Below, piece by piece: positions 1-64,000 of a stretch of DNA of 64,000 nucleotides (its first letter is position 1; every line of letters begins with the position of its first letter). The position numbers and the translations under genes are program-made. The stretch covers positions 496,001-560,000 of the forward strand of contig JAUFOR010000003.1 of NCBI GenBank assembly GCA_040285745.1. The letters run 5' to 3'. The notes beneath the pieces are model-generated. The model was not told the DNA's origin, ran no database searches, and saw only the letters and a list, made by a program, of their open reading frames with translations. This DNA comes from Barthelona sp. PCE. Lineage: Eukaryota.

Positions 1-2148
1 TGTTTCTTCAGCGTTCTTGATTAACTCTTCACGTTCCTGTTCGTACATGACTTGCCTTCTCTCGTCCCAATCTTCGACATCAGGAATAGGAAGACCTTCA
101 AGAGCAACCTCAGCTGAAGAACGAAGATCAAGGTCTTCTAAAGGAATCATACCCAAAGGAGCAGTGCTCTCAGGGTTCTGGAAATAAAACAAGGTACGTG
201 CCTTGAGGACAAACCATCGACGTTCCCATTTGTTTGATTTGCGACCGAAACGTGATGACCACTTGCCTCCAGACTTCTTCAAGAGAAAACCTTCAAAGAG
301 AATGGCTTCAGGGTTTGCCTGATTAACCTTGGATTGTTTGTTGGTTTTAAGCTTACCCAGGGTGATGTAGGAAAGCTCCATCTCGACGAGCTCACGGGCG
401 AAATCCTTGGCAGAAGGAAGTAAATCAGAAATGATCTCTAGAGATGTAGATTTCATACGTTGCTTAAGGGCGGGGAAAAGAGCAAGTTCTTTGATACGCT
501 CAGAAGTGTCGTCGACAAGAGCAACAAGCTGTTGATTAACTTCATCAACACACTCCAAAACTGGATTGATTAATTGAGAAATACCAACCTTAATTGGAGC
601 CTCGAATGTTTCCTGAGGAATATTGAAGTTCGATTGTGTACCTGTTGTGTTCTGGATATACTTACGAATTTGGTCATCATCTAAGCGCATTGATATATCA
701 GCTAATTTAATAGATTCTTCAAGTTTCTGGGTAAGTAAGTGCTTAATCTTAGCACCAACAAGGATCTGGGCCTCGAGCTCGTGAGGTCCATCCTGCACGC
801 GCTCAAGATCATCTGATGAAGCACCATCAACAATGTTACAATACAGACGTGAGAATGACTGAAGAATACCAAAAGCAAGACGCTTACGACCGTCATCACT
901 ATCATCGTCACCAATTGCTGAGAGCTCGCGTTCGCTCTCGTTAAGCTTTGTGCTGATCTGACGACGCAAATCAGGAAGACAAGCCTTAATATGGTTAATC
1001 AATGCGGTGTTAAGAACCTTAGCAAGGTACCCAGTACCTGCACGGTGTGCGACAGCGTGGTAAGCTTCATGGTGTTGGAAGTACTGTTCTTCAGCAAAAG
1101 CTGCCGAGTTCAAATCCTGACCCTGGTCAGTTTGCTTCTTGGAACGGTTAACAACGGGGATCATCTTCATACCCTCGTACATTTGTCCGTTAAGCACACG
1201 CATAGCATCGGTACCCTCATCCATGAGATCAAGTTTTGTGAGGACACTGATCGTACGTAGATGCTGGGGATCGTACTTCTCAGCCATAGCAAGAGCTTCA
1301 GAGTTTGCGATATCGGTGTTTGCTGGGGAAACAGCAAGAATAATTGTGTTATCATTGGCAGCAAAACGTTCAACCATTGCATGAATTAACTCAACAATAT
1401 TCTTCTGCTGACCATCAACAGCAACCTTTGTAAGACCAGGAAGATCGACGAGCGTAAGGTTGACTGCGCCTGCAACTGAAAGCTTCAAGTTGATAGGCAC
1501 AGCGGAGATCTGATTTGGACCACAAACACGATCTGTCTCACGAACAATTTCGTTACGAATTTCTTCAAGGTCATAGAACTTACGTTCCGCCATGTGTGCG
1601 AACTGGCCCACTGGGGTTGTGGCATCAGCATCGTGCATGAGCTGAAGAACGAGAGGTCTACGTGTACACATGTTACTGTTACGTGGTAAGACATCACCAA
1701 CAGACAACAATCTCTCAAGAACTGAACTCTTACCTGCACTCTGGGCACCGACAACAGCAATCTGAGGAAGAGAAATTACCGAAGTTAAACCAGAAACGGC
1801 AAGAATATCTTGCATCTGGTTAACAATATCAATAAGATATTCCATGTTGCCTGTGGGCTTTAAAAGACCAGAAATACCTGATTCATCCTCCTCAAAAGTT
1901 TTTGTTCCTGATTGCATCTGAGGTTTTGGCTTTGGTTGAGCCATCGTTCCAGGAGTTGGGCGGGATGCCATAGTACCTGGGACGGGGCGTGCTGCCATCG
2001 TGGATGGATTGTTCTTCATCATTGTGGGATTTTTCATAGTTGGATTTGGTCTCACAGCTGTGTGTGCGACACCACGATTTGTGGCTTCGTTTTCCTTGCG
2101 GCGGGCCATGAGCTGGCGCTTCCATTCTGGGATGTCTTCTGTTGACAT
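1..2148 (-). CDS. Dynamin-family GTPase with PH domain (3' end runs off the window)
   Basis: Manual translation, absent from the ORF track because no stop lies in the window. It starts MSTEDIPEWKRQLMARRK and has the dynamin motifs LPQIAVVGAQSAGKSSVLE, CTRRPL, DLPGL and TKLDLMDEGTD. A PH-type segment FEGFLLKKSGG..WERRWFVLKARTLFYF..PLGMIPL lies at about 135-305. Confidence 0.93.
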   Translation of the reverse strand, partial: MSTEDIPEWKRQLMARRKENEATNRGVAHTAVRPNPTMKNPTMMKNNPSTMAARPVPGTMASRPTPGTMAQPKPKPQMQSGTKTFEEDESGISGLLKPTGNMEYLIDIVNQMQDILAVSGLTSVISLPQIAVVGAQSAGKSSVLERLLSVGDVLPRNSNMCTRRPLVLQLMHDADATTPVGQFAHMAERKFYDLEEIRNEIVRETDRVCGPNQISAVPINLKLSVAGAVNLTLVDLPGLTKVAVDGQQKNIVELIHAMVERFAANDNTIILAVSPANTDIANSEALAMAEKYDPQHLRTISVLTKLDLMDEGTDAMRVLNGQMYEGMKMIPVVNRSKKQTDQGQDLNSAAFAEEQYFQHHEAYHAVAHRAGTGYLAKVLNTALINHIKACLPDLRRQISTKLNESERELSAIGDDDSDDGRKRLAFGILQSFSRLYCNIVDGASSDDLERVQDGPHELEAQILVGAKIKHLLTQKLEESIKLADISMRLDDDQIRKYIQNTTGTQSNFNIPQETFEAPIKVGISQLINPVLECVDEVNQQLVALVDDTSERIKELALFPALKQRMKSTSLEIISDLLPSAKDFARELVEMELSYITLGKLKTNKQSKVNQANPEAILFEGFLLKKSGGKWSSRFGRKSNKWERRWFVLKARTLFYFQNPESTAPLGMIPLEDLDLRSSAEVALEGLPIPDVEDWDERRQVMYEQEREELIKNAEET

Positions 2149-2402
2149 TTGAAATGGAGGACAAAAAATATTACAAACTTAAACTTAATATACTGCTATA
2201 CTGATACAAAATAGTTGTTATTGTGTCACAAAGATCCATGTGATCGTGATCAAAAACGAAAAATGTTGCTCTACTTTATTCTGGCCTAAGAATCTTAACT
2301 TCTAAATTCTTTCCCAATACGAATCACCTTCTAACAGTTATAAATCATGGTGATAGACGATATACTTCAATAAGAAACCACAAAACTCATCATATACAAA
2401 AA

Positions 2403-3389
2403 TTATTGTAATATATCCATTGCACACAAAACTTCAATCTCCGCAAGGGCTGCTTCAACGTCTTTCTTAATCTGAGACTCGTTAAATAGGGATTTTGATA
2501 CATTAGGTTCATCTACATCATCAATAATCACAGTATCTGTATTTGTGTTATCGTGTATCATGTTTGCAATTTGATTATCTGTAGTTATTGGATCATTCAT
2601 GGGCATCAGTGGACTCACAATGACTGTGTCATTGTTTTCAAAAGGATTACTAACATTTGTATTTGCCAAATGAGCAAATTTGCTATTTAGCTCAGGGGAT
2701 AAGTCTGTTACTGGACTGTTCGATATATTACTGGGAACAATAACAATAGTATCAGTATTACTGCTACTCTCTGAAGTACCACTCTTAGCCACGGTGTTTG
2801 CTTCAACGGTGGAGTCATAGCTGATAGCACTTGATACATCGTGCACACTGGGTGTATGAGGGACATGTGGGACATACTCTGGTGAAGGAAATATTTCAAG
2901 GGCAGGCTTTCGAGTTGAAATATGTGAAATACCTTCATCTTCAGAATCCAAAAGATCTTTTGTAAGCTCATTCAGTGTTTTATGAATAGATTCTACTGAA
3001 TCATCAACAGATGAAAGTGGAATTACACGAATTTGCTGAGATTCTCCATGACTGCGTGTTTTAGGTGTTGCTACAATTAATGGAGCCGTTGGAATGTGAT
3101 CATTGGAGAAGCTACATAGCTGAGACTCGAGTGTAATAAGTCTGGATCGGATTTCTTTCAGTCTTTGAAGGCTGTGTTTGATACCACGATAATTTTTGGT
3201 TGCTGTGGGTGAAGAATGTATTGTGTGACTTTTTGTGGGAGAAGCGTTGGTATTGGGCGAAAATGCGCTTGTATATACATGCCTTAAACTTGAATACTGA
3301 TCCAGCAAAGATTTTTTGGGAGTATCAGAAGTTTGTTCACCGCAACCATCCTCTTTGTCCAAATATGCAAGGAGCTCTTCGGTTGTCAT
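2403..3389 (-). CDS. Hypothetical S/T/P-rich, largely disordered protein
   Basis: Long ORF. Start moved to the MTTEELL ATG at 3389 because the upstream extension looks like AT-rich non-coding sequence. No family recognised. Confidence 0.7.
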   Translation of the reverse strand: MTTEELLAYLDKEDGCGEQTSDTPKKSLLDQYSSLRHVYTSAFSPNTNASPTKSHTIHSSPTATKNYRGIKHSLQRLKEIRSRLITLESQLCSFSNDHIPTAPLIVATPKTRSHGESQQIRVIPLSSVDDSVESIHKTLNELTKDLLDSEDEGISHISTRKPALEIFPSPEYVPHVPHTPSVHDVSSAISYDSTVEANTVAKSGTSESSSNTDTIVIVPSNISNSPVTDLSPELNSKFAHLANTNVSNPFENNDTVIVSPLMPMNDPITTDNQIANMIHDNTNTDTVIIDDVDEPNVSKSLFNESQIKKDVEAALAEIEVLCAMDILQ

Positions 3390-3822
3390 GTGTGTTACAA
3401 TTAGTTTGCTGAAAAAAGCAATGTAAGAGGTGAAATAATGTTCAACAGAAAATGCGCGTTCAATCCCCATATGATATTTATTTCTCATACACGTGGATAC
3501 ATGGTGTGATTGAAAGTGTGTGATTAGTAAATAGAGGCAAAAAAGATAATTATGCTCATACGGGATTCTAACATCAATGATATACATTTAGAACTATACA
3601 TACTAACGTTGGATTTAAAAGATGTGTAAATATGAGGGAAAACCGTGATTTTAAACATAAAACCGATTCAAATTTAGGAATTATAAGGCAGGCATTACTC
3701 CAATGCAACAAGACTACATTAACGTATAAACGATTCAATAAGGTACAAAATGAAAAGTCTGCAAACCGTTGTATGAATCCACTGGCATCATTACATCAGC
3801 ATAACCTTTTTCTCTCATTTTC

Positions 3823-5547
3823 ATGGACTTACAAGATCATTTCGCGAAAGGGGACTATGAGCGTGTACTCAAAGCTCTGGAAGCCTCTCTAAATGAGCCA
3901 AATGTTAGCAATGAAAACAATATTAGGCACAACATCGCACTGTGTATGCTTAACTTAAAGCAAATATCACCAGAGCAGTGTTTCACAAGTATTAATCGGA
4001 TACAGCCCTCCACATTTGTACATAGGGCCATATATAGTTACAATAAGGCTCTCATCTATTTTGAAGCACATTCCTTCGAATGCACTGCCACCTTATGTCA
4101 AGATCTATTGCTTTACTCAGATTTGCTTCCTTCTTATGTCAACTATCATGTTTTATCACTTCTGGTGGAAACATACTTCATCATTGGTTGTTTTGACAAA
4201 CTTGAGATTCTTCTACGCTTCATGAAGAAGATGTCTATGAATGAGGATGAGAACAACTTCTTTGAGACATATCTCCCGCTTTTTTACACCAAATTTTACA
4301 TCATGACAGATCAACTCGATGAAGCCGCTAAATACATTGATGATCTCGCCCCTGGATCACTCAGCCAGTGTCTTCTTGCCTTCTATCACTTCAAACGCCT
4401 GGACATGTCCGAAGCATTTTCAGTACTCCATCAATACTCTGTGAGCATCAAGAAGAAGAAGAATATGTCTCGTTGGTTCACGTATGACATCCTAAAGAGC
4501 ATATATCTGAACAACATTTCCCTCATCTGCTTTATCGGACGCCAAAATGGACACGTATCCAATGATCGGGATAACAAACCAGTCAGTGCTTTGTTAGGTA
4601 TCACAGAAGCATTGCATCAGCTCAACAAGAATTCTTTCTACTATAAGTTCATACAACTGAACGCGGCATATATTCTTCTATATCTGCCCGTAGGTGCTCG
4701 TACTATAGAGAGTTATCATCGTGCCTATCATCTTTTCAAGGCTGCTTTTATTTCTTCACGTCATAACAGTCCGCGTATTCTTTTCAGCGCGGGTGAGAGT
4801 GCGCATCTCTTTGCGCTCATTATGAGCTCGCGTACTGATAAGAAGACAAATTCTAAAGTGTTTGGTGTCTTGGATGTTGTGAAAGAATATATTGGTGAAG
4901 GTCCTGGTCGTATCATCAGACTCCCTAACAGCGAGGAGACTATCATGCATGGTATAAGGCCGTCGATTTTCAGCCTTGATGGTGTTGATAAGTTGAAGGA
5001 CTGGCCAACATTAGAAGACGCTGAACGCCTATTCTTCAGAACCATTCGTCTTTGTGTTGGCGCAGCACAATTCTCCTTATCCTCTATGTATCAAAGCATT
5101 CATATGCATAGTCGTGTCCATCTGGCACATTGTTGTCTGAAGAAACTGAATCCTATAGCTGCATTACGTAACCTTCAGGATGTAAGTAAGGATCCACAAG
5201 CGAATGCCAGCTGTGTGAACTCACTGTGGTTCTCTTGTCTCCTTTCAGAATGTTATCTTCGAATGCGTACTTATGATCGTGCAAGAGCTGAATTAAAGAA
5301 AACAGAACCCACAACAGATGCTAATCCTCTTGATGAAGTGACTCGTGCAATTAATATCGCTTATACATATATTGCACAAAATAATTTTAGTGAAGCAATG
5401 AAGTATGCTGAAATTGCCAAGTCACGTCAATCTCATTCGCCTTCCCCAATTTTAATTCAAGTCTTCATTCTTTTGAAGCAGGGTAGGGTCAACAATGCCA
5501 TCAGCATCATCAAGAATCGCAATTTCAATGCAAACGTTGGAAAGTAA
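3823..5547 (+). CDS. CNOT10: TPR protein, probable CCR4-NOT subunit 10
   Basis: N-terminal F..GDY..VL..L...NIRHNIA, central HNSPRILFSAGES (cf. NPRLWLRLAEC) and C-terminal LLKQGRVNNAISIIK match the CNOT10 layout. Confidence 0.7.
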   Translation: MDLQDHFAKGDYERVLKALEASLNEPNVSNENNIRHNIALCMLNLKQISPEQCFTSINRIQPSTFVHRAIYSYNKALIYFEAHSFECTATLCQDLLLYSDLLPSYVNYHVLSLLVETYFIIGCFDKLEILLRFMKKMSMNEDENNFFETYLPLFYTKFYIMTDQLDEAAKYIDDLAPGSLSQCLLAFYHFKRLDMSEAFSVLHQYSVSIKKKKNMSRWFTYDILKSIYLNNISLICFIGRQNGHVSNDRDNKPVSALLGITEALHQLNKNSFYYKFIQLNAAYILLYLPVGARTIESYHRAYHLFKAAFISSRHNSPRILFSAGESAHLFALIMSSRTDKKTNSKVFGVLDVVKEYIGEGPGRIIRLPNSEETIMHGIRPSIFSLDGVDKLKDWPTLEDAERLFFRTIRLCVGAAQFSLSSMYQSIHMHSRVHLAHCCLKKLNPIAALRNLQDVSKDPQANASCVNSLWFSCLLSECYLRMRTYDRARAELKKTEPTTDANPLDEVTRAINIAYTYIAQNNFSEAMKYAEIAKSRQSHSPSPILIQVFILLKQGRVNNAISIIKNRNFNANVGK

Positions 5548-5595
5548 ATGTTTTGTAGTTTGTTACTATTTTCATATTTATAGGGTCATATTACA

Positions 5596-6864
5596 ATGCA
5601 AAAAGAAGACAAAGCAATCAAAATGAGCATTAGAGAGTATATAACTCAAGATGAAAGTGAAATCGAAATGAGTGTTGTACAGAAGCTTTTAAAAGATGAA
5701 ATTACGAACCTGAAGGATGATTTCACCGACATTGCAGACACCCACAAAGAGTATTTGGACACATTAAAAAAAGCTCAAAGTTTAAGTGCTTCTGTTGGTA
5801 AAAAGATCAAGAATTTCAAAAGATTCAGCTCCTCCACATCCAAGTTAATACGTAACCTGGAGGAGAAGCAGCTTGTTGGGGATGAAACAGCTTGCAAATA
5901 CAAAAACTCAATTTCTTCTCGGTCATATGGTGTTAACACGATGAAGACAACATTACCACAACAAGCAGGTCGTTTCATCAACTTCTTTATTGGTAGTTTA
6001 AACGTTTCTCTTCCTACAGAGGAAGAACGATTCAATTATCGTGAAGAATACGAAAAGACCAGATCAAAAGTCTCCATGTTTTTAAGTGTTATGCTTTTTT
6101 CACGAATTCTTTATGTCTTTTTCCCGTTTGTTGCAATCCTTAAGATGTTCTCAAGCACATTAATTGATTGGGTAATATGTGTTGTTGAAGTTCTCTTCTA
6201 CCTTTCACTTAGTTTCAGAGAATTAATCCTTAAATCCAATGGATCACGTATTAAACTGTGGTGGATCACTCATCATCTACTCACTGCTCTTTCTTGCGCT
6301 TTACTCCTCACACATAATGATGTTATCTTCAGTAATGATCGAGTACGGATTCATGTTCTTGTTTTTGGTCTTTTAGTGAATGTGTTCCAACAAGTACAGT
6401 TTCAAAACTCAAAGAGAGCCCTCTACCGTAAAAGGGCTTTAGGCAGAACAAATTCGTATCTTCCAAGTACAGATGGTACTACAGGAGAGATAGACAAGAA
6501 TCAAACAGGTTTCTTTTGGTGGCTTGTCGTTTCTCTTGCATTTATGCTTCAGACCTATCAGTTCTTTGTTGGTATAACTTGTTATATCGAAAACTTTAAA
6601 CTTTTTGGATTTATAATTTTTTGTTTAGCTTTGGGTAATTCTTCAACTACTATACTAATTGTACATAAGAAATGGCGAAAAATCAGAGCTGCTAAACGTA
6701 GAAAGATGACAACAAAATGCGAAGATAGTGATAGTGATGCAGAATCTGTTAGGAGTCAAGCCTTTGACCTTACAATCGAAACTAATAATGTCAACGTCAA
6801 TGATTCAGTATTGTTGGATACCCCTGCTGCCGCAGTCAACCGTGGTGCATTCTTAAGTGATTAA
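5596..6864 (+). CDS. TMEM120: TMEM120/TMPIT family membrane protein
   Basis: N-terminal coiled coil, GSLNVSL..EERFNYREEYEK, and the signature RELILKSNGSRIKLWWITHH followed by transmembrane helices. Confidence 0.92.
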   Translation: MQKEDKAIKMSIREYITQDESEIEMSVVQKLLKDEITNLKDDFTDIADTHKEYLDTLKKAQSLSASVGKKIKNFKRFSSSTSKLIRNLEEKQLVGDETACKYKNSISSRSYGVNTMKTTLPQQAGRFINFFIGSLNVSLPTEEERFNYREEYEKTRSKVSMFLSVMLFSRILYVFFPFVAILKMFSSTLIDWVICVVEVLFYLSLSFRELILKSNGSRIKLWWITHHLLTALSCALLLTHNDVIFSNDRVRIHVLVFGLLVNVFQQVQFQNSKRALYRKRALGRTNSYLPSTDGTTGEIDKNQTGFFWWLVVSLAFMLQTYQFFVGITCYIENFKLFGFIIFCLALGNSSTTILIVHKKWRKIRAAKRRKMTTKCEDSDSDAESVRSQAFDLTIETNNVNVNDSVLLDTPAAAVNRGAFLSD

Positions 6865-7047
6865 TAAGGAATAAATTAAACCATTCAGGTTGAGCCCTAA
6901 ATGATTCAAATGAACTTTCAATCGTAATTATAGGGTTATACAGTGTGCTTTATACTTCAAAAATTCATAATGTAATAATGCTGCTAAAAATATGTTTCAA
7001 AAGATACTTCCCTTTTCTCTCATCTTTTTTTGAGCAAACCAGGATTG

Positions 7048-7479
7048 ATGGGAGACGCGCTGGATAACTACTACATCAGTTCAAAGGTTAAGCGTTGTGT
7101 AGCATCTACTCTCATTGTTCTATTGTTTTTGTGTTTATCGCTAGTACCTCAATTCACTGAGGGGGTCAAAAACGTTTTGTTGTTTGTCACATTGGGTTTA
7201 ATTTTCTGTGAAATCCTAATTGTCAATGCAATTCTTAGAGGAAGGTTGCTAAACATTGTGGCAGTATACAGATTGTTATTCATTTTATGTATGATATGGT
7301 ACGAATATGAATATACAAGTAACACTGTCATACAATGTATCTTCATTACGGGAGTTATTTTATCAGCTGTAGTACATTTCGTTCTGTTACTTATGGTTAT
7401 TCGCAGTGACACGGGCATAGACTTCAGTTACAACTTCCTTTCATCACATGAATACTATTCTAGCAGCAGTTTTGTCTGA
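7048..7479 (+). CDS. Small multi-pass (about 4 TM) membrane protein, unknown function
   Basis: ORF with four hydrophobic stretches. First ATG is at 7048, with a CCCTTTTCTCTCA motif upstream. Confidence 0.7.
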   Translation: MGDALDNYYISSKVKRCVASTLIVLLFLCLSLVPQFTEGVKNVLLFVTLGLIFCEILIVNAILRGRLLNIVAVYRLLFILCMIWYEYEYTSNTVIQCIFITGVILSAVVHFVLLLMVIRSDTGIDFSYNFLSSHEYYSSSSFV

Positions 7480-7659
7480 GTAGATTCTCAAAAATTTCCC
7501 CTTATACATATTTTCCACATAACATTAAGTTATTTACATACTTTACTGTTTCACCCACCCTTTTTTCAATAAATTATAACCCTTTCCGGAAATAATATGC
7601 AATTGAATCGTAATAAGAAAAATAACCTTTCTGAACAAATTTGATATCCTGACTACATC

Positions 7660-9249
7660 ATGCCAAGGCCTAATATTCAACACACGGACAAATTTAGTAT
7701 TGTTCGTTTTGGGGATGGGGTAATAATTCAGAGTATTGATGATTCCTTGAATATTAAACGCTTTTTTTGTATACAGGAGGATAAGACCTGCGGCATTAGA
7801 CCTCCACAATCGCCAGATTTGACAACTGGCCACCTGGTATCTTCATCATCCTATTTACATGTTAGTCTCTTGGATTCATCACTATTTTACCACTACTTAA
7901 TGTGCAAGCCGTATGAAAATAGCAGTACCCTTTCTCTTATTCTGGATTTATACAATTTCACAAATAACAAGTTCAATCACATCAATAGCATCTCTTTAAC
8001 TGGTTTAAATCATGATCTGAGGTTCGGCAAGTTGATAAATATGCGGTACTGGATCCAAAATTTAAGTTTAAATCAGAAAATTGTACGAATAATTGATTTG
8101 AGCTCTGCAAAACTTGTAGAGCTTCCTTATCACAGCCGTGTCCATACCCAGGTGCACAATGGCAGTTTGTTTTTGTGTGATGGATAAAACTTCTGGCAAT
8201 AACCAGTTCATCTTCAGTGATAACTCACATGATTTATCCGACAACGCATATTATTTACGATACAATGATATGTTTTTGAATCTGGATTACTCAAGTGCTA
8301 GTAATGAGTGTCAAGTAATTAGCTCTGTTCGAAACTTAATCTTTTTAGGGGAACAAGTTCATAGTTACAACAAAAAAGATTGTTTTTTTTACAAATTGCA
8401 TGATTTTTTTGTTTTTGGTCTCACATCAATCAGTAAGAATGGTCTGTTACTTCAGTTTAAGATGCAGCCAAGATCAAAACAATCGCTAAATGGTGGAAGA
8501 AATCAGGTTGTGTTTTTCAACCATTTTGGTAAACAGTGCTTTATATGCACACCGTCCAAACAAGAATTTCAATCCAGTACACATCTTTTCAGCGTGGAGC
8601 ATCAATATGATGTCGATGAAGGACAGTGGAAAACGCTTTGTATAACTGGTGATAATTATGTGCGGCATTTATATGTTGATGGGGAGAAAGTGTACAGAAC
8701 TTTATTTAAATGGGGAAATCATTGTTGCTCAGGAAACTCAAGAATATGAAAACAGTTTCTTCATCAGAAAGTATTTTTACAGATGACATTGTGTATTTCA
8801 AGTGCAATTCGTTTTCAAAGAATGAATTTTTTATAATAATGGGAGATGTTGGAGAATGTGAGTGTATTTTTATTCAATATAGTGAAGAACTGAAGAAATT
8901 AAAGCATAACAAATTTTGCATTTCATACCCCAGTTTTTGGAAAAATATGTGTGGTTTTTTGGGCAAAAGTTCGCTTATAATTCATAATAAGGTTTATCAT
9001 TTCAAAGAAATAGATGATATGAGTATCCTGGAAGTAAGTTGTATTTCGATTGATGATATAATACCAACTCCGGGTGTAATCATATCGTATGGTGATAACT
9101 TGACCGATTTTCGTCTTTGTGTGAGTGAGATTGTATTTAACAAAACATTTTCCAATTATTCAAAGCATACTACAATAATTAATATGTTAAGTACGGTAGT
9201 TGATTATAATTTTATTCAATTTTCCAGTTTTGGTCAGTTTAAACAATAG
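7660..9249 (+). pseudogene. Frameshifted paralogue of the 61133-62983 gene (pseudogene or assembly indels)
   Basis: Three consecutive overlapping ORFs (7660-8187, 8138-8749, 8710-9249) together align end to end with the intact protein at 61133-62983. Confidence 0.7.
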
Positions 9250-9464
9250 TTTTGACTTTTTTAGGTGAGAAAATAATGACAGTAATACATTTATTCAGAG
9301 GCTTAATTTTTTTACTATGATTGCATTCAATCTTGATTATGGGCCTAATTTATGAGCTCTATTTGAGTATTTAAGCATTTTTCAGGCATTCTTTTGGTGT
9401 GCTAATAATAGTAACATTGTAATAAATGAAATTTGATCTGTTAAAACATATTTCTCCCATTTCA

Positions 9465-9776
9465 ATGGCTTCCGAACAAAGTGTACCCGAAATTTCATCT
9501 GCTTTAGGTGGGTTGATTTCAGAAGAGCTTGCATGTCATATGGAAAAGACTCAGACAATGCTCACAACCATAGAAGAGAAGCAAACTGCTCTTGAAGAAT
9601 CTTTAAATTCTTTAAATGATGAAATTGAGACTATAAAAAGCAGGCAGTTCCCTAGAACTGCCGAATACCTTGAGAAATTGAGCATAAATCGTCGCAGAAC
9701 TCTTCAAGCATCTAAACAACTTACACGTATTAGACAACGCCTCTTAAAGATATTGACGATTAGCCAGTCTCTGTAA
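9465..9776 (+). CDS. Snapin/Pallidin-family BLOC-1/BORC subunit
   Basis: About 100-aa coiled coil with Q..LEESL..LN.E and Y.EKL..NRRR......L..IRQRL.K, typical of Snapin/Pallidin. Confidence 0.7.
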   Translation: MASEQSVPEISSALGGLISEELACHMEKTQTMLTTIEEKQTALEESLNSLNDEIETIKSRQFPRTAEYLEKLSINRRRTLQASKQLTRIRQRLLKILTISQSL

Positions 9777-9843
9777 GTATTCAATGAGAAGAAAACTAAT
9801 TAACACGCGTTTATTAAATTTTTTATGTGAATTTCACCATGCA

Positions 9844-11097
9844 TTAGTTCATACGTTTAAACATCAAGAATGAATTAAAAACGATGTAGAAACCTTCACA
9901 GACATAGAACAATAATGACATATCAAAATGTTTGTACTCAGCTGCCAAATTATTATTTGTACATATATATATTAAAAAGATTTGCATTGCTAAAGCTATG
10001 GATATTATTGTGAAATAGAAGGTAATACGTTTTTCAAATCTAGATTGTATAGAGTAACGCACATCATTCAGTCTTACTAAAAACATAACAATGCATAATA
10101 AATATAAACACAAAAGAGCTGTGTACACTAAAAGAATGTAATCAACATATTTCGGCTTCCAAAATGTAAAAACAAAACTCGGTTTGATACGTGGCAATTC
10201 CAACGCTAACGAGTGTGCTAAATTCACTGCATTTTTGTTATTATCATAGTATGAATTTGGTGGTTGAAATTGTGAAAATAATTGAACCTCATATTCTGGT
10301 ATAAACAATGCTCCTTTAGAAAAAAAACATACACATCCTACCAATAATACTAAATAAACTGCAGCAAGTGTAGATATAGAGACATTAATTCGATATTTAA
10401 CGCTGAGGGTTTGAAATATCAAGAAAAAATGTGTGGCGATTGAAGAAAGACAGAAAAAGAGTAATAAAACGGATATAGAAGGTGTTTTAACTGGTAATAG
10501 AGCACAAAAAACGAAAAAGATGACAAAAGCTGCATTCTTACATGAATCAAGTAAAACTACCTTAAAAAACAATGGTTCTCTGTTCTTTTCGTCTCTGAAC
10601 TTGTGAATATAAACAGCAGCAAGTGAAAAAAATCCAACAATGCACAGCTGTATCCATAAATCCAAAGATTGCAGTGGTGTGGAAGAAAGCCTTACTTCTT
10701 TCAATGGACATGATGAGTCCCCTGACCTCACAACCGCATTTTGCAACGCGTCAACAGCTGAATCATATCCATGTTCAGAAAAAAATGAAATACAAACTTC
10801 TTTTTCTTCCTCATTCAAATTGACGTACGGCATGAGACTATTTATGGTACCCATGCTTGTTAGATGGATGTCACGTGGTGAAGCATCTGGTATCTGAATG
10901 TGACATCTAGGTTTAAATCTAAAACCAATATTCGAGGGTTTTGCAAGATTCAAAATATGTGATGAGTCCCATTCGTTACAATCAAAGCATGAAAGAACCC
11001 TTTCACTTCCATTACCTTCAAAAACTAAGACATAGACCCCAAAAAACAATGTAACACCCATAGCTACACATAGTATGAAATATAACGTCTTCAACAT
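9844..11097 (-). CDS. Multi-pass membrane protein, Wntless/TMEM181-like topology
   Basis: N-terminal TM, a Cys-containing luminal domain, then about 7 TMs. C-terminal LYLLCIVMFLVR...RITF and FYVCEGFYI resemble TMEM181/WLS. Confidence 0.45.
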   Translation of the reverse strand: MLKTLYFILCVAMGVTLFFGVYVLVFEGNGSERVLSCFDCNEWDSSHILNLAKPSNIGFRFKPRCHIQIPDASPRDIHLTSMGTINSLMPYVNLNEEEKEVCISFFSEHGYDSAVDALQNAVVRSGDSSCPLKEVRLSSTPLQSLDLWIQLCIVGFFSLAAVYIHKFRDEKNREPLFFKVVLLDSCKNAAFVIFFVFCALLPVKTPSISVLLLFFCLSSIATHFFLIFQTLSVKYRINVSISTLAAVYLVLLVGCVCFFSKGALFIPEYEVQLFSQFQPPNSYYDNNKNAVNLAHSLALELPRIKPSFVFTFWKPKYVDYILLVYTALLCLYLLCIVMFLVRLNDVRYSIQSRFEKRITFYFTIISIALAMQIFLIYICTNNNLAAEYKHFDMSLLFYVCEGFYIVFNSFLMFKRMN

Positions 11098-11155
11098 AAT
11101 CTAATGATCATATGATACAGATCTAAAAAAAGTAAAAAATTCTTAAACACCTACT

Positions 11156-12016
11156 TTACTCATCAACTGCTTCCATACTTTCAATATTTAAACTTTCAAT
11201 GCTCATCATGTTGATCCCGTGTGCTAAGTCCTGATTAAAATGATCTTCTTCCTCATTTTCCCTCAAAAACTGAAGTAAATTACTCAGCAACTTATATGAC
11301 AAATTTGATACTGTTCCCAACAAGATTGGCATCGTAAAAACTGAACAGGAGAGAGGAACCATTCTAATCATTGAAAAATGATACAAATCTGTTGAATTAA
11401 CAGCGACAATACATTTAGCGTCAGCACTGGCTTCCTCCAACGTTGTACAATCAATCACAATCTGCATATCTTTTGAAATAAACCCGTACGCTTCAAGAAC
11501 AATAGGAATACTGGCAAGATCTATCCGTACAACTTTTTCCGCAAAGCTAGGTAACATAATATCGTTTGTTTCTGTTAAAAGTGCAACTGGGAGCACGCAG
11601 TCGTATAATGCGATGAGTAGCGCTACTGACATTGCTGTAAAGATAGATCCAGCATCAGCACGAATACGAAGATCAACATACAGAACCCACCTCCTACTCT
11701 CATCAATTTCCAGCTCTGGAAGCTTAAGCTGAGCGAAAATATTTGTGTATGTAGATTCCTCAAAATCAAGAGGATCACGCTGACCTCTTTTAGAAATATT
11801 GAAATTAAAATGTGATTTAGGATTCGTTTCTATCTCTGCTTTGATGCCACAGATGACCGAAGTGTCCCCAAGATGCACAATAGATGAACCATTTGCAGTG
11901 CCAGAGACCCCATACGCTACTTTAACTGGTCGAAAATCCAATCGCTTTCTTTGATCAGCACGCTGATCAAGATCCATCATAGTCCGCACAAATGCAACCC
12001 CGTTATGCGAATGCAT
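11156..12016 (-). CDS. Exosome core RNase PH-type subunit (RRP42/RRP43 class)
   Basis: RADQRKRLDFRPV...GTANGSSIVHLGDTSVICGIKAE and WVLYVD....DAGS. Confidence 0.88.
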   Translation of the reverse strand: MHSHNGVAFVRTMMDLDQRADQRKRLDFRPVKVAYGVSGTANGSSIVHLGDTSVICGIKAEIETNPKSHFNFNISKRGQRDPLDFEESTYTNIFAQLKLPELEIDESRRWVLYVDLRIRADAGSIFTAMSVALLIALYDCVLPVALLTETNDIMLPSFAEKVVRIDLASIPIVLEAYGFISKDMQIVIDCTTLEEASADAKCIVAVNSTDLYHFSMIRMVPLSCSVFTMPILLGTVSNLSYKLLSNLLQFLRENEEEDHFNQDLAHGINMMSIESLNIESMEAVDE

Positions 12017-12076
12017 CGGTGAAAAGGGTATTTTTAAGTTTTATACCCATCTCAATACAGCTTTTTTTACATTTAA

Positions 12077-12694
12077 ATGAGCTTTCAGAATTATAAAAGG
12101 GGTGTTCTCGAACGTATGCAGACAGATGACCGTTCAAAAGCCGGTGGAATCGACATTTTGATTAGGCCTTTATGTGAAGCCTTCAACGCAATGGATGACT
12201 ATGTAACACTTTCTTCTTGTTCAGGCCGCATTTGTTTACTTCATCAAACCGCAAGAAACCAGAAAAATCAGTGCGAATGGCCAATTACAACCCATGAACT
12301 AGCTAATCATGTTGACTTTGCAGTCCAATACGAACGACTGATCTATGATGATGATACAGAGTACTCAAACGAGAGGCTCCTCACCTTGCGCCTTGAAGAC
12401 ATTATTCTACATGTTGCATGCGCTAATATCGATCTCGCAAAAAAACTCATGAACAAATTCTCACAAATTGGATACAAAAAGCAAGGTATTATTAGTGTGA
12501 AAAACAACAGAGCAGTTGTGGAATTACGTGGATCCAACCACTATAGCATGCCTCTTATTATTGGTAATGATCAAATTGTTCCTATCGAAGCTTTTGAATC
12601 TTTAATCCGTTTATGTAATGATCGTATGACAACTGGTCATACTAAATTAGCTGAATTGACCGAGCATATTGTTGGAATCTTAAGTGAATCTTAG
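12077..12694 (+). CDS. TYW3: tRNA wybutosine-synthesizing methyltransferase 3
   Basis: DRSKAGGID..I..L...N..DDYVTLSSCSGRI and E..ILHVAC motifs. Confidence 0.93.
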   Translation: MSFQNYKRGVLERMQTDDRSKAGGIDILIRPLCEAFNAMDDYVTLSSCSGRICLLHQTARNQKNQCEWPITTHELANHVDFAVQYERLIYDDDTEYSNERLLTLRLEDIILHVACANIDLAKKLMNKFSQIGYKKQGIISVKNNRAVVELRGSNHYSMPLIIGNDQIVPIEAFESLIRLCNDRMTTGHTKLAELTEHIVGILSES

Positions 12695-13093
12695 ACTATT
12701 AATGAAATTTTCTTGTTGACGAAGCAGCTTAGTTTGTTCTTGCAGTTTTAAATTTTCTTGTTGAATCTCTGACTTTTCTTGAACTAAAAGTTCAAATTTC
12801 TGTTCAGTTGTACGATTCTTTCGTTGTAAATCTTCAATCGTTTCATTCTTGTTGCACAATTCTTGACGAAGATTTGCAATCTCTTGCTTTAAGTTATAAA
12901 TGATGTTGCGTGCTGATTCAAGGTCTGATTCACTTCTCTCAAACTCATCACTCAACAAAGAAATCTGTTTTTGCATAACAGCACGAGGCACCATTGTTGT
13001 TTCAATTGACTGCACTTTTCGCATATGCAGTTTCTCCAACAGTTCTAACTCAAGATCCACGATGTCGGTGTTAAAAAGATGCCCCTCAGACAT
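12680..13093 (-). CDS. Small coiled-coil protein
   Basis: 137-aa heptad-rich ORF whose 3' end overlaps TYW3 by 15 nt. Confidence 0.75.
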   Translation of the reverse strand: MSEGHLFNTDIVDLELELLEKLHMRKVQSIETTMVPRAVMQKQISLLSDEFERSESDLESARNIIYNLKQEIANLRQELCNKNETIEDLQRKNRTTEQKFELLVQEKSEIQQENLKLQEQTKLLRQQENFINSLRFT

Positions 13094-13204
13094 GTGTAAA
13101 ACCAGTAATAATTTCGTTTAAAGGATAAAATATGACAAACGCGTTGTTTTTCGTTATCTGTTCCTTTTCTTCTGTCATAACAGTAGAATCTCACGAATTT
13201 CACT

Positions 13205-14686
13205 ATGGCAACCGAATCCCGGGTCTTAAATTTTTTCACAGCAAACTATGGTATTCCACTAGACGCAGAAGTGGTTGATCTGTCCGGTTTATGTACTTCT
13301 ATGTTCCTTGGGCTTGAAATATTCACGAATCTAAAGGTTTTGAACCTAAGCGGTAACAGGTTATCAAGTTTAGCTTATATGAACGTTCCTCCAACACTTT
13401 GTGAATTGGACTTGAGCGGAAACATCATAGATTCTCTGGATAAGATGGGTAATCTACCCAACATAAAGGTAATTAACGTCTCAAACAATCGTCTTAATAA
13501 TTTCGAAGGTTTAGAACGCTGCACTTCATTAGAAGTACTTATTGCTGATAACAACCGCATAAGATCGGTCGACAACATTGCTCATTTGAAAAAGCTACAT
13601 ACCCTGAAACTGGAGTATAACACAATAGAAGTTGCAACCGAGTTGAGATCCCTGAGTTACGCTAAAGGACTGCGCTCGCTCTTCCTAAAGGGATGCCCGC
13701 TTGCGAACAGCCCAACATACCTCGTCGGTGTTCATCACATGTGCCCCAATGTCAGTCACATAGATGGTCGTCTTATTAGAGGATCACAACATCATCACAT
13801 CACAAGATCACAGCGAGATCCACAACAACCCCCCGTGCCTGTGCAAAGGGAAAGACGTGCTCGGGTTGTGCCCAAAAGAGTCCTTGAGGAGAGCTCAAGG
13901 ATTAAAAACATTGACTCGGAATTGTCAGACATAGACAGTGCCATTGAAGCAGAACAGCGTGCCATCATTAGTTTGGACGGTAATATTAATGTTGAGACCG
14001 AGAGAGTTGTTGAACCTAAGTTTACAATAACTCCTTCTAAGATTCCTTCAAGAGTTCAAAAATCACCTGTTCGTGAGTTATCACCTGAAAAACCAAAGTA
14101 TCGTACTGCAGTTACGCAAACTGTTGAGAAAAGTCTGCAAATGCCTCAGTCAACCAATACAAACAGACGCCGCTCATTCAGAAGAGATGAGAATGGTGAA
14201 GGGGATGAACTATTGCATAACGCGCGTAACGATTACTACAGGCGGCGTAGCTCAAGTATGACGCTAGAAGTTGCCCCACCGGAGAAGAAACCGAAAATGA
14301 CTGTGTTTGATAAAGTCATAAAGGAAGAGAAAAAAGAAGAATCATTTTCTGTGGAAGAAGAAGTTGATATTGAACCCTTTGGATTTGGTGAGCGCAAAGA
14401 AGATTTGAGTGTGCCTGCTTTCGACAGCGACCTTGTTCCAAGAAATGCACTTGGTGTTTTAAAGTTACTTGCTCGAGAAATAACTCCTCCAATTAAATCT
14501 CCTCCACCTCTTGAAATCGAAGCCGATGAGAATGATGTTGAGGTACTAAGTTCTGAAGTCAATGATGCAGTTTTCATGAGCCCTGATGATATTAAGGGGA
14601 TGTTTAGACAAAAATTAGATGACGAACGTTTGAGACGAGGATTGGACTACAGTATGTTCAGTCCACTTCGAGGTCAAAGCGATTAG
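13205..14686 (+). CDS. Leucine-rich repeat (SDS22-like) protein with disordered C-terminus
   Basis: Repeated LxxLxLSxNxI units followed by an LRR-cap (L.L.GCPL...PTY). Confidence 0.9.
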   Translation: MATESRVLNFFTANYGIPLDAEVVDLSGLCTSMFLGLEIFTNLKVLNLSGNRLSSLAYMNVPPTLCELDLSGNIIDSLDKMGNLPNIKVINVSNNRLNNFEGLERCTSLEVLIADNNRIRSVDNIAHLKKLHTLKLEYNTIEVATELRSLSYAKGLRSLFLKGCPLANSPTYLVGVHHMCPNVSHIDGRLIRGSQHHHITRSQRDPQQPPVPVQRERRARVVPKRVLEESSRIKNIDSELSDIDSAIEAEQRAIISLDGNINVETERVVEPKFTITPSKIPSRVQKSPVRELSPEKPKYRTAVTQTVEKSLQMPQSTNTNRRRSFRRDENGEGDELLHNARNDYYRRRSSSMTLEVAPPEKKPKMTVFDKVIKEEKKEESFSVEEEVDIEPFGFGERKEDLSVPAFDSDLVPRNALGVLKLLAREITPPIKSPPPLEIEADENDVEVLSSEVNDAVFMSPDDIKGMFRQKLDDERLRRGLDYSMFSPLRGQSD

Positions 14687-15609
14687 TTTTTATTGGAGTC
14701 TATTTTAGGCACAGCGACAACCCATGGTCCAGGGAATCTTACCTGCCATAATTGTACAAGCATAAGGACAAACGGTGTGATAATAAGAATGATTGCCAGT
14801 ACAATCAAAAAGGCAAATCCAATCACAAAATTGTAAATGAATGCACATACTGCACTGAATAAAAGGCATACAAAATCAAATGCTACTCTATGATGATAAT
14901 TTAGAGCAAATCGCTTGGTACTAATAATCAAGGTATGTGACAGAGCAAATGTCAAAAACACAAGAGCATATCTGGTATCTGTGAAGCGGCTACAAAGAAG
15001 CAATGATGAAGCAACACTACATCCAACGCTGAAACTATGATTACCCATTTTAATTTTCAATCCTTTGTTCTTTTTATGATTAGCAAAGACAACATGAGCA
15101 GCCCAAAGACCAAAAACAATTAGATATACGGTATCACTTGACCAATGCTGAAACATTATACACAAGGGTTGGAAAACTAATAATACAAAAACTGGTACTA
15201 TAACTAAATTTCCATTAAGGTGTTTTAGAATGAATTGGGGAAGATCATTAACCATTAGGGAAAATGTGAATAAGAAATGCATTCCTATGGCTCCTACATC
15301 CGATTGTTTGCATGCATTGAAAACCAAAAATATCATGAGAATGGTCGAGAGACGGTACGACACACTGAGTGTAACTCCAAATGGTGAAACAAAAAGCTTA
15401 TCTCTTTTCTTTTCAGAAGCTAAACTGTGTAAAAATGTACTTTTATCTATTTCGTTGTCCTTCATAGAGCCCTTCTCGTATAAAGGCCGCAGATGAACCT
15501 CTTTTTTCATCTGTATTAACGGCCTTTGATAGTTACATTTGAAACATACTGTATCTTCATCACTATCGTACAATCCACCGCATACTGGGCAAAAAGCAGC
15601 ATGATTCAT
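14683..15609 (-). CDS. PIGC: GPI-GlcNAc transferase subunit C (PIG-C/GPI2) with N-terminal zinc-ribbon-like extension
   Basis: PLYEK....DN.ID..FL near the N-terminus, multiple TMs, LLCSRF, and C-terminal GPW..A.P. Confidence 0.82.
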   Translation of the reverse strand: MNHAAFCPVCGGLYDSDEDTVCFKCNYQRPLIQMKKEVHLRPLYEKGSMKDNEIDKSTFLHSLASEKKRDKLFVSPFGVTLSVSYRLSTILMIFLVFNACKQSDVGAIGMHFLFTFSLMVNDLPQFILKHLNGNLVIVPVFVLLVFQPLCIMFQHWSSDTVYLIVFGLWAAHVVFANHKKNKGLKIKMGNHSFSVGCSVASSLLLCSRFTDTRYALVFLTFALSHTLIISTKRFALNYHHRVAFDFVCLLFSAVCAFIYNFVIGFAFLIVLAIILIITPFVLMLVQLWQVRFPGPWVVAVPKIDSNKN

Positions 15610-15663
15610 TGTGCAAATCAAAAATTAGAACCCAAAATATTAAGAAAGGGGGGAGATAGCTTT

Positions 15664-16724
15664 TTACAATTTTCTGAAAGCAACAAAACCTTCGGCATTT
15701 CTTGGACCCTCATATTTCACTGTAACACGCGCGCGCGGTGGCAAAGCAAGATAATCAACGCCAGTTAAACCTGTGATATTACCATCAGGGTGAGGCTGTG
15801 TAACGGTACGACCACTTGAATGATGTACAACATAACTGCCGGAGTTAACAGCAGTCAAAATAGGATGTCCGTTTACGAGTATCTTAATGGTAGGCTTTCT
15901 CTCTGAATAAAATCCGAAAGTAAATTCGTACAATCCAGGTAGTTCGGTTATGATAGTCGATTTACCTTGAGTAAATCTAAAGTTCTCAGGTGCTGTGTTT
16001 ACGAGTTCTACATCCCATGGAATCATTGATTTTTTGGTGATTCTGCCACTCTTCCATACAAAACGCGCCACACATGTCTGGAGGCATAAACCATCCAATA
16101 CTGCCCTTTGGCTCTCCACAAATCTGTCAAATGAAGATGATGGGAGCCTAGATTCAAGATCTTTCCTTAAATCTGAATAATTACCCACTATGTTATCATA
16201 GTTAGAATCTAACTCGCTCCTTACTGTTCTAAGGATGTCATTAATCTCCTCGACTGATGGCTTTGTTCTAAGATCAGAACTCATGGAAGATAATTCACGT
16301 TCCACATTTTCTAATGACATTTTATGTTCTGAAAGTATATCATTCAACGTATTCTGCATGCTGTGAATGTTCTGCGCAGTTTCGTTCCTCAAAATGTTGA
16401 TAGAATTTTCAACCTGATTGAACACATTATTAACTTCTGTTGTTGATGGAACATTGGCAAGAATATCGTTTATCTGCCTATTTGACTGCTCAAACGTGGA
16501 AACATCAAGTTTATCATTTAAAAGATACTCAAGCTGCTCATGATCAACTTTACCCTAAATATAAGCAACGCGGTTTCGATGGGGCCACAACATACACTTA
16601 ACTTTTCTCCCATTCTATCGTTTAAACTATCAATCTGCATTTGCATTGAACAAAACGTCTGTCTGATGATATTCTGAATGTTTTTCCACCCATTAAGCCC
16701 TGACAAACACTCTTCGGTGTTCAT
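15664..16724 (-). CDS. Coiled-coil protein with C-terminal C1q/TNF-like beta domain; two exons (16724-16596, 16554-15664)
   Basis: Removing the 41-nt intron joins ORFs 16518-16724 and 15664-16425 in frame (..GEKLS|GKVDHE..). The C-terminus IPWD..VNT..ENF......I....PGLYEFTFGF is C1q-like. Confidence 0.8.
16555..16595 (-). other. Spliceosomal intron, 41 nt
   Basis: GTATGT...GCTTATATTTAG on the minus strand; removal restores the frame. Confidence 0.85.
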
Positions 16725-16770
16725 ATTTTAAAATATTTTAGTGAAAGGGTACAAATACAACAATACACTT

Positions 16771-17787
16771 TTATTCTTGTTCTGCAACTTCTTCGACAAT
16801 TTCTTCAACAATTTCAACTGGTTTTTCTGTGACTTCGATTGGTTCTTCAATCTTTTCCTCTTCCTCCTCTATCTCTTTTTCTTCTTCAACGAAATCTGGA
16901 ACTTCCAAGGCAGCTAGTTCATCTTCCAAAGCTTTATCTATATCATCAGCTTCGATTTCAAAGTCAAAGTCCTCTGCTACAATCGAATCAGTAACTGCAA
17001 TGTGACTACTATTAACTACACCTTCAGAAGGAGCATATTCATCAATCTCAACAGTTGAATTAGCTAACTTTTCCAAAATTGATTCACATAAGACGTTAAT
17101 GGTCTCATAATCTCCATTACTAAATGCAGAAAGTGTCTCAACCAAATTAGGTTCCCTAATCAAAATACTATGATTTTCTTCCAGATCTGCAAAAGAACGA
17201 ATGATATCCAAAACATTAAGGTGCATAGGCCCCATCTCGTTCTCGTTCAGGAACTGTAGTAGGCTTTCCAGACAATATTTAACACGCGGAAGAACAAATA
17301 AATTGTGTGGATGACTTGCAAGTGCACTAAGACAAGAAATGCACCATTTTGTATACTCTGGTTCATTTAAAAGCTGTGAGATCCTACAAACAAGACCGTC
17401 TTCGCTTGCGACAAGCGTCTGATTGTTAGGGAGAATGGCGCAAATATCAAGTACTTCAAGAATTAACAACTTTAACTCTGATGAATCAGTTTCGTATAAA
17501 ATCTTGGCCAAACCGGGTAGCAATGACTCCTCGTTCACAATAAATGTATCGATTGTGGGATCTTCTAGTAAAAGGCATTGTAAAATGCTAAGAATTGTGA
17601 TCTGGAGTTCTTGCACATCGTCCTCCAGTAATGGAATACAGACAGACTCGATAAAGCCTTGGTAATGTGCCAATTCGATGCGATTGTGCTGATTTTTGCT
17701 GAGGACAAGCAACTTTTCGGCTGCTTTTACACGCTCCTCATACTCCCCGTCCAGAAGCTGCTGAAAATACTGCGGCAAACGATTCAT
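16771..17787 (-). CDS. Armadillo-repeat protein with acidic tail
   Basis: Repeats of about 42 aa of the form N...L....G.V..L..LL, and a Glu-rich C-terminus. Confidence 0.8.
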   Translation of the reverse strand: MNRLPQYFQQLLDGEYEERVKAAEKLLVLSKNQHNRIELAHYQGFIESVCIPLLEDDVQELQITILSILQCLLLEDPTIDTFIVNEESLLPGLAKILYETDSSELKLLILEVLDICAILPNNQTLVASEDGLVCRISQLLNEPEYTKWCISCLSALASHPHNLFVLPRVKYCLESLLQFLNENEMGPMHLNVLDIIRSFADLEENHSILIREPNLVETLSAFSNGDYETINVLCESILEKLANSTVEIDEYAPSEGVVNSSHIAVTDSIVAEDFDFEIEADDIDKALEDELAALEVPDFVEEEKEIEEEEEKIEEPIEVTEKPVEIVEEIVEEVAEQE

Positions 17788-17974
17788 AAGCTCAATACAA
17801 CGATGAAAGCTTGAAAAAAAAATACAACAAGTTCATACTTCCTACTAATATTATCTACCAGCATAAATACACTGCATTTGAGGGATTTAAATGATGCCCG
17901 CTTGTATAACTTAAGGATAAACGTGCTTTGGCAAATATCTCCGTTCCCTTTCAGACTATATCAAGCTTTAAGCA

Positions 17975-19370
17975 ATGTTGCTTCTATTCAATACTTCTGG
18001 CGGCTACTTTTTGTACAAAGTTAAGGACACAAATGCTCTCAAACAACCTAACAAGTTCCACAAGCACTTAGGAGAAATGTATTCCTTCATTTGTGCAACA
18101 TTTGCACAACATAGACAGCGGTAAACAACTAACATTTAGCCTGGAAGTGCAAGCCTTTGAAAAATTCAACAGCCTCGAAGATTCTACTGAGGCTTGTCGC
18201 GTTGTTTCCGATAATGATGTTCCTGAATCTTTGAAGAACTTCCTTAAGAAGAATATCGAAGACCTCTCCTCTGAAACTTTAATCGTTGACGACCCTAAAT
18301 TAGGTAATCAGCTTAAAGGTGATTTGGGCCTTAATTTCATGTTCGATAACGTCATGATGGACCTTTTCCGCTCCATCCGTACTCAGATTGACACTTTCCT
18401 GGAAGAATACTCTTCTTCTTCACTCAAGAACACTTCTGTTGGTGTAGCACATAACCTCTCTCGTTATCGCATTCAGTTCTCTGCTAATAAGCTCGATACC
18501 TCCCTTATCCAGGCTGTAAGCATCCTTGAGGATCTTGACAAGCAAATTAACATGATTTCTATGCGTATCAAGGAATGGTACGGTCAGCACTTCCCCAATC
18601 TCGAGAAGGTTGTTAGTGATATGTTGAACTACTGTCATGTTGTTGATATCATTGGCTTTTCAGTCAATGCACCTGATAAATACGATGAATTGGTCGATGT
18701 TATCGGTGAAGAACTTGCTGATGAAGTAATTGCAGCTTCTAAGTTGAGTTCAGGTGTTGATATCACTGATACTGATCTTGATGTTATTCAATCTTTTGCT
18801 AAAACTCTTATTAGATGTATTGAAAGGAGAAACCGTATTTCTACTTTCTTACATAACAGAGTTGAAATCATTGCACCCAATGTTGTCCATCTTTTAGGTC
18901 ATACACTTGCTGCAAAGATGATTTCTCATGCTGGTTCCCTTATGCAAATGGCTAAGTGGCCTGCTTCTACCATCCAAATCATTGGTGCTGAAAAGTCTTT
19001 CTTCCAAGCTGTCAAAGAAAACCACAAGACCCCTAAATACGGTTTTATCTTCCAGAGTTCTATTGTTTCTGGTACTAACCCTGATTATAAGGGTAAAATT
19101 GCTCGTCAATTAGGTTGTGAACTTGCAAAATCTTCCAGAGTTGATGGTTTCTCTGAAATGGAAGAGAAAGAAGTCACTATCGGTTACGACGGTAAGGAGC
19201 GTCTTGTTAAATCAATCAGCGAATGCAACAGTCAGAAGAAGAAGAAGACTGAGCGAGGATCAAGATATCAGAGCGGTGCTGGAAGATCACGTTCAACTGG
19301 TTACAATAACAGGCATGACGTCCAGATGGGCAGGAACAGAGGTCCTCCCCGCAAGAAGCAGAGATACTAA
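17975..19370 (+). CDS. NOP58: Box C/D snoRNP protein NOP58 (NOP56/58 family); two exons (17975-18078, 18140-19370)
   Basis: Exon 1 is MLLLFNTSGGYFLYKV. The NOP domain has AHNLSRY, RIKEWYGQHFP, PASTIQIIGAEK, TPKYG and KGKIAR. Confidence 0.88.
18079..18139 (+). other. Spliceosomal intron, 61 nt
   Basis: GTATTC...ACTAACATTTAG; removal joins the conserved NOP58 N-terminus in frame (GEI LEVQAF). Confidence 0.92.
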
Positions 19371-19416
19371 TATCAATAAACAACTATGTTTAACCTTTTA
19401 TTACTTCTTTTGGGAA

Positions 19417-22400
19417 ATGTTTTCTCCCATCAGAGCACTTGACCAAATCTCTGTGCTCAAAGGGAATGAACCCCGCACACAAATTCAGAGAGTTGATGCA
19501 ACCTGCATCTATTCTCCCATTTCTAAACGGACACTGCCTTTTTTAACGAAGGACGTTGCATTTAAATACATTTTAAAACGTGCAGTGTTTGATTTACGGG
19601 ATAAAAATGGTGTTATTAAGGTGATTCAACGTGTATCTTCAGAACCGGATTTTTTTGAAGATTTTTGCTACATGATGTCGACTGCGGCCCCCAATAAGCG
19701 AGCTTTTCTTGTTATTTGTGTCGTATCGTCCACAGTTTTTGGAAATCTTACTAACGAACAAATATCTAAGCTACTTGACTTTTATAACTTCCAGAAAGAT
19801 GACATGGTGCGGGTAAGTGAGAGAATGAGGAATTTTATATTCAATGAGGCAAAAATGAATATGAAATTTTTTGATTTTCTTCTAGAGTACTGTTCAGATC
19901 AGCCAAACTTTTTTTCACTTGCAAATATCATTACAGAAAACATAAGTGGGTTCCCAGCTTTCATATACAAACTTAGAAGCAAGAATATTGCATTAGAAGA
20001 AAATCACATCTTGTTACCTCAATGGAGATATTTTGCTTCTTCTTCTTTTCTTTTGAGTAAGTTCAGAGACACGATAATTGATGCCTTTTTCGACGATTCT
20101 GTCTTTAAATATGTTAATCAAGTTGTTTGTTTGACAGAAGAGACCGCTACAGCATATCTTGAAGTACTTGTTTCAAGATCTTTAACGCTAGTACATGCTT
20201 GGTTTTTATCACGTTTGTTACAGGTTGTCCCAACATCTGTGATTGTTAGACTAATGATTGATGGTAAACTTGAAACCAGAAATATTTTACAGTTTTTTAA
20301 GTTTCACTCTTTCTTAACAAAAAACAATAAGTTATCTGCCCCTCTCCTCCGGTTCATGTATCTATTTGCCAAAAATAATGATGAAGTCAAAGAATCATTG
20401 CTAAAGTTTCTACTACAGTCACCTGTATCCATTGTTCAGTTTATTGGATTTCCTGCCAATCACACCACATTCCACTCAATGTTTGTGGAAGCAAGCTTTG
20501 AGGATCGGATGATGATGCTGGAGGCCATAGTTCGGCATTCTCCCATTGGGTTCAATTCCTTTCCGGAATGTATACTTGTTTTCATGCAATGCATCCTCCA
20601 AAAGGCAGGATCGATCCCATTTGCAAGGGAGTTGCACTTCCCTCGTGTCGCGAATGTTGATAATTGGGAATCTATTCAATTACTTTCACAGGTACATATT
20701 CCAAACAAGAAATTTAATAATTCTGTTTCTATTGACCTCCCATTGCTCCCTGTGGATCCAAAAAACCGTGAAAGGCCCACAATAGGACTTGATGCGTACG
20801 AACCCATTCCAAAATCAACAGTTAATGCACCATTTCCACTTCCATTGGAGACTATACATGAACATGGTCGTGGATGGAGTGCATCCCATTATGCAAGCGT
20901 TGCTCTGGCGTGTATGTCAACAAACTATATTTCGACAGATAATCTTGAAAAGGTTTTAGTGTTTGTAAGCAGGCGTCTCAGAACTAACTTCCATCTCAAT
21001 TTCTTAAGACAAACCGAGGCATTGCTGGATGCGCTAATCGAGGTATTGGTGGATCTTCTGCCCTTCCCGCCAGAGTTAAGTATAAAGGAAGAAATTTTGG
21101 ACAGTATAGTCAGTAGTGCTACAGATTTGAATATGCCTGACACTGTTATACGCCCACTCCTTTTCTTTTTTAGTTTTCTGGGATACGATAAGTATGGATC
21201 CGAACTAAACAAGGTGTTTAGGTTAAAGAGTGATACGATTGCTAATATCGTCACATTCTTTTCTAGTTTGTTTGACAAGCACCCAAAGGTTTTCCATGCA
21301 GTGTGGCGCTTCTTCCTGTTTGCTGACCATAACTCAAAGCAGACGATGAAAAAAAAGATTTCCATTTTGACAAATGTTTTAAAGGACGGATCTATCCTAA
21401 CATTACAATTTGCACCTGTTCTGCTTGCCGGCACCCTTGTTGAGAAATACATACCCATGAAACTACCTCTTACAAAAAATACACACGCACAATTTTTCAG
21501 TAACACACGACATTATTATCCAGCATTCGCGAAATCTGTGATATGGCGTCATGTTGAAGTGGGTGTCACGGCGCTTTGCACGCTCTGTCTTCGTGAATAT
21601 GCGCTTTTCCAGACCGGTACTATTGGGAGTATGCCAATCATCATGTTTATTTCTCGCTCCCTTTCTGATACAACATGCGCAATTGTTAGAGAGCTGTGTC
21701 ATCGTCAGACAGGCAACGATGCAATCCCTCCCTTCCACATGCATGCGAATTTCTCAAAAGATTCACAAGCTGAATCATTGTTTGAGCATCTGGTTGTCAC
21801 ATCACAAAATCTGAGAGATATCGAACGGGAGGACCGCAATGCTATACTTGTTGATATGTTGTCTAAGCTCAAAGATGATCACTCAGGTCTCAAGTCTGTT
21901 TTTGATGGTAGACGCTATCATCTCGATAATATCGATGCAGATGCTTGTTTCACGCTAAAATCACATGCCCGTGTGCCGTTATACATTAGTTTTGGAGAGG
22001 AACCCGTTGATCTTGATGAAACATTGGAGATTATTAAGAAATCCATTGCAGAGGAAAATTTTCAACAATACAGAACTGCGCTACATTCTTTAGCTGTTGG
22101 AAAGCAGCTTTTACTTGCAAATGGTACCATTTTTGAGTATTTACGTACTCATGCAACTGAAAGTATTTGTGACTTTTCAAACTTACTGAACCGTTACACT
22201 AATCTGATCAACTATCTTAATGAAAGCAACGAATCCCATTTCTTCAACAAAGCAGTCATCGTCAAGTCGTACGATGACGTCAGGTACGATCAGTTCGTCA
22301 GCTCATTTGTCAAAAGAATGTATAAGCGCTTAGCCTCAGTCAATGATGTTTTTCTGTTCTGGTATGATATTGCGCCACTAAGTTCAGATTCAGGAGTCAT

Positions 22401-23115
22401 AGAAGTGGTTCCGTACAGCAAAAGTCGTGACGGTATAGGTAAATTTGGTCATACCTTGCAAAGTATCTTTGACAATATGAACAAACGCGTTTTCCAACAT
22501 ACTGTAAGTGCGGAAACACAGAAATCTCTCTTCATCCGCTCTCTTACAGGTTCTGCTTTGTACACATATCTACTTAACCTCAAAGATCGTCACAACGGTA
22601 ATATATTGCTCAGTTTTTTAGCTCATCAAGTCCACATCGACTTTGGGTTTATATTTGACATCAGCCCGGGTGGCAATTTTGGGTTTGAGAGCGCACCATT
22701 TAAGCTTAGTCGTGAGATGATGGAATACATGGGGGATGGTTTTGATAGATTTGTACGTTTATTGAAACATGCTTTGGTTTGTTCACGTTTCTATGCAGGT
22801 GAATTCGATGCAATGATGTCCGAATTATATTTAGATCCCGAAATTTCTAATTTTTACAATGATGAAATTGGTAAAAACATAAATCTAAGTTGTTTCAAAC
22901 AAAAAAACAGTCGTACATCATTCAGAACTCGTTTCTTTTGCGATCTCACTCCAAAACTTTTCCTAATAGCTATTAACACCCTAATTGAAGAGTCAAATAC
23001 CAATACTAGAAGCGCTATTTATGATACGTTTCAAAATATTCAGAACAGAATCGATAAACCAAGATTACTTTATGAAATTGGATGGTCCGATGATCCTGGT
23101 ATGGATAACATTTAA
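19417..23115 (+). CDS. PI4KA: Phosphatidylinositol 4-kinase type III alpha (STT4-like)
   Basis: C-terminal kinase motifs DDVRYD, GVIEVVP..SRD, KDRHNGNIL and HIDFGF.FDISPGGNFGFESAPFKL. First plausible ATG after the NOP58 stop is 19417. Confidence 0.88.
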   Translation: MFSPIRALDQISVLKGNEPRTQIQRVDATCIYSPISKRTLPFLTKDVAFKYILKRAVFDLRDKNGVIKVIQRVSSEPDFFEDFCYMMSTAAPNKRAFLVICVVSSTVFGNLTNEQISKLLDFYNFQKDDMVRVSERMRNFIFNEAKMNMKFFDFLLEYCSDQPNFFSLANIITENISGFPAFIYKLRSKNIALEENHILLPQWRYFASSSFLLSKFRDTIIDAFFDDSVFKYVNQVVCLTEETATAYLEVLVSRSLTLVHAWFLSRLLQVVPTSVIVRLMIDGKLETRNILQFFKFHSFLTKNNKLSAPLLRFMYLFAKNNDEVKESLLKFLLQSPVSIVQFIGFPANHTTFHSMFVEASFEDRMMMLEAIVRHSPIGFNSFPECILVFMQCILQKAGSIPFARELHFPRVANVDNWESIQLLSQVHIPNKKFNNSVSIDLPLLPVDPKNRERPTIGLDAYEPIPKSTVNAPFPLPLETIHEHGRGWSASHYASVALACMSTNYISTDNLEKVLVFVSRRLRTNFHLNFLRQTEALLDALIEVLVDLLPFPPELSIKEEILDSIVSSATDLNMPDTVIRPLLFFFSFLGYDKYGSELNKVFRLKSDTIANIVTFFSSLFDKHPKVFHAVWRFFLFADHNSKQTMKKKISILTNVLKDGSILTLQFAPVLLAGTLVEKYIPMKLPLTKNTHAQFFSNTRHYYPAFAKSVIWRHVEVGVTALCTLCLREYALFQTGTIGSMPIIMFISRSLSDTTCAIVRELCHRQTGNDAIPPFHMHANFSKDSQAESLFEHLVVTSQNLRDIEREDRNAILVDMLSKLKDDHSGLKSVFDGRRYHLDNIDADACFTLKSHARVPLYISFGEEPVDLDETLEIIKKSIAEENFQQYRTALHSLAVGKQLLLANGTIFEYLRTHATESICDFSNLLNRYTNLINYLNESNESHFFNKAVIVKSYDDVRYDQFVSSFVKRMYKRLASVNDVFLFWYDIAPLSSDSGVIEVVPYSKSRDGIGKFGHTLQSIFDNMNKRVFQHTVSAETQKSLFIRSLTGSALYTYLLNLKDRHNGNILLSFLAHQVHIDFGFIFDISPGGNFGFESAPFKLSREMMEYMGDGFDRFVRLLKHALVCSRFYAGEFDAMMSELYLDPEISNFYNDEIGKNINLSCFKQKNSRTSFRTRFFCDLTPKLFLIAINTLIEESNTNTRSAIYDTFQNIQNRIDKPRLLYEIGWSDDPGMDNI

Positions 23116-24521
23116 TCTTTGCTTGAAAATCGAGAAACATGAAGACGTGTCTGATCCAAATAAACAACCTCATTATCATTATTGGCACACTTAACATACC
23201 CGTTCTTATCACATAATGCCGGCTCAATTACTGTTCCCTCGTGCCACTCGTTGAAACTGGTGATTGCAATCATCTCTGCTCCACTAGCAATTGCAGCGTC
23301 CCACATCTTGCGATAGTACTCACGGCTACGTGTGCGTGTGTTCCTCCTGTTCCAAGGTCTAATTTTTTCATCGATGTAACCAGGTCCAACACATGGAATG
23401 AACTTCTGACTACCACGTTCAACGAACCCTCTCCAGTGGCGTGATGTTGAACCGTACGTGAATCCATCAACAGCAAAATAACTGTACAGAGCATCGAAAT
23501 CTGTCAATAATTGAATATCTGTAGATTTCACCAAAAGTCCAATGAGATATGGCGCGTGAGGCTTTCCACGGGTTGTGGAAACAAGCTTAGACCATGTTGA
23601 CTTGGAAACAAGATATGAATCATACACAAAATATGAAATACGTCCGTCGATCTTATGAATAGAAGCATGCTTTCCCCATCGATCGCTGATGTGTTTCATC
23701 ACCTTTGTCATTGACTTTAGAGAACGACCTTTGAACGGCTCAAGATGAATACTCACCTTCAGACTGTGCTTCTGAGCAACACGGAACAACATATCCATCA
23801 GGTCATCAGAGACAGTGCTGCCTTGGCTCTCGCTTCCGGTTATGTCAGGCCAATAACTGATAACAACAACACCAATTCCGGAATCAGCAATCATTTGGAA
23901 ATGAACATCGGTCATCTCCTCGTCATATGAGCTGTAAAGACCAAGGCTGGGGTACACGTTCGCGCCGATCTCCTCCGGAGGTACGCATATATGCTTATGA
24001 TCATCCAAGATTTGATGATTCCAGTGCATATAGTCATGCTTCTTCCCATCAGGGGAGTCAAATGGAGCGTCATACCATGCATAATAGAACGTAAAGACGT
24101 TATAATTCAGAGATACTTTATCATTCTCGTATAATTCATCTTTTAACAAACGATGTTTAGTAACACTTGGGATTGCTGGTTCTGTTGTGCCTTCATCTGT
24201 GCTATCGTCTGTATCGTGGTCTGTGCTGTGGTCTGTGATTTCTGGGTCAAGGTCTGATGGCTGAGGAATCAATGGATCTTTTGCATCGTCATCATGTTTA
24301 AAATCGTCTGGTGTATGGCTTGGGTGTGTTGGATTCACAACCATGTGTTCCTGCCCCTTGTTTCCGACCGCTTCTGGGCTTGTGGCGAAACTTTTAATTA
24401 AAAAAATGGCAAAAATAATATATATGCCCACAAAAACTCCCAAAATTGTCATCCAACCCTTTCTGCTAGATTTTTTCGGCTTTTTAGCATGCTGCTTGTG
24501 AAGCTTAATATTTGTAACCAT
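23112..24521 (-). CDS. MANEA: GH99 glycoprotein endo-alpha-1,2-mannosidase-like type II membrane protein
   Basis: Basic tail, signal anchor and stem, then FYYAWY, HWNH, IGANVYP.LGLYSS, HLEP, VGPGYID..IRPWN and ITSFNEWHEGT.IEPA. Confidence 0.88.
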   Translation of the reverse strand: MVTNIKLHKQHAKKPKKSSRKGWMTILGVFVGIYIIFAIFLIKSFATSPEAVGNKGQEHMVVNPTHPSHTPDDFKHDDDAKDPLIPQPSDLDPEITDHSTDHDTDDSTDEGTTEPAIPSVTKHRLLKDELYENDKVSLNYNVFTFYYAWYDAPFDSPDGKKHDYMHWNHQILDDHKHICVPPEEIGANVYPSLGLYSSYDEEMTDVHFQMIADSGIGVVVISYWPDITGSESQGSTVSDDLMDMLFRVAQKHSLKVSIHLEPFKGRSLKSMTKVMKHISDRWGKHASIHKIDGRISYFVYDSYLVSKSTWSKLVSTTRGKPHAPYLIGLLVKSTDIQLLTDFDALYSYFAVDGFTYGSTSRHWRGFVERGSQKFIPCVGPGYIDEKIRPWNRRNTRTRSREYYRKMWDAAIASGAEMIAITSFNEWHEGTVIEPALCDKNGYVKCANNDNEVVYLDQTRLHVSRFSSKD

Positions 24522-25170
24522 CAAAAAATGCCAAAATGTGTGGAAAAATCGATTACGCTTTTCTATCCCTTCCTTTAGTGTATTGTCTTTTTGAGACAGT
24601 TTAATCAAGCAATTTTAAATGAAAGTCACACAATTTTTGTTTGCATCTACTGCTTTTTTAGCGTTTTCCACAATTATGTTATTCAGAGCAAATAAGGATA
24701 ATATACGTCGGTTTCTTGCAAGGGAATCCTCAAAATCTGATTAGATCTTGTGAACTTTTTTGAAAATTAATTACATAGCAGATCTTTACATTGTACTTCA
24801 GGACTTTAATTCAACTCATGGGACCATACGTCCAAGAAACTGGCATTTAATATCATATAAGTGCTTCAAAACAGTTAAACATGGAGTTGTAAACAATACA
24901 GTTTTTCAAAGCGCAGGTTTTTTCATTTATAGGTTTGAGTACTTTCCTTTCGTAAACGAATAAATATCAACAATTGAGACCGTTTTTTTAGATTAGTTAG
25001 TATGAATTGATCAATTTGCTCAAAACAAACAAAAAAATATACTCAAATGTCGCAATTATCTAAACTTTATACCCTAAACTATTGTAAAGCACAACTTTAT
25101 CCAAAAGCAGTTGTTCAAAGCTGTAAAAAGATCGTTATTAATATTCTTCCCCCATTCACCTCTACGGCTT

Positions 25171-28008
25171 ATGCTGCTTAAAACCCATACTGGAATCACG
25201 AGTATTTCTATAGCTTTATCACAAATCTTGCTCTTCTTACGATTAAATGTACCATCAAAACTGGCTATTTCCCTTCCTTTATTGGGCTTTCTTTTTTCCT
25301 TTCTTTTACACAGATTCACAGATGATTTACCACAGGAAACGCGCATTATGATGACTTCAATCACATTCATCATTTGGCAGTTCCTTGCCGGTTTTTCATT
25401 AACCAGCTATGAAACGATCAGAAATGTACCATTAGCTGAACTCTTTTGGGTACACCAATCCATGGTGCTGGGAACATATCATACATCAGGGACTTATGCT
25501 TTAGTATCGTCTTTTGCTTTTCTCAGTGGAATGTTTTATTTGAAACTAGCATATTTTACTTTTAATCCAATATTTTTTTTCTTTATTATGTCTTTTCTTG
25601 TTTTGTTCAATATTAGATACTTTTACATAGAGCAAATTAACAAAATCAACTCAATTAGATATTCTGCTGCAAATAGAACAGCAAAGTTCGTTGACATGCT
25701 TGAAGATGAATGTTTGATTTCAAAATGTGAAATATCATTGGAAGAGCCAAGATATGCAACCATAATTCAGTTCAAAATTTCATTCCCATCATGCAACAAT
25801 GAATATGATCAATTAAAGGCTTTCCAAGAACTTCTTCACTGGTATTTTGATACTATAAAACACTATAACGTTACAATAGTTAAAGTGTTTGGCAGGAATA
25901 TATATTGCGAGATGCTACCACACCAAACCCTGGCCTTGGCATCTCTATATGACTCCATGAACAACGTAACACGACTTGTCGGCGTTCTGAGCGGATTTAA
26001 GGTGCGATTAAGAATGGCAGTTGCGAGTAACAATGCATGCTGGAGTTTTTATCAGGATCAAGCATGTTATTTCGGTGAAGTCTTTGATTTACTCGAATCG
26101 ATGCTCGAGATACTGAGCCCTGCTAACTTTGACGTGTTATTTGACGCAAATACTTTAAGAGATATGGACGTTGCTCTCAGTTCAAGATCGATACCATATA
26201 TAGACATATCGTTTGAGGCGTTAGGTAACTCCACGTTCGATGAACCAATCACAAGAACCTTCTATATACATGAGTTGTTTTCCAAAGACGTGTTTGACAA
26301 GGAGAATCTGTTAGCTTCTGGCATTGGATACGATAATAACTGCCCCACCGGGCATTACCTTGATTCGACCACGGAGAACAGTGGGACGGGTCTGCTAGAA
26401 GTGGGTGATGTAGCATTTGCTTATGTCCGAGTAGATCAACAAAATTACACAAAAGTTACAGTAGATGGTGTTCTGAATATTAACCTCAAACCCCTACCCT
26501 TGGCATATTACAAAGCGGTCGGACTGTTTCCCCGCCTGTGCCCCGTTATATCACACTCAATTCGTGATGAATTTCCGTTTCTTAGACGGTGGTTTACTAG
26601 TATCAACAATGAACCGAAGCAGGATTCCGTTATGTTCCGAACTATACTAACCGAACAGGTTGCGAAGTGCATCGATGATAATATTAGTGACCCTGGTGTT
26701 ATTTCAATGAGTATTGGATTCATTTTGGCTCCGCAACTCTTGCACATTTTTTTACTTCATTTTACACTTCAGTTGGGCTTTTTTCTCAGTTGGGCTGCCC
26801 TTTTTAGTTTGGAAGACCATCTTTCCTTTCCATTAACCATCGCTATTCCATCTAGCCTTCTAGCACTCACAATGTTCATTCAACTTATCGCTTCCGTTGT
26901 CCTAATGCTGCTGCATCCACGAAAGTCCTTGCAGTCAATGTTGGGTGAAAGCACTTCTATAAACGAACCTGTGACTCGGTTAGCATATAACACTGATGCT
27001 TTCTCCAGGACAGTACGAATGTCTCGTCACTTGTATGTATTTTGCACATCAGTTACATTCGTGTGCTTCTTTTGCATCAGCGTATTACTGCTGTTCATGT
27101 ACAAGAATGACCGATCGTATGCTTTTCCAGCGCTATGTGCTTTCGTGGCTTTTCACGTGAGCTTTAATTCTGTACCACCAATGATTGTACTGTGGCGTTA
27201 CAACTTTGTAATGCATATTGTTTCAGACTGTTTATTAGTGATACATATGTTGATTTTGTCTGGACATCCATTTTCAATTGTTTCAATTCTGTTTCTGAAT
27301 GAGATGCAGTATGCACATATCCACGCACACTGCTTCCACTACTACACGTGGATGCAACAAACCCTAAACAGATTTTGTAGAGTTTTCTCTCACATTCAGA
27401 AAGCCGTCCCATCTTATGCGCTAATCAATTTACCTATTGCAACAAACGCTCAAAAGAAGGTGTTTGTGGACAGGCATGCCATGGCAGCGGTCATTAGATA
27501 TCCTCGAAGCTGTTCTTGCATTGTGAGAATTTTACAAGAAATTGAAAATGAAGATAATAATTTATTCCGCCAGCACACAGTGCGTATCGGACCCTGCCAC
27601 ATGTTGGTTGTCACTTTACCTGAAAAACAACCACCAACGAACGTATCCCATTTTTTCGAGCAGATGAACACTAGAATCCGATTCTTTGAATTCATGAAGC
27701 GATGTTATGAGGGAATATCGGAGATATGCGCTGGGTGCACATGTGTCTGGGTACTAACTGAAATCTATAGTGGGCAAATTTTCAACACTCAATTTGATTT
27801 GTACGCTCCTCTATTATGGGAGCTTGAGAACATTTCTAAGACTCTCTCAGACGGTATATACACCAATGAAAAGGGTGTACAAGATATTGAAGAACTCAAA
27901 TCTTTGTGTAGGCTTTTTAATCAAACTCAGCATCTTTCCAAGTTTCCAAGCGTCGTGACACCGTTACAACCTCACGGATATGCTTCAATGTATTTAGTCA
28001 CAATGTGA
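25171..28008 (+). CDS. Membrane protein with two TM clusters and two degenerate class III nucleotide-cyclase-like domains
   Basis: TM cluster, then ATIIQFKISF...VTIVKVFGRNIYC...VRLRMAV...YFGEV, then a second TM cluster and a second similar domain (QFDLYAP). This is the order seen in transmembrane adenylyl cyclases. Confidence 0.55.
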   Translation: MLLKTHTGITSISIALSQILLFLRLNVPSKLAISLPLLGFLFSFLLHRFTDDLPQETRIMMTSITFIIWQFLAGFSLTSYETIRNVPLAELFWVHQSMVLGTYHTSGTYALVSSFAFLSGMFYLKLAYFTFNPIFFFFIMSFLVLFNIRYFYIEQINKINSIRYSAANRTAKFVDMLEDECLISKCEISLEEPRYATIIQFKISFPSCNNEYDQLKAFQELLHWYFDTIKHYNVTIVKVFGRNIYCEMLPHQTLALASLYDSMNNVTRLVGVLSGFKVRLRMAVASNNACWSFYQDQACYFGEVFDLLESMLEILSPANFDVLFDANTLRDMDVALSSRSIPYIDISFEALGNSTFDEPITRTFYIHELFSKDVFDKENLLASGIGYDNNCPTGHYLDSTTENSGTGLLEVGDVAFAYVRVDQQNYTKVTVDGVLNINLKPLPLAYYKAVGLFPRLCPVISHSIRDEFPFLRRWFTSINNEPKQDSVMFRTILTEQVAKCIDDNISDPGVISMSIGFILAPQLLHIFLLHFTLQLGFFLSWAALFSLEDHLSFPLTIAIPSSLLALTMFIQLIASVVLMLLHPRKSLQSMLGESTSINEPVTRLAYNTDAFSRTVRMSRHLYVFCTSVTFVCFFCISVLLLFMYKNDRSYAFPALCAFVAFHVSFNSVPPMIVLWRYNFVMHIVSDCLLVIHMLILSGHPFSIVSILFLNEMQYAHIHAHCFHYYTWMQQTLNRFCRVFSHIQKAVPSYALINLPIATNAQKKVFVDRHAMAAVIRYPRSCSCIVRILQEIENEDNNLFRQHTVRIGPCHMLVVTLPEKQPPTNVSHFFEQMNTRIRFFEFMKRCYEGISEICAGCTCVWVLTEIYSGQIFNTQFDLYAPLLWELENISKTLSDGIYTNEKGVQDIEELKSLCRLFNQTQHLSKFPSVVTPLQPHGYASMYLVTM

Positions 28009-29187
28009 CTACATCCCTGCCATATCGCGGAGTTGCTGTTTGTAGAAATCCTTAGTATTCTCCACTTCTTGTAATAAAAATGCATTTCTGTCATGTTCTC
28101 GTTCCAATTCTTGTTCCAATTGGCGTACTTGCGCAGCCCAGCTCTCGTTCAAAACGTCTGAAAAATCACGTACATACGTACTTGGAATCACCCGAGGAGA
28201 AGTTGGCTCTGAATTGGGTTGCTTACTCTTTTCCTCCAGTAACAACCGCATGGCCTCTGCTTCACTTTCTTTCATTGCAATTTCATTCAAAAGCTCTTTG
28301 TTTCGTTGTTCAGCTGCTTGTTTTGCGCAACGTTCCGATGCCACGTCTGAAAGCAATGCGTTTTTCGAGCTTGTGGCTGTTTGTTGAGCCTTTTTGAGTT
28401 CTGAAATCTCATTATTATGAGCTTCAGCAAGCATCCTCAACTCCTCCTCCAAATTCAAAAATCTATGCTTCCAGTCCTCACACGCTATTTTAGATGATTC
28501 ATGTTCCCGTTTAACAACCTGAAGCGCTGATTCAAGCTCTTCAGCTCGCTTTGATGAGATAGAAAACTGCTGCTCAAGGATCTCAATCTTATTAACAAAA
28601 TCTAACTCAGCTTTTACCTTTGCTGCATTCATTGTATTCATTTCAAGGCAAATTGCGCTCTCAGCTGCCTCAAGATCTTTAATTTTAGCCAACAAAGCCC
28701 TATTGTCATTGGGAACATACTCAAACTCCGGTGTTGATGGTACTTCTTCCTTTTCTTGGGCTAGTTCCTCGTTATCTTTACGGAGAGATTCAATTTCTTT
28801 AGCTTTTGAATTCATACTGGACTGTAATAAACTGTTTTCTTCTGTTAAAGATGCATTAGTTTGCTCCAATTCATCATAGTCTTCCTGCAATGAGGATAAT
28901 TTCTTTGCAATCTTCCTCTTTTCCCTTCGGTGCTGTGTCAACTCCTCAATCTCAGCAAGCAGGGTAAAAATTCGCTCATTCGCTTTGTCTAATTGCTCCT
29001 CCAATATACTCTCATTGGATGTTGAGTCATTTTTTTGCTGTGAAGTAACATATGGCCCCGTTTTCTCCACTAAAACCTCAGCATTTGTTTCCTTTTCAGA
29101 ACCTTCTATTCCATCAAAGTCTTCCTCTTCCTCTTGAAGAGCAAGTTCAAATTGCTTCGAAATTAAGGATCCTAGCTTGAAAGGCAT
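28009..29187 (-). CDS. Long coiled-coil protein
   Basis: E/K/L heptad-rich ORF; first ATG is at 29187. Confidence 0.8.
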   Translation of the reverse strand: MPFKLGSLISKQFELALQEEEEDFDGIEGSEKETNAEVLVEKTGPYVTSQQKNDSTSNESILEEQLDKANERIFTLLAEIEELTQHRREKRKIAKKLSSLQEDYDELEQTNASLTEENSLLQSSMNSKAKEIESLRKDNEELAQEKEEVPSTPEFEYVPNDNRALLAKIKDLEAAESAICLEMNTMNAAKVKAELDFVNKIEILEQQFSISSKRAEELESALQVVKREHESSKIACEDWKHRFLNLEEELRMLAEAHNNEISELKKAQQTATSSKNALLSDVASERCAKQAAEQRNKELLNEIAMKESEAEAMRLLLEEKSKQPNSEPTSPRVIPSTYVRDFSDVLNESWAAQVRQLEQELEREHDRNAFLLQEVENTKDFYKQQLRDMAGM

Positions 29188-29233
29188 TCGTAAAGTAGGT
29201 GCATTTACAAAAAACAACCTTTTCATTCAAACA

Positions 29234-30247
29234 ATGACTGATCCGGGAGATAACCCACCAATCAGCAGGATGCTGCAATTCGAAAATCCACACACAAAAG
29301 GGGCAGAAGACTCTGAGCTAGAAGATAATGATATTCCTATCCCTGTTGTTGAAGGGGAAGGCTTTTTCGACTATGAAAGCGACGGAATCGACCCCAACCA
29401 ATTCGACGATGTACCATTAGATTATGAATCAACAATAGAACCACCAAAACGAAAGACTGTAACAAAAGATGCTTTCAATGATATTTTAAATCAATTATCC
29501 GGTTATAAATCTGAACAAATTGTTGTGAAGACCCCGCCTAAGCGTGAGAGTGTACTAGGATTGTATCGCCCATCATCCGCTTTAACAGTCTCACCGAATC
29601 GAAAACCTGTAACTTTGAAGAAATCATTTTCTTTTGATGGATCACATCGGTCAAGACCATCAACTGTGCTCGGTCTTGTGGGTAGCATGCAGGCAACCAA
29701 CGCAGCAAGGAGAGTGAAATTAAATAGAAAGAAAAATCGAAAAAGTGAGAATAATATGAAGAAGGATCTGTTCGAAGCTGTGCGTAACCATGTTATTAAT
29801 GTCAAACGTGATGTACAGAGGGCAAACAGAATGTGTGAGTCATTGGGAATGAAACGAATGTATGTATTTGTGGATGATAGTTACACCCCCAAAACAAGAA
29901 CTCTTGAAAAAATCAAGATTGAGGTTTACAAGTTCAACAAAAAGGGGAAGAGATCAAAGAAGCCTGTTCGTGTCATCAGCTCTGTTGCATTCCAACGTGA
30001 GTTGAAGTCTGTACAGCATCGTGTTTCAGCTCCTTCTAGTATTGCTGTTACTAATGTTTCAGCAGTTCCAAAGTACGATATATACAAGCGTGGAGAACAG
30101 AAATTCCCGGATAGAACAGAGAATCCTGAGCAGTATAAGCGAGAAATGAGCGCTAAATCAAAGAATTTAGTTGTAGCAACAAGCCAAATAGTACACACTT
30201 TGCGTAGTTCAATTTCTCTAATCAAGAACAGTCGTTTCGTAAAATAA
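29234..30247 (+). CDS. Hypothetical protein (acidic N-terminus, basic C-terminus)
   Basis: Long ORF. ATG at 29234 follows CCTTTTCA, and the stop overlaps AATAAA. Confidence 0.75.
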   Translation: MTDPGDNPPISRMLQFENPHTKGAEDSELEDNDIPIPVVEGEGFFDYESDGIDPNQFDDVPLDYESTIEPPKRKTVTKDAFNDILNQLSGYKSEQIVVKTPPKRESVLGLYRPSSALTVSPNRKPVTLKKSFSFDGSHRSRPSTVLGLVGSMQATNAARRVKLNRKKNRKSENNMKKDLFEAVRNHVINVKRDVQRANRMCESLGMKRMYVFVDDSYTPKTRTLEKIKIEVYKFNKKGKRSKKPVRVISSVAFQRELKSVQHRVSAPSSIAVTNVSAVPKYDIYKRGEQKFPDRTENPEQYKREMSAKSKNLVVATSQIVHTLRSSISLIKNSRFVK

Positions 30248-30272
30248 ACACGGTTTTTATTCCAGTATATGA

Positions 30273-31880
30273 CTATGAAACACGACGACGACGATTGTTA
30301 CGACGACGGGTTGTCTTAACTACAACTTCTTCAACTTCTTCAGCTTCCTGAACTTGTTCGACTTCGGGTTCTGGCTCAGGTTCCTCAACCACAACCGGCT
30401 CTTCTACAACAGGTTCCTCAACAGCGGGTTCCTCTACAACAGGTTCCTGTACAACGGGTTCCTCTACAACAGGTTCCTCTACAACGGGTTCCTCGACAGT
30501 AGGTTCCTCGACAGCAGCATCGATCTCTTCCTCGAGAGGCTTCTCCTCAGGCTCTTCTTCTTCGAGCTCTTCCTTGGGTTCTTCCTCAGTGGTTTCTGCA
30601 GTCTCTTCTTCATCGGAAGGCACCTTGTCCACACCAGTGGTATCGTCCTCCTCAATAGAGATGGATTCATTCTGCATACGGTTACCCCTAACCAATGAAA
30701 TAACCAAGAGAAGGATAACTAAAATCACAGCCATCACAGGAATGTTCTTATAGATGGGCGTTGATACGGCTTGAGGAATGTTGTTTTGGTTAGCCTCCAT
30801 TATCTCTTGTTGGCGTTGGCGTTCAACCTCCAGCCACTTATCCTCGTAAACCTTACGCACACCGAAAGTTTCCTCTGCAAAATCACGTGCTGCATCAATA
30901 TCATCAGTGATCAAAAGATTATTCCACATAATACCTTCGTCATTGACCAAGATTTCGAATGAAACGGCATCGATAGGATGCTCAATGTGGATCTTTCGAT
31001 CAACCTTGATAAGACGAGGTGTCCAAGGTCCTGGATAGTCAGGGTTGGGAATCATACTTCCTTCAAAGTCACCATCCTCCTCGACGCTCCAGTCCTCAGG
31101 CATGGGCTCCATTATGACCTCAGCGGGGTAATCATCAGGCTTGACATCGTTGATATCAGGACAGGTTGCAGGTGAAGGTGTAAATTCATCAATGATGGAT
31201 CCACCAGCAGAAAGCTCGTTATCTACTAGAATCTGATATGAGTTACCCTTAACAATTAAGGTATAAAGCTGAGTGGTGGGTTTAAGTAACACTCCAACAG
31301 CAGCAGTCTTATGATGTTCAACAAGTTCACCAGTGAAGGGGTTCTTTGTTGTAAAGATGAAGTGAAGACGGTTATTTCCACCACAAACATCGGGCCCAAA
31401 CATAATTGAGTAAGGGTGACTTCCATCGAAAGACTCAAGACCTGTAGCACCTGTGAGCAGCTTCAGGTAACCTCCGCTACACGTCACACGATCCTCCATT
31501 CTGAATTCAAACTGAACAACAAGTGCCTTATCCTCGGTGACAACGATAGGCTCGTCGAACTGTTTGTACATAGCGTAGCGGGTGTGCTTCTCACGGGCAA
31601 TCAAGAAATGATCACCGGGAATACCAGAGCTCTCACCAGCATGATCAATGGTGAAACGACCACGGTACTCAGGAGATTTGGTGTATGTCCAACTGTTGGT
31701 GGAGTCGAAGGCGTCGAAAAAGTAGTACTTACGGGGAGTTGGAGTTGTATACTCAGTGAATGGGAGAGGAGCCAAAGGTTCAATAGGCTGAGCTTTTTCC
31801 TCAACGAAAATGTCATCCATCTGCTCTTCAGTGGCAAGAACTACTGCCACTAAGCAAAGAAGGGTTAACCAGAATTTCAT
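30273..31880 (-). CDS. CANX: Calnexin
   Basis: Signal peptide, LVVQFE.R......CSGGYLKL, PYSIMFGPDVCG, P-domain remnants (KPDD, PEDW..EEDG, IPNPDY.GPW.PRLI), one TM and an acidic tail. Confidence 0.93.
   Translation of the reverse strand: MKFWLTLLCLVAVVLATEEQMDDIFVEEKAQPIEPLAPLPFTEYTTPTPRKYYFFDAFDSTNSWTYTKSPEYRGRFTIDHAGESSGIPGDHFLIAREKHTRYAMYKQFDEPIVVTEDKALVVQFEFRMEDRVTCSGGYLKLLTGATGLESFDGSHPYSIMFGPDVCGGNNRLHFIFTTKNPFTGELVEHHKTAAVGVLLKPTTQLYTLIVKGNSYQILVDNELSAGGSIIDEFTPSPATCPDINDVKPDDYPAEVIMEPMPEDWSVEEDGDFEGSMIPNPDYPGPWTPRLIKVDRKIHIEHPIDAVSFEILVNDEGIMWNNLLITDDIDAARDFAEETFGVRKVYEDKWLEVERQRQQEIMEANQNNIPQAVSTPIYKNIPVMAVILVILLLVISLVRGNRMQNESISIEEDDTTGVDKVPSDEEETAETTEEEPKEELEEEEPEEKPLEEEIDAAVEEPTVEEPVVEEPVVEEPVVQEPVVEEPAVEEPVVEEPVVVEEPEPEPEVEQVQEAEEVEEVVVKTTRRRNNRRRRVS
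30380..30512 (-). repeat. Coding 15-bp tandem repeat (EEPVV)n in the calnexin cytosolic tail
   Basis: About 8-9 degenerate copies of ggttcctctacaac(a/g) on the plus strand. Confidence 0.85.
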
Positions 31881-31978
31881 AAAAGACGGTTAATAGAAAT
31901 AAATGAATTAGCATCCAACTAATCCAATACCCTATGTTGTGCATCTAAAAATGAGCTTTATTCGAACTCACAAATCGT

Positions 31979-33031
31979 TTATTCTTCTGCACTTACACGA
32001 ACGACATACTTGCCTGTTGAGTGCTGGCTCTGCATCTGGTGCATAATATCAGGGACATCAGCCATCTCAATCTCTGTAATCTTGAACGAACCTGTCAAAC
32101 GTGCAATGCTGCTTGGTACACCAAGGATGTAAAAGAATTGTTTAGCCAGTTGGCATAGATGCTTGAGATGTCTCTTTGTGTGGGTTAGAGGTGCCTTTGT
32201 TGAGTAAGCAGCAGCACCAAGTCCAACATGACAAATGTTGATACCTCTCACTAACAAATCAAGACCATCATACTTGAACTTGTCCCATAAACCCGGAACG
32301 GGGACATAAAACCCGTTATTCGACACCAGAGAGAGCAAGGCCATGCCTCTGTGACTTTGATTGTCAATAATTGCAATACAGCCATCACCATTCGTAATCT
32401 CCGAAACTCGCTCAACAATATTCTCAGTACGATAATCAATAAAGTGATCAGCACCCAATTCATCAACGCAGTACTCCTTGTTTGCAGTGGAAGCAACAGC
32501 AATAACAGTCCATCCCAATTGCTTTGCTAATAAAATGGAAAATGAACCGACACCACCACTAGCACCATTAATAAGTAAGAAATTGTTCATGTCATCCGGA
32601 TTCGGTTCTGTTCCGCACTTAACTATGCACTGAAGAGCAGTATATCCAGCACATGGAACAGCTGCAGCTTGCTTTGCGGATAAATACTCTGGAACATTAA
32701 TAAGAACATGACTATTGGCGATAGTATACTCTGAGATAGCACCAAAGCTGGATGAAATGTTGATATGCATCACAACAGGCTTGGATACATCAACACAGTT
32801 ACTCTCCAGAATTTCTTCAACTCCTGGACCCTGCTCAACAATCATACCAACGGCATCGCAACCAATAACCTTTCCTGCAGAATCCTCGGACAAAATCTTC
32901 CAGTCCACAGGATTCAATGATGCGTAAAGCACTTTAATCTTGCAAAAACCCTCTTTCAGGTTCAAATCCTCCATAGAGTATGTTTCAATGTACTCTGGCT
33001 TTGCTTCACTGTTGTTAATGACTGCTTTCAT
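31979..33031 (-). CDS. Medium-chain dehydrogenase/reductase (quinone-oxidoreductase-like, NADPH)
   Basis: SLNPVDWK, G.D..G, AAAVPCAGYTA, Rossmann NGASGGVG, LGADHFIDY and C-terminal GKYVV. Confidence 0.9.
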   Translation of the reverse strand: MKAVINNSEAKPEYIETYSMEDLNLKEGFCKIKVLYASLNPVDWKILSEDSAGKVIGCDAVGMIVEQGPGVEEILESNCVDVSKPVVMHINISSSFGAISEYTIANSHVLINVPEYLSAKQAAAVPCAGYTALQCIVKCGTEPNPDDMNNFLLINGASGGVGSFSILLAKQLGWTVIAVASTANKEYCVDELGADHFIDYRTENIVERVSEITNGDGCIAIIDNQSHRGMALLSLVSNNGFYVPVPGLWDKFKYDGLDLLVRGINICHVGLGAAAYSTKAPLTHTKRHLKHLCQLAKQFFYILGVPSSIARLTGSFKITEIEMADVPDIMHQMQSQHSTGKYVVRVSAEE

Positions 33032-33224
33032 GGTGAATAATATAAGAAATACCGATAAGAGTGGAAAAACTTAAAACAATTAAATGATCCAGCACATGAA
33101 TTCCTGTTGTCTGCTCCAATGCTTGAATCATGTCCTATATCACTTTGCCGTGAGCTATCCACAAAATCCATGCAATGTATCACTTAACATGCTTTTAATT
33201 GATGATTGGATTTATTCATATAGA

Positions 33225-33584
33225 TTATTCCATATGGGGAGGCTTCCTCAGCGCAATCTGTGATACTGCGTTACTTAAAGCGGTCAGATCTTGATCGATT
33301 CTGTCGATTGCCTGTGTGACAACGCTATCTGCGCTTTGGTTCCTAAAAGATGACTTACAGATCACCTTCAGAACAATGTGGTCACTTGTGGGATGTGGTT
33401 CCAGATAACTGCTGAATGTGACGTTAGGATCCTTCAATAATTCATCGGTAAGGATATTACCAACAGTGTGGTTCTCGTTGTACAGTTTGATATCAAGGCC
33501 AGACTGACCAGCGGGTAGTGCTTTCTTAGGTATCATCTCTACGGTAACAGGTTTGGGTGCTAAATATGCGTCAACGTTTTCCAT
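33225..33584 (-). CDS. RPB11: RNA polymerase subunit RPB11 (RPB11/AC19 family)
   Basis: ENHTVGNIL..ELLKDPNV.F..Y..PHP motif. Confidence 0.8.
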   Translation of the reverse strand: MENVDAYLAPKPVTVEMIPKKALPAGQSGLDIKLYNENHTVGNILTDELLKDPNVTFSSYLEPHPTSDHIVLKVICKSSFRNQSADSVVTQAIDRIDQDLTALSNAVSQIALRKPPHME

Positions 33585-33834
33585 CTTATATGATTGTGGT
33601 TGTGGTTGTGAAGTTGTGTGTTATGTGTGATTTGGGGGATTTAAGTAGAAAATATAAAAGAACAAGTAAACAAAGATCAAATAATGGATATGTGTTTATC
33701 TTGAGTGATATTAAATGTTTCTGGTTTGTATGTGTGCGTGCTAAACCGTGGTTGCCCGCTGTTGAAAATTCAGAAGTTGAGAAAGAGAGGAATACTCAAT
33801 AACACTTCGTTTTACAGAACTTGTCCCTTATCAT

Positions 33835-34662
33835 ATGTCAAAGTCCGCTCTGAAAAAGTGGATTGACTTTAGTAGACAACGATATGAACGTATCATTAAC
33901 TCTACTATCGATATAAGTGCCAAAAACATTCCTTCACTTGCAAATGATTTAGATACAGTAGAGGAGCTGTCTCGGATCTGGCATCAGAAGATTTTCGGCA
34001 ATTCAGTGCCCAGTAACATTCAACAACATCAACATTTTCAATTTCACACACAACCAATGGGATATCAGCCTCAGCCGATGTCTATCATGGGACCCATGCA
34101 GGGTGGCATGGTATATGTACAGATGCCATCACCTCAAATATCTCATATGGGAATGATGCAACCAGCAATCATCAATCAACCTCAAACTGTCTTTGCACAG
34201 CCCATGAATATGATGACACGCAATAACATACCCCAACAAATGCAGCAACCCAAACAAATGCCTCAGCAAGTGCAGAAACCTCAGCGAGTCCAAAAGCATC
34301 AAGTGGAGGTAGTGTCAACAGTCGAAGAAGTTGAAGACAGCGATGATGATTTTATGAGCGATGATGACCTCGAAGATGTTGAGCTAGAAGGTGCAAATGA
34401 GGTTGTAGATCCAAAGAAAGAAGTTAGTACTGAAGAAGATGTTCTAGTTTTGAGTGAGCACTCGAGTGATGAAGACATGGTTGTTAACTTTGACGAGTAT
34501 GAGACTGTCCCATACCAAATGTGGGCAATGGAAGTGTATGATAAACGATCAAAGAAGGGAAAAGGATGGAGGTTAGTTCAAGATTTAGTTGATGCAACTC
34601 TTAAGACTCCTGACGGCGATATACTGTTGAAAAAGGTACGTTTGATTATGTATGAGAAGTAA
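33835..34662 (+). CDS. Transcription initiation factor IIA large (alpha/beta) subunit-like
   Basis: N-terminal Y..II.........EELSRIWHQKI, Q/M/P-rich middle, acidic block, and C-terminal beta region YDKRSKK..W....L.D..L....DIL..K. Confidence 0.7.
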   Translation: MSKSALKKWIDFSRQRYERIINSTIDISAKNIPSLANDLDTVEELSRIWHQKIFGNSVPSNIQQHQHFQFHTQPMGYQPQPMSIMGPMQGGMVYVQMPSPQISHMGMMQPAIINQPQTVFAQPMNMMTRNNIPQQMQQPKQMPQQVQKPQRVQKHQVEVVSTVEEVEDSDDDFMSDDDLEDVELEGANEVVDPKKEVSTEEDVLVLSEHSSDEDMVVNFDEYETVPYQMWAMEVYDKRSKKGKGWRLVQDLVDATLKTPDGDILLKKVRLIMYEK

Positions 34663-34762
34663 AGGATGTGTGGAATTTTCGTCATTTTGTTGTTCTTTTT
34701 TTTATCGCGCTTTTCACCTGACCAAACAGTCATTTTTCTTGTCACAGATTGGGTCTCCAAAG

Positions 34763-35527
34763 ATGCTGTGTCTGAGGTCTTTCCTTTTTTCTTGCTGTTT
34801 TTTTTTTTTCAGTAGCGATTGCGACAACCATTTCTTCTGGGCACCACAGGGTCACAATTACTGGAAGGCAGCTTCTTGACTTTGAAGGAACAGGAACTGC
34901 CAGAATAGAAACTGGTGATCTTGGTTTAACCTAAGAGCTGTGTTATCAAATGATCAGGTGTATAGGTTCAATATTATCAACTTAGACATTCAGGGTAACA
35001 TGAACTATATGCAATTTATCAACGTCGAATATTGACGGTGATCGTTTTTCGTCTTTTGCAGATGTGAGGCATTTATGCCACAATGGTTATTTCTATTCGA
35101 CACCCGGCGAGCTCCCAAGCATCATTTTCAGAACTTTTCATCTGGTCGCTTTAAAGTCAATTGGGATATTGTGCAGCTGAACAGTACATTTGATGTTGAA
35201 TGTGAGGGAGAGGATCGCATTATCGATGGAAAGTGTTACAAGACTGATGACGTTATTGATGAACCTGAAGGTTTTCTTTTGAGTATTGGTATATTGGATC
35301 AAACCCAATTTTTTTTCATTATTGGTCTCATTTTCGTTATATTGCTCGTCCTGAAAGCCAATATTTCCAGAAGGAGGAAAGGGAAAACCGTCTCACTATC
35401 CAAATTTGAGTTGGAATCTGATTTGGAAAGAAATGATGCATTTCCCACCACAAATTTTAATGAACCAACTTATACACCAACGTATAATACAGAATACAAT
35501 CTTCCTGTTTACATTCCCAGTATTTAA
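34763..35527 (+). pseudogene. Type I membrane protein gene broken by about 4 frameshifts (pseudogene or assembly indels)
   Basis: A signal peptide (MLCLRSFLFLAVFFFSVAIA) and the following ectodomain can be threaded only by changing frame near 34788, 34925, 35028 and 35126. It ends in ORF 35075-35527 with a TM and RRRK. Confidence 0.5.
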
Positions 35528-35594
35528 AAGGACCTACTCAAATAAATCATGTTTTTCGCAATTTTCTTCTCTTTCAACATTTCTCTTCTCAAAA

Positions 35595-36734
35595 ATGGAC
35601 ACGTACGATCTCAGTGTCGTTGTGGTTGAGAACAATATGAACGAAGAAGCAGTTATGCGCAACTGGAAGAGCGGTAAAGATGTTCCCCAGTATACTACGG
35701 CAAATGAAATCTCTAACATCGCAGGACTGCCCATATTGGGCACACCCCAAGGTCTTATTTTGTGTTTTGCAAGCCCCAACTTTGATAGCAACAAATATGT
35801 CAGCTATGCTAAGGCTCTCATCCTCCACCTTGATGTATTGCTCCCGCAGTCCGACTACATCAACTTTATATGTCTGGCATTTAACGAACTCCCACCTGCT
35901 CACCAAACAGTATTTGAGCAGTTTGTTGCTCTTCTTGCCCAATGTGGCAATCTTTCAACATCATCTCTAGCGTCATTGACCTCCCAAATAGACAATGAGA
36001 CGATCCAAAATTCCGTTTCTGAAGCATTAAACACCCCTGCTTTCTCCCTCCCCATTTTTCAAACAACAGATACTCCATTAGATATGTTAACCCCAGAAGA
36101 GTTTGCGCAAATGCTCGCTTATAGGGACCATAAGCTACTGTCTCTTATCAGTGCACACGAACTTGTTTGCGCGCGTTGGACACTTGAGCATTATCAATAT
36201 GACTGTAATGGTGTCAATTTGTGGACAACAGCTCAGATTACGTTGTCACAGTACGTTGCCCGCACCATAAACGAAGACCCAGGCAGATACGCATATTTTT
36301 TGGAGGTCTTGAATCATTTACTTACTCTAAATTGTTTTTCAGGAATTATGTGCATTTTTTTGAAATTAAACTCTAAAGAATTCGCCAATTTGGCTGCCAA
36401 CCACAACTTAGACGCTTTTTCTGAATTATGCAGTGTTGAAGGGAATTGTCGTAACATCAAGGCCGCAACACGAAAATTACTGATAAAAAAGAAGAAAAGG
36501 TTGGGTGGTATCAGCTATGCAAAGCCCAGCGTCCCTATTGTACCTCATGTTTCCCTGATTTTTAGTCAAATAGCACTCACAGAAGATGGTAATATTCTAA
36601 AGATAAAAAAAAATCTATTCAAATACGAAAAAATGCTCATGATTTACAGTCTTATTGAGCAACTTGAGCTGTACAAAGCATGTGACTTCCCATCAATCCC
36701 CCTGTCAATAGAATTTATCCAAGCGCTACTGTAA
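35595..36734 (+). CDS. RasGEF (CDC25-like) domain protein
   Basis: PEEFAQMLAYRD..L..I...EL...W, L..LNCFSG..CI...LNS and P.VP.VSL..S.I...EDGN motifs. Confidence 0.85.
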   Translation: MDTYDLSVVVVENNMNEEAVMRNWKSGKDVPQYTTANEISNIAGLPILGTPQGLILCFASPNFDSNKYVSYAKALILHLDVLLPQSDYINFICLAFNELPPAHQTVFEQFVALLAQCGNLSTSSLASLTSQIDNETIQNSVSEALNTPAFSLPIFQTTDTPLDMLTPEEFAQMLAYRDHKLLSLISAHELVCARWTLEHYQYDCNGVNLWTTAQITLSQYVARTINEDPGRYAYFLEVLNHLLTLNCFSGIMCIFLKLNSKEFANLAANHNLDAFSELCSVEGNCRNIKAATRKLLIKKKKRLGGISYAKPSVPIVPHVSLIFSQIALTEDGNILKIKKNLFKYEKMLMIYSLIEQLELYKACDFPSIPLSIEFIQALL

Positions 36735-36735
36735 A

Positions 36736-37059
36736 CTATGTCCGCTCAACCGGCACACTTCTCTTTGCCTCCCACTTTACCTGACACAGTGGACATGCAG
36801 TCTTATGCCCGTTATCGAGCCAACGTTGAATGCAATGATTATGATAGGCATGACCGCATTCTCCCCACACAACCATGCATGTTGTATTTTCTGATTCAGA
36901 TAGACAGTTGGAGCAAGGTTCCATCAACGGATGCTTACAGACCGGACAGCTCTCATAGCCAACATCATACCTCCAAACGGCTACAGCCGACCAACTCTCA
37001 ATTGTGAAAGGAAGATCTGTGCTTCCTGCTTCGTTTTGCTCGTTTCTGATCTCCTGCAT
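36736..37059 (-). CDS. RBX1: RING-box protein (RBX1/ROC family)
   Basis: WSAVAVW.YD...CPVCK..LM..C..C......C.VVWGECGHAYH.HCI.RWL...CPLC RING-H2. Confidence 0.85.
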   Translation of the reverse strand: MQEIRNEQNEAGSTDLPFTIESWSAVAVWRYDVGYESCPVCKHPLMEPCSNCLSESENTTCMVVWGECGHAYHNHCIQRWLDNGHKTACPLCQVKWEAKRSVPVERT

Positions 37060-37205
37060 CCTTCAAATAAAAGCCCAAATAGTTGAAAAGGTGATATTCG
37101 AACAATCAACTCACTCCAAAAAAAAAATGGATTCTTAAGGAATGTACTGCTTGGGTGAATGCTTACATACAATAAAAACTTGCAAACAAAGCATCTTATA
37201 TCATT

Positions 37206-39473
37206 TTACTTAGTGTTGTTTAAAACAACAGCAGTGGCTAAATTGCTGGTATATGCTGAAAAACTTGCGTCTTCTGTACGCACGATACGCTTGGTACCCG
37301 AAAATACAGAAGAATTCGACGTTCCCTGAGGAGTATCGGCATTGTTCAGAAGACTTTTTAAGAATCTTTCCTGACTGTGCCCAGGATACACGAGGTGCAC
37401 GACGGGTGTTGGCCAACGTTCCGCGAGGATACGATGCACCTCACCATTTGCTTCATCAATCAAAGCAGCAAACCAAGAATAGCCTTCAACGTTTTGATAC
37501 CCTTCCTCGGACCATCTCTTGTACATTTCGTCGTAGTGTACCAACAGAGTGTGGTACGTGTCCAAGAAAAGAATTCTATTAGGACCCATTGATGAAGTGT
37601 CAAGTAGAACAGGCCTTACTCCCTTGTCCGAGTACATCATGAGGAGGGGTTGGAATATTTGGAGAGAATTATACACGTTGCTCCTGTTAAATACATTAGC
37701 TTTAAACACTGTTTCATCTGGAGTTTCGTTAAACTTACTCAACAATACACTCTTCCGAAGGTAAAACAAAAACTGCGAAAGTGCACCCATGTTCAAAGGG
37801 AAGTGGAAAGATGAAGGAGCATTCATCTGATACTGGCCAAATTTGATACCCATGTTAATTAGTGTCTTATCAATCAGTCTCACGAGGCTTTCCTGATCAT
37901 CTGTCTTCTGCTTTTCAACGCACACACGCGCAACAATAACGGCTGCTGCCTCTTGATCGAAAGCATTAATAAAGTTCTGTGTCTGAGCTGTAGCATTGAT
38001 TCCAACTGCTAGCGTCACAACACGACGGACGAAATGACCCAGTGGGTGTGTGTAAGTCATCACAAACTGGATGACTGCGCGGTCAGGGGTGGGGCCCTCC
38101 ACTTCGTTGACGTCAAAAAAGAATGCCAAGGAGTTATTGGCGTCGCACGAACACATCTGCCACATACACGTACCACTCTCACCAATCTCCTTGTGCGACA
38201 CAGACGGACTTTGCACTTTGAGAGAATAACAGTTTCCAATCGCACCACAAAAGCGCACCATTGGAGTAGCACAGGCTTGAAGAGTAACCTGAAACGCTGA
38301 TCCGACTGTTACAGTATCCTCAAGGGGTGCGTCAGCATCACCGTACAACGCACGCGCACCAATGCCCCCAACGGCTGCGAATGTCTTTAAAAACGAAGAT
38401 CTAAAGATATCATCCGAGAACCGATCCGTCATGAAGCAGTAACCCCCAGTCTTACGTACAAGGGTCTCCATCTCGTAGATTCCTGCCTGTCTGACTGATC
38501 CTGCCCAAACGTCCACAGTGATATACTGCTCACAGAACTTCTCGGTCAACTTGGCGAAAAATTTCTTAGATGATTTTGAACCACTAACCAATTCGTTCTC
38601 AAGCGAGTGATGTGTCCTAATAACCTTGGTCTTTTCGAGTTCAGCAAACTTTCCTTCACCATAAGTGATAGGACCGCTGCTGAAGAGCATGACACGACCA
38701 GGCCTCTGATTAGCAACAACCTTAAGAACACGCTGTGCTAGCAACAATGCCGAACCAGTCGCTCTCCTCGGCCTCTGACCGTCCTGTACTGGCCAGGCAG
38801 CTTTGTTAATAGCACGAATAGTTGCCTCAAGAGAGAAGGCGCAATCACCAATAGTCTTAAGGAAGGGAGAATTGTAGCCTGTAAAAAGTTCCTTGAGCTT
38901 TTCATCGTTCGGAACAGCCTCTGCATTGAATGTATAGGAACGTGGGATATCACCCGCTTCCAAATCCCAAATTTGTAGAGTAGTGCTGTAAGACATAATT
39001 CCAATATAAGCGTTCTCTGGAATATACGGGATAGCATCCACCAGTACATCCTTCAGTGCATCGAGTGTTGCTTTGCTTTGGAAAGCATCAACAACAAAGA
39101 AATAAAATGGACTTTCTCGTGCCTCACCAATTTTATATTCTATCGCTACACTATCTTGCATGAATGGGATAGGGTTCTGCATAATGTGTGGCGGTGTCTG
39201 GTTCACGGTACCGCAGATTGCACAGTTCCAAAAGCGCAAATCTTCCTTAGCGACATCACAATATGGATTAGCGTATGCTTGACATTTTGAACAACTTGGG
39301 GGATCCATTTCAACGCACTTAAGATTTTCTATGTGTTTTAGAGGAGTAAACGTGCATGAAAGTGGAACAGGAAGCTGAGCAGCTTGTGTACGAGAACTTG
39401 GGAATGAATTCCATGGAAATCTAAGGCCCGTGAGTGCCTCAACGTTATCAAACGATTCCTGAGGTGTAGACAT
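37206..39473 (-). CDS. SEC23: COPII coat protein SEC23
   Basis: GLRFPWN.FP, zinc finger, RPRRATGSAL, IRTH, QFVMTY.H..G..VRRV.T, FDQEAAAV and FNETPDET. Confidence 0.96.
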   Translation of the reverse strand: MSTPQESFDNVEALTGLRFPWNSFPSSRTQAAQLPVPLSCTFTPLKHIENLKCVEMDPPSCSKCQAYANPYCDVAKEDLRFWNCAICGTVNQTPPHIMQNPIPFMQDSVAIEYKIGEARESPFYFFVVDAFQSKATLDALKDVLVDAIPYIPENAYIGIMSYSTTLQIWDLEAGDIPRSYTFNAEAVPNDEKLKELFTGYNSPFLKTIGDCAFSLEATIRAINKAAWPVQDGQRPRRATGSALLLAQRVLKVVANQRPGRVMLFSSGPITYGEGKFAELEKTKVIRTHHSLENELVSGSKSSKKFFAKLTEKFCEQYITVDVWAGSVRQAGIYEMETLVRKTGGYCFMTDRFSDDIFRSSFLKTFAAVGGIGARALYGDADAPLEDTVTVGSAFQVTLQACATPMVRFCGAIGNCYSLKVQSPSVSHKEIGESGTCMWQMCSCDANNSLAFFFDVNEVEGPTPDRAVIQFVMTYTHPLGHFVRRVVTLAVGINATAQTQNFINAFDQEAAAVIVARVCVEKQKTDDQESLVRLIDKTLINMGIKFGQYQMNAPSSFHFPLNMGALSQFLFYLRKSVLLSKFNETPDETVFKANVFNRSNVYNSLQIFQPLLMMYSDKGVRPVLLDTSSMGPNRILFLDTYHTLLVHYDEMYKRWSEEGYQNVEGYSWFAALIDEANGEVHRILAERWPTPVVHLVYPGHSQERFLKSLLNNADTPQGTSNSSVFSGTKRIVRTEDASFSAYTSNLATAVVLNNTK

Positions 39474-39912
39474 TCACTGAAAAGGATTATAATGTGGAAT
39501 ACACTAATCTGATTCATATTATCAATTGCGTTCATATTAAATACATTTATAAAAAGGAATGCCGTACTATTTGGCAACAATACAGTTAATTATGGTAACT
39601 ACCAACCACAAAAACTCAAAAAAGAGGAAATACTATTGAATACTTTCAACTTTCATTTATTGACTATTCAAATTGTTTATGTGTGTTTTGCACCCATGAT
39701 TATCATTAAAAACATAATTTATTGGTAATATAAGTCTCACAAACCCTTAAATAAAGAGAAGAAGATACAGTGATAAAGAGAGGAACACGTGAATTGACAA
39801 ACATGAAGGGTGTATTTGAAAACTGTGAAGGCTGTTCTCAAAGCTCTACAAAAAAAAACTCCATTTCTCGATTGTATTCCTTAAACCTCCATTTTCAAGA
39901 ATATAGTTACAC

Positions 39913-41310
39913 ATGCCAAGCGGACAAACCAGAAATCGTGAGTTTTTCGCGATTACTGAGGACACAGCCGTTGAAACACGGGTAAATGAACTAATATACT
40001 GCTTCTTACCGTCAAAGAAAGCAGTAGATTCAAGAAACTTCGTCGAGCGGATGCTTGAACAGCATCTACATCGCAAACTGGGCTTTAAACTGTACTTTTA
40101 TGGGTCAACACCACTCAAAACATTTTTACCTTCAGCAGACGTTGATTGCATCATTGCCTCGTCATCTGCGACAAATACGTCCAGTGATGTGCTGAAGGAG
40201 GTGTATAAAACGCTTGAAGCAGCAGCAAAAGATGCTGAATGTCCCATCCGAGTCATGGACGTCCAATTCATTCATGCAACTGTCCCTGTGGTCAAGTGCA
40301 TCGTTAACAACATTTTTTTCGATATCAGTTCGAACCAATTTGCAGGATTGTGGGCTCTAACGTTTTTGGAGCAGGTTGACCGGAGACTGAGTCGTTTCCA
40401 TTTATTTAAGCGAAGCATAGTCTTGTGTAAGGCCTGGTGCCACTACCAAGCACGTATCTTGGGCAGCATGAACGGCATGTTAAGCACATATGCGGTTGAG
40501 ACGATTTTACTTCGACCCTTCATAGATTTGGAATTGAGATCTCCATTCCAGGTTCTCTGCGCATTCATGTCCATCCTGGCTACGTTTAACTGGGATGAGT
40601 ATGCGTATAGTGTTGCGGGCCCGGTCAGAAAAGATGAATTATGCAACATATCACGAGACGTGAATGGAAACCAGCTGTATACAAAACTTCCTTCCAAATT
40701 GAACAGCTTCCTCAAGAAGGGAGAACGACTGGCGCGTGCATCGTCAGGTATTAGGGACCCGGAAGACTATGGCGTTCTTTCTGAGGGAGCGATGGCAGAG
40801 ATAATATATAATTCACACTATGTATACACATCACAGACGCTCATGCCGCAGACGTACTTCACGCCCAGGGAGATGGACATCATTGATCCATTGAATTTCT
40901 GCAATAACCTGGGGAGATCCATCTCCCCATTGCAATCAGCCAGGATAAAGGATGTAGCTACAAGGGACTATCTAATTATACACGATTTATTGAGAGTCAA
41001 GAACGACAAGCAGCGCGTTGATCTGTTTGATCTGTTTTTCCGGGATATGTGGATGAGTGTCACGATCGAACAAGGGACAAAGTCCCGAGAGTGTGATCAT
41101 GAAGATTTAGATGATCTGTTATACAGTGACCAGCGCAACCTCGCCCAAGTGCGACAGTTACTTCTGAACAGAAATGGAAATAACGTTATGATGGGTGTTA
41201 ACGAAAAGACAAGAGTACTTCGACAGAATAACTCAAAGAGGAGGCACATATCGCCAACATTGAGCCCTATCCCCGGGCAGAGGAAGAAGAAAAGGAGAAG
41301 GAGAGATTAA
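39913..41310 (+). CDS. Non-canonical poly(A) polymerase / Pol-beta nucleotidyltransferase (PAP/OAS1 substrate-binding type)
   Basis: YGSTPLKTFLPSADVD, VPVVKC...DIS.NQ, HLFKRSIVL.KAWC.Y..RILG and IIDPL..CNNLGRS. Confidence 0.88.
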   Translation: MPSGQTRNREFFAITEDTAVETRVNELIYCFLPSKKAVDSRNFVERMLEQHLHRKLGFKLYFYGSTPLKTFLPSADVDCIIASSSATNTSSDVLKEVYKTLEAAAKDAECPIRVMDVQFIHATVPVVKCIVNNIFFDISSNQFAGLWALTFLEQVDRRLSRFHLFKRSIVLCKAWCHYQARILGSMNGMLSTYAVETILLRPFIDLELRSPFQVLCAFMSILATFNWDEYAYSVAGPVRKDELCNISRDVNGNQLYTKLPSKLNSFLKKGERLARASSGIRDPEDYGVLSEGAMAEIIYNSHYVYTSQTLMPQTYFTPREMDIIDPLNFCNNLGRSISPLQSARIKDVATRDYLIIHDLLRVKNDKQRVDLFDLFFRDMWMSVTIEQGTKSRECDHEDLDDLLYSDQRNLAQVRQLLLNRNGNNVMMGVNEKTRVLRQNNSKRRHISPTLSPIPGQRKKKRRRRD

Positions 41311-41315
41311 ATAAA

Positions 41316-41954
41316 CTAATAACCATTCAGAAAACCCACCGTTGCTGATTCTTCCATTGCTTTAAGCCTGTTTCTAAGGCGAGTGACCTCTGCTTGTGCA
41401 GCGTCCAACGATTTGAAACCAAGATAACTGCTCAACCCGTTTTGCAAAGATGCATTTTCTTCACGAAGCTCTTCCAAGCGCTTATTCTTTTCTATCAAAC
41501 GATAATGGAACAGGTCTGGCGTCAGGCCCAGTTGACCCAGAATGACTTTAAACCGATTTATCTCGGCTATGATCGTCTGTGTCTCTGTAAAATATCGATC
41601 TCCCTCATCTTTCCATTGATCTGTCTCTTTAATGCTTTCCTTTCTTTCCTCCCCTTCTGTGGCCATGCGTTGCTCAATATCTCCCAGGGAAATGATGATT
41701 TCCCTCAGTTCATCTTCCTTTTGCTCTAAATCAAATATTGTAAGTTCCTTCTTCGACTGCTGGATTCCCATGTTCTGCATAGTGGTAAGTGCGATACTTG
41801 GATCAAACTGTATCATTTCCAGTTCATTTAGTATCTTACTAACGGCGATTAATGCTTCCCTGCAATTACTGTCAATAAACGACATTTCCTCCCTCAATTC
41901 GCTGTAAAACTGAGTATTCAATGAATCGCGACTCCTTATTTTCTTTAAACTCAT
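41316..41954 (-). CDS. HAUS1: HAUS augmin complex subunit 1-like coiled-coil protein
   Basis: C-terminal L...G....L.H..L.......EL......L...L.SY..... A...V...R..L matches HAUS1. Confidence 0.6.
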   Translation of the reverse strand: MSLKKIRSRDSLNTQFYSELREEMSFIDSNCREALIAVSKILNELEMIQFDPSIALTTMQNMGIQQSKKELTIFDLEQKEDELREIIISLGDIEQRMATEGEERKESIKETDQWKDEGDRYFTETQTIIAEINRFKVILGQLGLTPDLFHYRLIEKNKRLEELREENASLQNGLSSYLGFKSLDAAQAEVTRLRNRLKAMEESATVGFLNGY

Positions 41955-42262
41955 AGATAGATAGGATGAAAAAATAGAAACAAATGCGATCAATGAATAT
42001 GTAATATGTTCATTTCTGTGGCCTGCAAAAAGAATATATTGCCTAATTTACGAATGTAAAATCTTCAAAACGATAGGAACACTGCTATTCATCCTTTGTG
42101 GTTTATTAATGATTTTATTCATAAATTTATGGATTTGACTGCAATTAAATGAACTAAAAAACTGTCAAAACACATATTGGATGCCAAATAAACTGTATTT
42201 TCAAATATTTCTTTTTCTCTAGATCTATTTTCTTTTTTCTATTTTTATTGATTAAATCACCA

Positions 42263-42730
42263 ATGTCACGCTATAACAGAGTAATTTTTATTATCGGACT
42301 TATGCTTTTGAGCTTTGCATATGGAGTTCAGTCTTCTTCTTCTTTTGAATCAAACAGAATGGGAACCTATAGATGCGACTCATGCTGTCGTGTCCGCTCT
42401 TCGTCAAGAGGAAGCAGCTCCTCCTTTGTTGATCAGGGTTGCGTTGACTTTTGTTTTAAGAACGATGGACAATGTGGCAGTTATATGCAATTTAGACGCG
42501 GATGCTCTTCTAAATCATCGTTTAGAAGCAGTACAGTGTTAGACAGAGATTGTCTTGCTTTCTGTGTTAAAAGCGAGAATTTACCAGATTGCGCTTCTGT
42601 TTACAACCGTGCCAAATCCAGCTGCAGCCGTAGAAAGTGTTCCAGAGGACATTGCTACACTCGTCTTGATAGAACATGTATTCCACATGAGTTGTCACGC
42701 CTTTTAGAGCAGAAATTTGAACGAGTCTAG
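42263..42730 (+). CDS. Small secreted cysteine-rich cationic protein with three internal repeats
   Basis: Signal peptide, 14 Cys, Arg/Ser rich, with D-x-x-C repeated three times. Confidence 0.78.
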   Translation: MSRYNRVIFIIGLMLLSFAYGVQSSSSFESNRMGTYRCDSCCRVRSSSRGSSSSFVDQGCVDFCFKNDGQCGSYMQFRRGCSSKSSFRSSTVLDRDCLAFCVKSENLPDCASVYNRAKSSCSRRKCSRGHCYTRLDRTCIPHELSRLLEQKFERV

Positions 42731-42753
42731 TAAAAATTTTCAATTATTTTATT

Positions 42754-43947
42754 TTATTCATCAAAGAATGTAAAATCCGTATGACTGTCCATTCTAGCCT
42801 TCTTTCTTGACAACAAACGTTCCTTCTTATCTTCTAAAAGATCCTCAAGTTGGCTTTCACGATCCTCCTTCATCAACTCGTGTCTTGGTACAGGTCTTGG
42901 TGTTACGAAATGAATACCCAAGAGATCCTTCAATGGACGACTTTCATACACAACGTATGAATATATACGCTTACCAAACACACTAAACAATGCCTTGACG
43001 ACGAACGCACGCAAACCTTGAGCTTCTAGGTTTTGACCGTGCATAGAATACAACAAAAACTTAAAATCTATCCTATTACAAGGCAGAGTCATACAATGTA
43101 TTCTGAACGTGGAGTAATCTCCCTCCCTCTCAATGTTCTTGACCACATTCGCACTGTATTGGATGGGATAAATCTCATCCTGTAAGAAATTTCTGTAATA
43201 TTCTACATTTCTTTCAACATCACTTGAAAGATTCTTAGAATTCTGCAAATAATGATCCAAAGTGAAACACATAAATCTAAAGGCCAAAAGCTCTAAAGGG
43301 CTATCCCTACTTGTCATGTCATAATGCAAATTCATTATATCATTAATTAATTCAAAATCGGGTCTAATCACAATAAAGAGAATAAATGCAAAGAGGTACA
43401 GATATAGATCCTCTTTTTGAGCGTCTAGTTGAGCGTAAATAATGTCCATATAACTGTCTAAATAAAATTCCATGACTTCAGGTATTACAGAAAACTGCAT
43501 CATTATCATAAAGCATGACAAAACTGCATATCCCTCTGTTCTGTCCTTTAGCATGTTGAAGAGTTCAATGGCTTCTCCGCGTTGAAGTGGCAAGAGAAAC
43601 AATGCGTGATAAATCAATTCAAGACACTTTTCGTTGATTTCCTGTTCTGATAGTTGCAGGATGGTCGTGAATAAAAAGCTATTAGGGTGCTCCAGACGAT
43701 TTTTAAGAAGAATATCATCAATATCAATAAAATGCTTCGTCTTATCCTTCAAATTCGAACTAGAAAGCGCCTCGATGGACTGTGCGAAGGGGATATCAGC
43801 AAGCAAGACTATGTCTTCCAGACTGTTTGCCTTCTTCTTAGCTGTGCGACTTTGAAAATCTCTGCTCTTGTGTAGAACAGCTGCACCTGCACCTTTCACT
43901 CGGTGATTTGTTCTTCGCTCACCTCCTTTGTTGAAATTTCTTCCCAT
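42754..43947 (-). CDS. Helical protein, possibly IFRD (interferon-related developmental regulator) family
   Basis: Basic N-terminus, helical body, and C-terminal LKDLLG.......ER..SRKKAR resembling the IFRD C-terminus. The family call is weak. Confidence 0.45.
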   Translation of the reverse strand: MGRNFNKGGERRTNHRVKGAGAAVLHKSRDFQSRTAKKKANSLEDIVLLADIPFAQSIEALSSSNLKDKTKHFIDIDDILLKNRLEHPNSFLFTTILQLSEQEINEKCLELIYHALFLLPLQRGEAIELFNMLKDRTEGYAVLSCFMIMMQFSVIPEVMEFYLDSYMDIIYAQLDAQKEDLYLYLFAFILFIVIRPDFELINDIMNLHYDMTSRDSPLELLAFRFMCFTLDHYLQNSKNLSSDVERNVEYYRNFLQDEIYPIQYSANVVKNIEREGDYSTFRIHCMTLPCNRIDFKFLLYSMHGQNLEAQGLRAFVVKALFSVFGKRIYSYVVYESRPLKDLLGIHFVTPRPVPRHELMKEDRESQLEDLLEDKKERLLSRKKARMDSHTDFTFFDE

Positions 43948-44460
43948 ATCTGTTAAAGCAGAATAAATGAAATAACAAAATGTTGAAGCTGTTTTAGTGT
44001 GTTTTGACATCAATTAAGCGATTTACTAGGAATCAAAGTATCGATTCCGACTATGAAAAGCTAAACCATCACAAATTTTATAGAACTGCGCTGAATTTAC
44101 TTGTATTTTTGAAACATTTATTACATTGTATCACCTATTTAACCGACAATTTCCTTGTTTATGATCAAAAAATGTACATTAGGAAAATAGCATCAAAAGA
44201 ATTGGAAAAACTGATTGTCCAACCTACAATGTGGTTTATTATCTCACTAAACAGATGTTTGTTAACGAAAACGTCAAAAAATCGATTACAAAATCCTGTG
44301 GACTATAAAAACCTTATTTGAAGCTAATTCATACCTTTTAAAGCATGTCTTCCACGCGATAATATAAATATCAAGCATTTCACCTTCACAAAAATTTAGA
44401 ATCGGTAGTCTACGCGGTTTACATTACTTAACCTTCTCACAAACAAATAGTATATTTTAA

Positions 44461-45477
44461 ATGGTAGTAGAGCAAAAACCCAACGTAGTAGGACCATTTT
44501 CACTCAACATTGCAGCCAGTATCGGTATTATCTTTCTGAATAAGATTGTTTTTAAGACATTAGGATTCCCAGGAGGAACCACCCTCACTTTTATTCACTT
44601 TGTATGCACAATCATTGGCCTATACATATCCAGAAATGTGGGGCTCTTCAAAGCAAAGAAATTAAAATTTGTCGATGTTCTTCCGCTCGGTGTTGGTCTC
44701 TCTCTATATATTGGTATGAACAACCTGTCTCTCAGTGCAAACAGTGTTTCTATATATCAGGTAATGAAAATCATGGGTACACCCGCTTGTGTTGTAATCA
44801 ATGCAGTAATGTACAAACAAAAGTTCTCCATGAAGGTTTGGGTAGCGGTCTTACTCGTCTGCCTTGGTGTTGGTGTCTCCACAATCAGCGATGGTGAAGT
44901 GAAGATAACCTTTGCTGGAGCCATTTTCGGTATTGCTGGTTTCATCTGTAATGCTTTATACGTTACATGGGGTGGAAGATGGCAGAAGAAGTTAGACGCC
45001 AACTCGTTCCAACTCCTCTCAGTCCAGATGCCCATCTCTGCTTTCTTCATGTTCATATTTATTTTCTTCTTTGACGATGTAGAAGCTGTTGTTAATTACG
45101 AATATACATTCGGTGCTTATGTTGCAATTTTCACAACAGGCATTGTCTCTTTCTTCGTTAATCTTTCTGTATTTTTGGTTATTGGTCGTGCCGGCCCGGT
45201 TACTTATGCAGTCATTAGTAATATCAAGACTGTTATTATTCTAGCAGGTGGTATCATCTTCTTTGGTGATCCCCTCACACCAAAGATCTTCCTTGGTATC
45301 GTCATTACTTTGTCCGGTGTGGTTCTGTACTCTTATGAGACGACAATGCAGAAGATTCGACAAAAGCCTTCGCAGGATATTTTGAAGTTGAAGGATACCG
45401 TTGTTAATCCTATTGATGAGCTTTCTGAGACTGAGCTTGAAGATGTGGTCATTGTTAAGACCGACAAGACTGATTAA
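44461..45477 (+). CDS. Nucleotide-sugar / triose-phosphate transporter family (SLC35E3/UXT-like)
   Basis: SIGIIFLNK, TLTFIHF, NLSLSANSV.IYQVMK and GPVTYAV.SN.KT, with about 10 TMs. Confidence 0.92.
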   Translation: MVVEQKPNVVGPFSLNIAASIGIIFLNKIVFKTLGFPGGTTLTFIHFVCTIIGLYISRNVGLFKAKKLKFVDVLPLGVGLSLYIGMNNLSLSANSVSIYQVMKIMGTPACVVINAVMYKQKFSMKVWVAVLLVCLGVGVSTISDGEVKITFAGAIFGIAGFICNALYVTWGGRWQKKLDANSFQLLSVQMPISAFFMFIFIFFFDDVEAVVNYEYTFGAYVAIFTTGIVSFFVNLSVFLVIGRAGPVTYAVISNIKTVIILAGGIIFFGDPLTPKIFLGIVITLSGVVLYSYETTMQKIRQKPSQDILKLKDTVVNPIDELSETELEDVVIVKTDKTD

Positions 45478-45716
45478 GTCTATTTAATGCAAGACCCCCA
45501 AAAAAAATAAAACAGAAGTAAGCAGGTTGTTTTAATCGTTGTTTAATGACTATTTTGACGTATAAATGTGAATAAACACCTCTATTATGCTCCAGAAAAT
45601 ATTAAGACACTTCAAAAAACTCAGCTACGAACTTTAATATTGCTTTCTCACATATCCATCATTTCAGTTCGTTTTTTTTTTCTGAACAGGGGCTCTACTC
45701 AGATTAAGCCATCAAA

Positions 45717-46283
45717 ATGAACGGAATTTTTGAGTTTCGTCCAAGAAATCTTGCAAAAGATCTTTCAACTCAGATTGAATCAAAAGTTATTGCACATCGT
45801 GAAGAAGTTAAAAGCAGGATCAACGATCGTATGACACTTAAGGAAATGTTATGTCCTCAATTTCCACTAGCTAGGATCAAAAAAATTATGAAAGAGGATC
45901 TTGATGTTCAGATGATTTCTAGTGATGCTCCATACGTATTGGCTAAGACATGTGAGTTTTTTATCGCTGAATTAGCGGTTCGAGCATTTGAAATAGCAAA
46001 ACATCTTGGTCGAGAGTTGCTTACCACACAAGATGTTTTGCTCTGCATTATGTGCTTTGAGGATTATGATTTCGTTAGAGATTGTGCTGATGAGCTTGAG
46101 ATTCCATTAAAAAGAGGTTCTAACTCGGAGTTTGGAAAAGCAATGAAAATAATTGATTCCATTTGTGAAGAGGAAGATATGAATTCTCTTGAGGAATACG
46201 CTAAGGAGATTAACGTGTTTGATCCTTTTGCTTATAATGAAATACTCCTGAAAAAACAAAAAGAATTAGCAGAAAAAGACTAG
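45717..46283 (+). CDS. NFYC: Histone-fold CCAAT-binding factor subunit NF-YC/HAP5-like
   Basis: FPLARIKKIMKED.DV.MIS.DAP.VLAK.CEFFI.EL..RA ... YDF. Confidence 0.88.
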   Translation: MNGIFEFRPRNLAKDLSTQIESKVIAHREEVKSRINDRMTLKEMLCPQFPLARIKKIMKEDLDVQMISSDAPYVLAKTCEFFIAELAVRAFEIAKHLGRELLTTQDVLLCIMCFEDYDFVRDCADELEIPLKRGSNSEFGKAMKIIDSICEEEDMNSLEEYAKEINVFDPFAYNEILLKKQKELAEKD

Positions 46284-46537
46284 CTTCACAATGTATTCGC
46301 AATATTTGAATTATCATTATAATTCAGTTTTATATCAGTAAAACCTATAAGTTTACTCCACAAAACAGTATTTGTGTGTTATATGCACTGCTTAAAACAG
46401 AAAGATCATATAATTTCATTCAGTCACTTAATTATCAAATTTATGAGGTTTTTTTGACATTTAAAATCAATATTTTTCACATAGTCGTTGTAAAAAAGAA
46501 GAAGAAGTCTGTTTTCATATTTGCCTCGCAATTCTCA

Positions 46538-49096
46538 ATGCAAGAAGAATTTTTGGACTATCTGGATCTGACAGCGTCGACTGTAATTCAAGACTGTCAG
46601 GTTTTTCACAGAAAGAACGTCGATAAGGAAGTCATTGGTGAACTGTCTTCCAGACTCCTCTTTATTTTACAACAGGGGTATGAACTGTCCCAAAAGGAGA
46701 AGGAATCTCTCTTCTTCGGCCTCACAAAGGTCGTAACGGTGAAAGATCTTGAAGCTCGTCGAAATGTTGCACTTGCACTTCAGCATGTTGCCTACAAGCA
46801 TGAGCACTGGATTATGATTGTTAACAACATCATCACCGACCTTACAGGCAGCACCATGGAGCGCGTTCTTGCTCTCCGTCTTCTTGGAACAATAACAGAT
46901 GAGAGCACTCTTGTGTCCGTGGAGCGTTTTGTCCGACAGGCTTTCGGCGACTCCCGCATTGAGGTAGTTGAGACAGCGCTCTCAATGGCTATTCATTGCT
47001 TTGTTAAATTCCCAAACGTTGTTTCCGGATGGCAAGTTGAAGCAGAAGCCGCAATGAAGCGTGCTAAGAAGAAGACTGTCGCCCACCACCTCGCAATCAC
47101 CCTCTTGGTTCTCATCAGAGGAGATAACGTCTCCCGTCTTGAAGATCTGTTGAACACCATTGGTTCCCTCAAGAAGATGAAAATGCTTACTGGTCTCGGT
47201 ATCCTCCGTCAGATCGAGTCTTTATTTGAGGCTGGACTAGGCCAACACTCGAGTGTATTTCAGCAATTCATTGTTGACACGCTCAAGTCCAATTCAAAAC
47301 TGCTCATCATTGAGTGTATTCCGATCTGTCTTCGGTATTTGAGGGATAACGAGCGCTTGTTCGATGAGTGTATTCGTGAGATGTGCGATATCCTCAAATT
47401 ACGCTCTTCTCAGCAGAGCAATACACTCTTAAAGATACAGTTCCTTGAGTTGGCCATTGAGTTATCCACTGAACCTCAGTTGGGAGAAATGCTCCACAAG
47501 ACTATCCCTTTCCAGCAGCTTATGACCGACAAGAATGAACTCATCTGTGCCCTTGCGACTCTCTTTATGTTGAACACCGCTGATGTCCAGCAGATCGAAG
47601 CGTCGCGCCGCAGAGTTCCCCGCATCTTTAAGAAGAGCCCAATCCCCATCAGGCAGAAGATGCTCGATGCACTGGTTAAATCAACCGACCGTAACAACGC
47701 CCTTGCGAGCACTGCAATCAACCTCATGGCTACGATCTTTAGGGAAGAGTCTTCGAAGGAGATGAAGGGTTTCCTCGTTCACAGCGTACAGGGTGTCATC
47801 AAGCACGTGCCATCAAGCCGCATGGATGCCCTTGGTGTTATCTGTGAGTTTATTGAGGACTGTGATGTTCCTGCGCTCATCGTAGACGCTCTATCTTTTG
47901 TTGCTGAGCAGATACCACTGTTGACTCAGCCCACCCAATCCACCGTCAAGTTCCTGCTCCCCATCTTCAACAGATGTACCATCGACGTCAACAATGTGCG
48001 AGTTGCTGCTGTTCAGGCTCTTGGAGAAATTGGAGCGCGTAAGCCTGAATTTGTTCCTTATGTCGTTGCATTGCTCCGCCGCGTGACAAATGATGCAAAC
48101 GAGGAGGTGAGGGACCGAGCCCGCCTTGTACTGAGTGCTCTTCAGTCAGATCAAACCGAAATCATTGACCCACACTTCTCTGTATCCTTTGACGCAATGG
48201 AAAAAGCTGCCCGTCGCGCCATTGCTGAGGACGCTGGTTTTCTGTCCTGGGACGTCGTCAGTAACCTCGTTGAAGAAGAAGAAGAGCCGGAAGATGATGT
48301 TACAGAGCGCGAGATTGAGCAAGCAAGCAAAAAAGCTATCAACACCGAGTACATTGCTGCGCTTGAACAGCACCTTGGCGATGAGATCTCCCAGTTGGTG
48401 CACTCGTCTGAGCCTATTCTCATCACAGAGGAAGACGCTGAGTTCCCTTGTTATGTTGTCAAGCACTTCTTCCCCACATACATTGCTCTTGAGTTCAAGA
48501 TTACAAACACACTAGACGACAATATGTTGGACACTGTATACGCAATTGCCGCAGAGTGGCAGGCTGTTCCTTGCAAGGAGATATGGCCTGGAGAGACTGG
48601 TCGTTCATATGCCTTCAGGAAGATTGATGAGAGCATCATTGATTCCGAGTTTGCTATGCCCCTGCGCTTCAAACTACAGGAAGTGGACGCGGCATCCCGT
48701 ACAATTTTGAGCGAGGAGGATTACGAAGATGAGTACTCTATGGATCCGATTTTCTTTGAATTTTTAGATTTTGTGATGCCTTCAAACATCTCATCGGGTG
48801 AGTTCCAGCGCCGTAAAAAGGCACTGGATCGCTTTTCACGCACTTTTATCCTTTCGGCAGGTAACCCTGCTGATTCAATTGACTTACTATTGAGTTTATT
48901 AAACGGAAAGATTCTTCAACAGACTTCAACAGTCGTGAAGGTTGCAATGTGTTATGTTTGGATGGATAAAGAGACGGATGTGCTCGTTACTGCCCAAGCC
49001 CAACCTACAGAAAATCTCGGAGAGATTAGTTTAAGTGTCAATGTCAGTACCACAACTGCTGATATTGCTGAGAATTTATTTGCATCGATTGAGTAA
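46538..49096 (+). CDS. COPG: Coatomer subunit gamma
   Basis: LFFGLTK, LGVICEFIEDC, IFNR......VRVAAV.AL, D.NEEVRDRA, and appendage SS.P..ITE.DAEF...VVKH.F and NTLDD..L. Confidence 0.93.
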   Translation: MQEEFLDYLDLTASTVIQDCQVFHRKNVDKEVIGELSSRLLFILQQGYELSQKEKESLFFGLTKVVTVKDLEARRNVALALQHVAYKHEHWIMIVNNIITDLTGSTMERVLALRLLGTITDESTLVSVERFVRQAFGDSRIEVVETALSMAIHCFVKFPNVVSGWQVEAEAAMKRAKKKTVAHHLAITLLVLIRGDNVSRLEDLLNTIGSLKKMKMLTGLGILRQIESLFEAGLGQHSSVFQQFIVDTLKSNSKLLIIECIPICLRYLRDNERLFDECIREMCDILKLRSSQQSNTLLKIQFLELAIELSTEPQLGEMLHKTIPFQQLMTDKNELICALATLFMLNTADVQQIEASRRRVPRIFKKSPIPIRQKMLDALVKSTDRNNALASTAINLMATIFREESSKEMKGFLVHSVQGVIKHVPSSRMDALGVICEFIEDCDVPALIVDALSFVAEQIPLLTQPTQSTVKFLLPIFNRCTIDVNNVRVAAVQALGEIGARKPEFVPYVVALLRRVTNDANEEVRDRARLVLSALQSDQTEIIDPHFSVSFDAMEKAARRAIAEDAGFLSWDVVSNLVEEEEEPEDDVTEREIEQASKKAINTEYIAALEQHLGDEISQLVHSSEPILITEEDAEFPCYVVKHFFPTYIALEFKITNTLDDNMLDTVYAIAAEWQAVPCKEIWPGETGRSYAFRKIDESIIDSEFAMPLRFKLQEVDAASRTILSEEDYEDEYSMDPIFFEFLDFVMPSNISSGEFQRRKKALDRFSRTFILSAGNPADSIDLLLSLLNGKILQQTSTVVKVAMCYVWMDKETDVLVTAQAQPTENLGEISLSVNVSTTTADIAENLFASIE

Positions 49097-49118
49097 TCGT
49101 GAATAAAAATGTGATAAT

Positions 49119-51251
49119 CTAAAACTCTGTTACTTCTTCGATGACAGCCTGTTTCTTAAATGGAATACCATCTTCTTCTTCCTTACGATCCTCTTCTTCT
49201 TCGTCCGTTAAAGGATCACCGAGAACAACAAACGGTACCTCGTCAACCTCTACCTCTCCACTACGAAGTTTATCTGCAAGTTTGCGCAGCTTCAGCATCT
49301 CCTTGGCATCAGCTTTGTCCTTAACATCAGCTTCCTTCAGTTCATTCTCAATCTGTTTCTTACGCTGAATAATCTGAGCTTCAGCTATGTATTCGTTGAA
49401 CTCTTGAGCTTCGTCCAGATCCTTCTCCTTGTTGAGACGTGCACGCATCGTTCTTGACAGCTTCTTGGGGTCAAAAACATCACCTCCAGTCTCAATCTGG
49501 TAGTTTTCTGTAACATTAAACATATCCTCAAGATCCTCTTCTTCCACGTCATCGTCGACTGGCCTGACATCGTGTTTACCTCTATTCAGCAACTTCTGAA
49601 GACGGGTCTGGCCCTTTGGTGCCTTGGTCTCAGTAACCTCAACCTCAATAGCACCTTCAGACAATTTCCAACTGCGGCTTGTGTTTTTGATAAAGCGCTC
49701 ATGGCACCTGATTCTCGGCACCTTTTCAAGGCCATATGCCTTGGCTATCTTCTCAATGTTGTAGTTTTTAAGAGTGAAAACCTCCTTATTGGGCTGCAAT
49801 GAAATTGACTTAATATAGTTCTTTAACGCAGAACGGGCAAGATCGTGGACATCTTCCTTCTTGACGAGCACAGTTCGTACGAGCTCTGCAATGTCTATCA
49901 AGCGCATAGGATTGATCTCTGTCTTTGAGATGGGGATACCGCGCTTACGCAACAGGTGGATGAAGGGAATCTCACCACGGGTAACGAGTGTCACGGCCTT
50001 ACCGCCGCGCTTATGCCTCGCTGTGCGCCCGACACGATGAATGTATGTGTCTGATGATTCGGGAACGTCGAACTGTACCACCCACTCAACGTTGGGGATG
50101 TCGACACCACGTGCACCGACATCTGTGCAGAATAGGAGAGCACGGTCGGACTCCATAAATGTCTCAGTGATACCGAACCGGCGCTGCAGCTTCTGTTTAC
50201 CATGAAGATGAAGCAATGGAATTCCGGGTCTCATTTGGCAAAAAAGCTCAAATAAGAAACGAACCTGTTTGGTTGTGGATGCAAAAACCATAATCTTTGA
50301 CCGAAGGTGGGATTTCATAAACGCAAATAGGGTCTTTATCTTATCTTCAGCATCACAGACAATAAATTTCTGAGCGAGCGACGCTGGGGTCGGATTCTCG
50401 TCCTTGGAGTGAACGCTCAACATCTCCGGCTGCTTCAGCTGGACTGCCACCAACTGCTTCAATTCTGAAGGCATAGTAGCAGAATACAACATAGTTTGAC
50501 GATGTTTAGGAAGATACGATAGAATCTCCTCAATCTGAGGTAGGAATCCCATATCCAGGCACCTGTCAGCCTCATCGATAACGAGACATCTCAGGTTATC
50601 CGTCTGGAGATGGTATGTTGTTCCCAGGTGTTCAATCATGCGGCCTGGTGTGCATATAACAATCGTTGACTGCTGAATGATCTCACGCTCGGCCTCGACG
50701 TCCTTCCCACCCGTGATGAGTGCGATTGAGAATCGATGATCGTGCCCAATCTGACGGACAACCTTAAAAACCTGTAATGCAAGTTCACGTGATGGGACAA
50801 TCACCATAGCAGAGATTCCCTCCATGGGAGACACGCGCTCGCGATACAGCAGCTCAAGAATTGGAATAACAAAAGATAGAGTCTTTCCGCTGCCTGTTCG
50901 TGCAGCTCCAATGATGTCTCGACCTGCAAGCCCGTGAATGATGCTGGCCCTCTGTATCTCTGTCATAGTACGGAATTTGGCACTGAACAGTGATTTTTGT
51001 GTGGTGGAGCTCAATGGGAGTTGAGAAAACATAATGGCTTGTGTTAAATCGCTTCCTTTCTCTGGAACGTCGTCTGTTTTCCTGATGGGCAGTGCAAGTG
51101 GCGATGTTCCGTGAGGTGGTACCTCATTATCGATTCGATGCTTCAAATATGAAATCTCCTTCAGCAAATCCTGACGAGAAGTCACTTTACTCTTGCCCCT
51201 GTGCGTATTGCGCTTGTTGTGGCTACGCTTTCTTCTGTCGTAATTCGGCAT
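49119..51251 (-). CDS. DDX10: DEAD-box RNA helicase DDX10/DBP4
   Basis: GRDIIGAARTGSGKT, DEAD, SAT, KQVRF.FE.F..MRPG.PL..LHGKQK and YIHRVGRTAR. Confidence 0.92.
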   Translation of the reverse strand: MPNYDRRKRSHNKRNTHRGKSKVTSRQDLLKEISYLKHRIDNEVPPHGTSPLALPIRKTDDVPEKGSDLTQAIMFSQLPLSSTTQKSLFSAKFRTMTEIQRASIIHGLAGRDIIGAARTGSGKTLSFVIPILELLYRERVSPMEGISAMVIVPSRELALQVFKVVRQIGHDHRFSIALITGGKDVEAEREIIQQSTIVICTPGRMIEHLGTTYHLQTDNLRCLVIDEADRCLDMGFLPQIEEILSYLPKHRQTMLYSATMPSELKQLVAVQLKQPEMLSVHSKDENPTPASLAQKFIVCDAEDKIKTLFAFMKSHLRSKIMVFASTTKQVRFLFELFCQMRPGIPLLHLHGKQKLQRRFGITETFMESDRALLFCTDVGARGVDIPNVEWVVQFDVPESSDTYIHRVGRTARHKRGGKAVTLVTRGEIPFIHLLRKRGIPISKTEINPMRLIDIAELVRTVLVKKEDVHDLARSALKNYIKSISLQPNKEVFTLKNYNIEKIAKAYGLEKVPRIRCHERFIKNTSRSWKLSEGAIEVEVTETKAPKGQTRLQKLLNRGKHDVRPVDDDVEEEDLEDMFNVTENYQIETGGDVFDPKKLSRTMRARLNKEKDLDEAQEFNEYIAEAQIIQRKKQIENELKEADVKDKADAKEMLKLRKLADKLRSGEVEVDEVPFVVLGDPLTDEEEEDRKEEEDGIPFKKQAVIEEVTEF

Positions 51252-51577
51252 TTCGTTGAAAGGATCAAAATAGCAAAAGCGATATTCTGGAGGGTACTTT
51301 GTACTGCAGATGCTAATTAAACTTCACTGCACGAGGACATATCCAGCTAGAAAATGGACTGGCTACACTAAGATGAAACGAATAACATCGTTTCAGAATA
51401 CTCAAATAACAACATATTCGCCTGACAAAACACAGTTACAGACACGAACAGCATCATAAAATAGTCCTACGGATAGGTGACTTGCAATTACTCTTCTATC
51501 TCATCTTACAAGAGGTATTACCTTAACATCGCCGTTTCTCTTCCAGATACACCAATTTAACCAAACATTAATATAAA

Positions 51578-52681
51578 ATGAGCATTCCTACCGACTTTAA
51601 GTTATCAAAATACACTGCCCGTAAAGGCTGCTTCTGCAAAGTGCAACAAGAGGACCTCCTTGGCTTCCTCAAGCACGTTTCCGATGAGGATATTGGGCAA
51701 ACTGACTGTAGTATTCAGCCCACCAAATTTGAGGATGTTTTTCAGGTAACAAGCATTGATTTCTTCACCCCTGTGGTGGACAATGTTTATTTACAGGGCC
51801 GTATTGCCATAGCAAATGTTCTGAGCGATATCTACTCACTGGGTATTACCGACCTCACGACCGTCGTTATGGTTCTGTGTCTCTGCCCTGACTGGGATAA
51901 GGACCTTCTTGACGTCGTCGCCGGTACCCTCATGCGTGGTTTCAGCGATGGTGCCAAGTTAGGTGGAGTTCCTGTTGACGGAGGCCAAACCACATATTCC
52001 CCATGGCCTATGATTGGCGGTACCGTCATGTCTGTCTCTCACAAATCAGAGATCATCAACGGAACACATGCAAGTGTTGGAGACGTTGTTATACTGACCA
52101 AACCTTTAGGTACACAGCCTTTGGCCAACGCTATGCAATGGTTATGGCAACAAGAAGAATCTGAGCACCGCCGCGAGCTGGTTGCCAGTCTCGGTATGAC
52201 TCGGGAAGAGATCGAAACCAACGTTGCAAGAAGCGGAAAATGGATGGCCATGTTGAACAAGACCGCAGCTGAAATGATGCATCATGCTGATGCTGTAGCT
52301 GCCACAGATATCACTGGCTTTGGTCTCCTGAACCACGCTACCAACCTCATGAAAACAATGCAGCCTGGCACATTAATGAAAATAGATAGAGTTCCTTGTA
52401 TGCCTGGTGCTATCGAGGTTACTCAGCGTTCAGGTTTCTTCAAACTATTACAAGGCAAGGCAGCCGAGACCAGTGGCGGCCTCCTTGTTATTTTACCTGC
52501 TTCCAAAGTTGAATCCGCTCTTGATTATTTCCAGGAGAAAGAGGGTTATTGTCCTTGGGTTGTTGGTCAAATCGTCGAGGAAGGACAATACCCATGGCTC
52601 GAGGAGGGACGTCGTGCTGGACTAGCCACAGATGTCGAGTTCTTTTCAGCTGATGCTGAACCAAAAGTGGATCTCGAATAA
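51578..52681 (+). CDS. selD: Selenophosphate synthetase (selenide, water dikinase), eukaryote-type, Cys form
   Basis: KGCFCKV, DFFTPVVD, GRIA.ANVLSDIY, GGQT, GD...LTKPLGTQ, AATDITGFGLL.H and ETSGGLL. Confidence 0.95.
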   Translation: MSIPTDFKLSKYTARKGCFCKVQQEDLLGFLKHVSDEDIGQTDCSIQPTKFEDVFQVTSIDFFTPVVDNVYLQGRIAIANVLSDIYSLGITDLTTVVMVLCLCPDWDKDLLDVVAGTLMRGFSDGAKLGGVPVDGGQTTYSPWPMIGGTVMSVSHKSEIINGTHASVGDVVILTKPLGTQPLANAMQWLWQQEESEHRRELVASLGMTREEIETNVARSGKWMAMLNKTAAEMMHHADAVAATDITGFGLLNHATNLMKTMQPGTLMKIDRVPCMPGAIEVTQRSGFFKLLQGKAAETSGGLLVILPASKVESALDYFQEKEGYCPWVVGQIVEEGQYPWLEEGRRAGLATDVEFFSADAEPKVDLE

Positions 52682-52816
52682 TTTTTAGGGTAATTGAAAC
52701 TATTACATTATTTAATCTTCATCTATCCAGGCCAATGAGAACAGTAAGCACAGTTAGCTGCAGAGAATAAAAATGAACTTGCTTTCTATTATCATTCCCA
52801 TTTCAACTAAAGCTAA

Positions 52817-53177
52817 ATGACAGAAGTTAACACTAGCATCCCTGAAGAACCCATGACACCCAATGTCGTTGTTCAACAACCTCTCTCTTATAACGAAGCA
52901 GAGCAAGTATTTTTTCCAGCTTTCATGGCTCATATAAGTATAAACTCATATTTAGCAGCAGATCGAGGCACAACAGGCAGCCTTACTAAAGAACAGATAC
53001 GGCAACAAACTCAAGGCCAATCCATTGGCCCGTCATCTACGAAAATCTCAAAAACGATTCGATTCTGCAGATTTTTTTTCCAACCAACACCGTACAGTTA
53101 ACACAGTACCATACCAGCCTGCCCAACCTGCTCAAACGACTATTGTTGAGCAGCCCAATGAAGCAAACGGTAATTAA
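52817..53177 (+). CDS. ENSA: Endosulfine/ARPP-19 (Igo) family PP2A inhibitor; two exons (52817-52906, 52956-53177)
   Basis: After removing the 49-nt intron it reads QQAALLKNRYGNKLK...LRKSQKRFDSADFF. FDSAD is the family signature. Confidence 0.88.
52907..52955 (+). other. Spliceosomal intron, 49 nt
   Basis: GTATTT...ACTCATATTTAG; removal brings the endosulfine motif into frame with the ATG. Confidence 0.88.
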
Positions 53178-53445
53178 GTCCTCATACTTCCATAGTTTGA
53201 TTGTATTTGAACTTTAGGTAGTTTGAGACATGTGTATTTATTCTTTTATACGGATTCATTAGCGATGTAACGCTTGTAGCATGAAGTTTTTGTTTCATTC
53301 AGTAAAATATTCTTCATTTAGTGATACATAACGTTAGGTGTGTCCAGAAAACATCTATATTTATCATTGATGATCCATAAAAACCATCAAATATAAAAAG
53401 TTGTTTTCCATTTGTCCTTTCTTTTCACCACATTTTCACAATAAG

Positions 53446-54696
53446 ATGGGGCACACTGCTTTTCTTCACAACATACCAGCATCATTTGGGGAGCCATATC
53501 TTCTTCATTTGTTAAGTTTGTTTTCTTCTTTCGAGCAATGGACTGCTCTCCCACTAATATCTCCTGTAAACGGGAACTGTGTGTTCTCGAGTGTCTATGA
53601 AGGCTTTGTATCATTCACCACACAACAGGGTGTCACACAAATTCACAGGTTGCTCAATAACTTCATGATTGATGGTCGCAGCCTGAAAGTCAATATTGAC
53701 AACGCAGTACAGAGTGATACTGAGACGAAACAGAACGATGCACGTGTAGAAACAGCGATTAAGCGTCTCTTTAAACAGAGAAGGGAATCACATTTCTCCC
53801 TTTCGACAACCACAGATCTTATTCGAACTGAACTGGTCGAGACAACTGATCTTACTGAGTACGAGGTATGGATGCTCAGGAACTGTCACATACAATTACA
53901 AAAATTACACATGCAACGCATCACAGGAAAACTGCGCAAACATCAGGAGCAAGAGTCTTTTGAGGCAAATATCCTTGAAAAGGTGGCTCGGATGCGTCAA
54001 GAGCGAGAGTGGGCTGTTAACGAGCACGGACCTGGTCTTCGGAGAGAGAAAGAAAAGAAAATGAGAAGGAGGAGGACCGCACTGATGGAGCAGATCATCC
54101 GTGACGGAAACATTGCGCTAGAGGTGATGCATCACGTGGAAGGGCTGTTTGCAAACACATCAGACCAGAGTGTTTTCGAAAACATGCATATTGCTATGAG
54201 TATTGTCAACGAGACACTTTTACTCGACGGTAAGGTTGTTAGTAACGTACATTGCATGTCAGCAGACCCGGATCCGGCCAGGTGTCGCCCGTTTGAGCTA
54301 AAAAAAGTACCTCTCTATGGTACAGATGAAGATGTTCTTTATAAGTTGATCGATCTGATACCCATAAGTAGGAAGGCTCTATATGAGATTGAGTGTGTGA
54401 AAACGGTACTAAATACGTTTGATGTTGAAGGTGTGTTGATGGAGAGTTTAAGTCAAAACATTCTTCCGATTGCAGAGGATAAAACGGAAAATGTGATAGA
54501 ATTTGTTGTACGAGAGCTCTTTGAGCGCTTTTCAAGCAACACGAACAGCTGCTGCATTGCACTAGATATGGAGAAAGCTCTTTCTTCTGATTTGTTAGAA
54601 TTGGAGACTGCAAAAAAAGTTGTTATTCAGTTATGGAGACATTTGGTATTCCTGCAATTAATTAGTGAGTATAAGCAGATTGATGATAAGCAGTAG
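53446..54696 (+). CDS. RBM25: RBM25/SNU71-like splicing factor (RRM + charged region + PWI)
   Basis: N-terminal RRM (TAFLHNIP, GFVSF, LNNF.IDGR.LKV) and C-terminal PWI (LIDLIP.SR..LY ... VIEFV ... VIQLWRHL.F). Confidence 0.72.
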   Translation: MGHTAFLHNIPASFGEPYLLHLLSLFSSFEQWTALPLISPVNGNCVFSSVYEGFVSFTTQQGVTQIHRLLNNFMIDGRSLKVNIDNAVQSDTETKQNDARVETAIKRLFKQRRESHFSLSTTTDLIRTELVETTDLTEYEVWMLRNCHIQLQKLHMQRITGKLRKHQEQESFEANILEKVARMRQEREWAVNEHGPGLRREKEKKMRRRRTALMEQIIRDGNIALEVMHHVEGLFANTSDQSVFENMHIAMSIVNETLLLDGKVVSNVHCMSADPDPARCRPFELKKVPLYGTDEDVLYKLIDLIPISRKALYEIECVKTVLNTFDVEGVLMESLSQNILPIAEDKTENVIEFVVRELFERFSSNTNSCCIALDMEKALSSDLLELETAKKVVIQLWRHLVFLQLISEYKQIDDKQ

Positions 54697-54784
54697 TTAC
54701 ATGAGCAGTACACAAGAATATATATTTGAAGAAGAACATTACACAAAGTAAATTTCATATTTATTGATACTGGCTGTATTAGTC

Positions 54785-54806
54785 ACATGTTTTGAACAAA
54801 ACATGT
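54785..54806. repeat. Perfect inverted repeat, 10-bp arms
   Basis: ACATGTTTTG-AA-CAAAACATGT. Confidence 0.9.
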
Positions 54807-55836
54807 TTACAGTTTGGAAAAATGGAAATGTAGTAAAATTCAAGTTTCAAAAAAAAAATTTCGACATAATTACATTTTCTATGGAATTCATTCAATTATT
54901 AAACTTTAATTATGTATGATAAAACAAATATCACTAATAATATTCCACAAAAGCTCAAAAAAAAAAAATATCAGAAAACTAGTATCATGGTCTTGATTTT
55001 TATGGTGTATGCACTATTTTTTTTTTACAACTGTAAAGATTTTTAATACCTCCTTAATGTTTTTATTCGTTGAACAATCAAAGTTATTTCTCAGCGCTTA
55101 AACAAAATAGAAATCTTATTTTAATGCTTGAAGATGTAATTAATGTTTAAATACGTTTTAAAGCAAAAATATTGTATGAGAATAAAAATTAATGCAAACA
55201 TGCAAAATTTTTTTTCCTGCAAAACATCTTTTTTGATTTTTACTACATATCAGCAGATGTATAATATCAATAAATGTCTATCAAAAATCCCAAGAACATG
55301 TATTTATCTCTTTTAAATAAACCTGCATAATTTGTTTTAGTTTTATTCCTTTTAATAAATATTAAGTGTGTATTAGCCCATTAATAAGACCGCATTTCCT
55401 CATTTTTCAACCACAATGGAGCACTTAAGAGGTATGGTTAGGTTATACTCGATACAGGTACTTTTAATGTGTACTTTGGGAGCTTAATGAATTCATAATG
55501 TTGAACATTGCAGGGAATAAATAGAATCATGTTATGATTTTAATGATTGCAGCATTTTTTCTAAACAATGAAGAGTTTTTTATGTTTGTAAGTTTTATAC
55601 ATTGAATTATATTCCGTATTGTACTTATTGGACAGTTTTGATATTTATGATAAAGAACAAAGATAAGGAAGCATAACGTAATGTTGAGTTTCTTTGTAAA
55701 TAGCTTATCCTAATATTTTTAGTGTTTTATTTAAGATAATTTTGTCTTATTTTCGGTTAAATTCAGCTGAGCACATCTTACATATGTAGTTGTAGCTTTT
55801 ACTATGATTTTTTGTTTTCTTTTTCTTTTCAACATT

Positions 55837-56247
55837 ATGCCACCTAAGAATTCTGCCAGTAGCACAACTCCCAAAAAAAGAGGCAGACCCCGTCTTGAAA
55901 TTGATATGAATGATGTTGTACAAAGAATGAGAAAAGGTGAGACTCAAGAGGAAATTGCGGCTGCAGCGAACTGTTCCCCATCGACTATTAAGAGCAGACG
56001 TGATGAATTGATTCCTAAACAAGAAGATAAACTTAATATGGAGAGAGGTCGTGGTTACAGGCAGGGTAAAAGAGAAGGAAGAATTGAGGGACAAAACTCT
56101 GTTAGTACCTCTCCTGCTCCCGCAAAAAGAAAATCTGCTCCAAGAAGAACAACTACCAAAAAATCAGCAACTGCAAAAAAATCCGCCCCAAAAAGATCAA
56201 CTAACAGAAGAACTACAACTGCAAAAAGAAAAACCACCAAAAAATAA
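55837..56247 (+). CDS. Small basic DNA-binding protein: AT-hook + helix-turn-helix + histone H1-like tail
   Basis: PKKRGRPR, GETQEEIAAAANCSPSTIKS, GYRQGKREG, then a K/R/T/S/A/P-rich tail. Confidence 0.82.
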   Translation: MPPKNSASSTTPKKRGRPRLEIDMNDVVQRMRKGETQEEIAAAANCSPSTIKSRRDELIPKQEDKLNMERGRGYRQGKREGRIEGQNSVSTSPAPAKRKSAPRRTTTKKSATAKKSAPKRSTNRRTTTAKRKTTKK

Positions 56248-56292
56248 CTTTTTCATATGGATTGATTAGTTTTAAATGTAATAAATTGTAAT

Positions 56293-56315
56293 AATTTTCA
56301 CAATTTGTGAAAATT
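56293..56315. promoter_or_regulatory. Perfect 23-bp palindrome, candidate protein-binding site
   Basis: AATTTTCACAA-T-TTGTGAAAATT, ending 10 bp upstream of the CCCTTATCA motif and 44 bp upstream of ATG 56360. The palindrome is certain; its function is inferred. Confidence 0.5.
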
Positions 56316-56359
56316 GTTTTTCTGTCCCTTATCACTAATTTTTGTTTAGCAAACATGAG

Positions 56360-59300
56360 ATGGATAACTTTTTAACCCTTACATCTGCTGATTTACGCTA
56401 TAACGAGCTTTTTAGTCAACTCTTTAGTTCCGCTATTGATTTAGATGCTATTACATTCTCAGACATCCCGTCTCTTAAGGCCCAGCGCATATACTTGGAT
56501 CTCAGCATCGTCAAGAAACGTTACGACGAAGTCTACCAAATTGGACTGTCAGCCAGCACAAAGACCAGCTGGGTCAGAAAGTACATTGCCAATCTGTTCA
56601 AGACACAGCCCAAGTTCTTTCACCACATGATCACCAAGGAGAACCTGCTTGAGGTATTCTCAACAGCACCTGTTGCTTTTCGAGCAAGATACCTCTCTCA
56701 GTTGTCTCGTTACGGTAAGAACGGACGCTACACAGCCATTGCTGATGTAATTATCAGCGATCCTGCATGGAACCAGCTCTTGAGCGGTAAGCAGCTGCGT
56801 ACTCTCTACATTGCTGCTTCACCCACCGTTGCCAAGAAGTACATTCTGGATAAGTTCAACGTCAGCAAGAGTATTCCCTTTGAGTTCATTCAGCCTCGTT
56901 TCTATGAAATTGTCTATGAAATTTATATTGATGCTATGCACAAGAATGACGATAGTCAGCTTTATGGTTCAACCCATAATCATTACCGCTTCAACAATTA
57001 CGTGCTTAATTCCCCTGAAAAGTCTCGTGAGATCTTTTTGGACCGAATTAAAACTGGACAAAACGTTCACTCTGTTGCATATCTTTGCAATTCATCCAAG
57101 ATGCATAAATCACAACTTTTAAATCGTATTATGCACAAATTCGCAGTCGAAGAGCCGAAATTTTTCGTTGATGAGCTCTTCAAGGCTGAATTCTACACTT
57201 ATTCAACATTCTGGGAGATGATGCCTTACTTCATCAAGTATCACGGTGATGATGTTGCTGTTAAGGCATTTAAATTAGCTCAAAAGCGCAGCTTTAGACC
57301 AATATCTTCTATCAGAAGCCAGTATCGTGAGAGGGGTATTGCTTTCTCAACCAAACCCGGTAGTCTTTTCGTGCGTTTGCTTGAATGTTATTTCGACGAA
57401 TCTATTTTGCATATATTCACTATTGCTAAGGATACGGTCAACAAAGAAATTGGGTATGTTGTTCAAGACTGGCACAATGTCGAACAGTACTTTCATACTC
57501 CTAAAGACCCTCACAGCTATTTCCCAGGTCTTGATAAGTTCAGACATGCATTGGCCAACCACCTGTATGTTCAGCTTGAGAAGGAAGAGTATTGGGACCG
57601 TTACTATAAGCCCGAGCATCTTGGCAACCAGGTTGGCACCATCTTGAATTTTGTCACTCTTGAGTGTGCCACCACCCCCAAACCCGAATATACCGTTCGT
57701 CTTTCTGGTAAAACCTATGAGGTTTCCCACATTTTGTATCTTTTCATTGGCAAGAACGGACTTCTCCATACCGATGCCTACTCTACGCTTTACCGTTTGC
57801 TCCAGCGTTTCATCTGCACCGGCGACTGGACAGAGTGGGATACCTTCAAGGCCGTCACTCCTCACATTATCGGACGTGTTCCTGAGGATTCTTACTGTTA
57901 CATCAATATCGATTATGATCACTGTCCCTTCTTCTACAAGCCTGAGACAGTAGACAACCTCGCTGAATACTTCATCGCCAACATTGATCATAAGATCATG
58001 CACAACATCTACAAATCAATGGATTTGTACCAGTTTATGGTCAACCACAAGATTGCTCCTAATTTCTTCCCTCTTGAGCACATGAAGCACTTCTTTGACA
58101 AGATGATGGAGATTGCTGATATCTACGATGAGAAGGTTGATAGGCGCAAGGAGGGCGCCGCCACTTTCATCAGATACACATTTCTCAACCATCACGGTTT
58201 TTACACACAACGGCCGTTCGTTCTCTTGCCTCACAAGTTCGAGCGTGGTAAATGTTACACTATTTACAATCTCGATGATAAGCGCAACAACAGCACTCAA
58301 GAGCGTCACGATAAGTACAACAAGATCGTCAACTACGTGTCTGAAGAATGCTATCGCTACGTCATTGATGACCTTCTTGCTCGTCAAGCCACAGCCAGCA
58401 CTGACGTATCTATTCTTCAGCGCATCTTCAACAGTCTTATTCATACGCTTAACATCCGTCGTGTTTGGAACTATGCGGAGAAACAGTTGTGCTTTGATAA
58501 CCAAGAACTTGTGCGTCAATACTCCCTTGACCAGTACATTTGCCTCTGTAACGGCAGCACCGTTGCTCCCCTCAGGATGCTCTGTGTCGACGCCACTGAT
58601 ATGCCCGGACCAGACAAGGTCTATCCCATTGCTCGCCCCAAGGCCCGCCACAAGGTTGTCAAGGGTTACCAAGACCCCTTAACGAACAGCCGTATCATTA
58701 CTCGCAGTGACTTCGTTAGCAAGATGTACAGAATCAGCTCCGTCTATGACATCCCCAACGTTGAGCGCTTCGATTCCCTTGCTATCCAGGTTCGCGATGA
58801 GATTGCTCATTACTTCGATCCCCTCGACAAGCTGTTCGGTCTTTACGCCGATCTCGAGGAGCTGGATCGCGATATCTCGGAGATGAGCGACCGCGACATC
58901 GAGGATGAGGAGGCCGAAGCTGAGTACAAGGAGATGCTTCAGTCCCGCCGTGACCTTGTCGAGAGCATCTCTGATCAGATCAGCAGCACCCTGGACCTGC
59001 TCGAGATTAACAACATGCTCCGTACTCTGCAGTTCTCCCTTCGCTTCTCCACAACCTTCCTCAATGAAGAGTTCGTCAAGCGCATTATTGGCTTCACACA
59101 CCTTTCCAACCGTGCTTTCACCAACTCAAACATCCTTGAGCTCTTCAAGCGCGTCATCTTCATCCTCGGCCGCATTATGTGCCTCACCGATCTCCCTTTC
59201 GCTGAGATGGCCCGCTCCGCGCTTCTCACTGCCCTCACTATCCCCAAGTCTGCTCCTTTCGTGCGCACTCTTCTCGAGGGATATGTCATGCACACGTCTG

Positions 59301-60779
59301 TCGAGGAGCAGAAGCGTCTTTTCGATGATCTCATTGCTCTCGCATATTCCGATGAGTGGCGCTTCGGCATCACTCCCATGAAGATGATTATCGGAGTTGT
59401 CCAGGCACTATCCCGTCAGAACGCTGGCGTTAACCCCGCCGCCTTCCTAAAGGTTATGTGGGACCAGGAGACCATGGCAGTCGATGTCCGTCTTGTTCTG
59501 CTCAACTTCGCCGTTGATCAGATCTCTCTCATGCTCAACAAGGGATGGAGCGATTCCGTTTTCGAGAGCGAGTACTGGCAGCTCGTCGGTCTCGCTGCAC
59601 GCCGTTTCTACGGTGTTGTTGTGATTGTCGAGCGCATCGTTGAGTTCATCACCTTCCTCTACAACAAGATCGGCACCGAGCACTGGAACGATGCCTTCAA
59701 TTGTGTTGTTGGCCACTGGCTCTGCCCCATCATGGAGAAGGAGTTCCGTGACACTCGTACCGACTACAAGAACGTCGAGATCGTCCTTAATTCCATCATT
59801 AATGCCTCTCTTCACAACCAAGGTTACTCTCTTGTTAATGTATCGCTCCCCTGACCGCTTCCTGCAGTTCTGTGAGCAGTACGCCCAGCCCATCTTCCGC
59901 TACTTCAGCCGCTTCACCGAGATGATCTGCCTCGTCTTCTCTCAGCGTCGTGATAGCAAGCGCCTCCTAAAGATGCTCGAGCCTCTCAAGGACACTTTCC
60001 GCGAGAACCTCACTGTTTCTATCGAGCAGCACCTGGCAAAGGCCCGCGATCGCACCCACCAGTTGTATGTGCCTTTCTTGAACAACAATTTGGTTGCTCA
60101 GAAGCTTACTGATGTGTGCAAGTACTATCTGAAGGACGATATTGCTCTCACACGGGAGTTCTTCAGAACCATCTCTACTTTCATGCTTGAGTGTTACAAC
60201 GAGATCGATGGCTTCCATATCGGAGAGGTTTGGTGGAAGACATTTATCGCTGGTTACCATGAGCTCATTCCCGCCATTAAGGCAGTTCTCAAGCTTTACA
60301 GTGGCGAATTGAAGCTACCTCACATTTCTTACAACGGCAATCACTTTTCTCTCTTAGGTGCACTCATGTACGTTGAAGTTCGTTCTGAGACGGTAGATAA
60401 TATGTGCAAGGCCATGAAATTGATCGAGGACTCTGATTTGAAGTCATGCTTAAAGCTAAGATGGATGACGATTATGCTTAAGGTGTTCACTGATGGTGGT
60501 ATTGGTTACAGTGGTACTTATCTATATCCTTCTTCTTATATCGATCGCATCCCTCTTGAGACATTTTTACGTGCTCGTGTCTCAGACACTTCATATTTCA
60601 ATGTTTTGACCAGATTCTTGGATATAATTCGCGCAGGTGCTTATTACACCAGTATGTCTCGTGATTCGGTTTCAGCTTTCCGCATCGGCACCAAGAGGAT
60701 TGCATCCAAGAAGGATATTGAGCCTTACATTCGTCCAATCATTCGCCCAGCTAATGATGAGAGCACAAACACTGAATAA
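56360..60779 (+). CDS. Large (about 1470 aa) unknown, mostly helical protein interrupted by one +1 frameshift near 59835-59855
   Basis: ORF 56360-59854 and the 3' part of ORF 59625-60779 share the same C-ending codon bias. The preferred frame switches at ..CTTGTTAATGTATCGCTCCCCTGAC. Confidence 0.72.
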
Positions 60780-61097
60780 AGCGTTAGATTTGATGTAGAG
60801 AAACATAGCAAAGTTGAAACTGACACAAGTATTGAACCGACTGATAAACCGCCAGCAAAGCGAGGAAGACCCTCTAAAAATCTTCCCAAGGAAGAGGTGG
60901 CGAGAATGATGGACACTGGGCATATTCAAAAAGAAATTGCAGAACAACTAGATTGTTCCATAAAAACATTATACAATTTTAGGAAAAAAAATTTCACGGA
61001 GGAGGAGGATCGATTACACAAAGAAAAGGGTAAGAGCTACAGAGAAGGATACAGAGAAGGATACAAAGCGAGTAAGAAAGCTGCCAAAACAAAATAA
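60780..61097 (+). CDS. Second AT-hook + HTH reading frame, paralogue of 55837-56247; start unresolved
   Basis: The frame is open from the TAA at 60777-60779: SVRFDVEK...AKRGRPSKNLPKEEVARMMDTGHIQKEIAEQLDCSIKTLYN...GKSYREGYREG. Confidence 0.68.
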   Translation, partial: SVRFDVEKHSKVETDTSIEPTDKPPAKRGRPSKNLPKEEVARMMDTGHIQKEIAEQLDCSIKTLYNFRKKNFTEEEDRLHKEKGKSYREGYREGYKASKKAAKTK

Positions 61098-61132
61098 AAA
61101 CAAATTTTTTCTGCAACAACACAGTGCGTGTA

Positions 61133-62983
61133 TTAAACTGCAAAACCGGCAAAGGAGGAGAATATTGTCGAGATATCACAATCACCAAGAAACTCCAATA
61201 TACTCACAGTATCCGTTTTCACACAGAGCTCTGTTTCTGAACTTTCAAAGACTAAAATGCTCTTATTTACCTGGAAATCCTTCAAGTTCATATAACCAAC
61301 CAAAACACCTGGCTTTGGTGACTGCAGATAGCAGTTAACCAGCTGAACACCGCGCTGTTTCTTGATACCGCTTGTATCAAATTCAAACACCTTGTTACCG
61401 TAGGCAAGGATGCCCGTGTCTATGAAGCATGGATTGACAGATCTTCTATAGTAATCGAATTCATAGCACTTAAGATCTTCGTCCTGTTCATCATATCTGA
61501 CAATATAACATTGTGCGCAGCATTCTTGTGGGCAATATGGATTGGCAACAAGTCTTTTGATGTTCCCCATCCACTTTTCCACAGTTTTAACAACTTCACC
61601 AGCAGCGTTTAATATATGCATCACAAGATGCCCCCCGTCCATATACCAAACGTAGTTTCCAACTATCCTGAGGTACTTAACCCGATCTTTGCATGTTATA
61701 CGACTGCCGTTTAGTACTAGAATAGTCTCATCATCATCATTTCTTATGAAAATTGCACCACTATTTCCACAAAACGAAATTTCAGCACAATAAGTATCAT
61801 CAAGAGGCTTGTCGATGGTTGCAGCTATAGATCCGTCATCATTATAAATATAACAGCTGTGTTTCGTTTCAGTAGCAAATGCGATATCCCATTTTTTTGT
61901 GTCACTGCTGTAAAACCTGCACATGCTGTGGAAAACATGACCCTCAAAGCAACTATCAGGCGAACAATGTATCAAAGCAGCAGAGTTATTGTACATGTCC
62001 AAGTGCACTGGAAAATCTCTAAAAGAAGCTGCTCTTATTTCTGAAAGAGGAGTTGAGTACTCATCCAACATGAACATGCACTGCACATCGTGCTTATCCA
62101 TCCGGTAAAAGTTAGTTACCCCAGTTGCACCATCATACTCAGAGCAATAAACCTCGTCATCAATGCAAACAAAATTCCAGTGCTCACAAACAACATCTGG
62201 GAAGCGACTGCGGATGGTAGGTTGAGGCACAATGACATCAAGCACACGGGCGATGATGTCTCCCTTTTCCACATTCCCGTTGAACGGTGTTCTGATTAAT
62301 TCACTGTTTTTATCGATTCTGCAGCTGAAAAGCGTGTCATTTTCAGCTGTAATGAAACGGGTGCATCCGGGCGTGTGATCCATAGCATAGACCGAATAAT
62401 TTTGTAATACACAGTGTACGGGTATTTCTTCACCTTCATCCACCATGAACGTCTTAACAGCTCGGTCGGCCCCATGTATCACGTAGGCAACTCCGTCATG
62501 CGAAACATATTGGATATTTGTACAATCTATGCTTGGCCGCATCACAATACGTTCCTGATCAAGATCCCATATTATATGGGCCCATGAGTCTTCTTCCCTC
62601 ACGATACCCACGAAAAAGCGCCCATTTAACATGACTCCGTGTATTTTGAAAGGTAAAATGACATGTCGAACAAAGGTAAACTCCCCTTCACAGAATTCAA
62701 ACAATTCCAACTTCCATCTCTCATCTCTGGACCTATACGAGGAGCGGTAGAATATGGTGGGCTCAATAAGAGTGGGTTTCAATATAGAATGCGGACTATA
62801 TTGATTGTGTGGGAGAATCATGCGGGAGATACGTGAGGTGAAGGTTTGTGGGCCCCGTAAGACATTGTCTTCATTCTTACTTATGTAACATATTGAACGT
62901 GTGTTGATTTTGCTATTTGTGCTTATTGCAAAAGCTGTATGCTTTAAAGAGATAAATGTGAAGTTTTTTGGTGCAATATTCAT
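61133..62983 (-). CDS. Uncharacterised beta-rich protein of an apparently expanded family
   Basis: Intact ORF of about 616 aa rich in short hydrophobic beta-type segments, with a paralogue at 7660-9249. Confidence 0.8.
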   Translation of the reverse strand: MNIAPKNFTFISLKHTAFAISTNSKINTRSICYISKNEDNVLRGPQTFTSRISRMILPHNQYSPHSILKPTLIEPTIFYRSSYRSRDERWKLELFEFCEGEFTFVRHVILPFKIHGVMLNGRFFVGIVREEDSWAHIIWDLDQERIVMRPSIDCTNIQYVSHDGVAYVIHGADRAVKTFMVDEGEEIPVHCVLQNYSVYAMDHTPGCTRFITAENDTLFSCRIDKNSELIRTPFNGNVEKGDIIARVLDVIVPQPTIRSRFPDVVCEHWNFVCIDDEVYCSEYDGATGVTNFYRMDKHDVQCMFMLDEYSTPLSEIRAASFRDFPVHLDMYNNSAALIHCSPDSCFEGHVFHSMCRFYSSDTKKWDIAFATETKHSCYIYNDDGSIAATIDKPLDDTYCAEISFCGNSGAIFIRNDDDETILVLNGSRITCKDRVKYLRIVGNYVWYMDGGHLVMHILNAAGEVVKTVEKWMGNIKRLVANPYCPQECCAQCYIVRYDEQDEDLKCYEFDYYRRSVNPCFIDTGILAYGNKVFEFDTSGIKKQRGVQLVNCYLQSPKPGVLVGYMNLKDFQVNKSILVFESSETELCVKTDTVSILEFLGDCDISTIFSSFAGFAV

Positions 62984-63411
62984 TAAAGAAGCCCATAAAA
63001 ATCCACTATTAATTCGATACAAGAAAGAAATTGATAATCACGGGAATCCATTATTTAAAGATGTCAGAGACTTTGAATATGCATATTCATCCTTTTGAAG
63101 TTTGATAGTACTTTGGCTTCAGATATTCAGATAGTTTTTGTTTCAAAAACTGTTGCTGATTGTTTCTCACATATTTACAACAGCAAAGCTCGTAGCATCA
63201 TGTTCAAAACAAAGTAAAAGCAAGGTAATATACGTTTTATGATAAATGAAGCAGTAGTAGTTTGTGCATGTAAGCAGTTTCCGAATATAGGATTATCTGT
63301 AACTTAAAGATCCACGAATGTAACAAATTTATACCCTTTTATGATACGCAATATTTCAGAACAAGTGTCTAAATTTGTAGTCGATTATTCACACCATTCC
63401 AATTCATTTCA

Positions 63412-63750
63412 ATGCTTAACGATTTGAAAGACATCGCAAGAGAGTACAGCGAAAAGCAGTCCATGCAAGATGCTCCCGGTACAGCGCACTTAAACAAGTA
63501 CATTTTTCTTTTTGCGTTTTTAGCAGCCTTTACCATTCTTTGTCGAGTCATCATTGGAGATTTCCCGTTCAACGCATTCCTCGGTGCATTGTTCTGTAGT
63601 GTTGGGTGTCTCACATTAACTGTTTCTCTAAAAATTCAGCTTAACAAGTCTGAATCATCAGAGTTCAAGTTCAAACCTTCACGCATCCTTGCAGACTTCT
63701 TTATTGTGAGTGTATTACTCATATTCATTTCAATCAGTTTCCTTGGTTAA
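63412..63750 (+). CDS. DAD1: Oligosaccharyltransferase subunit DAD1/OST2
   Basis: GDFPFNAFLGALFCSVG..TL.VSLKIQ.N ... R..ADF.......F...SFLG. Confidence 0.95.
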   Translation: MLNDLKDIAREYSEKQSMQDAPGTAHLNKYIFLFAFLAAFTILCRVIIGDFPFNAFLGALFCSVGCLTLTVSLKIQLNKSESSEFKFKPSRILADFFIVSVLLIFISISFLG

Positions 63751-63810
63751 AATGCAAACTTTTTTATTAGGTTAGATGAAAAATCGTGTAAACAGTCAGT
63801 TGTTCGTTAC

Positions 63811-64000
63811 TTATTCTTCAGCTGGAATTTCTGTTGCTGAGAGTTCTTCATTAGATACAGTTTCCACATCTAAAAGCTCACGCTCAGTCATTCCTTCCTC
63901 AATTCGCACTTCCTCCTCGACCATGTCTTCGCTAGCAAGCTCCTCTTCTTCAAGAACTTCTTCAACGACTTCTTCAACGACTTCTTCTTCAACTTGAGAA
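63811..64000 (-). CDS. Glu-rich C-terminus of a gene starting beyond the window
   Basis: Minus-strand frame ..SQVEEEVVEEVVEEVLEEEE..EIPAEE-stop. Confidence 0.75.
   Translation of the reverse strand, partial: SQVEEEVVEEVVEEVLEEEELASEDMVEEEVRIEEGMTERELLDVETVSNEELSATEIPAEE

Follow-up and report, generated by a model that had tools for sequence, protein, structure and literature searches.

GRP-HTH proteins and the Barthelona locus

A Gly-Arg-Pro (GRP) minor-groove arm preceding a helix-turn-helix (HTH) is a feature of Hin and gamma-delta resolvase, and Hin-type domains bind short inverted-repeat sites. In these serine recombinases (Hin/Gin, gamma-delta resolvase; Pfam HTH_7, PF02796) the arm lies directly ahead of a short three-helix HTH. 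The same layout is found in two small paralogous frames, HTH1 and HTH2, which flank a large gene in Barthelona sp. PCE. The recombinases, however, carry an N-terminal catalytic resolvase domain, whereas the Barthelona HTH proteins are free-standing and eukaryotic, fall below the HTH_7 cut-off and, in the case of HTH1, end in a basic tail. Phage and bacterial GRP-HTH proteins (PHROG 309, 'terminase small subunit'-like; P0121, P0127, P0139, P0152 and P0155) match the pair in size class, and these five proteins share with it a K/R-rich lead, the GRP and the HTH pattern G.T..EIA...CS..T. According to the alignment, the C-terminal ML(I/K)WL(G/S)K..LGQKD of the metagenomic GRP-HTH proteins is absent from the Barthelona pair, which has G..YR.G.REG and a basic tail in its place. 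Tandem multi-HTH metagenomic proteins (HTH_23/HTH_28/HTH_7 arrays) are the top profile matches of the pair (E 3e-22 to 1e-10). They carry 3-9 repeats resembling the Barthelona module, in contrast to one module per protein in Barthelona, and score highly because their scores are summed over repeats.

The stretch analyzed here ('the window') is 64 kb of nuclear DNA. According to the genome description (PMC11316075), Barthelona sp. PCE has a genome of 10.2 Mb, reportedly the smallest of any free-living eukaryote, and its assembly is based on Nanopore R9.5 data with Illumina polishing (PMC11316075). All of the elements that an earlier note on this DNA had named are present where it placed them, with two corrections to the description of the large gene and of HTH2. 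The first gene of the locus follows, as claimed there, the longest gap between genes in the window, an AT-rich stretch at 54697-55836 (no strand; GC 0.29-0.37). Gaps were defined over the whole window as stretches without an ATG-initiated ORF of 120 aa or more; this one measures 1107 nt up to the in-frame ATG at 55804 and 1140 nt up to the annotated HTH1 start at 55837. It was searched for genes, RNA families and tRNAs, and none was recognized. A seemingly larger gap at 1-2402 was rejected as an artefact, the ORF there running past the window end. The neighbors of the locus are ordinary cellular genes (coatomer gamma, DEAD-box helicase and AIR-synthase-related protein, according to Pfam).

The HTH pair

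HTH1 (P0001; 55837-56247, forward strand) is an annotated protein of 136 aa that consists of a KRGRP arm, a three-helix HTH, the motif ED.L..E.G..YR.G.REG and a basic tail rich in Lys, Arg, Thr and Ala and made of short repeats (repeat family D1). HTH2 (60780-61097, forward strand) is a 105-codon open frame not annotated as a protein. The two align without gaps, as the earlier note had proposed, with 28 identities over 70 aa (40%, E 1e-16), and tblastn with the HTH proteins across the 64 kb returned these two copies and no others. The assignment of HTH2 as an open frame paralogous to HTH1 holds, but it has no ATG of its own before the arm: none lies upstream of KRGRP, the first in-frame one being at 60906. 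Nevertheless, the frame has the marks of coding constraint, with only 0.035% of shuffles remaining open across 105 codons and identities to HTH1 of 0.50/0.67/0.36 by codon position.

A resemblance to resolvase-type GRP-HTH modules had also been suggested, and near-threshold matches support it. Pfam HTH_7 (resolvase HTH), the best or second-best match of both proteins, scores 21.4 bits for HTH1 and 22.6 bits for HTH2, both below the gathering cut-off of 23.8; HTH_28, HTH_23 and GerE are further near-threshold matches. Among PHROG families, HTH2 matches DNA invertase (best), small terminase subunit and transposase at E 4e-5 to 4e-4; phrog_309 matches only its HTH part (E 2.3e-4) and gave no match to HTH1. 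In both proteins KRGRP sits 8-9 residues N-terminal of the HTH, within PKKRGRPR (HTH1) and PAKRGRPS (HTH2). Both stretches fit the AT-hook consensus, an R-G-R-P core in basic surroundings.

The pair appears to be unique to this locus as far as annotated proteins go. A protein search with HTH1 recovered only itself among 153 candidates, and of 241 matches to an HTH1+HTH2 profile in 1.84 billion representatives, HTH1 alone scored above 1e-30. No protein among the top 150 profile matches is as close to the pair as its members are to each other, and 14 of the 16 profile matches scanned with Pfam are multi-HTH proteins. No other HTH paralogue was found among annotated proteins, a set from which HTH2 itself is missing.

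The closest single-domain relatives of the pair are short metagenomic proteins with the N-terminal GRP+HTH layout. One of them, P0127, is 42% identical to HTH1 over 52 aa (E 3e-10) and clears the HTH_7 cut-off (29.7 bits), and two such relatives reside on contigs of about 39 kb. No eukaryotic relative was recognized among the profile matches, which carry no taxon names. It might be argued from these relatives, and from the weak matches of GRP-HTH proteins to the small terminase subunit and DNA invertase families of PHROGs, that the HTH genes came from a phage or a bacterium eaten by this bacterivore and now encode host chromatin proteins, their linkage to the large gene being accidental. However, the similarity extends over only about 50 residues, in a fold that is very widespread, the Barthelona proteins lack the C-terminal ..IWLGK..LGQKD motif of the metagenomic relatives, and the GC3 values of HTH1 (0.25) and HTH2 (0.33) are host-like and AT-rich. 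We consider such an origin distinctly unlikely.

A four-copy large gene

The gene between the two HTH frames, described earlier as an unknown gene of about 1470 codons, is real and has about 1471 codons, but is split over two frames by an extra C. The first frame (56360-59851, forward strand; codons 1-1164) is annotated separately as P0005; the second (59853-60779, forward strand) comprises codons 1165-1472 plus the TAA and is represented in the annotation by a 285-aa piece (P0004). The break is due to one extra C in the CCCC run at 59848-59851 (forward strand), one base beyond the reading of the paralogues, all three of which are uninterrupted at this site (..VNVSLPDRFLQF..). The extra base could be a residual Nanopore homopolymer error in a multi-copy tract or the mark of a pseudogene, error being the more likely; still, the break in the window copy may be real. 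A contig with CCC at the run site probably derives from a paralogue. An out-of-frame ATG lies 4 nt upstream of the start, at 56356.

Rather than an ordinary single-copy gene, a possibility raised in the earlier note, this gene, with a 1471-aa product, is one of four copies known only from Barthelona. A search with the large protein (7009 candidates) recovered only PCE1_002450 (94%) and PCE1_002472 (65%), and its 90% cluster also includes PCE1_002073 and the two pieces of the window copy. The three other copies are on another contig (1,423,133 bp; that of the window is 1,587,787 bp), and none of these annotated paralogues carries an HTH.

Divergence between copies is strikingly uneven. Against P0003, the large protein is 18-73% identical over alignment columns 1-750, 90-100% identical over columns 751-1250 and 38-62% identical from column 1301 onward. 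Within the large gene, GC3 is 0.60-0.76 in codons 751-1250 and 0.36-0.70 (mean about 0.5) elsewhere; 16 further frames in the window have values of 0.25-0.51. Multigene families can be homogenized by gene conversion. Since near-identity to a diverged paralogue coincides with raised GC3, codons ~751-1250 have the appearance of a conversion tract, and sharply bounded near-identity within otherwise diverged paralogues is likewise seen in families homogenized in this way. The tract (58610-60230, forward strand; columns ~751-1290) has borders defined from the protein sequences of the paralogues, GC3 being measured on the window copy. The data point to some 1.6 kb kept near-identical among all four copies by gene conversion, which, judging from base composition, is probably GC-biased.

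The large protein has no sequence family match (Pfam, PHROGs, NCBIfam) and no Pfam repeat match. Structure prediction and Foldseek, which the earlier note had recommended, yielded an all-alpha protein with HEAT/ARM-like matches only. Two AlphaFold models are all-helical (pLDDT 52.7 and 64.0). Foldseek lists are dominated by HEAT/ARM repeat proteins at TM 0.1-0.3, and VIA gave HEAT/ARM matches with Z 10-13.3 over 200-300 residues, Z values that VIA itself describes as usual for any helical repeat. HEAT/ARM scaffolds (PP2A B56, importins/exportins, TOG domains, beta-catenin, FANCI) stack helices in pairs or triplets into a superhelix, and both models show all-alpha, paired-helix repeats, although no sequence family match links them to the large protein and model confidence is low to middling. 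On the models, the protein is presumably a HEAT/ARM-like alpha-solenoid that serves as a protein-binding scaffold.

The dispersal of the large gene in four copies bears on the earlier proposal of a mobile or domesticated module, in which the HTH modules would be DNA-binding remnants of a transposase or recombinase, and the large gene its cargo or part of the element. The HTH type occurs in resolvases, invertases and IS630/Tc1 transposases, and an AT-rich gap adjoins the locus. Nonetheless, no frame of the locus encodes a catalytic domain: searches of Pfam, PHROGs and NCBIfam revealed no transposase, integrase or recombinase gene, and no catalytic resolvase domain in the HTH pair, in the large protein or in neighboring genes. 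No terminal inverted or direct repeats bound the unit, the region 52500-64000 containing only short scattered repeats of 14-26 nt. The earlier note, too, had recognized no transposase, integrase or terminal repeats. In addition, viral contigs yielded no relative, the HTH does not occur in multiple copies among annotated proteins, and the flanking genes are ordinary cellular ones. The locus is not a segmental unit either, because the downstream 616-aa gene, which has four ~30% paralogues at loci not adjoining the solenoid paralogues, was not co-duplicated with the solenoid gene. The proposal thus retains little support, and we regard a mobile element as highly improbable.

Is HTH2 part of the large protein?

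HTH2 is in the frame of the 3' part of the large gene, with the TAA at 60777-60779 as the sole separator. Its 105-codon open extension past that stop is the longest among 33 ORFs (median 10). Together with the coding constraint on a frame that has no ATG before its conserved arm, these features would be expected if HTH2 were the C-terminal DNA-binding domain of the solenoid, translated by readthrough of the TAA now or until recently and tethering the scaffold to DNA. On the other hand, frames are shared by chance in one case out of three, and TAA is the commonest ordinary stop here (23 of 33 ORFs). PCE1_002450 and PCE1_002073 stop at the position of the window copy (..TE), PCE1_002472 ends earlier, and none of the three has an HTH. 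Nor was a fused form found among proteins of 640-2037 aa. A readthrough fusion is, in our view, very unlikely.

Palindromes and the upstream motif

The earlier observation of a perfect 23-bp palindrome between HTH1 and the large gene proved correct. It lies at 56293-56315 (no strand; 11+1+11, AATTTTCACAA-T-TTGTGAAAATT), 46 nt past the HTH1 stop and 45 nt ahead of the ATG of the large gene (112-nt spacer), and no other perfect palindrome in the window is as long. Its length is only modestly beyond chance, since 11.7% of 60 block shuffles produce a palindrome with arms of 11 nt or more in 64 kb. The second-longest (ACATGTTTTG-AA-CAAAACATGT; 54785-54806, no strand) is ~90 nt past the stop of the upstream gene, so both of the longest palindromes fall within the HTH/large-gene locus. 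As single-stranded DNA they fold with z = -4.6 and z = -2.6, respectively.

Each arm of the 23-bp palindrome contains TTTTCACAA, an instance of a T-rich/TCA motif that we derived from this window alone, using 31 upstream regions. Roughly half of the window's genes are preceded by it: of the 31 upstream 50-mers, 16 contain TTTTC (background 10.7%, p 2e-8) and 13 contain TTTCA (p 9e-6). TTTTCACAA itself occurs five times in the window, in both palindrome arms, once ahead of gene 53446, where it ends 5 nt short of the ATG, and twice inside genes.

An arrangement of regulator, operator and target, in which HTH1 and perhaps HTH2 would bind the palindrome as a dimer and control transcription of the solenoid gene, draws on the palindrome's perfection, length and position in the spacer, on the presence of a GRP arm and an HTH, a combination with which recombinases recognize short inverted repeats, and on the confinement of this HTH family to the locus among annotated proteins. 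Yet the motif in the arms is a common one ahead of unrelated genes, and the window shows no enrichment of the half-site (10 matches versus 6.0 +/- 2.4 expected; 11 of 100 shuffles reach 10). An equally long palindrome appears somewhere in the window in 11.7% of shuffles, none of the other solenoid copies is annotated with an HTH gene beside it, and in eukaryotes a regulator adjoining its target is not the rule. We therefore judge this arrangement unlikely. Still more far-fetched is a single unit built around a module captured from a phage or bacterium, with HTH1 binding the palindromic core promoter of the solenoid gene and HTH2 added by readthrough to give a DNA-tethered scaffold of 1577 residues. 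If true, the three genes would form a self-contained eukaryotic cassette of regulator, operator and DNA-targeted effector in the free-living eukaryote with the smallest genome known.

Most probable history of the locus

The reading we prefer, held with slightly less than even confidence, is that of three lineage-specific neighbors brought together by history on ordinary chromosomal DNA, with no demonstrated functional cassette. HTH1 would be a small nuclear DNA-binding protein; going by domain type, it would place its KRGRP arm in the minor groove of AT-rich DNA, use the resolvase/invertase-type three-helix HTH to read the major groove and gain additional, unspecific DNA affinity from its basic, histone-H1-like tail. 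The large gene would be one of four HEAT/ARM-like solenoid copies with ~1.6 kb held uniform through gene conversion. HTH2 is plausibly an old HTH1 paralogue that evolved under coding constraint and is now without its own start codon. We infer as the likeliest course that HTH1 and HTH2 arose as tandem duplicates, and that a solenoid copy landed between them and removed the 5' end of HTH2. The 23-bp palindrome is most simply viewed as two copies, in opposite orientation, of the T-rich/TCA, initiator-like core-promoter motif, and this doublet as a putative promoter of the solenoid gene. The flanking HTH pair, the frame sharing and long extension of HTH2, and the two palindromes are more readily explained by a functional link than by history alone, but both the regulator-operator and the mobile-element readings are unproven, and on present evidence the locus is not a new kind of system.

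Because the Barthelona genome is so streamlined, its multi-copy content is informative. A four-copy, 4.4-kb orphan gene with 1.6 kb apparently kept uniform through gene conversion is unexpected ballast in so tiny a genome. The pair of resolvase/terminase-type GRP-HTH proteins may represent prokaryotic or phage modules recruited as chromatin proteins or regulators, and the T-rich/TCA motif is a candidate core-promoter element for a little-studied lineage.

Genomic setting of the locus

Long ORFs are densely packed in the window and give Pfam matches to coatomer gamma, an SPB4-type DEAD-box helicase and AIR-synthase-related domains, which identifies the stretch as part of a compact eukaryotic genome. 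The AIR-synthase-related protein (51578-52681, + strand) carries AIRS and AIRS_C domains, and its N-terminus presumably resembles selenophosphate synthetase. At 10.2 Mb, the Barthelona sp. PCE genome is the smallest known among free-living eukaryotes (PMC11316075). The sections of the genome paper available to us mention neither the large-gene family described below, nor helix-turn-helix proteins, nor gene families (PMC11316075).

The locus opens with the longest intergenic stretch of the window (54697-55836), as the earlier note had it, and the region is AT-rich (GC 0.29 in 55001-56000, computed by kilobase). An annotated gene for a 136-aa GRP-HTH protein follows (HTH1, 55837-56247), then a palindrome, a large orphan gene and an unannotated paralogous frame (HTH2, 60780-61097). 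Scans of the locus for Rfam families (E up to 0.1) and tRNAs gave no match. Further downstream, a 616-aa orphan with no Pfam domain is encoded on the - strand (61133-62983). Together with four relatives at 29-31% identity (PCE1_003072, 000624, 001021, 001378), spread over three contigs, it forms a family specific to Barthelona.

Two paralogous GRP-HTH proteins

HTH1 and HTH2 can be aligned without gaps (28/70 identities, E 1e-16), which confirms the proposed paralogy; a tblastn search within the 64-kb window found no third copy. Common to both is KRGRP followed, after 8-9 residues, by a three-helix HTH (V..M..G..Q.EIA....CS..T) and then by ED.L..E.G..YR.G.REG. The C-terminal tail of HTH1 is rich in Lys, Arg, Thr and Ala and is composed of short repeats. 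Pfam scores are near threshold for both HTH1 (HTH_28 21.8 bits, HTH_7 21.4, GerE 18.9) and HTH2 (HTH_7 22.6 bits, HTH_23 19.8, GerE 19.5), so that strict membership is narrowly missed at cut-offs of 23.5-25 bits for these families. Among PHROGs, HTH2 matches DNA invertase (E 4e-5), terminase small subunit (E 2e-4) and transposase (E 4e-4). The suggested resemblance to a resolvase-type module is thus a sound domain call, given the near-threshold HTH_7 scores.

An exhaustive profile search covering 1.84 billion representatives gave 241 matches at E up to 1e-3, HTH1 itself being the only one beyond 1e-30. Most of the others come from metagenomes and carry between 3 and 9 HTH modules in tandem (14 of the 16 matches scanned with Pfam are of this multi-HTH type). 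Five short, single-module metagenomic proteins (P0121, P0127, P0139, P0152 and P0155) share the N-terminal GRP-HTH layout of the Barthelona pair; P0127 is 42% identical to HTH1 over 52 aa (E 3e-10). The short metagenomic relatives have a C-terminal ..IWLGK..LGQKD segment that is absent from the Barthelona proteins, and two of them are located on contigs of ~39 kb. A word-indexed search recovered only HTH1 among 153 candidates. Since neither search found any other member, the family in the annotated proteome consists of HTH1 alone, with HTH2 as its unannotated second member. The HTH genes might have come from a phage or a bacterium and be linked to the large gene by accident. The PHROG matches and metagenomic relatives would fit this origin, which we consider unlikely; it is compatible with the historical account given at the end. 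A search of viral contigs found no relatives of the HTH pair. A literature search for comparable eukaryotic GRP-HTH cases found none that was relevant.

HTH2 lacks a start codon but is constrained

No in-frame ATG precedes the KRGRP arm of HTH2. The first ATG is at 60906, and a start there would remove the arm and helix 1. HTH2 is in frame with the 3' part of the large gene and separated from it by the TAA alone. The open stretch after this stop, 105 codons, is the longest among the 33 ORFs of at least 200 aa in the window, for which the median is 10 codons and the next values are 90, 74 and 50. Nor is HTH2 decayed, as only 0.035% of base shuffles remain open. Nucleotide identity between HTH1 and HTH2 at codon positions 1, 2 and 3 is 0.50, 0.67 and 0.36, the signature of long-term purifying selection. 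Because HTH2 is start-less and in frame behind an ordinary TAA stop, yet constrained, it is either a gene that recently lost its start or a sequence whose expression is unusual (readthrough, non-AUG initiation). Readthrough would yield a fusion of the large protein with HTH2, a product that the shared frame and the long open stretch would permit; the annotated paralogues PCE1_002450 and PCE1_002073 terminate at the same ..TE position as the window copy, and we regard such a fusion as improbable. HTH2 has an in-frame ATT (60832-60834) 10 codons upstream of its RGRP, a position roughly comparable to that of the HTH1 ATG, 14 codons before its RGRP. That this ATT is a mutated former start codon is pure conjecture.

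The large gene: frame break and predicted fold

The gene of about 1470 codons reported earlier is present (+ strand, ATG 56360 to TAA 60777-60779), but its reading frame is not continuous: it runs in two frames, split at the C-run 59848-59851, and is therefore annotated as two proteins, 1164 and 285 aa long. All three paralogues (PCE1_002450, PCE1_002073 and PCE1_002472) read SLVNVSLPDRFLQFCEQ at this position, as does the window copy once one C of the run is removed. A 28-nt GT..AG intron spanning the break was rejected, as the paralogues continue straight through with one C fewer. Only four short contigs of sequencing run X1 match 52000-64000, and one of them, the sole read evidence on the break, has CCC rather than CCCC at 59848. 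In another, A>G at 60626 corresponds exactly to the Ile-to-Met change characteristic of PCE1_002450 and PCE1_002073. The X1 contigs are thus probably derived from paralogues, and the CCC contig is therefore uninformative about the window copy. The assembly was built from Nanopore R9.5 reads polished with Illumina reads (PMC11316075). We lean towards an assembly error, because the break falls in a homopolymer within a block present in several copies, the kind of place in which polishing a Nanopore assembly with short reads works least well. At the 5' end, an out-of-frame ATG at 56356-56362 (ATGAGATGG) overlaps the start codon of the large gene and begins an upstream ORF of 6 codons.

Two other places in the window show overlapping frames. 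At 7660-9249 (+ strand), three successive overlapping ORFs of 175, 203 and 179 aa occupy three frames, of which the middle gives a weak match, below the cut-off, to a ConA-like lectin (E 1.7e-4); they may be pieces of another gene that indels or introns interrupt. The pair 18093/19117 was rejected as a further frameshift, being two distinct genes that code for a Nop-domain protein and a PI3/4-kinase. The 33 ORFs of at least 200 aa end in TAA (23), TAG (7) or TGA (3), and the frequency of TAA led us to reject an alternative code in which TAA would be a sense codon. TGA seems rarely to serve as a genuine stop in the window, because one of the three is the frame-break stop (59852-59854) and another terminates an ORF on the antisense strand (57347-57991) that is probably spurious.

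The large protein has no match in Pfam, PHROGs or NCBIfam, none among PDB sequences beyond a glutathione transferase at E 0.18, and no relatives in JGI metagenome or viral contigs; against the ESM Atlas, the best feature score (0.79) is below the chance level of the tool. AlphaFold models of residues 1-830 (pLDDT 52.7; 60-84 in the first ~350 residues) and 751-1164 (pLDDT 64.0, pTM 0.59) are both all-helical, with repeated helix pairs. Foldseek/VIA searches with these models returned only HEAT/ARM solenoids (PP2A-B56, UNC-45, importins, TOG domains, beta-catenin, FANCI), with TM 0.1-0.3 and Z 10-13, values that the tool itself rates as common for helical repeats. We read the protein as a putative alpha-solenoid scaffold specific to this lineage, and go no further than that.

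A near-identical block in diverged paralogues

The only named matches of the large protein are the hypothetical proteins PCE1_002450 and PCE1_002472 of Barthelona sp. PCE; with PCE1_002073 and the window copy, the family comprises four copies. The three named copies are on a contig other than that of the window (gene numbers 2073, 2450 and 2472). PCE1_002450 and PCE1_002073 are 99% identical to each other and each 94% identical to the window copy over the first 1164 aa, whereas PCE1_002472 is 65% identical to it. The latter identity is unevenly distributed: 18-73% in alignment columns 1-750, 90-100% in columns 751-1250, 88% in columns 1251-1300 and 38-62% from column 1301. In the paralogue comparison, made at the protein level only, the block corresponding to 58610-60230 (columns 751-1250) is 90-100% identical among all four copies. 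GC3, measured on the DNA of the window copy, is 0.60-0.76 in this block, the highest in the window, compared with 0.36-0.70 (mean ~0.5) in the rest of the gene and 0.25-0.51 in 16 other frames. Such a sharply bounded, GC-enriched block of identity within diverged paralogues suggests gene conversion, probably GC-biased.

The palindrome and an upstream motif

The perfect 23-bp palindrome reported between HTH1 and the large gene (AATTTTCACAA-T-TTGTGAAAATT, 56293-56315) was found as described and is the longest in the window. The second longest (54785-54806, 10+2+10) also falls within this locus, ~90 nt past the stop codon of gene 53446-54696. Palindromes with arms of at least 11 nt arise in 11.7% of block shuffles. 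Each arm contains TTTTCACAA. This sequence recurs in front of the neighbouring gene 53446, where it stops 5 nt short of the ATG, and CTTTTCAAC is found 12 nt before the HTH1 ATG. Among the upstream 50-mers of 31 window genes, 16 contain TTTTC, compared with 10.7% of background windows (p 2e-8); TTTCA is present in 13 (p 9e-6). Allowing at most one mismatch, the 11-nt half-site occurs 10 times in the window, where 6.0 +/- 2.4 occurrences are expected, and so shows no enrichment.

In roughly half of the 31 genes, a T-rich/TCA motif ((C)CTTTTCA-like) is located ~5-30 nt from the ATG, which makes it a candidate initiator element for Barthelona. The simplest reading of the palindrome is an inverted doublet of this initiator-like core-promoter motif before the large gene. 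Binding by HTH1 is then no longer needed, though compatible, and we find it unlikely that HTH1 and the palindrome form a real regulator-operator pair.

Cassette or neighbours by history

Whether HTH1, the palindrome, the large gene and HTH2 constitute one functional cassette can be argued both ways. The only two known members of the HTH family bracket the large gene, HTH2 shares its frame, and the window's two longest palindromes fall within the locus. However, no annotated HTH paralogue accompanies the other three large-gene copies, and the four ~30% paralogues of the downstream 616-aa orphan are at unrelated loci. Moreover, terminal repeats and a catalytic gene are absent: a repeat search and scans with Pfam, PHROGs and NCBIfam bear out the earlier failure to recognise a transposase, an integrase or terminal repeats, and nowhere in the locus did a catalytic domain of a recombinase or transposase turn up. 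A mobile element, for all the resolvase-type character of the HTH pair, is thus very improbable. The anatomy first described consists of real parts and is richer than supposed, but any functional link between them is hypothetical. These parts belong to known kinds, namely a resolvase-type GRP-HTH, an alpha-solenoid and a gene-conversion tract. We tentatively regard history as the best explanation: HTH1 and HTH2 would have arisen as tandem duplicates, and a solenoid copy would later have ended up between them, removing the start of HTH2.

The significance of the locus is modest and rests mainly on the extreme genome reduction of the organism and on HTH2, start-less but constrained. The near-identical block also suggests GC-biased gene conversion within a 10-Mb genome.
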